A stretch of DNA of 63,962 nucleotides, counting the filler, from Octopus bimaculoides (Eukaryota): assembly GCF_001194135.2 (NCBI RefSeq). It is 6 parts of 4 records of this genome, joined end to end, with 100 filler letters (N's around TTAATTAATTAA, not from the genome) between each part and the next. Parts side by side here need not be neighbours in the genome. Positions count along the whole stretch, not along the records: positions 50,088 to 62,837 come from NC_068992.1; 5 more parts are not named here. One strand, given 5' to 3'. The notes beneath the pieces are model-generated. The model did not search any database. It was not told where the DNA came from and was given only the letters and a program-made list of their open reading frames with translations. The position numbers and the translations under genes were made by a program. Below, piece after piece: positions 1-63,962 of this stretch (position 1 is the stretch's first letter; each line of letters starts with the position of its first letter).

Positions 1-183
1 ATGTCTTTAAAAATTAATTCAACGTCCATTCCTCAGCCTGTTATGACACAGAGTGAAAGCGGCAATTGTTTTTATGACACTTTATATAATTTGATTTGGA
101 ACTGAACTCACAGACGTGGATTTAATAGAGTTACGTGTAATATTTACTTTCAACGCGAGGAAGGTAATTTAGTGCCTGCTCCA

Positions 184-1093
184 CAGGGTGTTCAATTTAA
201 AAGTTGACTCGATTGATTAACTGTCAAAATATTGGCTCTCTCTGATTGGCTCGCTATGCCAAATTGATTTTAGCCTTTTCCAAGTGTTACGCATTCATTC
301 GAGATTTCTTCTAGAGTCGTAATGGTATTGTCAGTGCAGTAACGTTCATTTATTGTGGAATTTTATTTTAGATCAGGACGTTTTATCAATAGGCAATGGA
401 TTTACTCCTTTGACAATTGCGTTACCGATTTTAAGAGCAAATATCCAAATCTGCCTCCGCCAACAAAGCTGGCGATTAATGTTCTGATTAAGAAGTTTTG
501 GAAAACGGGCTCAGTCGAAAAGAAAAAACATGTTCGCCGACGTACCCGCCTTTCTGATGATGTGGAAGATATCCGTCACCGAATTCTTCGCCGTCCCAGG
601 AAATTTGTGCGACGTTTATCTCACGAAACTGGATTATCTGTTGGCAGCAGCCTTACTGCTCTTCGTAAATCGCTGAAATTGTAGCCATATCGCGTGTCTT
701 CTTTACACGAACTTATTCCTGCTGATTTTACTGCAAATGGTTTCAAGAAAACATGGATGACAACCAACTTGACATGACCTTCTTCAATAACGAGGCTTGG
801 AGTCACCAATCGGGATACCTAAATTCGCAAAACACTCGCATCTGGAGTGCTCTCAATCCTCACGAGTTGGTCGAATCACCCTTACATGCAGTGAAGATTG
901 GTGTATGAATGGCTATCAGCAGGTGAAGAATAGTAGGACCGATATTTTTCCCCAAGAAACCTTAAATTCGGAACGTTATTGTGAGATAATTGATCAATTT
1001 GTTGAGCAGCTTACTGAGAATGAAGAAAGTAATGCATGGCTTCAACAGGACTCAGCAATATGTCATGTTAGAAACCACACTTTGTTTCACTGA
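184..1093 (+). mobile_element. Degraded Tc1/mariner-superfamily DNA transposon (DUF4817-type N-terminal HTH transposase remnant)
   Basis: TIR-like start CAGGGTGTTCAATTT at 184. ATG at 322 is in frame with ORF 355-684 (MVLSVQ*RSFIVEFYFRSG...LIKKFWKTGSV). Downstream frames give IFPQETLNSERY and WLQQDSAICH (mariner WFQQDGA-H motif). Stops and frameshifts are present and no right TIR is seen. Confidence 0.8.
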
Positions 1094-1114
1094 CGAAAAG
1101 GTTTAAAAGTTGGT

Positions 1115-1313
1115 GAGCAGGCAGGTCCGTTAGCAAAATGCTTAACAGCACTTCGTCCGTTTTCACGTTCTGAGTTCAAATTCTGCCAAGGTCGAATTTG
1201 CTTTGCATCCTTTCAGGGTTGATAAAATTAATACCAACTTGATCGCTGTGGTCGCTGTAATCGACTTAACCCCTTCTTTGAAATTGCTGGCCTTGTGCCA
1301 AAATTTGAAACTA
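1115..1313 (+). mobile_element. SINE-like interspersed repeat, family A (core GAGTTCAAATTCTGCCGAGGTCGACTTTGCCTTTCATCC)
   Basis: The same core recurs at ~1849, 2010, 2237, 30505, 42322 and 48432. It has a B-box-like GTTCAAATTC. Confidence 0.7.
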
Positions 1314-1848
1314 ACAAGTAAGAAATCATTTATTTATTGTTTTATATTTGCTCTTTATGGTTTTATTCTGAGTAGGTGTAGCTTACCTTGCCTACCCAAA
1401 CGACATGCTCCTCAGTCTTTATAGGCCTGTATATATGTGTAATTATTGGAAAACACGGAAAATCACCGCCACCACCAACAACAACAAAATTTATTAAGGC
1501 AAGTTAACAGAAGGAGCTGATATTAAGTGGAACGAACGTTTAGATGTAGCAGCAAAGTCCTCTTGCTATCGTTTTAAAAATAGTAAGATATTTTGGCTAT
1601 GTTTGGGCATAAAACCAGACGCTTTGGCCGTCAGTTTTATTTTGTTTATCTCCAGATATAGCCAAACCAACGTATCTTTCTCTTCGATCAGACCGTTCTG
1701 TTTGATCAGCACCGGTCTATACAACAATATCAGCAACAACAACAACAGCGACGACAACAACTATGGCAAGAAATATCGCACAAGGTTTTGGTTCCAGACA
1801 ATACTTTACCATTTCTTTCTGTTATCGTAATTTTACAGTTTTCTTAAT

Positions 1849-1998
1849 ATTGATTTCAAATTTTGGTACAAAACTATCGAATTCGAGGGAGGAACTTAGT
1901 CGGTTTCATCGACCCCCAACTTCATCCCCAGTACGTAACTGGTACTTATTTTATCGACCTCTAAAGGATGAAAGGTAAAGTCGACCTCGGCAGAATTC
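1849..1998 (-). mobile_element. SINE family A, partial
   Basis: Reverse complement of the family A core (GGATGAAAGGTAAAGTCGACCTCGGCAGAATT). Confidence 0.7.
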
Positions 1999-2009
1999 CC
2001 GTTTTTTTT

Positions 2010-2212
2010 ACTTAATATTGGTTTTCAAATTTTTGACACATGGCCAGCTGTCAAATCGATTACATGGACCCCAGTGATCAACTAGTACTTATTCTATCGA
2101 CCCCGGAAGGATGAAAGGCAAAGTGGGACATGGCAGAATTTGAACTCAGAACGTAAAGACGGACAAAATACCGCTAAGCATTGTACCAGGATTGCTAAAG
2201 GTTCTTATCGTT
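2010..2212 (-). mobile_element. SINE family A
   Basis: GGATGAAAGGCAAAGT...CAGAATTTGAACTCAGAACG...CCGCTAAGCATT matches the other copies. Confidence 0.7.
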
Positions 2213-2236
2213 TTCTTAATATTAATTTCGATTACA

Positions 2237-2452
2237 AGGCGACGAGCTGACAGAATCTTTAGCACACTGGGAAAAAATGCTTAGCAGCATTTCGTCCGTC
2301 GCTGCGTTCTGAGTTCAAATTCTGCCGAGGTCGATTTTGTCTTTCATACTTTCGGGGTCGTTAAAATAAGTACCAGTAGAAAACTAGGGTTGATGTAATC
2401 TACTTACTTCCTCCTACGAAACTGGCCTTGTGCCAAAATGTGAAACCAGCAT
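2237..2452 (+). mobile_element. SINE family A
   Basis: GAGTTCAAATTCTGCCGAGGTCGATTTTGTCTTTCATAC...GGCCTTGTGCCAAAATGTGAAAC. Confidence 0.7.
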
Positions 2453-2893
2453 TAATTACGACTATACTTATATAACATACACACACATACGCATACACAC
2501 GCGCACACACACACACACACAGAAACACATACACACACGCACAAATACGCATACACACGCTCACACACACATGCACGAACGCATACTTGTATAAACATTT
2601 ATATGTTTTGGGTCGTTTAGCATGTATATATGTGTGTGTGTATGGGCGTTTAAAAGTGACTCAAAAGGCTTTCATAGTGAATATATTTATGCTTCCTGCA
2701 GACCGTAGCTTGCAGACCCTTAGTTATAGAAAGTCTATAAAATTTACTCCGTGTTTCCCTCAAACGTACCTTGTGAGCGTCCATTTAAATACGGTGTTAT
2801 TTTTATTATAAGTATAAAGATGCAGTATGCAAATAATCGTCACACACACACACACACACATACACACACATATCTATATGTATGCTGTATTCA

Positions 2894-2947
<54 letters not shown>

Positions 2948-3319
2948 CATAGTGATTGTTTTCTAAAAGGCTGAGTCATGTTCCGTGATGTCACCTATTG
3001 AAGCTCATCCTTCCTTCCCATTATTATATAACGTTTTTCTGGCAGTCATTGTAGATATTATTGTTGTCTTTTCTACATTACGGATTACATCAGGACCAAG
3101 AAATAGAGACAACAAAGCAATGACAACAAAGATGAGATTGCCCGTGAAAAAGATAAGATGGCAGTGGCAACGAAAACATTTCTCTTTTTTTTTATTATCA
3201 GTATTTTGAATGTAGCGATAAAGAATTTTTCGCAAAACTTGGCGAGGAAAAATGTTTGATTTTTTTCCAGATTTTACAACGATTTTTACTTAGAGACGTT
3301 TGTAAGTTGCATTATTAGA

Positions 3320-4780
3320 ATATGACAATGACTGGTGAAATATCTGGTTAAATAAGTTCAGATTATTTTGCAAAGAAAAGCAAGTTCTTACGCACTGCTA
3401 CGAGCGTTAAAGATTTTTGGAAAGATTTTGAGATCAGAGTGGAGACGTATTTCAATCTCAACAAAACTGCAAGTGAAGAAATCAAGTTAATATATTTAAT
3501 CAATGGAACTCAGAGTAAAATATTTAATTTTCTAATACTTTGATTTTGCTGAAAGATTATTTGAAATATTCATTTTTGTAATCACGGAAAAAAGTTGACG
3601 GCACTTTTCGAGGAGAAAAGAAATACTGAGATGTATAATTATTACCGATTTCGAAAGACTATGGTTTGAGTATTGCTGATTTTGTGACAGAAGTAAAACA
3701 TAAATCTATATATTGTGGATCCAGAGTTACGTATTATATGATTAGAGACAGAGTGATCACGAACACATCTATAAAAAAAGTGTTTAACTGTCATTTTTGA
3801 AAGAAAGAGATATAATACTATAAAAGGCAGCGAAAATTGCTATGGCAGTTTAGAGGGCCTCTGAAAGCTTTTCAAATTTTGCAGGAGGAAAGCTTCTGTC
3901 TGGAAATTCAGATATTTATGTTGTGCAGAGGAAGAATAAAATATCCAACAAAAAATTGCATTTGTGGATTTTTGCATTTATGGTTAAATTGCCATAAATG
4001 CAAAATCATATAAATTAAGATTATCCAAGGAGAAATATAAAATGCCATGTTTGCCATAAAATGTTCATTTTTATAAAGGTTGCGTTTTGACATTAAATCA
4101 AAATAAGGATGGACAATATCAGCAGAGTAATAAAAATATAATTTTAAAAGAAAAATTGGGCAAATATCCACATCCGAGAAATGTTTGTTAATAATAGGAA
4201 ATGTTACGAAGGCAAACCCATTAAAATTGCATTGAAAGTCAATGGACTGCTAAAAGAATTTGAATGTGGTACTGAAGCAGCCGTCTGTATAGGAATGGTC
4301 AATGGACCCAGAAAATAGTCAAAAACAGACAATTCTGAATTGAACTTCTTCAAAATTAAGCTTCTTTTTGTCTAGGCTTCAAAGCAATTTCTCTGATATA
4401 AGTTTGTGAAATTCCATTTATGTATCAAGAAAAACATTAAAATTAATATTGATTGATACAAAAGATTCTTCTTTAAAGGTCAAGATTAGATTAGAAGTTT
4501 TGAAATGGACATAACTCCATTATTAGTGCTTAGAAAAGAGTTTTGTGGAACTGAATATCAATAGAAAAAGGAAACACAAAGCGAATATTATAATCGGTTG
4601 CAAACATTTTAAAACTATCTGAAGCCGGTTTAGGCCTTGATTCGAAAAAGGGAGTTCGACCGAAATTCTACAATTAATATCAAATGCTTTAAAGTTTAAA
4701 TGATGCAGTATCAGACCCAAAAGGCATCAAGTGACCACATGGTACGAGATCCGAAACCAGAAAAAACAATTGTTTGAATC
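3320..4780 (+). mobile_element. Highly degraded Ty3/Gypsy gag-protease remnant
   Basis: Broken frames give gag-like SIADFVTEVKHKSIYCG and YMIRDRVI. From 4211 the frame reads GKPIKIALKVNGLLKEFECGTEAAVCI, a degenerate aspartic-protease (F-x-x-DTGA) motif. Confidence 0.55.
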
Positions 4781-5104
4781 ATGGATCACCAAAGTTTGGC
4801 TAGATATTTCAGTAGCAGCGGACTGAGTCCCCTCGCGATCGCTGCTAATGAAATCCTTTTGAAATCCTTTTTAATCCTTCTTATACACATCTATATTAAA
4901 ATATGCTTTCAGTTTANNNNNNNNNNATATATACATATATATCATGGATTCTCCAGTCGGTAAACGACGTATGAGGGCTCGGCAATTTCTTGCCGAAAAA
5001 CCACACAAATGATTTGTTTATAGCGATCAAATGTTTGTGTTCGTATAACCTCACTCCCTCTATCAAATCGATATTACCTGTACAGGTGCAACTGGGTGCC
5101 ACAT

Positions 5105-5245
5105 ATCAGATGACGAAATGGTCACAGAGCAATGTGAAATGAAGTACTTTGCTCAAGAACACGACTCAGCATCCGGTCTGGGAATCGAAACCACGATCTC
5201 GCAATCATGAGTCCAACACCTTAACCACTAAGCCATACACCTTCA
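5105..5245 (-). mobile_element. tRNA-derived SINE, family C
   Basis: Minus strand has A-box/B-box-like GGCTTAGTGGTTAAGG and GGTTTCGATTCC. A related copy lies at ~32400-32660. Confidence 0.6.
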
Positions 5246-5298
5246 CAAAGACACATATATACATATACACACATATACATACATATACATACACATAT

Positions 5299-5318
5299 AT
5301 ATGCATGTGTGTGAATGT

Positions 5319-5380
<62 letters not shown>

Positions 5381-5402
5381 GTGTGTGTGTATNNNNNNNN
5401 NN

Positions 5403-5441
<39 letters not shown>

Positions 5442-5456
5442 GTGTGTGTGTATGTA

Positions 5457-5486
<30 letters not shown>
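5299..5486. repeat. (GT)n microsatellite with internal gap
   Basis: Directly visible. It explains the CVCV ORFs. Confidence 0.95.
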
Positions 5487-5487
<1 letters not shown>

Positions 5488-5572
5488 TAATGTTTGATTT
5501 TATAAATAATGAATAAAATCATTTTCATGCAAACACGAAGCTGATAGATTATCAACTCTTACAAAGAAAAGG

Positions 5573-5678
5573 TTGACAGTAACTTCGCAGTTTCGGCTTG
5601 CCCACTGTCGTCAAACAGTCTGACGACGGTGAGCAGGCCGAAACTTCGTAAAAATTGTCACCTTATTACTTGATAATT
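5573..5678. repeat. Palindromic interspersed repeat, copy 1
   Basis: 24-bp arms 5590-5613 and 5621-5644 around a 7-nt loop. A homologous copy lies at 57629-57738. Confidence 0.65.
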
Positions 5679-6450
5679 CTGTGCAATGATATCACTGAAA
5701 TGGTAAGATTCATTTTTTTTTTTTTTCATTCTCATTAAATCTTTCTGATAATCATCAATGAACTCGCTTTTGCTTTTGTTGCATTTGGGATTGCACCGCG
5801 ACTTTGAAATCTATACAAAAAAAAATCGACCCAAATATATTGTTGTTATCTTATTCAGTGGTCCGTAGAATGGCCCGGAAAAGTAAAGCTGGTGAACTGG
5901 ACACATGTAGATAGAGGAAGAAAGCAACGGTAATTAACGGTGAATGAAACAGCACGTGTAACGCTAATTTGATATGTAAACATAGGCAAGTAGATATACA
6001 TATGTGTGTGTATGTGTGTGTTTGTATATATGCATGTGTGTATAATATATGTGCATGAATGTGTGTGTTCTACATACAGCCGTCACTGGGAGACGTTCTC
6101 TTCACCAGTTTTCGATTTAATTTGATCACCTTCCAACAATATCGATCACTCCAGTGGAACGGAGCAATATCGAAGCCACCGGATAATATTCGAGGTTTTT
6201 AGCCAACAACTCCACACGCTCTTCTTTCCTCCATCTCATCCCCGTATACAACACACCTAATCAAGAACAACTACAACTAAAATATCATTGCAGCAGCTAT
6301 TTTGTTTTAATACTCGCGAGGGATTTGCTAGTCTGTCTCATTTTGATATTCTTGCCTCGTACTGTTAACGTATCTGCACTGAAGAGACGCTGCGCAAATG
6401 GCTCTCAAGTTTTTTTGGATATGAAAGAGAAACAGGATTAATACCCTTAC

Positions 6451-6510
6451 TCTTGGTGCGAGTAGATGTGACGGAGCTAAGGTTTATGATTAGAATGGAT
6501 GGGATACATT
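6451..6510 (-). CDS. Candidate 60-bp phase 1-1 exon (ECIPSILIINLSSVTSTRTK)
   Basis: T-rich acceptor TTTGTATAG| and donor AAGA|GTAAGG on the minus strand. Phase-compatible with the Sushi exon upstream. No recognisable domain. Confidence 0.3.
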
Positions 6511-6810
6511 CTATACAAATACCATCACGAACAAAAAAATATTCTCCATGGAAAATTATCACAACGAAATGGAACCTGGTTCATTTACAGAATATACGTA
6601 AATCAGACCAACTGTAATTTTAGAACATGTTCTTTCACACTGTTAAACGCAGAAGCTCGTTCTATCAATATTATATTGGGGAAAAAAATTCTTTGTTGTT
6701 ATGCCTTCTGCCGATCGCCTCTCCGGAAGAAGTTGTAATAGAAAGTAGTCAACGTTAACGATGACATTTAGTCTACTATACATATGAGCTCTTTACTTTG
6801 TACTCGAAGA

Positions 6811-6851
<41 letters not shown>

Positions 6852-8164
6852 TCAGAAAGACCGATTCATATAAAGACGGTTGGTGAAAAAAAAGGAGAAA
6901 AAGAGGGCGGGAAAAAATTCTGCTAATAATTCGAATAGTTCCCAGTAAGTTTAAACTTTATTGTCTGTATTGACATTGCCACAAGCCTAAATATTTAGAA
7001 GAAAGAATACCGTCTATTGAATGGATCCAGTATATTTACTGCAACTTATTTTGATCAAATTGCAACAGAGAAATAAAAATATAATGTAGATTCGTCCAAG
7101 CAGAGTTTCAATTGAGAAAAGTAAAGAACTGAAATAGTCACAGCAAATCATCCAATATAAAGTTATGCTGTGTAGATGTAACCAACACAAATAGATACTT
7201 CGATCAAAATTCGTGATTTAGTGCACGGAAAAAAAGAATTACTTTGCAGGACAAGAACATCAGCAACAACAACAAAGATAAAGAAAAGAACTTATTGAAA
7301 TCGAGTTCATTGATTTCTTTGTTTCTTCTCTGTTCTTCCTTTTAACTATCGTCTGTTTAAGAATATTGTGAAGCACACAACCTATAACAAATTAAAAATA
7401 CACAATAGAAACAAAAATATAAAACAAATAAATGGTAGTGATTTTTAAGACAATGTACCAAGTTACTAGAAGAGTCTTTGACTTTAATTTTTATCAAAGT
7501 AGAATACATTTCCTCAGAACAAAAATAAAGTAATTTCATCTATGAGAAATAATTCAAAGAATACTATCTACAATACAAAAATATATCGTACATTCTAGTC
7601 ACGCTTTGAAAACAACCTAAATTATGGTATTTGATATTTATGAGGAACTTAAGCAAAGTGCATTATGGATGATATGTACAGTATCACGGTATTGAAAGCA
7701 ATAAAAAATTGATTGACTCCGAATAGCATAACGGGAACACGCGCACACAGATGTACATAACATACTTATATGTGTATAGTAATTGGGGAGACATACATAT
7801 ATATACACGCACACACACACTCATATATATATATATACACACATACACACACACACACATATATGTATATATATATATATATATATTCAGTTAGATAGAT
7901 AGATAGATAGATACATTTCTTTTATTAGCCACACAGGGCTCAACAAAGATGGTTCGGATACAATGTAGAGCTTTTCTTTTGGGGAGTGGGAAGGAAAAAA
8001 AAAACNNNNNNNNNNNNNNNNNNNNNNNNNNNNNNNNNNNNNNNNNNNNTTAATTAATTAANNNNNNNNNNNNNNNNNNNNNNNNNNNNNNNNNNNNNNN
8101 NNNNNAAAACACAGACGCAAAGACACACACGTAAATATATGCATATATATATACATATATATAC

Positions 8165-8320
8165 GACGGGCTTCTCTCCGTTTCCGTCTACCAAATTCGC
8201 TCCCAATGCTTTAGTCGGCCCGAGGCTATAGCAGAAGACGCCCAAGGTGCCACGCAGTGGGACTGACCCAGAACCATGTGGTTGGGAAGCAAACTTCTTA
8301 ACACACAGCCACGTCTGCGC

Positions 8321-8322
<2 letters not shown>
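8165..8322 (-). mobile_element. tRNA-derived SINE family B (head GTGGCTGTGTGGTAAGAAG(C/T)TTGCTTCCCAACCACATGGTTC), intact head and body
   Basis: Reverse complement reads AGGCGCAGACGTGGCTGTGTGTTAAGAAGTTTGCTTCCCAACCACATGGTTCTGGGTCAGTCCC. It serves as the uninterrupted reference for the split copy at 10256/14557. Confidence 0.8.
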
Positions 8323-8367
<45 letters not shown>

Positions 8368-8421
8368 GTGTGCATGTAGAGATAGATAGAGAGGGAGAGA
8401 GATGAAAATGAGAGTACTTAC

Positions 8422-8739
8422 TCTTGATGCATTCCGGGAAAACTGGAGCTCGCCATTTTCGATTCTGGCAGTATAAATGTCGCATGTCCGCGTATCTTAA
8501 TTTGTAGCCTGTAACACACTGGTAAGTGGCAAACATTACGTAAGACATATTCATTACATTATAATAGAATGAGGTCCGAAATCGTGCATTCTCAATCGCT
8601 GGTGGATCGATTCGCTCTGTATTACAGCTATCATCTGACTCCAGCAAACTCGTCATATTATTCTTGCGATACTGCAGCCTTTGACGTTTGGCATTAATCA
8701 ATTTCTCCATGTAGCTTGAAGGATATTTGCCTCTGTTTT
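8422..8739 (-). CDS. Internal exon encoding a linker plus one Sushi/CCP (SCR) domain
   Basis: Strong acceptor (CTTTCTCTTTCTTTTTTCTTGTCCATTTTATCAG|) and donor (AAGA|GTAAGT). 318 bp, phase 1-1, open frame. The peptide CNTERIDPPAIENA...ATYQCVTGYKL...LYCQNRKWRAPVFPEC has the four Cys, PP-I-N, Y-C-x-x-GY and W of the CCP consensus. Confidence 0.8.
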
Positions 8740-8801
8740 CTGATAAAATGGACAAGAAAAAAGAAAGAGAAAGATGTTTCGTTATTTATATGCTGTTTCC
8801 A

Positions 8802-8840
<39 letters not shown>

Positions 8841-10255
8841 GTTCAGTAGTATAAACATTTTATACTTTTATTTAACTCATCAATTCCAATAAAATGACCT
8901 TCTAATTCACGTTTTTTACCTTTTGTCATCTCAAGCAAATTATTTTCATTAATTAATATTTTTTGGGCTCTTCTCAACTGAGACTAGAAAATATTTCGGC
9001 TCTGATCAGTTACAGATCCTTGACGCTAAACACCATGTATATCAATGTCAGTAGTTTATCTGCTTCTCTAACTTGTTCATTAAAACATATCTCAGCGTTT
9101 TTAGTTTCCAATTCCTTTTTCTAATAATGTTTTGTTACATATCTTTCAAACCACAGATGTATGGAGTGGTAGGAGCCGAAAGTGAATTAAGTGGATTGGT
9201 TTGTTTAGAGACTCCTAAATGTGTAGAAGTGGCTTAAAAATAAAATCTAGCACACCTTTGACTTAAATTATACTTTCTTTCCTTCTTCATCATCATCATC
9301 ATCATCATCATTCTGTTGTTGTTATTATCATTTTTGTTGCTGTTGTTATTTTGTTTGTTCTTCTATCGACACGTATTGTACACCACTCCCCTACTGTTAT
9401 TATTTCTATTGTTACACAAAGTTATATATTGAACATTTGTATCCATTTTATGGATAAATTAACAAGAACCTTAGTGAGCTGGTTAGCTTTTTCCATCTGT
9501 AGTCTTTAGGAGCTAAATTGAGGTTTGTTTAGCAAACATACCCCCCACCCCCAGTTTTTGTTTAAGAGAAGAAAGATGGCGGACAAGGAATGTTCGTCTG
9601 CCGAAAAGAAAAGCCAAATATCAGCAGAACGAATTGTAAAAATCAGTGATAGCAGTAGCAGTTACAACAACGCAACAACAATAACAACACAAATTTCAAT
9701 AGAGTCATCATCATCACAGAAACAAGACAAAAGAAAAATTATAACAAAAAGCAACAACAATACTAGCAAGAGCACTGACACCCCCAACATCACCACCAAC
9801 AGTAGCAACAACAAATCCACCACCACCAACATAAACGTTAATACAACAGGAACGGCCGTTCTTCTTTCTAAACAAAATGGAAACATTTTCGCACAAACGT
9901 GTCGTCGACTAAAGAAAGTTAACTTGTCGGAAAAAAAAGTTAAGTGATGCCAAAGCGCACTTAACAAAGAATGGGAAAACAATATTTCTAAACATGCCAA
10001 AGGAAATTATTAAAGGTATTATAAAAAAAAATATTAAAGGTATTATAAAAAAAATTATTATCTATCCTTATGTAATATCCAGGCGCTGGAGTGAGTTACG
10101 CAGGCCCAGAGTGAAAAATGCTTAAGAGGGATAGAAACTTATGTCGCCCACGTGTAACACTTTGGCACAATTGAGGTGATATTTCCAATTGACGAAATAG
10201 CCAAAGAAAGTGCAACAACAACCCTCAAAAGTGAAGAATTATGTCTAATCCCAAC

Positions 10256-10285
10256 GAGTGGATGTGTGGTAAGAGGCTTGCTTCC
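10256..10285 (+). mobile_element. 5' head fragment of a family B SINE interrupted by insertions
   Basis: GAGTGGATGTGTGGTAAGAGGCTTGCTTCC matches the first part of the head at 8165-8322. The remainder resumes at 14557. Confidence 0.7.
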
Positions 10286-12425
10286 GCGCATGCGCAGTTA
10301 GTCGACTTCTTCCAGCTGAACCAGAGTGGACGTGGGCTTGTTATGCTCCGTCCAATTACAAAGAAAAAGAACGAAAACAGAGAAGGTCGTCGAGGTAGTG
10401 ATTTTGTTTTATCTGAGCTGGGCGTAATTTATTTTATTGTAATTTTTTTGTTAATAAATNNNNNNNNNNATTCTTTGGCTTCGTTTTAAAAAAAGGGGGC
10501 GTATCCTCACCCGAACGATTAGAACCTGTTACAGTTGCTGTTGCAGTTACCGTTGGCCGTAGCCAGTATTGTGTTTGGATTTATTGGGTCTATTTTACCA
10601 ATTACCGGGGAAAAAAAAAGATTTACGCCAAGGACCCTATCCACATTCGACCGGGAGTACCTGTTGGCCAGGGAATTGAATTTTTGCTGTGTTTTCTTTT
10701 TCCGTCTACCTACCTCTCCTGATTTTTTTTCTTCCTTTTTGAACTGTTTATTTATTTTTTTGGACTTCTTTGTTTTATTTTTTGACTGTTCTGTTAACTT
10801 TTTGTTTATCTTTTTTTGTTTTGACTTTTTCTTTGACCTTTGAACTTTCTTTGAAATTTTAAGACTTTTTTCCTTTTGCACATGGCAAAAATAAACGGTG
10901 CCGCTACTTTGGAGTGGTAGGTGGTCCCATCCACATAGTGGATTAAAGATCTTGAGAAGAGGACGGTGGTACTACGGACCTATTCCAGGTCGCGTGGTGC
11001 CATCGCCTTTTCGACAACTATAAAATTTATTTTTCGGTGGACCAAATTTGCAACGGTCTGGTTGCTGTTTGGTACCCCCGAGAAAGCTGGCAAATTTGCC
11101 AGCGAGCCATTTGAGGGGCAAGAAATTTTGTTCCTTCCCACTTATTGTGGGAGGGTGATAAGAGCCTGGGTATGTGGGCTACCCCCCCGGGCACAGAAGC
11201 GGGATGGATTGGTGATANNNNNNNNNNNNNNNNNNNNNNNNNNNNNNNNNNNNNNNNNNNNNNNNNNNNNNNNNNNNNNNNNNNNNNNNNNNNNNNNNNN
11301 NNNNNNNNNNNNNNNNNNNNNNNNNNNNNNNNNNNNNNNNNNNNNNNNNNNNNNNNNNNNNNNNNNNNNNNNNNNNNNNNNNNNNNNNNNNNNNNNNNNN
11401 NNNNNNNNNNNNNNNNNNNNNNNNNNNNNNNNNNNNNNNNNNNNNNNNNNNNNNNNNNNNNNNNNNNNNNNNNNNNNNNNNNNNNNNNNNNNNNNNNNNN
11501 NNNNNNNNNNNNNNNNNNNNNNNNNNNNNNNNNNNNNNNNNNNNNNNNNNNNNNNNNNNNNNNNNNNNNNNNNNNNNNNNNNNNNNNNNNNNNNNNNNNN
11601 NNNNNNNNNNNNNNNNNNNNNNNNNNNNNNNNNNNNNNNNNNNNNNNNNNNNNNNNNNNNNNNNNNNNNNNNNNNNNNNNNNNNNNNNNNNNNNNNNNNN
11701 NNNNNNNNNNNNNNNNNNNNNNNNNNNNNNNNNNNNNNNNNNNNNNNNNNNNNNNNNNNNNNNNNNNNNNNNNCCGTCAGTGGGAAGTGTGCCACTGATG
11801 GAGCAGCTTGAAGCCCCTTCCCGTGAGGAGGAGGAGTTTGTCCTCCTTTATCACGAGGGAGAGCCTGTAGAATTTTTGGACGGCCTGTGCGACCGAGAAC
11901 GTAAGTACTCGGGCTGCACAGGCAGTCCAATATGGACTCCGCAGGTGGCTGCGGAGGTAATACAACATATAGTTTTGACAAGGGTCGCCATGACCCTTGA
12001 CAAGAAAGATTTTGCATTCCTTTTTGCGGGCCCCGACTTGTTGGTGCCGAGTTGTCTGCAGGCGGCAAAGTCAACTTGCTTGGGGGCTCCGATGAGGAGG
12101 ACTAATTTCTTAAATTGTAAGAGGTTTGTAACCTCACATTTTGTAATTCACAAGAAGAAGAACTTACAGATATTGGAAATTTTGAGGACTAAAGTTTTTA
12201 TTGTAAGAGCTGTAAAAACCTCGTATAAATTGTAAGCGGTTTGTAGCCTCATATTCTGTAATTTACAGGGGAGAACATTGTTTTAGGGAGTCGAGAGGTC
12301 GGTGGGCGTCACTTGTCTCCCTCATTCTATCATTTAATTTTATTATCATTCATCTCATTAATGTACTAGTCTAGCCCGCAACTGCTTCTTCTCTGTAATG
12401 CCCTGGTGGCAAATCATATGAAATA
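10286..12425 (+). mobile_element. ~2.1-kb ORF1-only non-LTR-like element, copy 1
   Basis: Begins GCGCATGCGCA right after the target. It has a T-rich leader and a decayed ORF from ATG 10882 (MAKINGAATLEW*VVPST*WIKDLEKRTVVLRT...KFATVWLLFGTPE...VWVCGLPP). It ends at AATAAA followed by AAGAAGCTTGCTTCCC. Contains N gaps. Confidence 0.65.
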
Positions 12426-12441
12426 AAGAAGCTTGCTTCCC

Positions 12442-14556
12442 GCTGCATGTGCGAATCAGAGTGGTTACTCGGTTCAAGTGACAACACAGCTAAATGTAGC
12501 TCTGTTGTGGATTAAGTCTACGAAAAGATTTTAGCAGCGCAGCCTGAAGGTAGGAGAAATTTTGTTTCTGGGGCACAGTGGGAGTGCGTTACTTGTATTT
12601 AATTGTTATTTTTCACTAGTAAAGTATCTCCACTGGTCTCGAGGCAATTTTGTTCGCCTTTGGTTGCGTTGGTTTTGTTGGAAATTCGTAGGAGGCGTAT
12701 CTGGCAACGTAAGGAATTTCTTTTAATGAGAATTTTTTTTTTTTTTTACTGAAGACTTTCGTAATTGGATTTTTGTTCCTGTTTATGGACATTCAAGTAC
12801 TAATTGCTGTTAATTATACAGGGAGCACCAGGTTTTGTGGATAAAATTATTTGGATATCGTGGATTACCTATATCGGATTACCCAGGCTTGGCCAGAAGT
12901 TCGAATAGGCCAGAGGACAGTGGACATTTTAACTGTGTATTTTTTCTTTTTTTGTAATGCCAACACAGCTAAATGTAGCTCTACGAAAAGATATTAGCAG
13001 CGTAGTCTGAAGGTAGGAGGAATTTTGTTTCTGGGCCAGGAGTTCGAATAGGCCAGAGGACAGTGGACATTGAACTGTGCATTTTTTAAACTGTTTTTCT
13101 TGCCTTTTTGTTTTAATTTTTTTCTACAGTTAACTGTGAACATAGAAAGAAAAAATAATAACATTATGTTGGAGTGGGAGATCAACCCACCCAAAGAATG
13201 GGTGAAAGATTTGAACGAGAGGACGGTGGTTCTGAGACTTATTCAAGGTCCTTGGACACCATTGTCCCCTTTTCCAGACCAAAGATAGAAGAAGAGCTGG
13301 CGGAATATATGTCGATGATAAGGTATATTGCTAGGAGTCCCAAATATGCAACTGTATGGTTGCTGTACGAGACCCCGGAGATGACGTGTAAGTTTGCCAG
13401 TCAGCCCCTGGAAGGGGAAAGAATTCTGTTTCTCCCCTCATATCGTGGGAGAAAATGCAAGCGTGTATGGGTGTGTGGGTTGCCGCCAGGAGTTAAGCCC
13501 GAATGGATAGCAGAAACTGTCCGACGGGGACTTGGTAGCAGTAAGGACACCAAATTGTTAAATGTAAAAATGTCACCGGCGGCTGATTGGGTCGGTGCTA
13601 AAGCCGTGTTGACTCTGTGGACCCAGTCAGCCGCTGACATTCTGGTTTTTCCAGATTACTTGACAATGGCTGGATCTAGGTATCTNNNNNNNNNNNNNNN
13701 NNNNNNNNNNNNNNNNNNNNAGCAGGCTGAAAAAAATGAGGAGGCGGAGGCCTTACCTGAAAGAGGGAAAAAGAGAAAGGCGGGCAGTGATAGTAGCCCG
13801 CCGAAACGTCACATAATTAATGTAGAGGTGGAAGGGGAATTAAAGCCCTTGGGTAAACTGGAGGACCCCCTCCCACCGGAAAAAAGAAAAAGAGAAAAAG
13901 GAAAAAAATGGTATGCCGACGGTTGAGCTGTCGACGGACGTTGAACTATCGTGGGGTGGAATTGCGCCTATCCCGTCCCCGGAGGAAGAGGAAATATTGG
14001 TCTTCTACAGAGGCGGAGCGGTGGAGGAAGAGCTGGAAAAGCACCAGAAGGGAGCAACTTTGACCTGCACAAGTCATCCCGAATGGCTTCCGCAGATAGG
14101 TGTGGAGGTCATTAACGTTGGCCGTGATGCAAAGGTTGGAGGGGCTTAATGAGAAATATGGCTTGTGGCCGGGCGACACCGACACGCCACACACTGAGTG
14201 CTTAAAAGAGGTGTGGGAGTTGGCGGGAGATGTGGTCACAAGCGATGAAGGGGAGGAATATGGATAAAAAGTTGAAAAGCCTCAATGTTATGAATTGAGG
14301 AGGGGTTTGAAACCATATTTTGTTTAAAACAAAGTAAGAGGCGTAATGCCTCCTTTTTGTATCAATGAACATAACGAACAGTGTAAGAGGCTTGCTGCCT
14401 CACATGTAAGAGAACAATGTTTTCGGGGATCAGACAGTCGGCGGGCGCTACTTGTTCTCCCCATTTATTCATTAAACATCACTTTTTTCCACATAACATT
14501 ATGTCTATGTCCAGCCCGCAGCTTCCCCTTTTCTGTATAAGGCCTTTATGGCCAAT
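12442..14556 (+). mobile_element. ~2.1-kb ORF1-only non-LTR-like element, copy 2 (diverged paralog of copy 1)
   Basis: Starts GCTGCATGTGCG after the duplicated target. Its ORF and 3' UTR are homologous to copy 1 (e.g. TCCAGCCCGCAGCTTC vs TCTAGCCCGCAACTGC). It is followed by TTGCTTCCCAACCAC, the resumed SINE. Confidence 0.7.
13166..14149 (+). pseudogene. Gag/ORF1-like protein remnant of copy 2 (frameshifted)
   Basis: ATG 13166 MLEWEINPPKEWVKDLNERTVVLRLIQGPWTPLSPF, then a frameshift to RPKIEEELAEY...YATVWLLYETPE...RVWVCGLPPGV. The C-terminal block PSPEEEEILVFY/TCTSHPEWLPQIGVEVI aligns with copy 1 PSREEEEFVLLY/GCTGSPIWTPQVAAEVI. Confidence 0.6.
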
Positions 14557-14690
14557 TTTGCTTCCCAACCACATGGTTCCGGGCTCAGTCCCACTGCGCG
14601 GCACCTTCAGTAAGTGTCTTCTACTATAACCTCGGGCCGACAAAAGCCTTGTGAGTGGATTTAGTAGACGCAAACTGAAAGAAGCCCGTC
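14557..14690 (+). mobile_element. Body of the interrupted family B SINE
   Basis: TTGCTTCCCAACCACATGGTTCCGGGCTCAGTCCCACTGCG...GAAACTGAAAGAAGCCCGTC-like sequence continues exactly where the 10256-10285 head stops. Confidence 0.8.
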
Positions 14691-14719
14691 CAATATATAT
14701 GTATATATATCTACAAATG

Positions 14720-15985
14720 GGAATGTTTCTGTAGGAGAAAATGTGGACCCTATTAAATTTACAGGGACTGTTGGGACCACGAAATTTAGTTGTAATTACA
14801 GATCCCCAAATTTATGTCCTCTTAGTCTATAACTGTATTGTTAGAGGGGAGAATAATTTGGTTAGGGAATATATTGGGAGCACTATTGATTTTAAAAGGA
14901 GATACAGGGCCCACATGAGTTCATTTTCGAATACCAAATACTCCAATTCTACCACGTTGGCATGTTATATTCAGGATTTAAAGAGGCAGAATATGAGCTA
15001 TACTACTGAATGGTCAGTCCTGTCCGAGGTCCCCCACTTTAATGCTAATTTAAACAGACGTAGATTATGCCTAATGGAATCGTACTTGATTCTTAAACGT
15101 TTTGGTCCAAAACTCCTTGATAAAATTTTCTGATGTTGTCCCTTTTTGTAACCATAGGTTTTATTCAACCTTCTTGGGTAAATACAAAAATAAAAATAAG
15201 GGTAAAATTAAAATGAAATTCTTTCAGAGGACCACCTGAGCCGTAATCTCGAATTGAAATGGAGTAGAACCTGTAGCAAATTCTTTATCTTTGAAATGGA
15301 CAATGGACTAATTCTCTCTTGAATCTAGTGAATTCTTATTTTAACTTCTTTTTATTTATTTAACTTGTCTATTTTAACTTGTCTGCAATTGAACAATGTA
15401 ATAACCAGAAATGTGAAGTTTTCTCCTGATGAAAAGGTATTGCCGTTGGATTTCCTTCATGGATTGTGCCTTAACGATGTGAAGCAGCATCCTTTGAAAC
15501 GATCGAAGAGATTGGCTTGAATGGATTCTGTTCTGGTCTCCTTACACTTTATTTTTTATATTTATATTTTTATATTTATTCTCTTGTATTTTTATATATT
15601 TATATTTGTATTATTTCAGCTCCATTGCCTAAAATTTTAATAGTCGCCTTTATTATTCATGAATTTATTCTATATATTTTTCGTCATTCGACTTCACTCG
15701 TTTTACCCTTTTAGGTTTTATCACTTTTTATTCGTGTATATGTGTATATTTTGTATTATTGGGTTTTAACATTGGGTACCCTATTATTTTAATATATATT
15801 TGTATTCGATGTTTGATAATTTGGGAATGATATAAAGTTGTTTTGACCGATTGGAATGTTTATTCATTATATCTTTCAATTTTTTTCTCCTTTTGCCTCG
15901 GTGTCACCTGAGCACTTCCAGCTGCAGCCCTATTTTTATTTTTGCTCTTCAGTTTAACGCAGTTATTAAATTATCCTCTGATACT
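14720..15985 (+). mobile_element. Penelope-like element 3' fragment (Cys linker + GIY-YIG endonuclease + terminal repeat region)
   Basis: CNYRSPNLCPL at 14791, then VYNCIV...EYIGST.DFKRRYRAHMSSF...STTLACYI...WSVL...LCLME: the GIY-YIG pattern typical of PLEs. A hammerhead-like motif lies downstream. Confidence 0.8.
15422..15511 (+). ncRNA. Degenerate minimal type I hammerhead ribozyme motif
   Basis: Stem I TCTC/GAGA, core CTGATGA (15426-32), stem II AAAGG/CCTTT, GAAAC-GATC-G. The cleavage triplet reads GAA instead of GUA. Confidence 0.55.
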
Positions 15986-15994
15986 GTATATATA

Positions 15995-16210
15995 TCTATG
16001 TGTGTCTGTGTTTATCCCGCCCCCCCCCATCACCACTGGACAACCCGTGTGGGTGTGTTTACGTCCCCGAAATTTAGCGGTTCGGCAAAAGCACCCGATA
16101 GAATAAGTACCAGGCTTAAGAAATAAGTCCTGGGGTCGATTCATTCGACTAAAAATTCAAGGCGGTGCCCTAGTTTGGCTGCAGCCTAGTAATTGAAAGA
16201 GTTAAAAAAA
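15995..16210 (+). mobile_element. 3' tail of family B SINE
   Basis: GTGTTTACGTCCCCG...AGCGGTTCGGCAAAAG...GATAGAATAAGTAC...CCTGGGGTCGAT matches tails at 22915-23140 and the tails linked to heads at 39534-40100. Confidence 0.7.
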
Positions 16211-16214
16211 TTAC

Positions 16215-17150
16215 CCCGGGTCAGAGTGTGAAAATAAAGGTAGAAAACGTAGCACTGGAAGTGGACGTCTCTTTGCTGGTGGTAGTCGTATTATACAGCA
16301 TAGACAATAAAACAACAATTCTCCAAGTGCACAAAATGGGAAAGGAAAATTGGTCAGGCACGGGAATGGAATTATTGATACACACCGAAAGCACAGTATC
16401 GAAGCCATCCATAATCTAATCAACCTCCCTAGTGGTACACAGCCATTAGTAGTCGAGAGCAGAAAGCCGAGATGTCACATCTGTGGCTAGACAAAGCACT
16501 TAAAGGTATTCTACTTACATGCAAAGAAAAGAAAATCACCCGCTACTGCATCAAAAAGCATGGCAACAGTACCACCCACAACAGCAACAGCATCAGTGCC
16601 AAGAGCAGCAGCATCCAACGCAACAAAAGCATCGAAAGAAGGAGCGGTAGGAAAGATCCATTCAACATCAGTAGCAAGTATCGTATCACACCCGAGAAAA
16701 CAATAACATCCCTGTACCATCGCAACCCAGAGAAGCCTCACCCAAACCAGTCGACCAAGCTACCAGCTTAGAAATGTACGACTGTGCAGACATATCTCTC
16801 CCCGCTTCTACAGATTTCTCCGATTGTGAAAACCCGTCTCGCGAGGAAAATAGTTTGGGAAAACCACCAGAATGGATCCTGGTGAAAGGAAAAAGAAAAA
16901 GTACAGAATGAAAAGCGCGGTACAAACAACGCAACAAGCATACAAGAATCTGAAAGCTGAATATGCCAAAAGAATGAGAGATTTCTGTAGGATCATAAAC
17001 AAAAAACTCTAAAAGAAATGTTTGTGGAGACACCTGTGAATAGCCAAAAAGGCGAAACACCTGTCTCTCTACAGAAATAGGGTAAGTGATTATATTCGCT
17101 CTCCTTCTCTCTGACAAATTTGGGGTCGTGTTGGAAACAGGGCTCAATAA
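16215..17150 (+). pseudogene. 5'-truncated gag/ORF1-like remnant with CCHC zinc knuckle
   Basis: KIKVENVALEVD...TTILQVHKMGKENWSGTGMELLIHTES, then LVVESRKPR-CHICG*TKHLKVFY (C-x2-C-x4-H-x4-C with the last TGC changed to TAC; 16473-16514), followed by a low-complexity Ala/Thr/Pro tail. Confidence 0.6.
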
Positions 17151-17466
17151 CTCAATAACTTCGGGTCACTAAGTATAAATGCCGTGGCTATCAGTGAGAC
17201 CAGAGTTTCCAGCTGACAAGTTTACGTACTCATTTTCGATGGATATGAGATTTACTTATCTCCATGTCAACCGGAAATAGGGGTGGGATTGTTTCAGAAA
17301 TGTCTAGGGTTAGGGTTAGGGTCTCAGTGTAATGAGCATCGAGCATGAACTTCTGATTTAAATAAACATTTCTGGCATCAACAAATATTCAGTGTATTAA
17401 ATCTCGAAATGTAATTCGCATTGTAATTTACTATATAAGCCGAAAAGATATATACAACACATACGT

Positions 17467-17598
<132 letters not shown>

Positions 17599-20139
17599 AA
17601 TACAGTGTCTCTTTATATCATATACTGTTAAGTCCCTCATTAACTTAATCCGGTTCAGCATCTAGGTCGGAATGATGATGAAATCTCCACTCCTACACAT
17701 AATAGTGAAACACCTATTTACGAAGCTTCTGAGAAGAATCTTACTATCATCGTCGAATATCGTCTTGCAAAATGTAATGTTGTCCTGCCTTCTCTGACTA
17801 AACCACTAAAAAACAAACATATTGGAACTTCTGGAGACCTATTCAACTTCACTGATACATAAGACATAGGGCATTAGTCTTGCATAACACTATGAAGCAC
17901 TAAAAAACTGTGTATACTCCATATGTCCAATCACAGATCGCGTGACATGAGAACAGATGTAAGGACCATGTGGCAGCAGTGGAAACAAGATTAAGATTAT
18001 TGTTGATTTTTGAGATTGTGTAACATCTTCTGGAAATAGATTTGATAAGCTGACTCTTCTGATAGGTGGCATTTGGCTATTTTGGTTATTTCCAGTAACA
18101 TAGAGAGGGTTGGGAAGAGGACATAAAGTAGTGAAAATTGGATGGAAGATAAGGAAAATAAAAAATGATAAGGGTGGGGGAAAGAGACGGGAGAGGTTGG
18201 GGAGAAAATAGGAAGTAAAGATTCTAGAGGTGGGTCAGATAGAGTATACATAAAAACTAGCAGAAAGTAAGAACAAATAAAAAAAGGAAAACCTAACAGA
18301 CATTTATAAACATATTTAAACATAGATTTATGAGCAATCACATATTATAGAGTGAGGGAATATTAGAATATTAGATAATGGGTGTTTTATTAATCACTAT
18401 TTCAATTAAACAAAGGCAAGTATATCAGTACGTATATATATATATATATATATATATATNNNNNNNNNNNNNNNNNNNNNNNNNNNNNNNNNNNNNNNNN
18501 NNNNNNNNNNNNNNNNNNNNNNNNNNNNNNNNNNNNNNNNNNNNNNNNNNNNNNNNNNNNNNNNNNNNNNNNNNNNNNNNNNNCTGTGTGTGTGTGCGTG
18601 CGTGCGCGAGTCTGCCTCCAAATACAGATGTATGCATAAAAGTATAGGAAGTGGAAGAGGAAGGTCAAAAGTTCTGTAGGAAAATTTTGTTTATGCGCGA
18701 GCGCATGTATATGCGTTTCTCTCTCTCTCTCTCTCTCTGTGCGTGTGTGTGCGTGCGTGAGTGAGTGTGTGTATGTGTGTGTGTATGTGTGTGCGTGCTT
18801 GTGTGAGTGGGTTTTTGTAAGTATGTGTGTGAGCGTGTACCTGCGCGCGTGTATAAAGAGATAGACAAGCAAGTTTATCATTAAAGATGTTAACATTTGT
18901 TCATCATTTACCAGCAATGGTGTTGGAATTCATCGAATCCAGATTGAGAAATGGTTCAGTGAGAATCAGTCGAGTACCAGAGCCTGTTCGTCAAGACTAC
19001 AAACTATTTATGCCACTGTGTTTTGCCACCTGGTTTACTTTTTCACTGCTGCAACACCTTTGCTCTCACCAAACTAATTAGCTCCGGTCATATATAATCA
19101 GATATAATATACACGGTATGTCATGTCTGTATTAATTACAGGGCATATGGAAATCCTTTTAGCCTTTTTGGAGCAATGAGCCGGTTTCCCGGTTTCCATG
19201 GCGCATGTGTTCCCCCCCCCCCCTAGCTGGACGGGACGCCAGTCCATCGCAGCTTACATAGCATGTAGTTTCTTCTTATCCGTTAGGTTTCCTTTACTTA
19301 CACTGATCCTCACACATTCCCTTATCCACGTACTCATTCACTAGATCATTCACTCACACTCCTACTTGTTCACTACCAAATCATTCACTCGTACAATTAC
19401 TTGTTTGCTGTCCATAAACATCTGTCCAAACCTGTGCCACAGAGAAACATACCGAGTGTGCATGCATGGCTTCACTGGGCATACAGATTCCCAAATACGG
19501 AAACACAAGTATGAAATCTTCACTTTAACATGAAACCAAAAACCTGTAAGAACCAGACTTCAGACTACCAATGTAATATAGAAATTTCAACTTAAATATA
19601 AATTCGTAAACTTCATGCCATAAATTCTTTCACGTGATACAAATACAACACTTTCTGACTTTGCATTTACAAAGAAACATTGCAGTATATTACAATACGT
19701 AACACGAAACAAAATTAAACAAGATAATATTAGTTGATAACATTACCTTCCAATAAAAATATTCTAAAAAATAGAACTTCTAAAACAAAATATATCAATG
19801 TTCATTAATAAGTAGAATACAAAACAAAAACCAGCACTTAAGCCTTAGCAAACTGGTAACATACTAAGAATAATTACTGATTGCCGAAAAGAACTTGGAG
19901 TGGACGGTTCACAGTATTTTCATTTCGGTGATGAATTTACCAAATCATGCGACTTGTGTTTTCAGTCGGAAGATGTGGCAGAGATCTAAGAACGTAGATG
20001 AACTTAGTAATGTTTGTGTTCTAACCTAAACATAGCTGACAAATAAAGAAACACGAAAAATCTTTAAAAAAGATAATTTAACTCAAACACAATTCGAAAA
20101 GCTGTTCTTTATGTTCACAATCTCTTTATTTTTCATAAT

Positions 20140-20747
20140 TTCGCGTGAGTTACTTGAGAGGAGATCAAGACTATGCCATCAAACCGCGTCATAGAAGGCT
20201 GATCAGACGGACCGGTTAAACAGCTCGGTGTCTGATTCGGTCGGGACACAAAGGAAGACAGGAACTGGGACTACGTTATGTGTAAGGTAGCCAGATTCAC
20301 CCGAAAATACGCTGAGAGGAAGGTATATCGAAGAAGTCGAGCCGAGGTGGCGAATGCCTACGTTACCTGTATCATGTTATTTCCTGTTATAATTATTTGT
20401 GTGATAGTCTTCGTTCGAAAACTATCGTGTGTTCTCTCCAGTGGGGGAGACATTAATCGCTGGCAAGATGCCGAATAGTGTATCTTCGTCTGGCGAAGAG
20501 TCAACCGATGGAAAAAATATTGAAAGTTTATTGTTTGGAGATGTTTCAGATTCTTCTGAAGGTGAATCGCCAAAACCAACGAATTCTACTGTGAAAAGCC
20601 TTCAAACAGAAGGAAAACAAAAAAGAAGTTTTGCGTCGGCGGCTGGTGGTGGAACCCACCAACTGTCGACAAACAAAAGCGACCTACGAATGTACAAAGA
20701 CATGATTACAATTCAAGACGGTGTTGTCAAGATTCAACCCCCAGAGG
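20140..20747 (+). mobile_element. Possible LINE 5' UTR and ORF1 start, cut by a gap
   Basis: CpG-richer leader, then ATG 20468 MPNSVSSSGEESTDG...KRSFASAAGGG, open up to the gap. Confidence 0.3.
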
Positions 20748-20849
20748 NNNNNNNNNNNNNNNNNNNNNNNNNNNNNNNNNNNNNNNNNNNNTTAATTAAT
20801 TAANNNNNNNNNNNNNNNNNNNNNNNNNNNNNNNNNNNNNNNNNNNNAT

Positions 20850-21494
20850 ATATCAGAAACACAAGAATAACATAATTTGGATTATATTTCCTTTTGCTAA
20901 AGATTTGAAGTCTAATTTTATAAAGTCTATTCATTCTATTATTAAATCAAATTTTAGTAAATCTAGGTATGCTGGGATATTCAATAACAGAATGAGTAGA
21001 TTTGGCTTTTCTGTTTCTCCTAGCTTATTTAGGATTATTTTTTCCTTTAACAATAGAAAACTAAATCTTTACTACAAGAATTTAACCTCCTCTAATACTT
21101 ATACTAACCGCAATTATTCAAATAGCTCTGTATCTTCTACCAACGATTCCCATACTCACACAACCTCTTCCTCTATCAATACACAAACACATAACAATAA
21201 TACGCCTAATATTAGTAACAACTGTAACTGTAGAAACCCTAACGCCTGTGAGGTTAAAGGTAATTGTAAAATGAAAAATGTATATAAAGCTACTATTCAG
21301 GATCTCTCTAGGTTTCATTATACAGGTTGCACGCAGATATATATGTGTACGCATGTATGCATATATGTTTGTATGTCTATATATATATATATATAGCGTT
21401 ATATATATATATAGCGTTATATATATATATAGCGTTATATATATATAGCGTTAAACTAATACATCCTTTTGTTGTTTACACCACCTGTCCTCGT
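20850..21494 (+). mobile_element. Penelope-like fragment (RT C-terminus/linker into GIY-YIG start) plus terminal repeat piece
   Basis: FNNRKLNLYYKNL...NCNCRNPNACEVKGNCKMKNVYKATI...HYTGCT. Segment 21449-21494 (ACTAATACATCCTTTTGTT...CACCACCTGTCCTCGT) matches the repeat at 63715-63780. Confidence 0.75.
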
Positions 21495-21887
21495 NNNNNN
21501 NNNNNNNNNNNNNNNNNNNNNNNNNNNNNNNNNNNNNNNNNNNNNNNNNNNNNNNNNNNNNNNNNNNNNNNNNNNNNNNNNNNNNNNNNNNNNNGAAGTT
21601 TCAAAACCTGGGCAGTATCATTCAATCTGGTGGTGTCAACAGCACTAAAATAAGTTGTTTGGGAACAAACAAACCAATGAAACCAGAACTTTCAAACACA
21701 TTTACCCTATGTATAACCATATCAGTAAATAAATTCAATAAGTAAATTACAACTATTCCTAAATACGTAACTAAACAGTGACAACTCTATTAAGTCATAC
21801 AAAACTTATAATCCCTACCATCTTCCATAGTATAATATAAAAGTAAAAGCTTAATAACCACATTATTTCAATCAATCAATATATATA

Positions 21888-22390
21888 GCTGAAGATCTCT
21901 GGCCATATTGTGGTCACCACTCTGCGACCAGATATTGTCCTCATGTTTGAGTCCACCAAGCAAGTGGTGCTGCTGGAGCTGACTGTCTCATGTGAAGATC
22001 GCTTGGAAGAAGCTTTTGAGAGAAAGCTCTCCAAGTACATGGGTCTAGTCAGTGACTGCCAGTGGGCTGGTTGGAGAGTGAGGTTTCTCCCAGTGGAGTT
22101 TGGATGCAGGGATTTCGCAGCCCGTTCCCTGACCAGAGCCTTCAGCAGTTTGGGCAATGAAGGAGTGAGAAGGAGAAAAGCCATCCACAGTACCACCGAT
22201 GCAGCAGAGAGGGATTCAAGATGGCTGTGGATCAAAAGAGGAGAACCATGGGGTAGCTAGCTGGCCATCTGGACACCAGCGCTAAGGTCACCTGGAGGAG
22301 GGTGTATGATGTTGAAAGACCCAAAACACCGGATTATACCAGGCACATCACTGAAGATGTGTCCAGATGCATCAGTCATTGATGTATGTA
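21888..22390 (+). mobile_element. 3' end of a HERO-like (R2-superfamily) non-LTR element: restriction-like endonuclease + 3' UTR
   Basis: TTLRPDIVLMFESTKQVVLLELTV...ERKLSKY...PVEFGCRDF...AERDSRWLWIKR has the PD-(D/E)xK RLE pattern. GC-rich relative to the flanks. Confidence 0.75.
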
Positions 22391-22511
22391 CACAACAATA
22401 GGTAGGATTAAGCACTGACTTTAATAAAATTACAATAAAGAGATATATAAACCATTGTGCATTGTATTGGTATTAATAGTAAACGCATACATACATACAT
22501 ACATACATACG

Positions 22512-22579
<68 letters not shown>

Positions 22580-22868
22580 NNNNNNNNNNNNNNNNNNNNN
22601 NNNNNNNNNNNNNNNNNNNNNNNNNNNNNNNNNNNNNNNNNNNNNNNNNNNNNNNNNNNNNNNNNNNNNNNNNNNNNNNNNNNNNNNNNNNNNNNNNNNN
22701 NNNNNNNNNNNNNNNNNNNNNNNNNNNNNNNNNNNNNNNNNNNNNNNNNNNNNNNNNNNNNNNNNNNNNNNNNNNNNNNNNNNNNNNNNNNNNNNNNNNN
22801 NNNNNNNNNNNNNNNNNNNNNNNNNNNNNNNNNNNNNNNNNNNNNNNNNNNNNNNNNNNNNNNNNNNN

Positions 22869-22914
<46 letters not shown>

Positions 22915-22920
<6 letters not shown>

Positions 22921-23140
22921 ATCTGTTTGTGTGTCTGTGTTTGTCCACCCCAACATCGCTTGACAACCGATGCTGGTGTGTTTACATCTCCCGTAACTTA
23001 GCGCTTCGGCAAAAGAGGCCGATAGAATAAGTACTAGACTTACAAAGAATAAATCCTGGGGTCGATTTGCTCAACTAAAGGTAGTGCTCCAGCATAGCCG
23101 CAGTCAAATGACTGAAACAAGTAAAAGAGTAAAAGAGTAA
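22915..23140 (+). mobile_element. 3' tail of family B SINE
   Basis: TTTGTCCACCCCAACATCGCTTGACAACCGATGCTGGTGTGTTTAC...GACTGAAACAAGTAAAAGAGTAAAAGAGTA. Confidence 0.75.
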
Positions 23141-23155
23141 TATATATATACATGC

Positions 23156-24733
23156 ATGATGGCTGCCCCCTCATTATCGAGTATGGACATTGCACGAGGC
23201 TTAACTGTTATTGGTGCTGTAATCAAATGTGACTTTTTAGCGCAGCTAAAGATCTACAATGTCTTGTACAGAATTGGCAGCTAAAACCGTTACCGGCATT
23301 AGCCGGCTGTAGTTGTAACTGGGCTTCATGTACCTTTGCATGTCATTTAAGTCCTCCCACCAAATTACACTCTCTTCTACATATCTGACAGATATGATTA
23401 GTATGGTGTGTAACACCATACTAATACTGGTTGTCAGTCATCTGCCTCATTTTATGACTACGAAGATGACTCTTGAGTCCAGTTTTACTGAGGCAGGGTC
23501 ATGCACAGATACTGCATGTCAGCATCATAGGAAGACCCTTACCATCTGGAAGTGCAACAGCAATGCCCTCCCATGTGTCAGGAGAGATGCAATCATCTCT
23601 TAATGAAGCCTTCAGCAAGTCCTTATACCTCTTTTTTGGTTTATGTGGTGGTCGTTCTCCTTTAGCTAACTTTCCATAAAAGAGTTGTTTTGGCATCCTT
23701 AAATCCTTCATCCTGACCAGATGACCACTCCATCTAAGCCTTTGCTTTAACACAAGAGCTTCTTTACTTTCACACCGAGACCTTTCCGATATTTGAAGAT
23801 CACTGATGCGATCCTCCCACTTAATGCCATAGATCCGTCTGAGACAGATCTGATGGAAACGTTCCAGTTGTTTAAGGGTGTATCGATATATGACCCACGT
23901 CTCACAGGCATAAAGTAGAGAAAAGAGCACACATGCCTTGCACACCTTTATCTTTGTCTTCCTGCATATGTCTCGCCGACTCCAGAAGCGCCTTTCTAGC
24001 CTTCCGAAAGCATCACTTGCTTTCCTAATTCTATATGGAATTTCATTATCCAAATTGCTATATCTATTAACAGTGCTTCCCAGGTAGACAAACTTATCGA
24101 CTACATCAAGTCTTCTACCATACACATAGATATTTGGTTCACTATACTGCTTATCAGGGGCAGGTTGGTACATGACAACAGTTTTCTTGAGACTGACTGT
24201 CAATCTTAAGGCAGTGCAAGCACCAGAGAATGCGTTCAAAATGTGTTGCATATCAATCTCTGTGTGCGCTACTAGATCACAATCATCTGCATACAAAAGG
24301 TCTCTTATGATAGAGGTAAATACCTTTGTTTTTGCAGCAATACCTTTGTTTTGGTAGCATATTAAATATGCTACCAGAGGTTCGATACTGAATGTGAACA
24401 CCATATCTGCAGTTTCTGAATGCAATACAGAAAAACCATCGCAAAATATATGGCAAATAGGGTCGGTGCCAGAATATCCCCCTGTTTCACTCTATTTTGT
24501 ATTGAGATAGGCTCCGACATTTCCCCTCTAACATTAATCCTACCCTTCATGTCTTCATGAAAAAACCTAACCAAAGCAAAGAACTTTTCAGGACACCCAA
24601 ATTTCTGGAGGACTTTCCACAGTGCATTTCTATTAACGGTATCAAAAACTTTTGTCAGATCGACAAAAAGCTGATATAAATCCAGACCCCGTTCCACACA
24701 CTTTTCCTGAAGGTGTCTAGCTGAGAAGATCAC
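23156..24733 (-). mobile_element. RTE-clade LINE fragment A (RT domain to 3' end)
   Basis: FVDLTKVFDTVNR, VKQGDILAPTLF, LLYADDCDL, LRWSGHLVRM. C-terminal CQFCTRHCRSLAALKSHI zinc-finger remnant. Frameshifted. Confidence 0.9.
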
Positions 24734-25111
24734 NNNNNNNNNNNNNNNNNNNNNNNNNNNNNNNNNNNNNNNNNNNNNNNNNNNNNNNNNNNNNNNNNNN
24801 NNNNNNNNNNNNNNNNNNNNNNNNNNNNNNNNNNNNNNNNNNNNNNNNNNNNNNNNNNNNNNNNNNNNNNNNNNNNNNNNNNNNNNNNNNNNNNNNNNNN
24901 NNNNNNNNNNNNNNNNNNNNNNNNNNNNNNNNNNNNNNNNNNNNNNNNNNNNNNNNNNNNNNNNNNNNNNNNNNNNNNNNNNNNNNNNNNNNNNNNNNNN
25001 NNNNNNNNNNNNNNNNNNNNNNNNNNNNNNNNNNNNNNNNNNNNNNNNNNNNNNNNNNNNNNNNNNNNNNNNNNNNNNNNNNNNNNNNNNNNNNNNNNNN
25101 NNNNNNNNNNN

Positions 25112-25162
<51 letters not shown>

Positions 25163-25227
25163 CACACACACACACATACACACACATACATGCACACACA
25201 CACACACACATATATATACATATATAT

Positions 25228-26466
25228 ATGGTGATTGCTTCATCTTGCAGATGATTGCCATTTCCCCATCAACCATCATCAGCTCCAAACGTCCGCCCAT
25301 GACCACTTAGGTAGCTTTTAAGTCTAGATTTGCATGGTCTGCAGCAAACGTAACAGGCATGAGATGTGCCCTCTATTGGATTTATTGGGTCAGCTTGTGG
25401 GATGTCATCCTTATGTACCCTCATATGCCTTTTAAGACTAGATATTGATTTGCAGATCCTTTTGCACAGCACACATGTCTCACCTAGCATTGGAGGGACG
25501 GAGCTGCTTATAGTTGGCTTTTTTGTGACTTTAAATGTTATAGAACAGTAAACGACCATACACCTCACAAATCCAGCTCACTGTGTTCTTATTGATGTTC
25601 ATACTGTGGCTTTTTCGAAGCTGGCGCTTAAGTTTTTCATGATCAAGACATCTCTCTTCAAACATTCTACCGCCTTTCTTCACATATCCTCTCCATTTAC
25701 CCGTCTTTAAAGGAAGCACTTCCCAGTTCTGATCTTCATTTTTCTTGGTTTGTGTTGAGTGCATTTCCCAGTGTGCAATTGACTGTAAAATAGTTGCTTT
25801 GGGAGTATTTCCTCATTCACGCGCACAACATGGCCTACCTAATGCATTTGAGAGGATATGATAGTAGATTCAATGCTCATGAAGCCAGCATCTATTAGGA
25901 TTTGCGTGTTTGGTCATTTCTGTTGCCATTTGATGTTTAGGATTCTTCTTAAACACTTTTGGTTAAAGTGTTCAAGCAAATAAAGGTGCTTACTATGTAC
26001 TGTCCACATTTCCAAAGTGTACAACAGAGCACTTAGAATGCAGGCCTTGTACACACTAATCTTGGTCTTGATATTGATGCCTTGAGTTTGCTACACTCTC
26101 TTTTCAAGTTTTCGAAAGGCTACAGAGGCTTTCTGAACGTGCAGGCGTATTTCTGCATACAGTGAACCATCCTTTGATAATGTACTACCCAGGAAAACAA
26201 AAGTGTCGACTACACCCAATCTAGTTCCACGTACCATTATATTTAAATTGATATATACTTCCCCTGGTGATGGGGTGAAAATTACCTTGGTCTTTTTAAA
26301 ATTAATTTCCATGCCAAAAGCATTACAAGATGCTGCAAGACATTTCATGATGTGTTGCATGTCATCCAAAGAGTGAGCCATAAGGTCAAAATCGTTTGCC
26401 TGCAAGAGTTTTCTAATTAATATTTGAAATACCTTGGATTTGAAATTGAACCTTCTTAGGTCAAAG
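25228..26466 (-). mobile_element. RTE-clade LINE fragment B (RT C-terminal half to 3' end)
   Basis: LLQANDFDLMAHSLDDMQ...INFKKTKV...FVFLGSTLS...KASVAFRKLEKRV. The tail has CVLCKRICKSISSLKRHMRVH (C2H2-like). Confidence 0.85.
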
Positions 26467-26475
26467 ATATATGTG

Positions 26476-26510
<35 letters not shown>

Positions 26511-26995
26511 NNNNNNNNNNNNNNNNNNNNNNNNNNNNNNNNNNNNNNNNNNNNNNNNNNNNNNNNNNNNNNNNNNNNNNNNNNNNNNNNNNNNNNNNNN
26601 NNNNNNNNNNNNNNNNNNNNNNNNNNNNNNNNNNNNNNNNNNNNNNNNNNNNNNNNNNNNNNNNNNNNNNNNNNNNNNNNNNNNNNNNNNNNNNNNNNNN
26701 NNNNNNNNNNNNNNNNNNNNNNNNNNNNNNNNNNNNNNNNNNNNNNNNNNNNNNNNNNNNNNNNNNNNNNNNNNNNNNNNNNNNNNNNNNNNNNNNNNNN
26801 NNNNNNNNNNNNNNNNNNNNNNNNNNNNNNNNNNNNNNNNNNNNNNNNNNNNNNNNNNNNNNNNNNNNNNNNNNNNNNNNNNNNNNNNNNNNNNNNNNNN
26901 NNNNNNNNNNNNNNNNNNNNNNNNNNNNNNNNNNNNNNNNNNNNNNNNNNNNNNNNNNNNNNNNNNNNNNNNNNNNNNNNNNNNNNNNNNNNNNG

Positions 26996-28417
26996 GCCAC
27001 CTGCACGGGAGCCAGTCCAGTGGCACTGGCAACGACCTCGCTCGAATGATTTTCTAACGTGCCACCAGCACAAGAGCTAGAGGGCGACGCTGGTAACGAT
27101 TCCACTCAAATGGTGCTGTTTACGGGCCACTAGCACGGGAGCCAGACAGCTTCTCTGGCAATGAACACACTCGGACAGTGCTGTTAGTGCTCCACTGGCG
27201 CAGGTGCCAGTCATCGAGTATGGTTCAATTACGATTTCGATTTCACTTGCCCCAACAGGTCTTCGCAAGTAGAGTTTAGTGTCCAATGAAGGAGAGGTTG
27301 GCATGGGTACCAGTCATCGGATTCGGTACGATTTCGATTTCAGATTTCAGATTTCAAATTTCAAATTGCAAATTCACTTGCCTCAACAGGTCTTCGCAAG
27401 CAGAGTTTTAGTGTCCAATGAACTAAAGATACGAATAAGTGAGCTGGCTACACTTCTGGCAGAAGTCACAGATTATGCTCTCACTTGCTTTGCCGGGTCC
27501 TTTCACGTACTGCATATTTCCAAAGGTCTCGGTCACTGGTCATTGCTTCGGTGAGGCCTAAAATTTGAAAGTCGTGCTTCACCACCTCATCCCAGGTCTT
27601 CCTGCATCTAACTCTTCCACAGGTTCCCTCAACTGCTAGGGTGTGGCACTTTTTCACACAGCTATCCTCATTCATTCTTGCCACATGTCCATACCAGCGC
27701 AATCGTCTCTCCTACACACCACAACTGATGCTTCTTAGGTCTAACTTTTCTCTTAAGGTACTTACACTCTGTGAAGTATGCACACTGACATTACACATCC
27801 ATTGGAGCATACTGGCTTCGTTTCTTGTGAGCTTACGCATGTCCTCTACAGTCACGGCCCATGTTTCACTGCCATGTAGCATGGCTGTTCGTACACATGC
27901 GTCATACAGTCTGCCTTTTACTCTGAGTGAGAGGCCCTTTGTCACCATGAGAGGTAAGAGCTCTCTAAACTTTGCCCAGGCTGTTCTTATTTTAGCAGTT
28001 ACACTTTCAGTGCACCCTCCCCCACTACTAACTTGGTCACCTAGATTGTGGAAGCTATCAACTATGTCTAGTTTTTCTCCCTGGAATGTGTTTTCTGCAC
28101 ATTTTCAGTATTTATTGTTCCTGAGCATCTGCCACATACAAAAACTATCTTGCTAGTTAGCCTTCCTTTGATATTGCTGCACCTCTTATGTGTCCATAGC
28201 TTACACTGGGTACATCTTATGAAGTTTCTACCTACGCCTATTCTACAGATCCACCAGGGCCATCTACCTGAAGGGGTTTGTGTTTTGTCTACCTTCCTAC
28301 TTATTAGGACTTTGGTTTTAGCTAGGTTGACTCTAAGGCCCTTCGATTCTAATCCTTGCTTCCACACCTGAAACTTCTTCACTTGTTCTGATAGTGACTC
28401 AGCAATTAGGGCAAGGT
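26996..28417 (-). mobile_element. RTE-clade LINE fragment C with PHD-like insertion and tandemly repeated 3' UTR
   Basis: GLRVNLAKTKV, KGRLYDACVRTAMLHGSETW, RWYGHVARM...RKTWDEVVKHD. Cys/His cluster at 28125-28256. 65-bp tandem units at 26996-27216. Confidence 0.85.
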
Positions 28418-28947
28418 CTCATATATATATATATATATATATANNNNNNNNNNNNNNNNNNNNNNNNNNNNNNNNNNNNNNNNNNNNNNNNNNNNNNNNN
28501 NNNNNNNNNNNNNNNNNNNNNNNNNNNNNNNNNNNNNNNNNNNNNNNNNNNNNNNNNNNNNNNNNNNNNNNNNNNNNNNNNNNNNNNNNNNNNNNNNNNN
28601 NNNNNNNNNNNNNNNNNNNNNNNNNNNNNNNNNNNNNNNNNNNNNNNNNNNNNNNNNNNNNNNNNNNNNNNNNNNNNNNNNNNNNNNNNNNNNNNNNNNN
28701 NNNNNNNNNNNNNNNNNNNNNNNNNNNNNNNNNNNNNNNNNNNNNNNNNNNNNNNNNNNNNNNNNNNNNNNNNNNNNNNNNNNNNNNNNNNNNNNNNNNN
28801 NNNNNNNNNNNNNNNNNNNNNNGTTGGTTCATGATATATATGTACATGTGTATGTATGTATGTATGTATGTATGTGCGTGTACATGTGTGCGCGTATGCA
28901 TCTGTGTACATGCGTATGCATGTGTGCATGCCTATACACATGTATGT

Positions 28948-29020
28948 ATATACAAGAATAAGGGCAGGGAATCGTCAATTAATAATTAATTGACGATTCC
29001 CTGCCCTTATTCTTGTATAT
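28948..29020. repeat. Perfect 36-bp inverted repeat with 1-nt spacer
   Basis: ATATACAAGAATAAGGGCAGGGAATCGTCAATTAAT-A-ATTAATTGACGATTCCCTGCCCTTATTCTTGTATAT. Confidence 0.95.
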
Positions 29021-29249
29021 TTTATATTTGATACCTCTAAGTTAGGTGGCTAAACCGTAATCCCTTCACACGGGACTTTTTTCACACGGGACTATTTGTG
29101 ACGCACATGGAATAGATTTCTTTGAGATGGGATGCCTGAACTCACTAACCGATGAATTCGTAAGTGCCTTTCTTATCGTTGATTTTTGGTGTCGCATGGC
29201 CAAGAATTACAGTGAATTTTTTTAGAGACACTTTCAAATTTATCAGAAT

Positions 29250-29312
29250 ATCGAACTGAGGATTGGAATAGGGATTTTTCATTCTCTTAACCATGAAACG
29301 ATCGTATCCGAT
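29250..29312 (+). ncRNA. Minimal type I hammerhead ribozyme motif
   Basis: Stem I ATCGAA/TCCGAT (one mismatch), core CTGAGGA (29256-62), imperfect stem II, GAAAC-GATC-GTA with an intact GUA cleavage triplet (29304-06). Confidence 0.6.
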
Positions 29313-29578
29313 TAACTAAAGACTTGTTTTGTTTATGCTTTCCCCTCCGGTTTTTTGTTCTATGTGTGCCATAAATATCGCCATCCATTTAGAGAAAAAT
29401 TTGTAGTTTAGAATCAGTAGTTCTTTGACTGCTATTTCTAAATTTTCAGTATGTTGGAGAAGCAACTCAATGCTAATCCCTGTATATTTATGTATGTATA
29501 TATGTATATATGTATGTATGTGAGTATGCCCATATGTACTTATGGATGTACGTGAGTAATAGGGTAAGTGTGTAGACG

Positions 29579-29621
<43 letters not shown>

Positions 29622-30504
29622 ACATGTGAATGTATGTTTATGTACTGATATGTGCGTCAGTTCAAGTTGTATACATGACAGTTACTTTGTTGAAGGTTGT
29701 ATATACGCACATATATACATATGCATATACACATATGTAAACACGCCTCTCCTCTAACCAAGCTATCTTTAATAAGCATAAGGAAACCTACAATATCGCA
29801 CTACATAAGGCAGGATTTAACCATAAAATTAAATTCATCGATTCCAATAACCATAAAAAAGACCCAACTATNNNNNNNNNNNNNNNNNNNNNNNNNNNNN
29901 NNNNNNNNNNNNNNNTTAATTAATTAANNNNNNNNNNNNNNNNNNNNNNNNNNNNNNNNNNNNNNNNNNNNTTTGTACCATGGAGGAATGTAGTGGCGGA
30001 CAGAAAACAAGACAGAAAAAAAACGGAAAAGAAAACAAGACAGGAAAACAAACGGAAAAGGCTATACGGCCAGACGTGAAAAATTATGTGTATATTGAAC
30101 GCTGTGAAGCAACGAACTGGAAGCGGGACGAGGTAAGTTCGTATGTTTGCTCGGCGATAGCCAAGGAAGAAAAGAATTAGTAACTGGACACATGTGACCA
30201 GCGAGGGGTAAGGAAGAGAGAAAGTGGTAGAGGGAGAAACAAGTGGAGGAAGTAGAAAATAGGTGAGCAACGAGAGAAAGAGAGGAAGGGAGAAATATAG
30301 TAGTAACAGAAGGAAGAACGAGAGGGGGAAAGAGAGAGATACGTAGTAACAGAAGGAAGAACGAGAGGGGGGGAAGATATTAGAGATAGAGATAGATAGA
30401 GTCGCGTCAGAAAATATAAAGTTCAAAAACTTACTTACAGGGATGTATATATATATATAATTACTGTTCTTCTATGCACATAAAAACAAGATATATTTCC
30501 TCCA

Positions 30505-30665
30505 AGGAGATCAGCTAACGGAATCGTTAGAGCGTCGGTTAAATTGAATCAATTGCATTACGATAATCATTCCAAGTGTCTACAATCTGAGTTCAAATCC
30601 CGCATTTGCCTTTCATCTTTTCAAAGCCGATAAATAAAATACCAGTTACGTACAGGGATCGATTC
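30505..30665 (+). mobile_element. SINE family A, diverged
   Basis: CTGAGTTCAAATCCCGCATTTGCCTTTCATCTTTTCAAAGCCGATAAAT. Confidence 0.6.
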
Positions 30666-30873
30666 TTCTCTCTCACTTTTACTTCCTGTCTGTCAGCTTA
30701 TCCCACTTTCTTGGTGAAGTCACCTGTGGTCGGACATGGATAGGGATAGTCTCTGTCAAGTCTAAAATTGTTCAAGCTTCTGAGAATGTCACGGAAGCGC
30801 TCCTTCGATTCCATCAATAAGATAAGGGCCCTAGGCAACTAATAACAAAATTTATCATGTATCTCTTAATCTT

Positions 30874-30910
<37 letters not shown>

Positions 30911-31084
30911 NNNNNNNNNNTCTCTCTCTCTCTCTCTCTCTCCCTCTCTCTCTCTACTTCTGATACAACGCCTCACGTTATTTTCAGCGGTATTCTGTTG
31001 TGAGTTCAAACGAAGGATTCCAAGCCCACCGATACATATGTGTGTGTGTGTGTGTGTGTTGATTGCTATTTCTTTATAGAAGGA

Positions 31085-31750
31085 GGCCATCTCTTCAATT
31101 AATAAATGTTGTCATGAGATTTCATGACAGGTAACACCTGTTGTATAGCTGTCTTGGGTATCCGTCCTTCAAGAGATTGAAACACGTGACCTGCATGCCT
31201 CACTCTTCTGCCACAATCTCTGGCTTTTCTCAGGACTTCAGAAGTTATGTTTCTGTTCCTATAAGTGATCTTGAGTATTCTACAGAGAGTTCGCATAAAA
31301 CCCAGCAACAACAACAACAACGACAATGCAACAATCAATAAATGGTGATATCTTTGTTATAGGTATAAAGGAAAAGTTTCTTTTCAAAGCCATTTTGCGG
31401 GAAGACTGTCAAGGATTTCAAAATGGCGGACGGAAACTTGATTTTCATTCATGAAGTCTAAGCCAAGTATAGAAGCTTATTGATTGTTAATGGACACTGG
31501 AATATCGAAGCCATCACGACAGCGAAAAGGAACAATTTTCGATATGACTCTGTTAAATGCTATGATTTGCGTGACTTCAATAGGATTTAGACAGTTCTGA
31601 TTCTTTTATATTTGGTGATATCCATGCTGTTTCTGATTGTCCCTCCTTTCAAAGCCTGCATTGATTTGATATCGTTTCCATCCTTAGTTTTATATAATGT
31701 ATTTATCGGAGATGTTTACATTTTGGGAGATAACAATCCGTGAGGTTTTC
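31085..31750 (-). mobile_element. Old LINE (RTE-like) RT C-terminal remnant
   Basis: MRTLCRILKITYRNRNITSEVL...RHAGHVFQ resembles the LINE L-x-x-x-L-x-I-x-W...R-W-x-GHV region. Confidence 0.5.
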
Positions 31751-32399
31751 TATCTTCCCTCTCATTTACATCTATCTCTAATCTTAAATAAAGCCATTTA
31801 CCTGCAAGTTAAGTCTCCCACAAGTTCAACCATATAGCTCTTACTGCGTTAGGGTTTGCTTACCATGCATGTAAAGACTGGATCCAGCTAACACTGCAGA
31901 CAAAACCGCCATGGTTCAATGGAGAGACAGATATCTGCAGAAACGCATTGTGGAGTGCAGAGAACAAGCTGAGGCAAGCAAGATATCAGGGTCATCCACT
32001 GCACCCGTTTCCCTACCCAGTCGTCTTGACCTGGTCTTGCCACGGAATTGAAGGTGGTCCCCGACTAGAGAGTGAGGGTGACCGTGCATAACTCTTCTTC
32101 ATTAGAGTCGATACTGCTTGGCACCAGTGTTTATGCTGGTATTACTGCCAATGCAAAAATCCACAAGAGAAGTCAGCCTGCCTGACTTCTCAAACATTTC
32201 TGCCATTCTCCACTCTAGACTGGTAATTTTTCTATCAACTTCCAAAGGATATAAAGCTAAGCTCGATTTCAGTTCTGAGAGCAGAGTCGGAACAAATACC
32301 GCGAGACATTCTGTCCAATTCTATAACCACTCTACGGCCAATTTGTCGCCATACTTCACCTGCACTACATACTAATAAAACGCTTGTCTTCTATACAGG

Positions 32400-32660
32400 G
32401 CTAAGGTCTGCCGTGAGCCCTGCGACTCATAAGGCCGGAGATTAAACCTGTTTCACAACATTTCCCTCTCAACGGACCGCCGGTCCTTCACAGGATTAAA
32501 TTCCCAACTATTGCTAGAAATGATTTACAGCTGAGTGGACTGGAGCAACGTGAAATGAGGTGTTTTGCTCTAGAGCACATCGCACCGCCTGATCCGGAAA
32601 TCAAAAGCATTATTTTACGATCGTGAATGGTACACCCTAACCACTAAGACACTCGCAGCT
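32400..32660 (-). mobile_element. tRNA-derived SINE family C
   Basis: Minus-strand head GTCTTAGTGGTTAGGGTG, then CATTTCACGTTGCTCCAGTCCACTCAGCTG. Related to 5105-5245. Confidence 0.6.
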
Positions 32661-34179
32661 TCCCACAAAATACACCAATTAACTGGAACTGAAGATGGTA
32701 CCTATTTCCAGCTGAGTGGCCTGACACCATTTAAGAGCTAAGTGTCTTGGCGATGGTCACAGTAAAATGTAGACTGATTTCCATTTATCCATTTAATGTC
32801 TACGTTTTCAGTATGGATTATATTCTGCCAAACGTCATCATTCTAAAGTACATTGAAGCCATAATCTTCGCTTCTTCTTCGAAATTAAATTATTTCATAG
32901 TTGTCTTTCGCTCCAATCATTCATTGCTGATTCAGTTTAATCGCATTATTTGATCCTTTCCGTCATTACAACAAACAAAGAACTCCGATTGTCAGCTCTC
33001 GTTTTCTCCAACAGGTTTGTTAGCTCTTCAACGAAACCTGTCACTAGAATGAAAAGACTTAATCAGAAGTTTTCTGTTATTTGTTGTACATAGACCACTC
33101 ACTCTGTCTTCTATCTCATCACTCTTCGGTCCTATCTATCTAGGTTTTCTATCTGTCTATCCATTTAGCTGGAATTCATGCATCTTTCTTTCTTTTTCTC
33201 TCTTTTCCTTTCCCTCTCTCTCTAATTATAGTATATATAATTCTATTTATCACTGTATATATNNNNNNNNNNNNNNNNNNNNNNNNNNNNNNNNNNNNNN
33301 NNNNNNNNNNNNNNNNNNNNNNNNNNNNNNNNNNNNNNNNNNNNNNNNNNNNNNNNNNNNNNNNNNNNNNNNNNNNNNNNNNNNNNNNNNNNNNNNNNNN
33401 NNNNNNNNNNNNNNNNNNNNNNNNNNNNNNNNNNNNNNNNNNNNNNNNNNNNNNNNNNNNNNNNNNNNNNNNNNNNNNNNNNNNNNNNNNNNNNNNNNNN
33501 NNNNNNNNNNNNNNNNNNNNNNNNNNNNNNNNNNNNNNNNNNNNNNNNNNNNNNNNNNNNNNNNNNNNNNNNNNNNNNNNNNNNNNNNNNNNNNNNNNNN
33601 NNNNNNNNNNNNNNNNNNNNNNNNNNNNNNNNNNNNNNNNNNNNNNNNNNNNNNNNNNNNNNNNNNNNNNNNNNNNNNNNNNNNNNNNNNNNNNNNNNNN
33701 NNNNNNNNNNNNNNNNNNNNNNNNNNNNNNNNNNNNNNNNNNNNNNNNNNNNNNNNNNNNNNNNNNNNNNNNNNNNNNNNNNNNNNNNNNNNNNNNNNNN
33801 NNNNNNNNNNNNNNNNNNNNNNNNNNNNNNNNNNNNNNNNNNNNNNNNNNNNNNNNNNNNNNNNNNNNNNNNNNNNNNNNNNNNNNNNNNNNNNNNNNNN
33901 NNNNNNNNNNNNNNNNNNNNNNNNNNNNNNNNNNNNNNNNNNNNNNNNNNNNNNNNNNNNNNNNNNNNNNNNNNNNNNNNNNNNNNNNNNNNNNNNNNNN
34001 NNNNNNNNNNNNNNNNNNNNNNNNNNNNNNNNNNNNNNNNNNNNNNNNNNNNNNNNNNNNNNNNNNNNNNNNNNNNNNNNNNNNNNNNNNNNNNNNNNNN
34101 NNNNNNNNNNNNNNNNNNNNNNNNNNNNNNNNNGAAGAGGAAAGGGGGCAAAACGAAGAGGAAATTGAAGAAAGGGCGA

Positions 34180-34266
34180 GAAGAAGAAGAAGAAGAAGAA
34201 GAAGAAGAAGAAGAAGAAGAAGAAGAAGAAGAAGAAGAAGAAGAAGAAGAAGAAGAAGAAGAAGAA
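34180..34266. repeat. (GAA)n microsatellite
   Basis: Directly visible. Confidence 0.97.
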
Positions 34267-35859
34267 ACTACAACAAACCCTTTTTAATCGATTCTCTTAG
34301 TTTTCTTGTTGAGTATTTCAGACAAATGACAGTTTTTAATAAATACACCCTATTGAACATGATATTCATCCAAATATATTATAATATAGTGTGTGTGTGC
34401 GTGTGAGTGTATATTTGTATGCGTTAATCCATGTGCAATAAATTTAGCTGAAAAGTCGCTAATCAAATTTCTTCAATGTTATCCATATAAATACTTCAGA
34501 AGCAATAAGCTAGAAATATACACTTTTTAAACTACTTCACCGGATTTAAGATGTCTATAGATTTGCTTCTCAAATCAATTTTATTACATATATATTATGT
34601 AGGTATGTACACTGTATGTACCGACCAACGCCTTGTGAGTAGATTTGGTAGATGGAAAATTGAAAAGTAGCACTTTGAAAATCTAGATAAACCTTGACTT
34701 CATGAAACTCGTTAGTCTCTAAGCGTGAGACATTCTTTTAATTGTCTTCGTTGCTGTTCAACCCTACGTAAACCTTGACCGAGTAAACCTATAATTAAAG
34801 GATTTCCAACAGTGACAATGCCATCTTTAGTTCGGGTATAATGTATCTAAAACAACACAATTCGCTACGCCCTTCTGTTGTTTTTAAGACAGTAGGGTGT
34901 GGATTGAAGAATATATGATTACTATTTCTTGCATGTCCAGCGACCGGACAAAGCTGCTCTTGTTAGCTCGAATTGTAATATATTTAAACTAGAAGCTGAT
35001 ATTACCTTTCGGACTAAGGTGTGATTTACACGTAGTAACTACACCTCATGCCGTAGCTTATTCAGTCAGTCAGTGTTGTACTTAGCTTAAGATACCTAAT
35101 ATAATAAATAGCATTGATTATTCTCATTGGCGCCAGGCTGCAATTTGTTGGTGATGAGAGTGTAAACGATCGATTGCATCGGCTCTAGTTTACAACTGGT
35201 ATTTGTTTTACTGACATCGAAGTGAAGGTGTAACGCGGGATTTGATCTCAAATTTCAGATCTACGTTATAAACTAAATGCTACATGTTCACGCTGAACAT
35301 CATACATATCTATTATATATTGGAACAACACTACGAACTTAAAAAGATGGGTACAGAGTTTCTATCGATCAATAGAATATCACTGGTATTCACTTTGTCA
35401 ATTATGGAGGAATTAAAAATCAAGATAGTACCACTGGAATTTGAAACCAGAATAAAATGCGCTATATAAATCAAATGCCTCAAAAAACATGTTCACGTAA
35501 TATCATTGTGTAGACCCGTTAAGGCATTAGAAAAATACAATATTTTACAATATTCGTTTCGGTTCTTCATGGAAGTTCATTTCCCTCCGAGTTCAACTTA
35601 ACTTTTCATCCCTCTGGTGTCGATACAGCAACGTGCCAGACAAGTTCTAGGATCGAATCCATAGTAATGCCCCTCCCCTCGAAATTGCTTATATTTTACC
35701 TAAATCAGAAGCCATTGCTCTGCTTTGTTTTTTTTGTTTTTTTGTTGTTTTTTTGTCTTTTTTGTCTTTGCTTTAATTTATGCAAATTGCACCCAAGTCT
35801 TCAACCAGAGACATCAAGGGACAAGATAACACACGAAGAGCCATACAATTGAAAAAAAC

Positions 35860-38260
35860 TAATACTTGAGTATAAAATAAAATCTTTTCATAAAATTTAT
35901 AACATGGAATAAGTAACATTGCGTTTACATGGAGAAGAATTTACGTAAAATATGAGAGAGCCAGGAAATTGGTCTGCATATTTGCTTGCTCTTTTTGATA
36001 TCATTCCAAGTGCTCCAATAACAATAGGTAATGTTGTTGCTCTGAGGTGCTACATCCTTCTAATTTCTTTTTGTAAGACCTTATATTTACTCAATTTCTC
36101 AAACGGTTTCGGAGATGTAGTTTTATCAGCTGTGGCTGCAATATACATCAAGAAACATGTCTTTTCAACATGATTTTTCACAATATCTGATCGGATCGCC
36201 TGAATTTCCCGAACAGTATGAAGTTGGTAACTTCATCATTCTGGACAACTTGTGGTGGTTTGTGTTTGCGGAGAAGGATGTGTGTGCAGTATATTGATTT
36301 GTGTGTGTGTACTGATCAGCCCTGTCATGCCTTTTCAAGAATTCTATTGGAGACTACCTACCGAACTTAAGCTTATCGCTGAGCAGAGGGAAAGAAACCA
36401 ACCGGGATTCCTTAAGTATCGGCGAGTGAGCCGGGAACATCCCAACGCCGAATCTCATCGGCCACATTAGTCGTCGCGAGCTGTTCCGCAAAGGTCGTAC
36501 ACGGTCGATCGTTTTGCCCGGCTAGGTTCGGAGTCCTCTCGATCAGAGCCTTTCAAAGCGGGTGCCAGGCCCATTTGGAGTCGGCGGCGATCGTCGGTGT
36601 TCTTCGGCCCGAAAGTCAGCCTCATCCAGAGATTATGTCGTCGATTTGTCTGGATGTTCTCTGCATGCGCAGCACGATGGGCGGCTTTTATGTTTCAAAT
36701 CATTACACTTGTAATTCCTAGGTGGAAGGTACCAATCCTGACCGCAACAATATACTCCTCGATTTATACACTGGTTGATAAGGCTTTGGTTTATATCAGG
36801 ATCCCAAGGTCTAATCGGTTATTTGCCATACAGTGTTCTTTTTTTTTTTTTACTCCCATTTGCCCTTAGTGTATGAGATGCTGGTTTGTTTGGCTATATT
36901 TTTTTATTGTCTTGTTTCTTCAATTGGGACCGTATTTTCTTCAGGTACTGATTCGTCAAGCTGCATTTTCTGAGGATGTATTATTGCAATTTTCGTCGTT
37001 GAGTGCAACTTTTTGGTATTTTCATGCTTCAGGACAAGCTTCAATATCCGTCATTTTCTCGTTAGACACAAAGTCCTATGGTTGAAATTTTCAATGAGAA
37101 TTAGGACTGTATTAACCACTGACCGTCTTCTTTTCTCAGAAAATATATTCCATATATGTCTACTTTCCGGTGATACGATGGGTTACCATCAGCTTTCGGA
37201 TTTTAATATCACCTTTGTTGATCAAAGAGATAGACCAGCTTGAATGTGATGACATGCATGGCTAACGTTTTTATGGTCTCGAATTTGTTCTGGCATTCAA
37301 CTCAGTTTTCAGAATAGCTCTTGCTCTACGACAGCATTCCTTTCTTATATTTTCTCTCATTAGTGAGTGCTTAATTGCATCTTCACATAGACCTAGAAAC
37401 TTAATAGCTGCCTTCAAATTCAAAATTCTTGTATTTTAATATCTCTATATGGGGTTATGTTGCATGTGTTTGATAGTTTTCCCTTGACAAATAGAGCTTT
37501 GGCGCACTTCTCAAGCCAAAATTCCGTTTTGATGTCCTCACTAAATTTCTTATCTTTTGTTTTTATGCAAAGTTTCAAATCATTTATATAGAAAAAAATG
37601 ACTGATAGCCTTTTCACATTCTTTGTATCCATGATTTGTTTCATGCAAGAGTTTACTAATGAGAAACTACTAAACAGAATAACAAACGCGATAATAAGTC
37701 CCCTTGGAAGATTCTACCATTATTATAGGCTTCTTCAGTGTTCATAGTTATAGTATCCGTGTTGAGAATTAATGTCGTTTTCCATAGCGTTATGACATGA
37801 AATAAAAAAAAAATTCCTGTTTATTGGTGAAAGTTTGAATGCCTCCAGATATTCCTCGATCCAGCTGTAAAGGGGAGAATAAAAGGCCTTCTTGTAATCT
37901 ATCCTAGCTAGTGAAAGATATTTTTTCCTGTTGTGGCAATCATCAAGAATCATTTTGCTTATTAACAAGTTCATTCCTGCATCCAGATGACCCACGTTTA
38001 CAGCTTTTTTGTTCATCAAGAAAAATATTGACATTAATGAGAAAAGCATACGTTCATTCCATTAGAAAAGATGAAAGAATTTTGTGCATTATTTAAACGC
38101 ATGTTAAAGGTCTGTAGTTTTAAGGGAGTTTAGTTTCATCATTTTTGGGGAGCAAATTGACCAGTCGTCCCGGGGTCATTGACAGTTCCTTCGTACTTAT
38201 GTTGCAACAGCAAGTTAGCTTTTTGTGCAGATTTGTAAAAATATTATACCGATACTTTTA
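35860..38260 (-). mobile_element. Degraded R4/Dong-like non-LTR element (RT + RLE)
   Basis: LLISKMILDDCHNRKKYLSLARIDYKKAFYS, FFYINDLKL...FWLEKCAKA, and RLE KLSKYKVLQKEIRRM*HL...LPIVIGALGMI. Interrupted by a CpG-rich block at ~36255-36720. Confidence 0.8.
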
Positions 38261-38484
38261 GAGTTAATCCTTACCAGCTGGCGATTTGAACTCCAAACGT
38301 AAAAGGACATCATTAAAAACGATAAAGCATTTGACGTTCTGGCGCTCTACCGATTCTGACAGTTCATCACTATACGTTAACGGATTATTAGACACTCAAA
38401 AATCTCCTCATTTCAGTAATCACACAGGTGCAATCCTAATTATATCCATGCATTTTTCTCTGTTCCTTTGCCACCCACTCCCTG

Positions 38485-38533
<49 letters not shown>

Positions 38534-38692
38534 AGCTCTGTCTGTCTGTCTCACCAGCTAACAAGCTCCTCTGCCTTATGTGTATTCATTAATTTTGTTG
38601 TTGGCTGCTGAAGCAACACAAAGTCACACTCTGACGTACGAAATGTTAGCTATTGACATCAAATGTCAGAACATCAAGATGACAAGATATTT

Positions 38693-38736
<44 letters not shown>

Positions 38737-39533
38737 ACACATGCATATACAACCCACAACCCCACCCCCCACACACACAAGTAAAGAAACTAAATGAAAT
38801 TTCGTCGGTTTCGATGATGACTATTCCAATGGTTCAATCAACAGGACTGCCTTCTCATTGAATTTGTGAGCAAGTTGCTTGAATATTTCACGGACACGTG
38901 TACCCTCAATATAATTCTCGGGTAACATATACACATGCACGCATATAGATAAAGAGCACGAAGGTAATAAACAACTTAATAAAGTTCTGTTATTAATAAT
39001 CCATTTATTACATTAGAACTTGTAAAAACAAGAGCAGTAGGATTAGAGATAATTAGTAAATTAATTACTCGGTGTAAATTAATTATTCTGAGACGTCATC
39101 CATGAGGAATACAATAAATGATTTAGTATTAACATGATTAATGCAGCGATCGTTTTAAATAATATCAAATTCAAAATAGCCGCGGTAAGAAAAAGACAAT
39201 ATTAGTAAAGTGTGGGAGACAACTCTGATCATGCTTTTGCCTTATTGAATCTCCTCAGTGTATATAATGAAAGCTGTCAGAACCTCCTCTTCGTAACTTG
39301 GATACTTAGTCCTTTGTTCCAATGATTTTAGATATATAATTGTAGAGCGAGGGGACAGAAAAGTTGATCCTAAAGTAAACAAAAAAACTACCAGATTTGT
39401 AGTTAATAGTTGGGATACTGCCTAAAGGTGTACATATTTTGTCTACTTTTTAATCGCTTTTTGTCTACCTTGCATCAACTAAACCTTTAATGTTTAGTGG
39501 AACAAATCGGCCCTAATATTCATTTTTAAAATC

Positions 39534-39785
39534 TGGTGCTTATAAGTAGCTACAGGGACGTAAACAAACCAACACCAGTTGTTAAACAGGGGTTGGAACA
39601 AACACGAAGTCACACTTATACACACACACATGACTGGATTTCTTCCAATTTCCGTCTACGAAATCTACTCACAAAGCTTTGGTTGTCACGGAACTATTTT
39701 AGAAGACACTTTTCCATCGTGCCACTGAACCTGGAACCATATGGTAGGGAATCAAACTTCTTATCATACAGCCACGCCTGCGCCT
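39534..39785 (-). mobile_element. Family B SINE (tail + body + head)
   Basis: Head reverse complement ends ...ACAGCCACGCCTGCGCCT at 39785. Confidence 0.7.
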
Positions 39786-39804
39786 ATCGGTCACTTTTAT
39801 CGAA

Positions 39805-40100
39805 CTGCTAGATTGCGGGTTGGTAAATATACCAACACTGGTTGTCAAGTGGTGAGGGAGACAAACACACACACATACACACACACACACATACATACAT
39901 ACATACATACATGCATACATACATACATACATACATACGATGAGTTTCTTTCAGTTTCCGTCTAACAAATCCACTCACAAGGCTTTGGCCGGCCCGAGGC
40001 TATAGTAGAAGACACTTGCTCAAGGTTCACGCAGTGGGATTGATCCCAGAACCATATGGTTGAGAACCAGACTTCTTACCACACAGCCATACCAGCGCCT
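39805..40100 (-). mobile_element. Family B SINE with internal (CATA)n microsatellite
   Basis: Shows the full head-body-microsatellite-tail architecture, used here to interpret the split copy at 10256-16210. Confidence 0.75.
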
Positions 40101-40749
40101 AGTTGATTTATTTCTCCAGCCATCTGTTACATCGTATGGAGAGAGGAGGAGAGAAGGCTAAAGAGACAATTAGCATAAAGCGTGCAGGATGGGTGCATAT
40201 ACTACGCTTGGTGACAGACAATGAGTAAAAAATCTCTATACCTACATAATTGAAGAGAAAGAATCATAGAAACAGGAGAAGGGGAAGAGAGGATGTGAAT
40301 GACATAGTAGCTTTTGGAAATTTGCTTAACTTTATATTAAGATAAATATTTTTCTTTTGAAAATTATCATTTATTTCATCACTTGGTACAAGTACCAAGA
40401 AAAGGGATAAAAGTTGAATTATTATTATTGTATGTATTCCATATTTTGTGATATCATCTATGGTGGCAAAAGTGTACTCCGAAGTTATTCTCCATAAAAC
40501 GAATAACACTAAATTTGCGGAATCAACCAACCGAATGATACTTCACAAAATACACAGAAAGGCTGCATTCGTGTTCTTATTAACATAAACATCCCCTCTA
40601 CTTACAGAACAGAAGTAACAACCTTTTTATAGACTAAGACAATACAAAATCTTTTGGACCAGACGAATACCAGACGATTTGCAGACAATTTATAAAGAAA
40701 TCATTGAGGCAGTCTCACAATTTCGCTTGTTTGAGCTATATGTGTGTGT

Positions 40750-40811
<62 letters not shown>

Positions 40812-42321
40812 NNNNNNNNNNNNNNNNNNNNNNNNNNNNNNNNNNNNNNNNNNNNNNNNNNNNNNNNNNNNNNNNNNNNNNNNNNNNNNNNNNNNNNNNN
40901 NNNNNNNNNNNNNNNNNNNNNNNNNNNNNNNNNNNNNNNNNNNNNNNNNNNNNNNNNNNNNNNNNNNNNNNNNNNNNNNNNNNNNNNNNNNNNNNNNNNN
41001 NNNNNNNNNNNNNNNNNNNNNNNNNNNNNNNNNNNNNNNNNNNNNNNNNNNNNNNNNNNNNNNNNNNNNNNNNNNNNNNNNNNNNNNNNNNNNNNNNNNN
41101 NNNNNNNNNNNNNNNNNNNNNNNNNNNNNNNNNNNNNNNNNNNNNNNNNNNNNNNNNNNNNNNNNNNNNNNNNNNNNNNNNNNNNNNNNNNNNNNNNNNN
41201 NNNNNNNNNNNNNNNNNNNNNNNNNNNNNNNNNNNNNNNNNNNNNNNNNNNNNNNNNNNNNNNNNNNNNNNNNNNNNNNNNNNNNNNNNNNNNNNNNNNN
41301 NNNNNNNNNNNNNNNNNNNNNNNNNNNNNNNNNNNNNNNNNNNNNNNNNNNNNNACATACACACACACTACACTGGTGCCATGCTCTTCAGCACCCGAGT
41401 TAAGGAAGAAGTTAAATATAGATATTCTGCTAGGTTAAGAAGGAACCTAAATATAGAATAGAGCGAATTCTTTCTAAACGAAATTTGGCAATTTCTTAAA
41501 ATACTTTACAAATGTAACATGCATACTAAAATTAAGAAGAAATTTAAGACAGTGTTCAGCAAGCTTCATTATATAATAGACTCCACACAAACACTTCCGA
41601 AACGAACATCTAAAACTAGCAGGAAAAAGTCATACTATATTTAATCAATAAGTTAACCAAAAGGCTAAATCAACGCTTTTAAAGATCATAAAAACTATTT
41701 TGGAAAGCAATATGGTAATCGATACTAAGAAAATCACTTGTCACTGTAGAAGTTCAAACAAGTGACTTAAATCGCCGAAGTTAAAATCTCGAACTGAAGG
41801 GTTTGTTTGTTTTGGGTTTTTTTGTTTCTTTTGTTTGTTTGTTTTTCCTTCTCCATTGCCTCACATGATCAAAGTTTGTGATGTGATCAATATTAAAAGC
41901 GATTAATTTATATCTTACTATCAGAGGAGAGTGTTAACTGGAGAGTTGCGGTTTCGAATTAGTTATCAGTCATTTAGCATCGTTTGAAGGTAAAATTATA
42001 TAAGGGTGTCGCTTTTTTTTCGTACATGAAAGCTTTCTTAAGGAAGTAACAATGTAGTCAATTGGTTCCAGATTCGATCCCACTGCGTATCAACCATTGG
42101 GTAGAGGATTCAAACACATAATTGAAAGTGACTAATATAGACTCTATATTACTGTAACTAGTATTGAGAGTTTGTCTCGCGACTATAGTTTTACACCTTT
42201 CATGTGTCACTGCTCTCGCCAGAAGTTCGCAATGGCGTGAAACTCGTGTAGTGAGATAAACGCTCAATTTCAGTTTCAATATGAAAAGGCATATTTTCCA
42301 CATAAATTTATTCTTTTTTAC

Positions 42322-42510
42322 TTTAGGCACGAGGCCCGAATTTTAGGGAGAGGGAACCACTCGATTAAATCGATCCAGTATGCAACATGTACTTAATTTA
42401 TCGACTCCGAAAGGATGAAAAGCAAAGTCGACCTCGACGGAATTTGAACTCAGAACACAAAGACAGATGAAATACCGCTAAGCATTTTGTCCTGCGTGCT
42501 AACGTTTCTG
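42322..42510 (-). mobile_element. SINE family A
   Basis: GGATGAAAAGCAAAGTCGACCTCGACGGAATTTGAACTCAGAAC. Confidence 0.7.
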
Positions 42511-43039
42511 CCACACGACCTCAGACTGAACACAGAGACCTACATCAAGTGCCTGGAGGAGGTAATGCTGCCCTGGCTCATGAGAATGGCTGCTGGAAGA
42601 CCCTATGTCTGGCAACAGGTCTCTGCACGATGCTACACAAGCAGGAAAACCCAGTCATGGCTGTCAGACAATTTCTGCGATCACATCACCCCTAACATCT
42701 GGCTACCTAACTCCCCAGACTGCAGCCCCTTTGATTATTATGTGTGGGGCGCAGTTGACCGAGAGACCAACAAAACTCCTTGTAACACCAAAGGTGAAGG
42801 CAAGGATTATGGCAGCATTCACCAACTTAAACAAGGGCATCGTCAAGAAGAGTTGAAGGAGATTCCGAAGTCGTCTCGATGCCGCGGTGGAAACCAATGG
42901 CGATTTTATTGAATAAATTTACTCTTTAGTATTTCAAGATATTTTTATGTAATTTTGATAAATTTATCTGTTAAAATGAGATGTCAGTGGTATTTTCATT
43001 TTTGCGTAATTTAGACGACAATTTATTCACCGCACCCTG
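42511..43039 (+). mobile_element. Mariner-like transposon 3' half with right TIR
   Basis: YIKCLEEVMLPW...YVWQQVSARC...IWLPNSPDCSPFDYYVWGAV (W-P-SPDL-P-DY motif). Ends ...CACCCTG|TA at 43039. Confidence 0.85.
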
Positions 43040-43276
43040 TATATAAAAGATGGAGGTAGAAACATCACAGAAGCAAATATAAGACATTTTAATTTAGGAA
43101 GAAATTAATAAAATGATTTTAAAAATGTATATAGAAAATATAAAATATTACCGGTTTCGATGATGAATTCTATCTTATGAAATATTAATAAAAATTTGTA
43201 ACTTGAAGAAAAAATAGTTTGTGTTTATCTTCTGTTTGGTGAAGTAAATCTTATATATCTATATGTGTGTGTGTAT

Positions 43277-43311
<35 letters not shown>

Positions 43312-43483
43312 TATATACACATGCATACACATACACACATACATATATACATATATGCTTATATATACATATATATATATGAATATATATATACATACAT
43401 ATATGTATGCATACATATATATACATACATATATATGCATATACACATACATATATATATATATATATATGCATATATATTCA

Positions 43484-43517
<34 letters not shown>

Positions 43518-43553
43518 TACTGCCACATATACACACACACACATACGCACACG

Positions 43554-43610
<57 letters not shown>

Positions 43611-44524
43611 ACACACGTCCGTATGTGTGTATAATAAGTCATTACTTTATTACTCAAATGCCAGAAGATTGGCAGAATCGTTAGATCGTTGAACAAAATG
43701 TCATGTCATACCTGTTATACCACTTAAGTTCTAATTTCGACTCCCCCGAATGTCAACTTGTCTTCTGTCCCTCTGTGGATGTGTTTTTCACTAGATTCTT
43801 CTGTTCTGTGGTATGTTACATAGCTTTATCACAGTGGTATATAATGAACGTAGAAAGCTCTAACATAACGCCGATAAGTATTTTGTTAGTGTGGCCGTTT
43901 GACCTCATATCAAGGCTCGCCCAAAACATATAAATAGAGGTAGTCTGACCGTGGTAGAGGGTTGAATAGCCGTTGAGTAGCAGTCATGTAACGGTTGAGT
44001 AGCGATCATCCGAAGGTGCTAGATAGCAGTAGCTTGAGACATAACACATATGATCAACGACAATCAAACCATAACCATCCCGACATGATCTTCTTTTTTA
44101 GACAGTGTTGATCACTTACCAGACAATATAATGAATATAATGTTCTTTGTCTTTTTTGAGACGCGAGTGTTTCTCTAGGAGATACGACGGTTATTTCTAC
44201 CAGTTAGAGCAACAACGTATAAGTAATCACGTCGTTGTTGCTGCTTAGTCCTAGGTGAAACTGAGCTGAATCTATTGATCAAAAGTGTTCCGACCGTAAC
44301 CTGCCCGTCTTTTAATATACCGAGGACAGCATTATACAATATATCATACAATAGTATATTAACAATACTATATATACAATCGATACATTATTATATACAC
44401 AATATATACAGTATTATTTATATACAAAACAAACAATATTTATGTACAATATTTACAATATTATATGTAATACGCATTGATATATGTGTGTGTGTGTGTG
44501 TCTATGTATGTATATGTATATGTG

Positions 44525-44807
<283 letters not shown>

Positions 44808-44921
44808 TATATATTTTATATATATTTTATCTATAAAGCTCAATTTAATTTTAATTTTTTATAAATTGATTTTAATTGAGTTTTTACCTGTAATTTTGGA
44901 TTTTGTCCCTAATATTATTAT

Positions 44922-44960
<39 letters not shown>

Positions 44961-46345
44961 ATTACATATACAATATATACATTAATGTATATACAATATT
45001 GTTGTACAGTGGGTTCCTCCCACTGGTGTGATTTGTGACTGCTTTTGTACGGTAGTTGCTGTTTTACAATAGTAGCCACAATAGTTACTAGTCATTAGAT
45101 ACCGTTGTGTCTCGTCGTACCGGAATAGTAATACACTAACTTCTGACTTACTCTTGCTGATAGCTCCACAAGATACTGACTAGAGCTGTCGGCTCTCAAC
45201 TCTTGACCACCGGCAACTGGTCTATTTATAATCGTATCTCCTACCACTTTTTACTGGGAGGGGTATACAGTTTCACTATACAGCATCTCTTTTAATTATT
45301 TTATTTAACAATTAATTTCTTTTATTCACCCCGCCTCCTCTTCTTTTTTTATTATACTCAATATCTTTTCTCCTTAGGGTCTACTTTTAGGTGTTCTTCC
45401 TTTTCCTTGTACGTGTGGTTTCGACTTCTTGTAACGGTGTTGGAACCCGAAAAATTTTATATAGCCAATCCATCGGTATTTCTACTCTTGTTGATTCCTT
45501 TCCTATGACTTTTCCCTTAATCTGATTTCTGCGTCTCCTTTCCATTCTATTTCTACTTCTTACACCATACATCATTGTTCCTATGTATGTTACAATTTTT
45601 CCTTCTTCCAAGTATTGCTTGCCATTTTTGTAGATTCTTACATATATCTTATCACCGATTCTAAAGAATGTTGGCATTTCTTTACAAGCACGTATTTTTT
45701 CTTCGCTGGTAACAGTTTATCGAATACTGACTTCATCTTTCTGGCAAACATTAATTTTGCTGGTGAACTTCCTTCTGGCGCATTTGGGTTCGGAGTTATC
45801 CAGTATACCCTTAAGAATTATTGGATCACGATCTTGTCCGTCGCTTCTTTATTAGTTTTCTTTAAAGCTCTCTTAAAAGTGTCCACAAACCGTTCGGCCC
45901 TGCCATTCGATCTTGGGTGATACGGTGCTATAGTTTTATATTCTACCGTGAACATGCTGGAAAATCTTTTAAACTCACAGGCTTTCAACTTCCTTGTCGA
46001 TGCTTGGTCAGCATACAAAACTTCGCATCAGCGCCTTCATTCTAGAGATACTTGGGTGTCCCACATGGAACTCTTTTAGTATTTACTTCTGTAACGTCTG
46101 TGGTATAATCACCCTCTGAGCGTACATTAGTACACCATCACATATAGAGTACACGCTCACATTTTGTCGGTTCTTTGCATCAGACTCTTCTTTTATTTCC
46201 TTTTATCGACCACAATTTTCTTTTTGCCTCATTTATAAATTTGTCATTTCTCGCCTTTCTTTTTATTTCTTCCAAGGTTACTGGTAGTTCATGCACGATG
46301 TTGCTAAACTCCAAGATTCCGAGTTGGATTCCAGACAGTGACCTG

Positions 46346-46630
<285 letters not shown>

Positions 46631-47703
46631 AATTTGTTTTTCTTGTTTGTTCCATTTTTCTAGCATTCTAGTTTTGCAGTGCGATTTTATATGTCCTGTA
46701 AACCCGCAGAGAAAATACTTTGCTTTTTGGTACAGACAATCCTTTTTTCCGGTGCATCCCACGACATGCCATACATGGGTCTACATCCCGATATTTTTTT
46801 CTGTTTTTTCTGCAACGCTTTATTTGTTTTCCTACATTTTTGCACTGGTCTTATGTGAAAACACTCTTTCCGTTGAATTTCTTCCATGTCATTCCTTAAT
46901 TTTAACATTATGTCACACTCTTCCGACAGTTTCTGCGATGTCAAATACTGGTTCATTTCCAGTTTTGTTAGAATTTTCATTTGGATTTCTGCATCTCTTT
47001 TATCTGTCAATCCTTGCGCAAACATCAAACACTTTGAAAGAGTCTGGAGTAAGCATATCCAGCCTAAATCTCTTAAATTCTTTGTTGACTTTGTGTAAGT
47101 AGTGAAGTCTTCATCTTCGCTCTTTTGTTTGTTCAAACATTTCCATCTAGAATTAAACAGTGAGCTCTTTTCACTAAATATTTTGCACAAAATATCAACT
47201 GTGTTAGTGAAATTTTGTGTCGGACGCTTTTTTTAAGCAACATAAAGTTACTGTACTTTTCATGCTCTGCTGTCGTTAGTTTTCTTAAAACTAGACGCGT
47301 TTTCATTTCGCCCGTCCAATCCTGACATTTTTTTTTTCAAAAATTTGTTCAAATCTTCGAAAGTAAACCTCGAAGATTACTCCGTCTTCAGTGTCATATT
47401 TAAATTCGCTTATGGAATTTCCTACATGGTCAGGCGAAAATGTATTCTCTGGTTTGGTTATCAACTTTATTAGTTGTAACATTTGCTGCTTGTTGCTGTC
47501 CTCGTTGTTCTTTGTGTTGTTGTTGTTGCAGTTTTTGCAACTCAACTACCCCAGCTAACAAGTCTTCCATATTTTACGATTTTTGTAAGTTGCACAAGAT
47601 TTTGTTTCTTTTTTGTCGAGTTATTTAATTTTCTACGTGAATCAGTTTAAACTCTTTGTGTGAATGTTTTTCTATTTTTTCACTCCGCGTAAATTTGTTT
47701 TTC

Positions 47704-47713
47704 CTCGTCACCA
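47704..47713 (-). promoter_or_regulatory. Primer-binding-site-like motif TGGTGACGAG
   Basis: Begins with TGG, one nucleotide inside the 5' LTR boundary on the minus strand. Confidence 0.65.
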
Positions 47714-48431
47714 CTGTCGTAAAGTGGGTTCCTCCCACCGGTGTTATGCGTGACTGCCGCTGTACTGTAGTTGCTGTTTTATGCTAGTAGCCACAATAGT
47801 TACTAGTTATCGGATACCGTTGTATCTCTTCGTAACGGAAGAGTAATACACTAACTTCTGTCTTACTATCGCTGGTAGCTCCACAAGTCACAGACTAGAA
47901 CTGTCGACTCTCAGTTCTTCGACTCTAGACCCTCTCTTGACGACCAGCTACTGGTCTATTTATACTGGCATCTCCTACCATTTTTTTACTGGACGGGTTA
48001 TACTGTTTCACTATACAACAAATATATACATTATCATTTACACAACATATAGATAGATTATCATATATACGATGTATACATTATTATATATATATACGAT
48101 ATGGTATATATACAATGTATACAATGTTAAGTGATACATTCGATATATACAAAATAATATTATATATACAACATATACATTATGTCTGATATATACAATA
48201 TTACATTTATATTATAAACGTTAATATATTGCAATATTATATATATGATATAAACATTAATANNNNNNNNNNNNNNNNNNNNNNNNNNNNNNNNNNNNNN
48301 NNNNNNNNNNNNNNNNNNNNNNNNNNNNNNNNATATATATATATATATATATATATATACACGATATCTGGACAATAAATACAATATATTCAAAACAAAC
48401 AATACTATCATATACGCAACCTATAAGATGA

Positions 48432-48628
48432 TAAGCTGGCAGAATCGTTAGCACGCCAGACAAATTGCTTGGTGGCATTTCGCCTCTTCTTTATGTTTTG
48501 AGTTCAGATATCGCCGAGGTCGACTTTGCCTGTCATCCTTTTGGGACCGATAAAATAGATATTAGTCGAGCACTGGGTCGATGTAACTCACCCCTACAAT
48601 TTCAGGCCTTGTGCCAGTAGCAGAAAAG
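48432..48628 (+). mobile_element. SINE family A
   Basis: GAGTTCAGATATCGCCGAGGTCGACTTTGCCTGTCATCC...GGCCTTGTGCC. Confidence 0.7.
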
Positions 48629-48686
48629 ATTGTACATGTACAATATGTACAACAATATTATAGATACAGTATATAAAATATTATTA

Positions 48687-49572
48687 TATACTAGCATACC
48701 CGGCGTTGCTCGGGATTTAAAAGGCATAGATTGTATATATGGTACAGTTAAGTTGAAATATGTGATACGGGGAAGTGCAGCATTGACGACAAAACATTTG
48801 TGGAGTAAATGAAGGGTTAATTCGACTAAGTGACATGTCATGCGTCTGTTTGGAAAATTCCAGGCCCTAACCTTGTCATGGAAAAGTGGATGGAAGTGGT
48901 ATGTGGTTTTGAACGAACCAAAAAGCTCTCAGGAAATATCCCCTCCTTTGCAGCTGTCGGGCGCTGCCGCTACCAAGCTGAACAATCAGCAGACATAGGA
49001 ACTACATCTATGGGATAAATTAAGTCTGTGGGCACGCTCAACAGCACCACATGAGATAAATCTACATGAAAGAAATGACATGGTAAGGAGTGGTGGGTTG
49101 GTTGATGCTGTTAATACAGCATTCTTGGCCAGGCGAATACTACGCTGCTCATCGCTTTCAGTAGCTGTACATGCAGCATTTTATGATTATTTTTCGATCA
49201 ATGGAGGATCGCTTCTTTGGAGACCTTATCTCAAGAAATGTGACGTAATAAACTAAGATGACAATTGTACGCTAATAATGAAGTGTGAACAAAAGAGTAA
49301 ATAATATCAATATCTTAGCAAATTATAAGAAGAGTTACTTGGCAAAGAGTTACTTGTCAAAGTGTTACCTCCCTTCTCCACAGTAGTTGTACTTATCCCA
49401 AGTAAGGGGGTTGTCTAGCCCTAGAGGCCCCATTACTCATTATGCGAAAACTTTTAAGAGTCTAAAACCAACAAGTAATGTATGCTCTCAGTTTGAAGAA
49501 AATCAGTTGCAAACTTCTGAATTTACACACAAACACATACACACACAGATTCTGAGTTTTATATATATAGAT
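48687..49572 (+). mobile_element. Non-autonomous Helitron-like element
   Basis: 5' TATACTAG followed by the hairpin CCCG-GCGTTGCT-CGGG. 3' end GAAGAAAATCAGTT...(ACAC)n...TTTTATATATATAGAT, resembling the termini of invertebrate non-autonomous Helitrons. Confidence 0.55.
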
Positions 49573-51009
49573 TAAATATACGATATTTTCACGCTGACTA
49601 CTTGATAAATTCTTATAAAGATTTTATCCTATATTATATTATAAATAATTAGAATATATTCAGTGCTGAATATTATTCTGTATAAGCACATGTTACTGAG
49701 ATGCAACCGGATAAATTCTAATCTCTTTCACGGATATATAATGATGAACAGAAGTCATCGTACTATGTTGGGTACATCGTGGTATGTTGATTCTTGTTTA
49801 TTTTTATGTGTCTCGACCATACGTGTACTGATGAACAAAAGATGCAGCTTACTTCACAGTTTTGCTGTATTGATTGAGAAACCAGTGGTTTGCCGTTAAG
49901 TTAAATGTTTTTAGGAGATTAATTTTGAAAGCTGCATTTCCTCGCTTTCGGTAAATATGTTGCTTATTTTTTGGTAGTTTTTGACTTNNNNNNNNNNNNN
50001 NNNNNNNNNNNNNNNNNNNNNNNNNNNNNNNTTAATTAATTAANNNNNNNNNNNNNNNNNNNNNNNNNNNNNNNNNNNNNNNNNNNNTATATATATGTAT
50101 GTATGTATATATATAGTTATGGAGTGTTGCTGCCATTCAACAATTTTAATAACTACACGTGATTCGAAACCGTTCCGGTGATATGGATTATACGTAAAGG
50201 ATTTATAATAATTAATATTATTTATTCATTTACTTCTTGTAATTAATATATTTACATGTTTCTATACGTATATTCATATATGCATGACAACAGCGATGCT
50301 ATTCATTATTGGTGATAATGTGAAGGAATTAGCTACCATTACGGATTTCTTTCTTTGTTTACTATCGAAAATACCTATTCAGCAATTGACAGATGTCTCA
50401 AGTGCAAAAAAATTGACTCGAATGGAAACTTGCTCTTCATTTCACAGGGTGAAATTATTGAATTTCTTCATAAATCACTTCGACTTCTCTTTTTTTTGTT
50501 TTTTATTGTCATTAACTGTAAATGTATATAAACAATATTGATTTTCTGTTTATCGTGTATAAATTCTATGCAAAACACTTAACATTACATGTTGCCGAAA
50601 GTTTATGCGAAACGTAAACATCGTTGGAATTTTATGAGTTTTGACTTTACGTGAATATAAATACAGATTGATGTATATACATATAAACAGCAACATTGAA
50701 TGGAAAAGAACTAAAGCATGTTATCTGATATATAACCACAGGAATCAAAGAAAAACTGAATAAGTTATTTCTTCCACCAGTCTTTGGAAATTATAAACAA
50801 GAAACATGTTCTAACAAAAATTTGCTCAAATACAACTGCTGTAAAATATAAATTGCTTTTGGCAAAGGATAACACAAAACGTGCATTCTCTCTATTTAAT
50901 CTTGACTGAAGATTTGATCTCTTTTTCAAATTAGTGCGTATCACCTGTGAAATCTCGTTGAATCTCATGACATAAACTTGTTCATGTCATCCTTAAATTA
51001 ACAAGACTA

Positions 51010-52776
51010 ATGAACAGAAAGTCGTGGCTCTCTGTCAGAACTATAATGACTTTCATAATGATCAACAGTTGCATATGTGCGACAACATCGTTTCCTATCC
51101 CAGCAGTTAACAAGTTCGATCGTCTGCCACGCAATAGACAAGCTTCATCCCAGTACCAATACCAACAACAGCGAAGACGTTTGCAGAGACAGTTAGCTCA
51201 ACAACCAGCCGGCTTTTGTTTAGAAACCTGGGACGACACTACAGTACCTTGTGAACAGGACTTAAATAACATATGCGTCAACGAAAACTGGTCTCTTCTG
51301 GATTTTACCAAAGCGAGAAACCATGCATCCTTACTACCTCCGTCATTTATAAACTCGATCGATTCCAATTTTGCTAAGGACAGCAACATCGAAGCCAACG
51401 TCCAAGAATATGTTGATCTTAGTGCACAAGGTACTCAATGTAAAGTAACCAATTATCAAAACAACCCAATATTTTCTTGGGGTCAATGGAAAAATATATG
51501 TTTTCAAAGGTGGATGACTTTATTGAGGCGTCGTTTGAGTACGGCTCGACTCGGCGACTTAGTTATTCCAGGCACTCATAACAGTGCATCTTTTTCTGTA
51601 TCACCAAATGGTACTTTGGTGGAAAAACTTTGGATTTCACGTGTTGCTTTAAGCCTTGGATTTAGTAATTATTTCAGCTCGTGGGCTAGAAACCATGACG
51701 ACGGATTAGGTGCGCAGCTTAATGCTGGTTACCGATGTCTTGATTTACGAATCGCCTTGCTACCAAATGGAGGATTTTACTGGTGGCATGGCATATCTGG
51801 AGAGGCCATTGAGTCTGGCTTAAAAGAAATTGCTAATTTTGCGACAGAGAATCCAGGAGAGATTATTATACTTTTAATTTCCCACTTAAATGCACCCGGT
51901 AACGGAATTCAAGAGAAATTACCAATGCCAGGTGAGTCCAAGATCAGACTTGGTAAATATTTATTATCTATTTTAGGACCAAATCTTGTCCCAACTCGGA
52001 ACATTTCTTTAAATCCTACCTTATCAAGTGTCATCTCTACGGGACGTAATATCATTGCTCTGATCCGGGAAGATCAAGATTTAGTAAATGCCTTCCCGGA
52101 TTATTTCTGGAGCGATGTCAACAACGAAACAGCAGTGGAAATGTTTGAACGAAGAACTAACCCTCGGAGTATGTTTACACATCGTTCTGACATCATGCAG
52201 AAATATAAGAGGAATTTTCCTGACAGGTTAGCCATCACACCGGCTTTTGTGACACACAATGTTCCAAATGTGTTGGGAGGAATATTAAGAAGCAAACGCG
52301 TGGCTTGGGCTCTTTCGTTAGTTTTGACAATTATGTTCTATCGATTAATCCAATCGTCGGAAAATAAGGACTTTACGAAATTGTTCTGTACCGGATTAAA
52401 AAGGCGAAGTCCCGTAAAAGCTGCCAGAGTCACTGTGATATACCTGTTGATTATTATAATATCTGTGTATTTAGGTCATTTACAACACAGAACTATACTA
52501 AAACTTTTCGGATTTGAAGGTAAAGCCACAAATTTGATAGAAATGGCACGAATAGCTAATCTTTGCGGGGATGATCCAAGTAAAGCTAACGGGGAGGTAA
52601 TTTATAAAGGCATAAATTCTATGATTCGGCACTGGTCGGACAGAGAACAAAAATATAGATTAAACATCGTCCTGGTTGATGATTTTTCATCCAGCCAAGC
52701 GGTGAGGACAGCTATACAAGAAAACATTCGGAGAACGGATATAGACAGATATAACATGAAAACGAAGTTTAGTTGA
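51010..52776 (+). CDS. Single-exon PI-PLC X-domain protein (PLCXD/bacterial PI-PLC-like), predicted secreted and membrane-anchored, 588 aa
   Basis: 1767-bp uninterrupted non-repetitive ORF. Motifs: WMT.L....LGDLVIPGTHNS (His190), QLNAGYRCLDLR (Asp245/Arg247), FYWWHG (His260), F..ENPGEIIIL, and terminal LNIVLVDDF. Hydrophobic N-terminus and four N-x-S/T sequons (N93, N200, N331, N372). Confidence 0.92.
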   Translation: MNRKSWLSVRTIMTFIMINSCICATTSFPIPAVNKFDRLPRNRQASSQYQYQQQRRRLQRQLAQQPAGFCLETWDDTTVPCEQDLNNICVNENWSLLDFTKARNHASLLPPSFINSIDSNFAKDSNIEANVQEYVDLSAQGTQCKVTNYQNNPIFSWGQWKNICFQRWMTLLRRRLSTARLGDLVIPGTHNSASFSVSPNGTLVEKLWISRVALSLGFSNYFSSWARNHDDGLGAQLNAGYRCLDLRIALLPNGGFYWWHGISGEAIESGLKEIANFATENPGEIIILLISHLNAPGNGIQEKLPMPGESKIRLGKYLLSILGPNLVPTRNISLNPTLSSVISTGRNIIALIREDQDLVNAFPDYFWSDVNNETAVEMFERRTNPRSMFTHRSDIMQKYKRNFPDRLAITPAFVTHNVPNVLGGILRSKRVAWALSLVLTIMFYRLIQSSENKDFTKLFCTGLKRRSPVKAARVTVIYLLIIIISVYLGHLQHRTILKLFGFEGKATNLIEMARIANLCGDDPSKANGEVIYKGINSMIRHWSDREQKYRLNIVLVDDFSSSQAVRTAIQENIRRTDIDRYNMKTKFS

Positions 52777-52992
52777 AACAGGAGACATTGCACAAAACCT
52801 AGAATATAAGCAACGCACAAACACACACGCACACACATACACACATACACATACATGCACACACACACACATACACACACATACACACACACAAGCCACA
52901 CATAACCCAACACATATACATGTACATATACAAAAGCACTTACATTTATATATGTATATATGTGCATATCTATCTATCTATCTATCTATCTA

Positions 52993-53031
<39 letters not shown>

Positions 53032-53317
53032 GCATGTATATATATATGTATATATANNNNNNNNNNNNNNNNNNNNNNNNNNNNNNNNNNNNNNNNNNNN
53101 NNNNNNNNNNNNNNNNNNNNNNNNNNNNNNNNNNNNNNNNNNNNNNNNNNNNNNNNNNNNNNNNNNNNNNATATATATACATATACATATATAAATTATA
53201 TACATATACACACATATATACATACATGCACACACATGCATGCACATACATGCATGCACACATATGTGTACATACATATATGTATGCATACATACACACA
53301 CATACACACACACGTAC

Positions 53318-53348
<31 letters not shown>

Positions 53349-53411
53349 CATACATACATACACACACATACATACATTTATATAATATTCTATATATACA
53401 TATAATGGCAA

Positions 53412-53417
53412 AATAAA
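53412..53417 (+). terminator. Candidate polyadenylation signal for the PI-PLC gene
   Basis: AATAAA ~640 nt past the stop, after a microsatellite-rich stretch. The hexamer is common in AT-rich DNA. Confidence 0.25.
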
Positions 53418-54775
53418 AGCCATAACGATATCAACAGATCAATGCACAATCAAAAGAAGTCTACCCATTCCGAAAACCAAAACAACAGAATTTTAGATAT
53501 TTTTGTAATAAAAGAGAAAAAAGACATTATTTAAATGAATGATTTGTTATCTTACTGTTTTTATTTCTTAAAGGAACAATTGCTAAATATTTGTCAATCT
53601 TTTGATCTGTGTATATATACATATACATAAAATGGCGAAGCGAACAAAAATAAGATTTGTATATTTTTATGTGAGTTATTTAATATCTTTTATTTAACTG
53701 AAGACGAGTGGGTCATCGCATATAACAACAGAAATACTTTTATAAAGAGAAAATAAAAATTATCTGACGAAGCCGAATAATTTGTTTACATTGGAAGTGT
53801 TATTAATGGAAGTTTCCACATTTATCTGGAACTTACTTTGCATTTGATATCTAAAACAATTAAAAGGTTATTTAAAAAATTTTAACGTTTAATAAACGAT
53901 ATGAATTCTTCAAAACAAATTCTGAACAGAGAACAAAAGCGGTTCTTAAATTTTTCACTGTCGACTAATGGAGTGTATTTGTTTACATTATTCCAAATTG
54001 TGATTCGCCATTTTAAATGTACAAAGATCGAAAAATTAACAAATAGTTTGTTTTCTCTGTTTATGTTAAACGCTTGTAGTTTTCCTTCCTCCCCAACACA
54101 CAAAACATTCCCGTGCACTGACGTATATATATATATATAAATGTTGATGGAATCACCAGAGTAGAGACTATGTTTTAAACCAGTTATCTCTGATTATTTA
54201 CTTTCTCGATGTTATTCAAAGAAATATTTGGTTCTGCAGAACCCCGAACTTCTGTAGGTGTGCATCATGTTTCTTCGTAATAAGTCAATCATTTTTACAT
54301 CTATGATTTCGACACTAGTTTCCAAGGAATGCAATTCAATTGAAAATTCAGTTATCAGGTCGCAGAGGTGCGACGAAAGTTTCTGAATTTTAGTCATAAC
54401 TCGTAGTAATTCACATAAAGGTAGCTTAAATAGTTTATATGTTCTGAAGGTGATACAATATTTCCTAATTTAAACTATTATATTTCTTAATTTGGAGTCG
54501 AGACAGACATTTTGCAATTCTTCCGACAGGGTTACTTACAAGAAGCTTTGGATATATTGTTGATTGATCTGAGGATTCTTCTTGTTTCATACGTGACTAA
54601 TATTTCTTTTCCACTATATGCATCAGGTTGGAGACACATGGTCAAGAGGCTAGAGCAGCGGACTCACGGTCGAAGGATCGAGGGTTCGAATCTCAGACCA
54701 GGCGATACTATCGTATCACTGAATTTAGAAAATAATAAATGATCCAAAAATTCAAATTTCAGAAGAGAAATTACG

Positions 54776-54826
54776 CCTGTGTGGCAGTGAGGTAAGAAGT
54801 TTGCGGTAAGAAGTTTGCATACACAA
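54776..54826 (+). mobile_element. Truncated family B SINE head with internal 14-bp duplication
   Basis: GTGGCAGTGA-GGTAAGAAGTTTGC-GGTAAGAAGTTTGC-ATACACAACC. Confidence 0.55.
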
Positions 54827-55126
54827 CCGTGTACAATTATCGAATGATAATTCGATAACCGTACACGGAAAGAAAAACTATTTCTTCGGCAATTTTCGTA
54901 AAAAAATATACATTAAAAATTTTTTTTCAACTGAATCGCTTATTTCAGCTAATTATTTGAATTAACCCTTCTCAGAAGTGTGAGTAAATACTCCCTCTTC
55001 CGTATTTAATCTTCTGTTTGTTTCAGTCATTGAATTACGGCCGTGATGTGGTACCACCTTGAAGGGTCTGGACGAACAATTCGATCACAGTACGTATTTA
55101 TTAAGCTGAGTACTTATTCTATCGTT

Positions 55127-55192
<66 letters not shown>

Positions 55193-56487
55193 TATATATC
55201 AATATAAATACATATATACATATATATATATAAATATATGTATATATATATGTATATATATATTTAAATATATACATACACACACATATAATATATATAT
55301 ATATACATATACATATATAAATATATATATACACACACATATATATACATAAATAAATATATATGTATATATATATATATATATATATNNNNNNNNNNNN
55401 NNNNNNNNNNNNNNNNNNNNNNNNNNNNNNNNNNNNNNNNNNNNNNNNNNNNNNNNNNNNNNNNNNNNNNNNNNNNNNNNNNNNNNNNNNNNNNNNNNNN
55501 NNNNNNNNNNNNNNNNNNNNATATATATAAATGTATATATATGCGCGAGCACACATACACATACATACGGGAGCACACACAGACATATACGTATGAATGT
55601 ATTTACGTAAGTAGAAGGAAGGCGACTTGGGACACGCTATTCGGGTTTCTATTAAGAGATGGTCTGTATGTTTATGTGTTTGATGTTTGTCTCTCTTTGT
55701 GGATATGCTTTTGTACATGCGTGTATGTGTGTGTTTGCGTGTGTGTATGCGAGCGTGTGATTTGTGTGTGTGTGTGTGTGTGTGTGTGCGAGCGTTTGTC
55801 TATACGCGTGTGCGTTTATGCATTTATGTGATTATACCACGATTAAGATTATACAAACACACACACAGAGGTCTCATAGAGAGCCATCGTTTACATCATA
55901 CGTGTAAAACATACAAAGCCTGAATGAAAACATTCCCTCTAGTCACCCATGATGATAGCCCAGATAGCAGGAAGGAAAGAAAAATAATATAGTTATAAAA
56001 ACAAAAACAAAAACAAAATAAATATGCCACAAAAGACGAAAAAGATAAAAATAAATAAAATAGTATAGCGAGATAGAACAGTTAAAAGGAAACCCTTATA
56101 TCGACATTCCCCACGACAAGGAGTTGTCTTGTCTTGCAGTCAAACACAATTATCAAACAGAATCAACTAAAATTCTCAAAATAGACTCGTTTATCCCGAG
56201 TTATTGACTTAAGTTCTTGTGAGGCGGTGGTGGGAAGAAATTTTACCTAAATTCTTGAGGCTTTTGTTACAAATGTTATCATCTTTGTTTTTGTTATTGT
56301 TTTTTTTGTTTTTTTTCATGTTTTACGTTCTTGCTAGTTTACATTTTTGTGGTAAAAGTTGGAGAGTATATTGGAAAAAAAAAAAAAAAAGGGGAAGCAA
56401 AAAATGAAGGATAGCTGTCAAAATAATTATACGGTAAATCAGGCATTAGAAAAACGTCAGAAATCACCCGACGCTCCTTAATTTTGT

Positions 56488-56541
<54 letters not shown>

Positions 56542-56559
56542 CACACACACACACACAAT

Positions 56560-56830
56560 ATCAGTACGAGCAACAGAAATACGGCGCCAAGCAGTGACGA
56601 AGAAATAATAATAATAAAAACAGTAATAATAATAGAAGGTCGTGGTCAATGAAGAGAGTAGACGTGATACCAATAGTAATTGGTGCACTTGGAAGTATCA
56701 GCAGTTAACTGCTAACATGACCGAAAAAGATTGGTGCAAGTGTGAAGGTAGAACACCTACAATAATCAGCATTGCTTGGAACTGCAAGAATTCTTCATAG
56801 GGTTCTTGAAGCATGACCAGTAAACAAGTG
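56560..56830 (+). mobile_element. R4/Dong-like RLE 3' end remnant
   Basis: RSWSMKRVDVIPIVIGALGSI...HLQ*SALLGTARILHRVLEA*. Confidence 0.7.
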
Positions 56831-57628
56831 TCACCTTAGTCTGCTGGCGTGCGTGAGTGTGTGCAAGTGCGCGCGCGCGCGAAACAGCTTACTGTCATTG
56901 CTTATCCTGCGTAACCATATAAAGTTCGCGGCTGATGACATAAAGCGGATCGCATGACGTATCTCGAGTGCGGTCAAGACTCACTATTTATGATTTAATA
57001 ACAGCTTCACAACATTATCCATATTTAAATAAATAGCTTCTTCTATCCAACCGTCACAATACTAAACCAACAAAATAACAGAACACCAGTAAAATACACA
57101 ATAAAATAACTTCCATTCAAATATGACGGACTAAATTTCAAGCAGAAGATGGAGAAAATTACAATTGATTATAGTTGAACTAAATCTAATAGGAACTTAC
57201 GATTGAAAGGTCATGACAATGTAGTTAAATCATTTACTTAGCTCATTATTATATCCTCTTTCACACAAGCCCTAATACACGAAACATTTTAACCTTAGAA
57301 ATGCGTGTAATAACAATGTACTGTTTTTGATATCAACATGAAACTCGAGTAAAACGTTCAAGACTCTAAAAGCAATTGTATTAGTTATGGTACCGATGCT
57401 ACACACGTATTTATGTATGTATGTCATTATTCAGTTTTGTTTCAAGATTTCTTGTCAATAGAGAAAGAACCAGTTTCTGACCTGGATCCAAAGCTCCGAC
57501 ATTGAAATTTCAACATCTACAGGGTACATTTGTATGTATGTAATTCTGTATGTATGTATGTATGTATGTATGTATGTATGTATACGTGCAGGTATGTATA
57601 TGTATATGGTATTTTAACATAAATTGTT

Positions 57629-57738
57629 TTGACAGTGACTTCGAACTTTCGGTCTTTTTAGCGTTCATTGAACAGTTCAGTGATGACAAAGCGGGCCGCA
57701 ACTTCGAAGTCCATGCCAACCTTATTCTTGCTAAAGAA
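57629..57738. repeat. Palindromic interspersed repeat, copy 2
   Basis: TTGACAGTGACTTCGAACTTTCGG...AACAGT...TGATGAC...GGCCGCAACTTCGAAG...CCTTATTCTTGCTAA aligns with 5573-5678. Confidence 0.6.
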
Positions 57739-57816
57739 TGATAAATGTGCTCTAAAAAAAATATTGAATCCTTCAGTTTAAAATAATATGTTACTATAAA
57801 TCAACACAGAAATAAA

Positions 57817-57854
<38 letters not shown>

Positions 57855-58681
57855 AACACAAACACTTTCGGGTACGTTAGTTATACTGTATAAGAAATTA
57901 TTTTCACAACAGCTTATTCATGTTATCAAAGAAAAGAAAAACCACCTTCCAAATGTGGAAAGATAGATTAATAGTCAGTAGTCATGTCTGAATGAAAGAA
58001 TATAGCTTGAACTCGTTATTTACTGGAATTATAGAACCACTACAGCTGGCTTACGATTCTCCTAGATTTTTAGCAATAAATAGAATTAATTTTAGTGATG
58101 AAAATCTAGTTTTTGTTGAGAAGAAAGTAAGTTTTATGTTGATAAATTCCCGTAATCGAGGAACCTACAAAATTTAAGTATTTTGGTTGCTTCGAAGAGT
58201 TCTAATGTCTGCGTATAATATATCCATGCTCATACGCACGAACACACATACATTTATATTTATATATATACATATATGCAATAATATATATACATACGTA
58301 GGGCGATTTAAATTGCTCGACAATTATCCAGAATGCACGCCATCTATTAAAAAAACATAAAAGAAATCATGAGGGGAGCTTATATTTTTGCTTACATATT
58401 ATTTGTTTGAAATTCAGTATTTCATATGTCACAGTGAACGTATAGAGATTAAAGTTTGTTTATAAGATATTTGGTTACATTACTATTCGCATGTTTCATT
58501 AACAAAAATGAACATTACTTATATAACAAATTATATAATGAAATTCCGTTGTCAAATCTTCAGAGATGCGCAACTTGTATTCGTAATATTACTGGTTTAC
58601 TGATAATGTTGCCAGAACATATAAGCACACATCTGAGTAAAGAGTCACCAATTCACTAAATGTGTCTTGAATGTATGCGTC

Positions 58682-58724
<43 letters not shown>

Positions 58725-60092
58725 NNNNNNNNNNNNNNNNNNNNNNNNNNNNNNNNNNNNNNNNNNNNNNNNNNNNNNNNNNNNNNNNNNNNNNNNNNNN
58801 NNNNNNNNNNNNNNNNNNNNNNNNNNNNNNNNNNNNNNNNNNNNNNNNNNNNNNNNNNNNNNNNNNNNNNNNNNNNNNNNNNNNNNNNNNNNNNNNNNNN
58901 NNNNNNNNNNNNNNNNNNNNNNNNNNNNNNNNNNNNNNNNNNNNNNNNNNNNNNNNNNNNNNNNNNNNNNNNNNNNNNNNNNNNNNNNNNNNNNNNNNNN
59001 NNNNNNNNNNNNNNNNNNNNNNNNNNNNNNNNNNNNNNNNNNNNNNNNNNNNNNNNNNNNNNNNNNNNNNNNNNNNNNNNNNNNNNNNNNNNNNNNNNNN
59101 NNNNNNNNNNNNNNNNNNNNNNNNNNNNNNNNNNNNNNNNNNNNNNNNNNNNNNNNNNNNNNNNNNNNNNNNNNNNNNNNNNNNNNNNNNNNNNNNNNNN
59201 NNNNNNNNNNNNNNNNNNNNNNNNNNNNNNNNNNNNNNNNNNNNNNNNNNNATATATATATATATATATACATACATATATATATATATATATACATATA
59301 TATATGTATGTATATATGTAGGTAGGTATACCAGTTCTTATAGGAGTTGTGGATTAGCTGCTCTACTCTTTCTAAATCCGGTACATATAACATCATACTA
59401 CTTACATTAAAACTTGATAATCTAGCTCCAAATTCACACAGTATAAACATTATTCGTATTATTACTAAAAAAAGAAGTCGACTAGATCCTTGTGGTAATA
59501 TATTGTTTTTAAAGGTTTTCCTAAAAATGTTGCAACACGTTATGTCATGCTATTCACCGTAAATTACAGTTAGATGTATTTAACAGAGATTTCCGAGAGA
59601 TCTATCAAAACGTCGATTATTTGAACAGTGCTGTTATCGAAGAAAGTGATAACGTCAGAAATTTGAGTCAATGACCTATGTAATACCGAAGAGCATTAAC
59701 AAGCAGAAATTATTGACGTTTATCAGTGTATAAGAATAGATGAATTAGAATTGGGTTATAATTACTCAGCTCGATGAATCATCGATTTTTCAATAGTTGT
59801 ATTGCATTTTATCTTGTAGCTGACATATTTATAAATCGCTCATTCATGTAATATCTAATTAAAAATTGTATAATAACATTGATTGAATGATAGTTAGCTA
59901 ATGAGAATATTTGTGTGGGTGATAGTGACCAAGTATCAGCTCTACTTTCTGCGAGTACAAATATAATGTAGAAATTCTGTTTCATTTCTGGAAGTCATAA
60001 ATTACGTTAATTCTGCAAACGTGCATGTTTTTATTACACTGACAGTTATCTTCTACTTGTCCACTTGGTCATGTGTGCCTGTGTTTGAATGT

Positions 60093-60136
<44 letters not shown>

Positions 60137-60184
60137 CCAATGACGAAAGAAGCAATTATTATTATTATTATTATNNNNNNNNNN

Positions 60185-60261
<77 letters not shown>

Positions 60262-60299
60262 TTCATCATCTTCATTATTATAATAATAAATATTATAAT

Positions 60300-60963
60300 T
60301 CAGTAGTCTTATTTTTATCACATGCTTTCACTGCAATACCGAGCGCAGCTCTGTGTACCTTGGTTATGTGCTGTGGTTTGTTGTGATGCTCTTATTTTCA
60401 CTGTATTGAAAGTGTTTTACGTAGGATGTGTGCAGGGCCTAGTAGTGCCATTTTCTGTATTTATATATATTTGTTAGTCCTGACGTTTTTGTTATGTATT
60501 TGTCTGAATATTTTTTTATCATACCTAAAGCGCCCACTATGGTAGGAATTGTTGTTGTTATTATTATTATTGTTCAGTAGTTTTATTTTTATAACGTGCT
60601 TTCACTTCACTACCGAGCGCAGCTCCGTGCGCCTTGGGTATGTGCTGTGGTTTGCTGTGGTGCTCTTATGGTTACTGTATTGAAAGTGTTTTGTGTAGGA
60701 TGTGTGCTGTGCCCAGTAGTGCAATTTTCTGTATGTTATATATATTTGTAAGTCCTGGTGTTTTTGTTATGTATTTGTCTGAATATTTTTTTATTATACC
60801 TAATGCACCTACTATAATAGGAATTGTTTCTGCTTTTAGATTCCACATTCGCGTTACCTCTATTTCCAGGTCTTTGTATTTTGAAAGTTTTTCCATTTCT
60901 TTTAGAGAGACGTTGTCATCTGCTGGTATTGATACATCAATTAGAAAGCATTTTTTTTTCTTT
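60300..60963 (-). mobile_element. Two tandem 3' ends of an R4/Dong-like element embedded in (TAA)n
   Basis: KCFLIDVSIPADDNVSLKEMEKLSKYKDLEIEVTRMWNLKAETIPIIVGALG...ALLGTAHILHKTLSIQ*. A second diverged 3' end at ~60300-60548. (TTA)n arrays flank on both sides. Confidence 0.85.
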
Positions 60964-61150
60964 NNNNNNNNNNNNNNNNNNNNNNNNNNNNNNNNNNNNN
61001 NNNNNNNNNNNNNNNNNNNNNNNNNNNNNNNNNNNNNNNNNNNNNNNNNNNNNNNNNNNNNNNNNNNNNNNNNNNNNNNNNNNNNNNNNNNNNNNNNNNN
61101 NNNNNNNNNNNNNNNNNNNNNNNNNNNNNNNNNNNNNNNNNNNNNNNNNN

Positions 61151-61262
<112 letters not shown>

Positions 61263-63714
61263 CAATTCTCTTCCGCATAAATGTCATTTATGCATGAGCT
61301 GTCTCAACGATGGGAATTCCTCATAAACTAGCCTTATCATTGGAGATGAACCGTAGGAAGAAATAGATATTCCTGAAGTTGCTTGAGTGACTTCAGCTGC
61401 TCCGAGTTCAACCTTCGTCCAAATTGAACTGAGTCTGTGACAAGTTGATCTACCCACTCGCTCTCTCTCTCTCTCTCTTTCTCATTCTTTCTCTCTCCTC
61501 TCATCATTTTTTTCCTTTTTTGTTACTTCGCATCTTTCATACTTTCCCATCTGTTTTTCTACGTTCTGATAACGATCAACAAAAATACTTTTATCGTCTG
61601 CTCGCAACTTTTTCATTTCGTTATTGTTTTTCGTTTTCGTTTTTGTCTTATTTTCTGGTTGTTGTCATAGCTGATGTTGTTGGTAGTGATGATGGCGTCG
61701 GAATTGTAGTTGTAGTAGGGGTGGTAGTTTGGTTTTCGTTGTTATTGGTGGTGGTGGTTGAGGTGGTTGTCGTTGAGGTGGTAGTAATAGTAGTAGTAGT
61801 AATGATAATATTAGTAATAGGAGTAGGGAAGGATATTGTTCTTCTGTTGCTAATGTTTTTCTTTATATTTTAGTTCTTGCCAAAATCATTTCAATAAAAA
61901 CGCACATTAATTCTCCTCCTCCTTCTCCGTCGTCGTCGTTGTCGTCATAATGATAATGATAAGGGTAAGAGTCATCATTATCATTTTCGTCATCATTCTC
62001 GTCATCATCCTTGTAATCATTTTCATCATCATCGTCATCGTCATCGTCATCAACATGCGTTTTGACACTATAATATGATAACCAAGCGAATTCTTCCTGT
62101 TCAGATGGCGTCGTGTCGTCTTAAAGAACCCACTTGCTAGTTGTAGTCCAGATAAACGCTACGTCTGATACAACCAAACCAGATTGTCATGGTTAGAACG
62201 CCTCTGATAATATTGTTTAATCAGGGTTAATCCGGGATTAAACAGCAACAGCAAGAACAACGACAACACTAAAAACAACAACAACGACAACAACAGTGAC
62301 ATCAAGAACTACACTAACAACATTAATACCAACCAAGGGAAGGGCTGTATAAGGTTGCTTGTCTTGCTAGAAATAGAGACCAAACTTACTTCAAAATATA
62401 TCCTACTGTCTCAGAAATGAACAAATTAGATAATGTGTGTCCAAGGTTCCTCACACGAAGAGGAATTACGGGGCGGTCACCGTTAGATATATCTCAATGA
62501 TAGGTCTGTTCAGTTAGAGCTAACTGACGACAGATCAACAGCGACAACATAAACGAAACTCCAGCAAGACAAAAACAAGAAGAAATATGCTTTAGTGATC
62601 TCCATTGGTAAGATAAGACTATCTTATATAATATCTTGATAGACGGGCTGACTCCAGTATAGATAAGGGGCTTCTTCGGCAAGAAAGTTATGGAAATGTT
62701 TTCGTATTTATTTTTACCCTCGAGAAAACCTTTCTCGTGATTGGGTGGGGTGGGGAGTGAAGTTTACTGCTTTCCAGCTTCTATGTTATCTGTTTGATTA
62801 CACATACATACATACACACACACACACACATATATATNNNNNNNNNNNNNNNNNNNNNNNNNNNNNNNNNNNNNNNNNNNNTTAATTAATTAANNNNNNN
62901 NNNNNNNNNNNNNNNNNNNNNNNNNNNNNNNNNNNNNTATATATATATATATATATATATATGGACATATATATGGACATATATATAGATATATATAAAT
63001 ATGTATGCATGCATGAAATTCCACCACCTTCAATAAACAACTAAAACGAGGTAACCTTCGAACAGTTACTTGAAGTGCAATGAAAATCCATCTAAATATT
63101 TATCAAGCTACGCAACGGAATCACAACGAGATTATGTATACAAACGTACCCCCACCAAAAGAAAAACATCAGCATAACACCAGATGGAATGCTTTTCCAC
63201 CACAGGTTTTTAAGTGAGGCTGACCTTGATCTAAACAACAACGATCGTAGTAAAATAAAGATTTCTGTCTGGCAGGCCGAGAGAGAAAAATAGAATTATT
63301 TTGTGATAATACATAAATAGTTAGTAATCATCGTATATATTTATTTCATTATAAATGCAATACAACACCACGGAGGAATCGACATAAGCTTAAATAAAAA
63401 AAAAACGCGATATGGCGAGAGATTACTGTACATCTGATTAAACATGAAAGACGATTTAATAAATGTTTTTATTTTATTTTGTAGTGCTTCCATCTGGAAG
63501 AAACACTCAGAGTTTTTGTTTTCGTCGTGGTATTACCTAACGGTTGAAAACTAAAACGACAGGTAGCACAATTACCCCAATCTAAATTGTGTGTGTGTGG
63601 TGGTGGTGGTGGTGGGGAGTGCACTATACATACATGCATAGGCACATACCACACATACGCACACACAGATATACAGACATGCATATATATATATATATAT
63701 ATATATGGGAGAAT

Positions 63715-63962
63715 ATACGAAAAAACAACAACAGACGAGGACAGGTGGTGTAAATAACAAAAGGATGTATTAGTATGACGCTCGGGAATACGGAAAGTCT
63801 TTGACGTTTCGAGCTACGCTCTTCAACAGAAAGAATACGGAGACAAGGAGAAAAACACGGAGAAAAAAAATTGAATAGTGTCCAGTCAACGGTCAATCAT
63901 AATAATGGCTGATCATAACAATGGCTGACCGGAAGTTAGAAATTCTTTTTTCAGGAGAGCTA
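63715..63962 (-). mobile_element. Penelope-type terminal repeat with hammerhead-like motif
   Basis: Shares sequence with 21449-21494, which adjoins a PLE ORF. The minus strand reads TCTTT-CTGTTGAA-GAGC-GTA-GCTC-GAAACGTC-AAAGA. Confidence 0.55.

What the first reader, a model, noticed from the sequence alone, without database searches (positions are those of the whole stretch)
51010..52776. PI-PLC X-domain enzyme with signal peptide and a two-helix membrane hairpin inserted inside the TIM barrel
Seen: His190 (IPGTHNS), D245/R247 (LDLR), His260 (WWHG) and the last-strand motif NIVLVDDF (552-559) are all present. Between the penultimate and last barrel elements is an insert with two hydrophobic runs (aa 431-444 VAWALSLVLTIMFY; aa 474-489 VTVIYLLIIIISVYLG; nt ~52300-52476) joined by a basic loop (KRRSPVKAAR), consistent with the positive-inside rule. 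The N-terminus has a signal-like segment, a Gln/Arg-rich pro-region with basic clusters, a five-Cys region and four sequons. Established: bacterial PI-PLCs and trypanosome GPI-PLC use this His-His barrel and cleave PI/GPI; vertebrate PLCXD1-3 are described as intracellular; known animal GPI-shedding PLC-type activity comes from the unrelated multi-pass GDE enzymes. Inference: a membrane-tethered ecto-PI/GPI-PLC, possibly a distinct route to shedding GPI-anchored proteins. The usual Gln of W-x-x-x-Q is His here (WARNH), hinting at altered specificity.
Basis: partly seen in the sequence, partly recalled or inferred. Interest (0 to 1): 0.8.

Follow-up and report, generated by a model that had tools for sequence, protein, structure and literature searches.

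The report
Octopus PI-PLC-like enzyme with membrane hairpin
An intact, conserved octopus gene encodes a bacterial-type phosphatidylinositol phospholipase C barrel with two membrane-spanning helices inserted in the loop that bacterial enzymes dip into membranes, so the enzyme is probably fixed facing the outer or lumenal side of a membrane; its activity is untested.

Summary

- **Fold.** Pfam alone is below threshold (13 bits). A family profile hits bacterial PI-PLC structures at E=1.6e-12, and the AlphaFold2 model hits them by Foldseek at E=3e-9.
- **Hairpin.** The insert forms two long helices (429-451, 469-504) between strand β7 (407-412) and β8 (553-556). This is the β7-to-helix loop, on the catalytic face. 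In bacterial PI-PLC that loop inserts into the bilayer.
- **Conservation.** All seven cephalopod sequences carry the hairpin, including cuttlefish mRNA. So do nine more distant relatives from unidentified organisms. Soluble relatives (Saccoglossus, Owenia, Pseudoalteromonas) have a flexible loop there instead.
- **Selection.** dN/dS against the O. vulgaris orthologue is 0.08. The hairpin shows 0 non-synonymous and 10 synonymous changes.
- **Topology.** A signal-like N-terminus and a basic inter-helix loop favour an exoplasmic barrel.

Caveats:
- Asn191 replaces the catalytic Asp33 of bacterial enzymes across the whole hairpin clade.
- No dedicated signal-peptide or transmembrane predictor was available.
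- Activity on PI or GPI is pure inference.

I rate it a new variant of a known kind, of moderate interest.

The parts
51010..52776 (+). Complete single-exon coding sequence, 588 aa plus TGA stop
   Evidence: The orthologous intact ORF in O. vulgaris is L008 6001-7770. dN/dS is 0.083.
51010..51087 (+). Signal-peptide-like N-terminus (aa 1-26, MNRKSWLSVRTIMTFIMINSCICATT): basic n-region, hydrophobic core, small residues before a possible cleavage site
   Evidence: Hydropathy peak at aa 12-30 (Kyte-Doolittle 1.57). It is conserved in position and stronger in the orthologues (1.9-3.0). The upstream Met is conserved in O. vulgaris and Argonauta. No dedicated predictor was run.
51088..51486 (+). N-terminal extension (aa 27-159), low-confidence in the model. 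It holds the conserved Gln/Arg-rich stretch (aa 47-69, nt 51148-51216), Cys70/81/89/144/164 and sequon N93.
   Evidence: pLDDT is below 50 over residues 61-157. The QQQRRRLQRQL..QQPAG stretch, C70, C89, C164 and NWS are conserved in all cephalopod sequences. The non-cephalopod relatives lack this extension.
51487..52290 (+). Barrel strands beta1-beta7 (aa 160-427) with catalytic motifs: IPGTHNS (His190; Asn191 at the bacterial Asp33 position), WARNH (Trp225 aligned with the bacterial WAKTQD tryptophan), LDLR (Asp245, Arg247), WWHG (His260)
   Evidence: pLDDT is mostly above 90. Residue-level HMM alignment to S. aureus PI-PLC chains, with B. cereus and Listeria PI-PLC also hit. Foldseek E=3e-9.
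52294..52362 (+). First hairpin helix (aa 429-451; hydrophobic core VAWALSLVLTIMFYRLI 431-447)
   Evidence: Model helix H429-451 at pLDDT about 80. Kyte-Doolittle 1.92 over 17 aa here, 2.0-2.7 in the decapod orthologues.
52363..52413 (+). Basic loop between the helices (aa 452-468, ...GLKRRSP), predicted cytoplasmic
   Evidence: The segment between the two hydrophobic cores (aa 448-471) has 6 Lys/Arg and 2 Asp/Glu. Cephalopod relatives have 6-10 Lys/Arg and 1-2 acidic residues. The C-domain clade has 5-11 Lys/Arg. pLDDT is about 52.
52414..52521 (+). Second hairpin helix (aa 469-504; hydrophobic core 472-489), continuing into the helix that leads back to the barrel (GFEG)
   Evidence: Model helix H469-504 at pLDDT 77-88. 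Kyte-Doolittle 2.34. Summed insertion free energy about +0.7 kcal/mol on the Hessa scale, whose values I entered from memory.
52522..52773 (+). C-terminal part of the barrel (aa 505-588): two helices, beta8 NIVLVDDF (552-559, nt 52663-52686; Asp557/558 at the strand end), and the last helix
   Evidence: E553-556 and H564-587 in the model. N552 is invariant in all 17 sequences of the family alignment, and D557 is invariant among the eight sequences of A1. Some Foldseek alignments span both barrel halves across the insert (437-442 columns against targets of about 300 residues).

Best explanation
The gene encodes a bacterial-type (Arg-using, Ca-independent style) PI-PLC-like TIM-barrel phosphodiesterase. 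It is permanently anchored in a membrane by a two-helix transmembrane hairpin.

The hairpin is inserted in the loop after strand beta7, on the catalytic face. In soluble bacterial PI-PLCs this loop, together with the helix-B tryptophan, dips into the bilayer. A cleavable signal-like N-terminus takes the N-terminal part of the barrel across the ER membrane. The first helix then crosses to the cytoplasm, the short basic loop stays cytoplasmic, and the second helix brings the chain back out so that beta8 completes the barrel.

The result is a barrel on the lumenal or extracellular side, with its active-site mouth held against the exoplasmic leaflet of the same membrane. There it most likely cleaves the inositol-phosphate-diacylglycerol bond of inositol lipids available on that side. 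These would be GPI anchors or free GPI/PI, cleaved by His190/His260 acid-base catalysis with Arg247.

Shown: the intact conserved gene, the fold, most catalytic residues, and the position and conservation of the hairpin. Inferred: membrane insertion, orientation and substrate.
For: - **Real gene.** Intact ORFs in two O. vulgaris loci, and dN/dS of 0.083 against the orthologue. Full-length cuttlefish orthologue in Sepia esculenta larval RNA-seq assemblies.
- **Fold.** Profile against PDB gives PI-PLCs at E=1.6e-12, with IPGSHDS/WAKTQD/RFFDIR/HHG aligned to PGTHNS/WARNHD/CLDLR/WWHG. Foldseek gives PI-PLCs at E=3e-9, probability 1.0, target TM-score up to 0.73.
- **Hairpin.** Helices 429-451 and 469-504 lie between beta7 and beta8. 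They are conserved in 7 cephalopod and 9 distant sequences. The hairpin has 0 non-synonymous and 10 synonymous differences. The soluble Saccoglossus relative has a low-confidence loop (268-291) at that spot.
- **Single origin.** Hairpin proteins form one clade on barrel-only columns (bootstrap 59; subclade 94).
- **Orientation.** Hydrophobic N-termini are present where the N-terminus is complete. The inter-helix loop is rich in Lys/Arg and poor in acidic residues.
- **Loop equivalence.** In B. thuringiensis PI-PLC, Trp242 of the beta7-alphaG rim loop and Trp47 of helix B insert into membranes (PMC9572076).
Against: - Asn191 stands where bacterial enzymes have the catalytic Asp33. This holds for the whole hairpin clade, so activity may be reduced or altered.
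- Sister hairpin proteins with the extra C-terminal domain have lost His, Asp or Arg positions. This shows the scaffold can function without catalysis.
- The first hydrophobic segment of this octopus protein is marginal: 14 uncharged residues, Kyte-Doolittle 1.5-1.9, and about +3.9 kcal/mol on the from-memory Hessa scale.
- Three Lys/Arg lie just before the first helix on the supposed exoplasmic side.
- The signal peptide is judged only by eye and hydropathy.
- Sequon conservation is weak evidence, because the sequons lie in generally conserved segments and are not kept in distant relatives.
- No residue-level structural alignment of the C-terminal half, including the inositol-binding residues, was obtained.
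Confidence: 0.55

Rival explanations
1. The orientation is the opposite. The barrel is cytosolic and the two hydrophobic helices form a monotopic or ER-anchoring hairpin. The enzyme would then act on cytosolic-leaflet PI or phosphoinositides, as reported for mammalian PLCXD2.
For: A preprint reports that vertebrate PLCXD2 lowers plasma-membrane PIP2 from the cytosolic side (10.1101/2024.05.08.592949). The N-terminal hydrophobic segment of this octopus protein is only moderate (Kyte-Doolittle 1.57). Three gene models among the relatives (P0028, P0029, P0038) start without a hydrophobic N-terminus.
Against: The loop would then be lumenal despite 6-11 Lys/Arg and few acidic residues, which goes against the positive-inside rule. 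The loop is 17-39 aa, not the short turn typical of monotopic hairpins. Hydrophobic N-termini are conserved and strong in other full-length members. The models lacking them come from ORF callers on eukaryotic contigs and may miss an upstream exon, as L007 shows.
Confidence: 0.13
2. It is a membrane-anchored pseudoenzyme or lipid/GPI-binding protein. The barrel binds an inositol lipid or glycan but does not turn it over efficiently.
For: Asn191 replaces the Asp33 equivalent in the whole hairpin clade. The sister subclade (P0028, P0029, P0034, P0038, partly P0012) has lost His, Asp or Arg positions.
Against: His190, Asp245, Arg247, His260 and Asp557 are invariant in all cephalopod sequences over about 40% sequence divergence. 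They are also kept in P0011, P0016, P0022 and P0030 where the residues are covered. The barrel is under very strong purifying selection (dN/dS 0.03-0.08).
Confidence: 0.17
3. It is a secreted or lumenal soluble enzyme. The two hydrophobic helices are not membrane-spanning. They pack on the barrel, mediate oligomerisation, or act as a large interfacial lid.
For: The first segment is short and interrupted by Arg445. AlphaFold confidence in the hairpin is only 52-88. Relatives P0016, P0022 and P0030 have short, weakly charged loops.
Against: The second segment is 18 aliphatic-rich residues (Kyte-Doolittle 2.3). Both segments are transmembrane-grade in the decapod orthologues (Kyte-Doolittle 1.9-2.8; summed insertion free energy from about -3.3 to +3.0 kcal/mol on the from-memory Hessa scale). 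A strongly basic connecting loop is the usual signature of a cytoplasmic turn.
Confidence: 0.12
4. It is an artefact. The 'insert' would be an unspliced in-frame intron, or the ORF a decaying intronless retrocopy.
For: The coding sequence is intronless in a genome rich in repeats. The O. vulgaris orthologue is annotated as a spliced 332-aa product.
Against: The hairpin shows 0 non-synonymous and 10 synonymous differences between species. The hairpin is present in cuttlefish RNA-seq contigs. The ORF is intact in three octopod loci. Hairpins occur at the same place in distant homologues.
Confidence: 0.02

Closest known systems
Bacterial secreted PI-PLCs (Bacillus cereus/thuringiensis, Staphylococcus aureus, Listeria PlcA structures such as 1PTD, 3V16, 1AOD)
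   Same: Best structural and profile matches. Same imperfect TIM barrel. His/His acid-base pair, Asp-x-Arg in beta2 (Arg in place of Ca2+), and Asp at the end of beta8. The tryptophan of the WAKTQD motif is kept as Trp225. The membrane-contacting elements lie around the active-site mouth.
   Different: Only 12-17% identity. A 160-aa N-terminal extension is present. Asn191 replaces Asp33. The beta7-alphaG rim loop, which is short and carries Trp242 in Bacillus, is replaced by a hairpin of about 75 aa made of two long hydrophobic helices. This would turn a reversible peripheral enzyme into an integral membrane one.
Vertebrate PLCXD1-3 (X-domain-only PLC-like proteins)
   Same: This is the automated database name of the octopod orthologues ('PI-PLC X domain-containing protein 1-like'). 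Both are a single X-type barrel without PH, EF or C2 domains, and both conserve the two histidines.
   Different: PLCXD2 is reported as a cytosolic, peripheral enzyme that lowers plasma-membrane PIP2. No signal peptide or transmembrane hairpin is described for it. The octopus protein falls below the Pfam PF00388 threshold. It clusters with a separate clade whose nearest soluble members are from Saccoglossus, Owenia and Pseudoalteromonas. Orthology to PLCXD1 was not tested.
Soluble relatives with an extra C-terminal all-beta domain (Saccoglossus XP_077868603.1, Owenia CAH1795823.1, Pseudoalteromonas WP_125252683.1)
   Same: Closest named homologues (E 1e-62 to 1e-64, 29-34% identity). They share the extra helices between beta7 and beta8 and the M/GFEG motif.
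   Different: They have no hydrophobic hairpin; the model shows a flexible loop there. They keep Asp after the first His (PGTHDSG) and Gln in the W-x-x-x-Q motif. They carry an all-beta domain of about 150 aa that the octopus protein lacks.
GDE2/GDE3/GDE6 (GDPD-family membrane enzymes that release GPI-anchored proteins)
   Same: Functional analogy to the proposed role: a membrane-embedded phosphodiesterase barrel facing the exoplasmic side. GDPD structures are weak Foldseek matches (E about 4e-3 to 1e-2).
   Different: By general knowledge, the GDE catalytic domain sits in a loop of a six-transmembrane protein and is metal-dependent. Here the membrane helices are inserted inside the barrel and the chemistry is of the His/His/Arg type. 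It is not a GDPD family member.
Trypanosoma brucei GPI-PLC
   Same: By general knowledge, a eukaryotic bacterial-type PI-PLC homologue that cleaves GPI anchors and is membrane-associated.
   Different: By general knowledge it is attached by acylation on the cytoplasmic face, without transmembrane helices. It was not compared here.

Membership tests
Bacterial-type PI-PLC / PI-PLC X-domain barrel (PLC-like phosphodiesterase superfamily) | TIM-barrel fold superimposable on solved PI-PLC structures | tested here: met
   Foldseek of model mbbc1b4004a1e: the top 24 hits are all bacterial PI-PLCs (E 3e-9 to 5e-7, probability 1.0, target TM-score 0.53-0.73). Eukaryotic PLC catalytic domains follow.
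Bacterial-type PI-PLC / PI-PLC X-domain barrel (PLC-like phosphodiesterase superfamily) | Significant sequence match to the curated X-domain model (Pfam PF00388, gathering score 23.1 bits) | tested here: not met
   13 bits, E=0.082 for this protein. The best of the eight A1 members reaches E=0.021. Ordinary PLCXD-like relatives such as P0033 pass at 30.9 bits.
Bacterial-type PI-PLC / PI-PLC X-domain barrel (PLC-like phosphodiesterase superfamily) | Profile-level sequence homology to PI-PLCs of known structure | tested here: met
   Family profiles against PDB: E=3e-7 (A1) and 1.6e-12 (A2) to S. aureus, B. cereus and Listeria PI-PLC, covering beta1-beta4.
Bacterial-type PI-PLC / PI-PLC X-domain barrel (PLC-like phosphodiesterase superfamily) | The two catalytic histidines (His32, His82 in Bacillus numbering) | tested here: met
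   His190 aligns with the His of the bacterial IPGSHDS motif and His260 with the His of HHG. Both are invariant in the cephalopods. The catalytic set is listed in PMC9572076.
Bacterial-type PI-PLC / PI-PLC X-domain barrel (PLC-like phosphodiesterase superfamily) | Asp-x-Arg of beta2 (Asp67, Arg69), with Arg in place of the Ca2+ of eukaryotic PLCs | tested here: met
   LDLR 244-247 aligns with the bacterial FDIR motif. It is invariant in the cephalopods.
Bacterial-type PI-PLC / PI-PLC X-domain barrel (PLC-like phosphodiesterase superfamily) | Asp following the first His (Asp33), partner of His82 | tested here: not met
   Asn191 in PGTHNS. The position is Asn, Ser or Ala in every hairpin-clade member and Asp in the soluble relatives and bacteria.
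Bacterial-type PI-PLC / PI-PLC X-domain barrel (PLC-like phosphodiesterase superfamily) | Asp at the end of beta8 (Asp274), partner of His32 | tested here: inconclusive
   Asp557 and Asp558 follow model strand 553-556, and D557 is invariant among the eight sequences of A1. No residue-level alignment to Asp274 was obtained.
Bacterial-type PI-PLC / PI-PLC X-domain barrel (PLC-like phosphodiesterase superfamily) | Cleavage of PI or GPI through a cyclic inositol phosphate | not testable with these tools
   This needs an enzyme assay.
Integral membrane protein with a transmembrane helical hairpin and an exoplasmic catalytic domain | Two hydrophobic helices long enough to span a bilayer, conserved in position | tested here: met
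   Model helices of 23 and 36 residues. Kyte-Doolittle 1.9 and 2.3 here, 1.9-2.8 in orthologues. Present in 16 sequences. The first segment of this particular protein is marginal.
Integral membrane protein with a transmembrane helical hairpin and an exoplasmic catalytic domain | Positive-inside charge bias placing the connecting loop in the cytoplasm | tested here: met
   The loop has 6 Lys/Arg and 2 Asp/Glu here. Flanks have 3/0 and 2/1. Most relatives have 5-11 Lys/Arg in the loop and 0-3 in the flanks.
Integral membrane protein with a transmembrane helical hairpin and an exoplasmic catalytic domain | Cleavable N-terminal signal peptide | tested here: inconclusive
   n-, h- and c-region-like features are present and the hydrophobic N-terminus is conserved. 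No SignalP-type predictor was available.
Integral membrane protein with a transmembrane helical hairpin and an exoplasmic catalytic domain | Experimental membrane integration and topology | not testable with these tools
   This needs carbonate extraction and glycosylation or protease mapping.
GDPD-type GPI-releasing enzymes (GDE2/3/6) | GDPD catalytic domain | tested here: not met
   GDPD structures match only weakly (E 4e-3 to 1e-2, target TM-score about 0.3-0.37), against 3e-9 for PI-PLC. There is no GDPD Pfam hit.

The most novel reading that the evidence does not exclude
Cephalopods, and other still unidentified organisms that carry the same hairpin clade, possess an integral-membrane, exoplasmic, bacterial-type PI-PLC. 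It would cleave GPI anchors in cis and so release GPI-anchored proteins. This would be a route to GPI-protein shedding independent of the GDE/GDPD enzymes and GPI-PLD. It would have arisen by converting the membrane-dipping rim loop of a soluble PI-PLC into a transmembrane hairpin.
Probability: 0.2. Interest if true: 0.8.

Novelty: new variant of a known kind. Interest (0 to 1): 0.55.

Why it matters
Transmembrane helices inserted inside a catalytic TIM barrel are unusual. Here they sit exactly at the loop that soluble bacterial PI-PLCs use for transient membrane binding. That suggests a simple evolutionary path from a peripheral to an integral membrane lipase, and it predicts an active site clamped against one leaflet.

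If the barrel is exoplasmic and active, animals would have a bacterial-type PI/GPI-PLC on the outer or lumenal face. This is a long-sought kind of activity for releasing GPI-anchored proteins.

The clade also contains members with degraded active sites, so it offers a natural enzyme-to-pseudoenzyme series. I found no paper describing such a membrane-anchored PLCXD-like protein. Databases carry only the automated name.

Tried and rejected
1. **Single-sequence searches gave no assignment.** Pfam was sub-threshold, phmmer against PDB found nothing and NCBIfam found nothing. The family assignment needed profiles and a structure model.

2. **The second and third homologous-protein searches returned almost nothing new.** Both used profiles A3 and A4 of hairpin relatives. 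The second returned only the cephalopod set. The third returned the cephalopod set plus P0038, which was already a query member, and one weak new hit, P0169. Most of the profile's own non-cephalopod members were missing. This probably reflects the limit of 8000 word-sharing candidates. I suspect, but did not test, that low-complexity words crowd out the real relatives. As a result, the species of the non-cephalopod hairpin proteins remain unknown.

3. **Attempts to identify those species failed.** Cluster look-ups gave no names. Literature searches for their assembly and run accessions found nothing. Only the cuttlefish runs could be traced.

4. **Unspliced intron or pseudogene was rejected**.

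5. **The first tree script timed out**. It was redone with a faster distance routine.

6. **The hairpin axis was not measured against the active-site mouth**, because model coordinates are not exposed. I used the beta-alpha-loop rule of TIM barrels and the order of secondary-structure elements instead.

7. **No bacterial PI-PLC sequences were typed or fetched as yardsticks.** I relied on the alignments that the tools printed.

8. **The retroelement-like ORF at 60672-61265 and the ORF at 50284-50541 gave no Pfam match**.
Full report
**1. What is in the sequence**

The piece 50088-62837 is AT-rich, microsatellite-rich eukaryotic DNA with assembly gaps. It holds one long ORF, 51010..52776 on the + strand, of 588 aa with no interruption.

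The closest database proteins are octopod:
- O. sinensis partial protein, 98% identity.
- Two O. vulgaris proteins, at 96% over a truncated model and at 88%.
- Argonauta hians, 76%.

Four more sequences at 59-68% come from unnamed assemblies. One of them, P0006, occurs in RNA-seq runs published as Sepia esculenta larval transcriptomes.

**2. It is a real, constrained gene**

O. vulgaris has an intact orthologous ORF (L008 6001-7770, 589 aa). It also has an intact paralogue 31 Mb away on the same chromosome record (L001 9968-11734).

Nei-Gojobori dN/dS between the window and the orthologue is 0.083. Within residues 428-504 there are 0 non-synonymous and 10 synonymous differences.

The cuttlefish orthologue, hairpin included, is present in mRNA-derived contigs. 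This excludes an unspliced intron or a dead retrocopy.

**3. Fold and family**

The single sequence is below Pfam's PI-PLC-X threshold (13 bits against 23.1) and finds nothing in PDB by phmmer.

A profile of the cephalopod sequences hits bacterial PI-PLC structures at E=3e-7. A broader family profile hits them at E=1.6e-12. The printed alignments, to S. aureus PI-PLC chains, pair these motifs:

| Octopus | Bacterial PI-PLC |
|---|---|
| PGTHNS | IPGSHDS |
| SWARNHD | VWAKTQD |
| CLDLR | FFDIR |
| WWHG | HHG |

An AlphaFold2 model built on 17 sequences has pLDDT above 90 over most of residues 160-430. Its Foldseek matches in PDB are bacterial PI-PLCs (E down to 3e-9, target TM-score up to 0.73). 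Eukaryotic PLC catalytic cores follow, and GDPD enzymes match only weakly. Some alignments run 437-442 columns against targets of about 300 residues, so they span the insert and cover both barrel halves.

The catalytic set listed for the Bacillus enzyme is His32, Asp33, Arg69, His82 and Asp274 (PMC9572076). His190, Arg247 and His260 are the aligned equivalents, along with Asp245. Asp557 or Asp558 follows the last strand. Asn191 stands in the place of Asp33.

**4. The insert**

In the model the barrel strands run as follows:
- 186-189
- 243-250
- 256-266
- 286-296
- 348-352
- 366-377
- 407-412 (beta7)
- 553-556 (beta8)

Between beta7 and beta8 lie these elements:
- a short helix, 418-427
- a 23-residue helix, 429-451
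- a low-confidence turn
- a 36-residue helix, 469-504
- two more helices

The hydrophobic cores are 431-447 and 472-489. The hairpin leaves the barrel right after a beta strand. In a TIM barrel that is the catalytic face; this step is inference from barrel topology.

In B. thuringiensis PI-PLC, the beta7-alphaG rim loop (Trp242) and helix B (Trp47) are the elements that insert into the bilayer (PMC9572076). Trp225 of the octopus WARNH motif aligns with the tryptophan of the S. aureus 'SVWAKTQD' motif. I infer that this is the helix-B Trp47 position.

So the hairpin elaborates a loop that already contacts the membrane. It should therefore hold the active-site mouth against the membrane it spans.

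**5. Distribution**

An exhaustive profile search found 4931 relatives. Most are ordinary PLCXD-like proteins of about 330 aa without the insert.

Hairpins at the same position occur in three groups:
- the 7 cephalopod sequences;
- P0011, P0016, P0022 and P0030, which have no extra domain and keep the catalytic residues that their sequences cover;
- P0012, P0028, P0029, P0034 and P0038, which carry an extra C-terminal domain of about 150 aa and have partly or largely lost the catalytic positions.

The nearest relatives without a hairpin are from Owenia, Saccoglossus, Ptychodera and the bacterium Pseudoalteromonas. A model of the Saccoglossus protein has a low-confidence loop (268-291) where the hairpin sits, followed by an all-beta domain.

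A neighbour-joining tree built only on barrel columns puts all hairpin proteins in one clade (bootstrap 59). The cephalopods group with P0011, P0016, P0022 and P0030 at 94. This is compatible with a single origin of the hairpin.

The species of the non-cephalopod hairpin proteins could not be determined.

Asn, Ser or Ala at the Asp33 position is shared by the whole hairpin clade. The Gln-to-His change of WARNH is shared by the cephalopods, P0011, P0016 and P0022. P0030 (N-truncated, starting at NHDGDF) and P0028 (which has His but no Trp at that position) probably share it.

**6. Topology**

All full-length cephalopod sequences, P0011, P0012, P0034 and the first exon of the L007 relative begin with a hydrophobic segment. 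In this octopus it is moderate (MNRKSWLSVR-TIMTFIMINSCICA-TT).

The segment between the two hydrophobic cores carries 6 Lys/Arg and 2 acidic residues here. Cephalopod relatives carry 6-10 Lys/Arg and the C-domain clade 5-11. The flanks are poorer in Lys/Arg.

By the positive-inside rule the loop is cytoplasmic and both barrel halves are exoplasmic. This agrees with a signal peptide.

The four sequons all lie in the predicted exoplasmic part and are conserved in the cephalopods. This is weak evidence, for two reasons. Four sequons is about what the composition predicts, and distant relatives do not keep them.

In this particular protein the first segment is marginal for a transmembrane helix. 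It is clearly transmembrane-grade in the decapod orthologues.

A shuffle test on the single sequence gives 1.6% for two such segments within 80 aa.

**7. Mechanism proposed**

The most likely reading is a hairpin-anchored, exoplasmic, bacterial-type PI-PLC-like phosphodiesterase. It would act in cis on inositol lipids of the outer or lumenal leaflet, with GPI anchors or free GPI/PI as the obvious candidates.

- Shown: the gene, the fold, four of the five catalytic positions, and the position, conservation and constraint of the hairpin.
- Inferred: membrane insertion, orientation, an active site facing the membrane, and the substrate.

The Asp33-to-Asn change and the decay of the active site in the sister subclade leave real room for a low-activity or binding-only protein.

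**8. Comparison and novelty**

The protein works like a bacterial PI-PLC made integral. Its database name is 'PLCXD1-like', but it belongs to a distinct clade. Unlike PLCXD2, which a preprint reports as acting on PIP2 from the cytosol, it is predicted to face the other side.

The idea that a PLCXD protein cleaves GPI anchors appears in the literature only as an assumption (PMC12236014). I found no description of a transmembrane hairpin in this family.

I rate it a new variant of a known kind. Its interest is moderate and would rise sharply if ecto-GPI-PLC activity were shown.

Noticed in passing
L001 9968-11734 and L008 6001-7770 (O. vulgaris OX597825.1), compared with window 51487-52290: O. 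vulgaris has two intact copies about 31 Mb apart on one chromosome record. Between the paralogues (and between the window and the paralogue), dS is about 0.10-0.17 in the central barrel (aa 160-427) and 0.34-0.77 in the flanking parts. This suggests gene conversion of the catalytic core.
   Followed up: partly
L008 6001-26625: The O. vulgaris orthologue is annotated as a spliced 332-aa product (P0009). It leaves the ORF after residue ~308 and ends in an unrelated 24-aa tail. Yet the uninterrupted 589-aa ORF is intact there. This is either a mis-annotation or a truncated isoform lacking half the barrel and the hairpin.
   Followed up: partly
P0015 and its cluster (Pseudoalteromonas spp., e.g. 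WP_125252683.1): A marine bacterium has a close homologue (E=9e-62). It carries the same extra C-terminal domain as the annelid and hemichordate proteins, plus N-terminal beta/gamma-crystallin / inhibitor I36 repeats. It branches at the base of the animal group. Transfer between bacteria and marine animals, in either direction, is possible.
   Followed up: partly
P0012, P0028, P0029, P0034, P0038 (loci L002-L006, L015): A hairpin subclade with the C-terminal all-beta domain has lost catalytic positions (PGTY.., ..HFKV, ..YNG). These are likely membrane-anchored pseudoenzymes. The source organisms are unknown.
   Followed up: partly
L007 488-970 and 1248-2294: In one non-cephalopod hairpin relative the gene is split by an intron between the PGTHNS exon and the NHRGDF exon. 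So the 340-360-aa 'proteins' P0016, P0022 and P0030 are probably second exons. The cephalopod coding sequences are intronless.
   Followed up: partly
L009-L014 (Sepia esculenta RNA-seq contigs): The cuttlefish orthologue is found in at least 69 blocks of the sequencing-run collection. The traced runs are larval transcriptomes. The contigs carry 0.7-2 kb of co-linear, AT-rich sequence upstream of the start codon, which may be a long 5' UTR.
   Followed up: no
window 60672-61265 (-): An ORF fragment next to a poly-Ile/TTA repeat and an N gap (…IPIIVGALGIIKKYSDKYITKTPGL…KIALLGTAHILHKTLSIQ) resembles, from memory, the C-terminal tails of invertebrate retroelement ORFs. It has no Pfam match.
   Followed up: partly
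window 52816-53377, 55127-55388, 56491-56557, 58680-59317, 60095-60300, 61151-61262: Dense microsatellites (CA, ATAC, CTA, TA, AC, TC, GT, TTA) and several runs of N lie directly downstream of the gene. The 3' end of the transcript cannot be read from this assembly.
   Followed up: no
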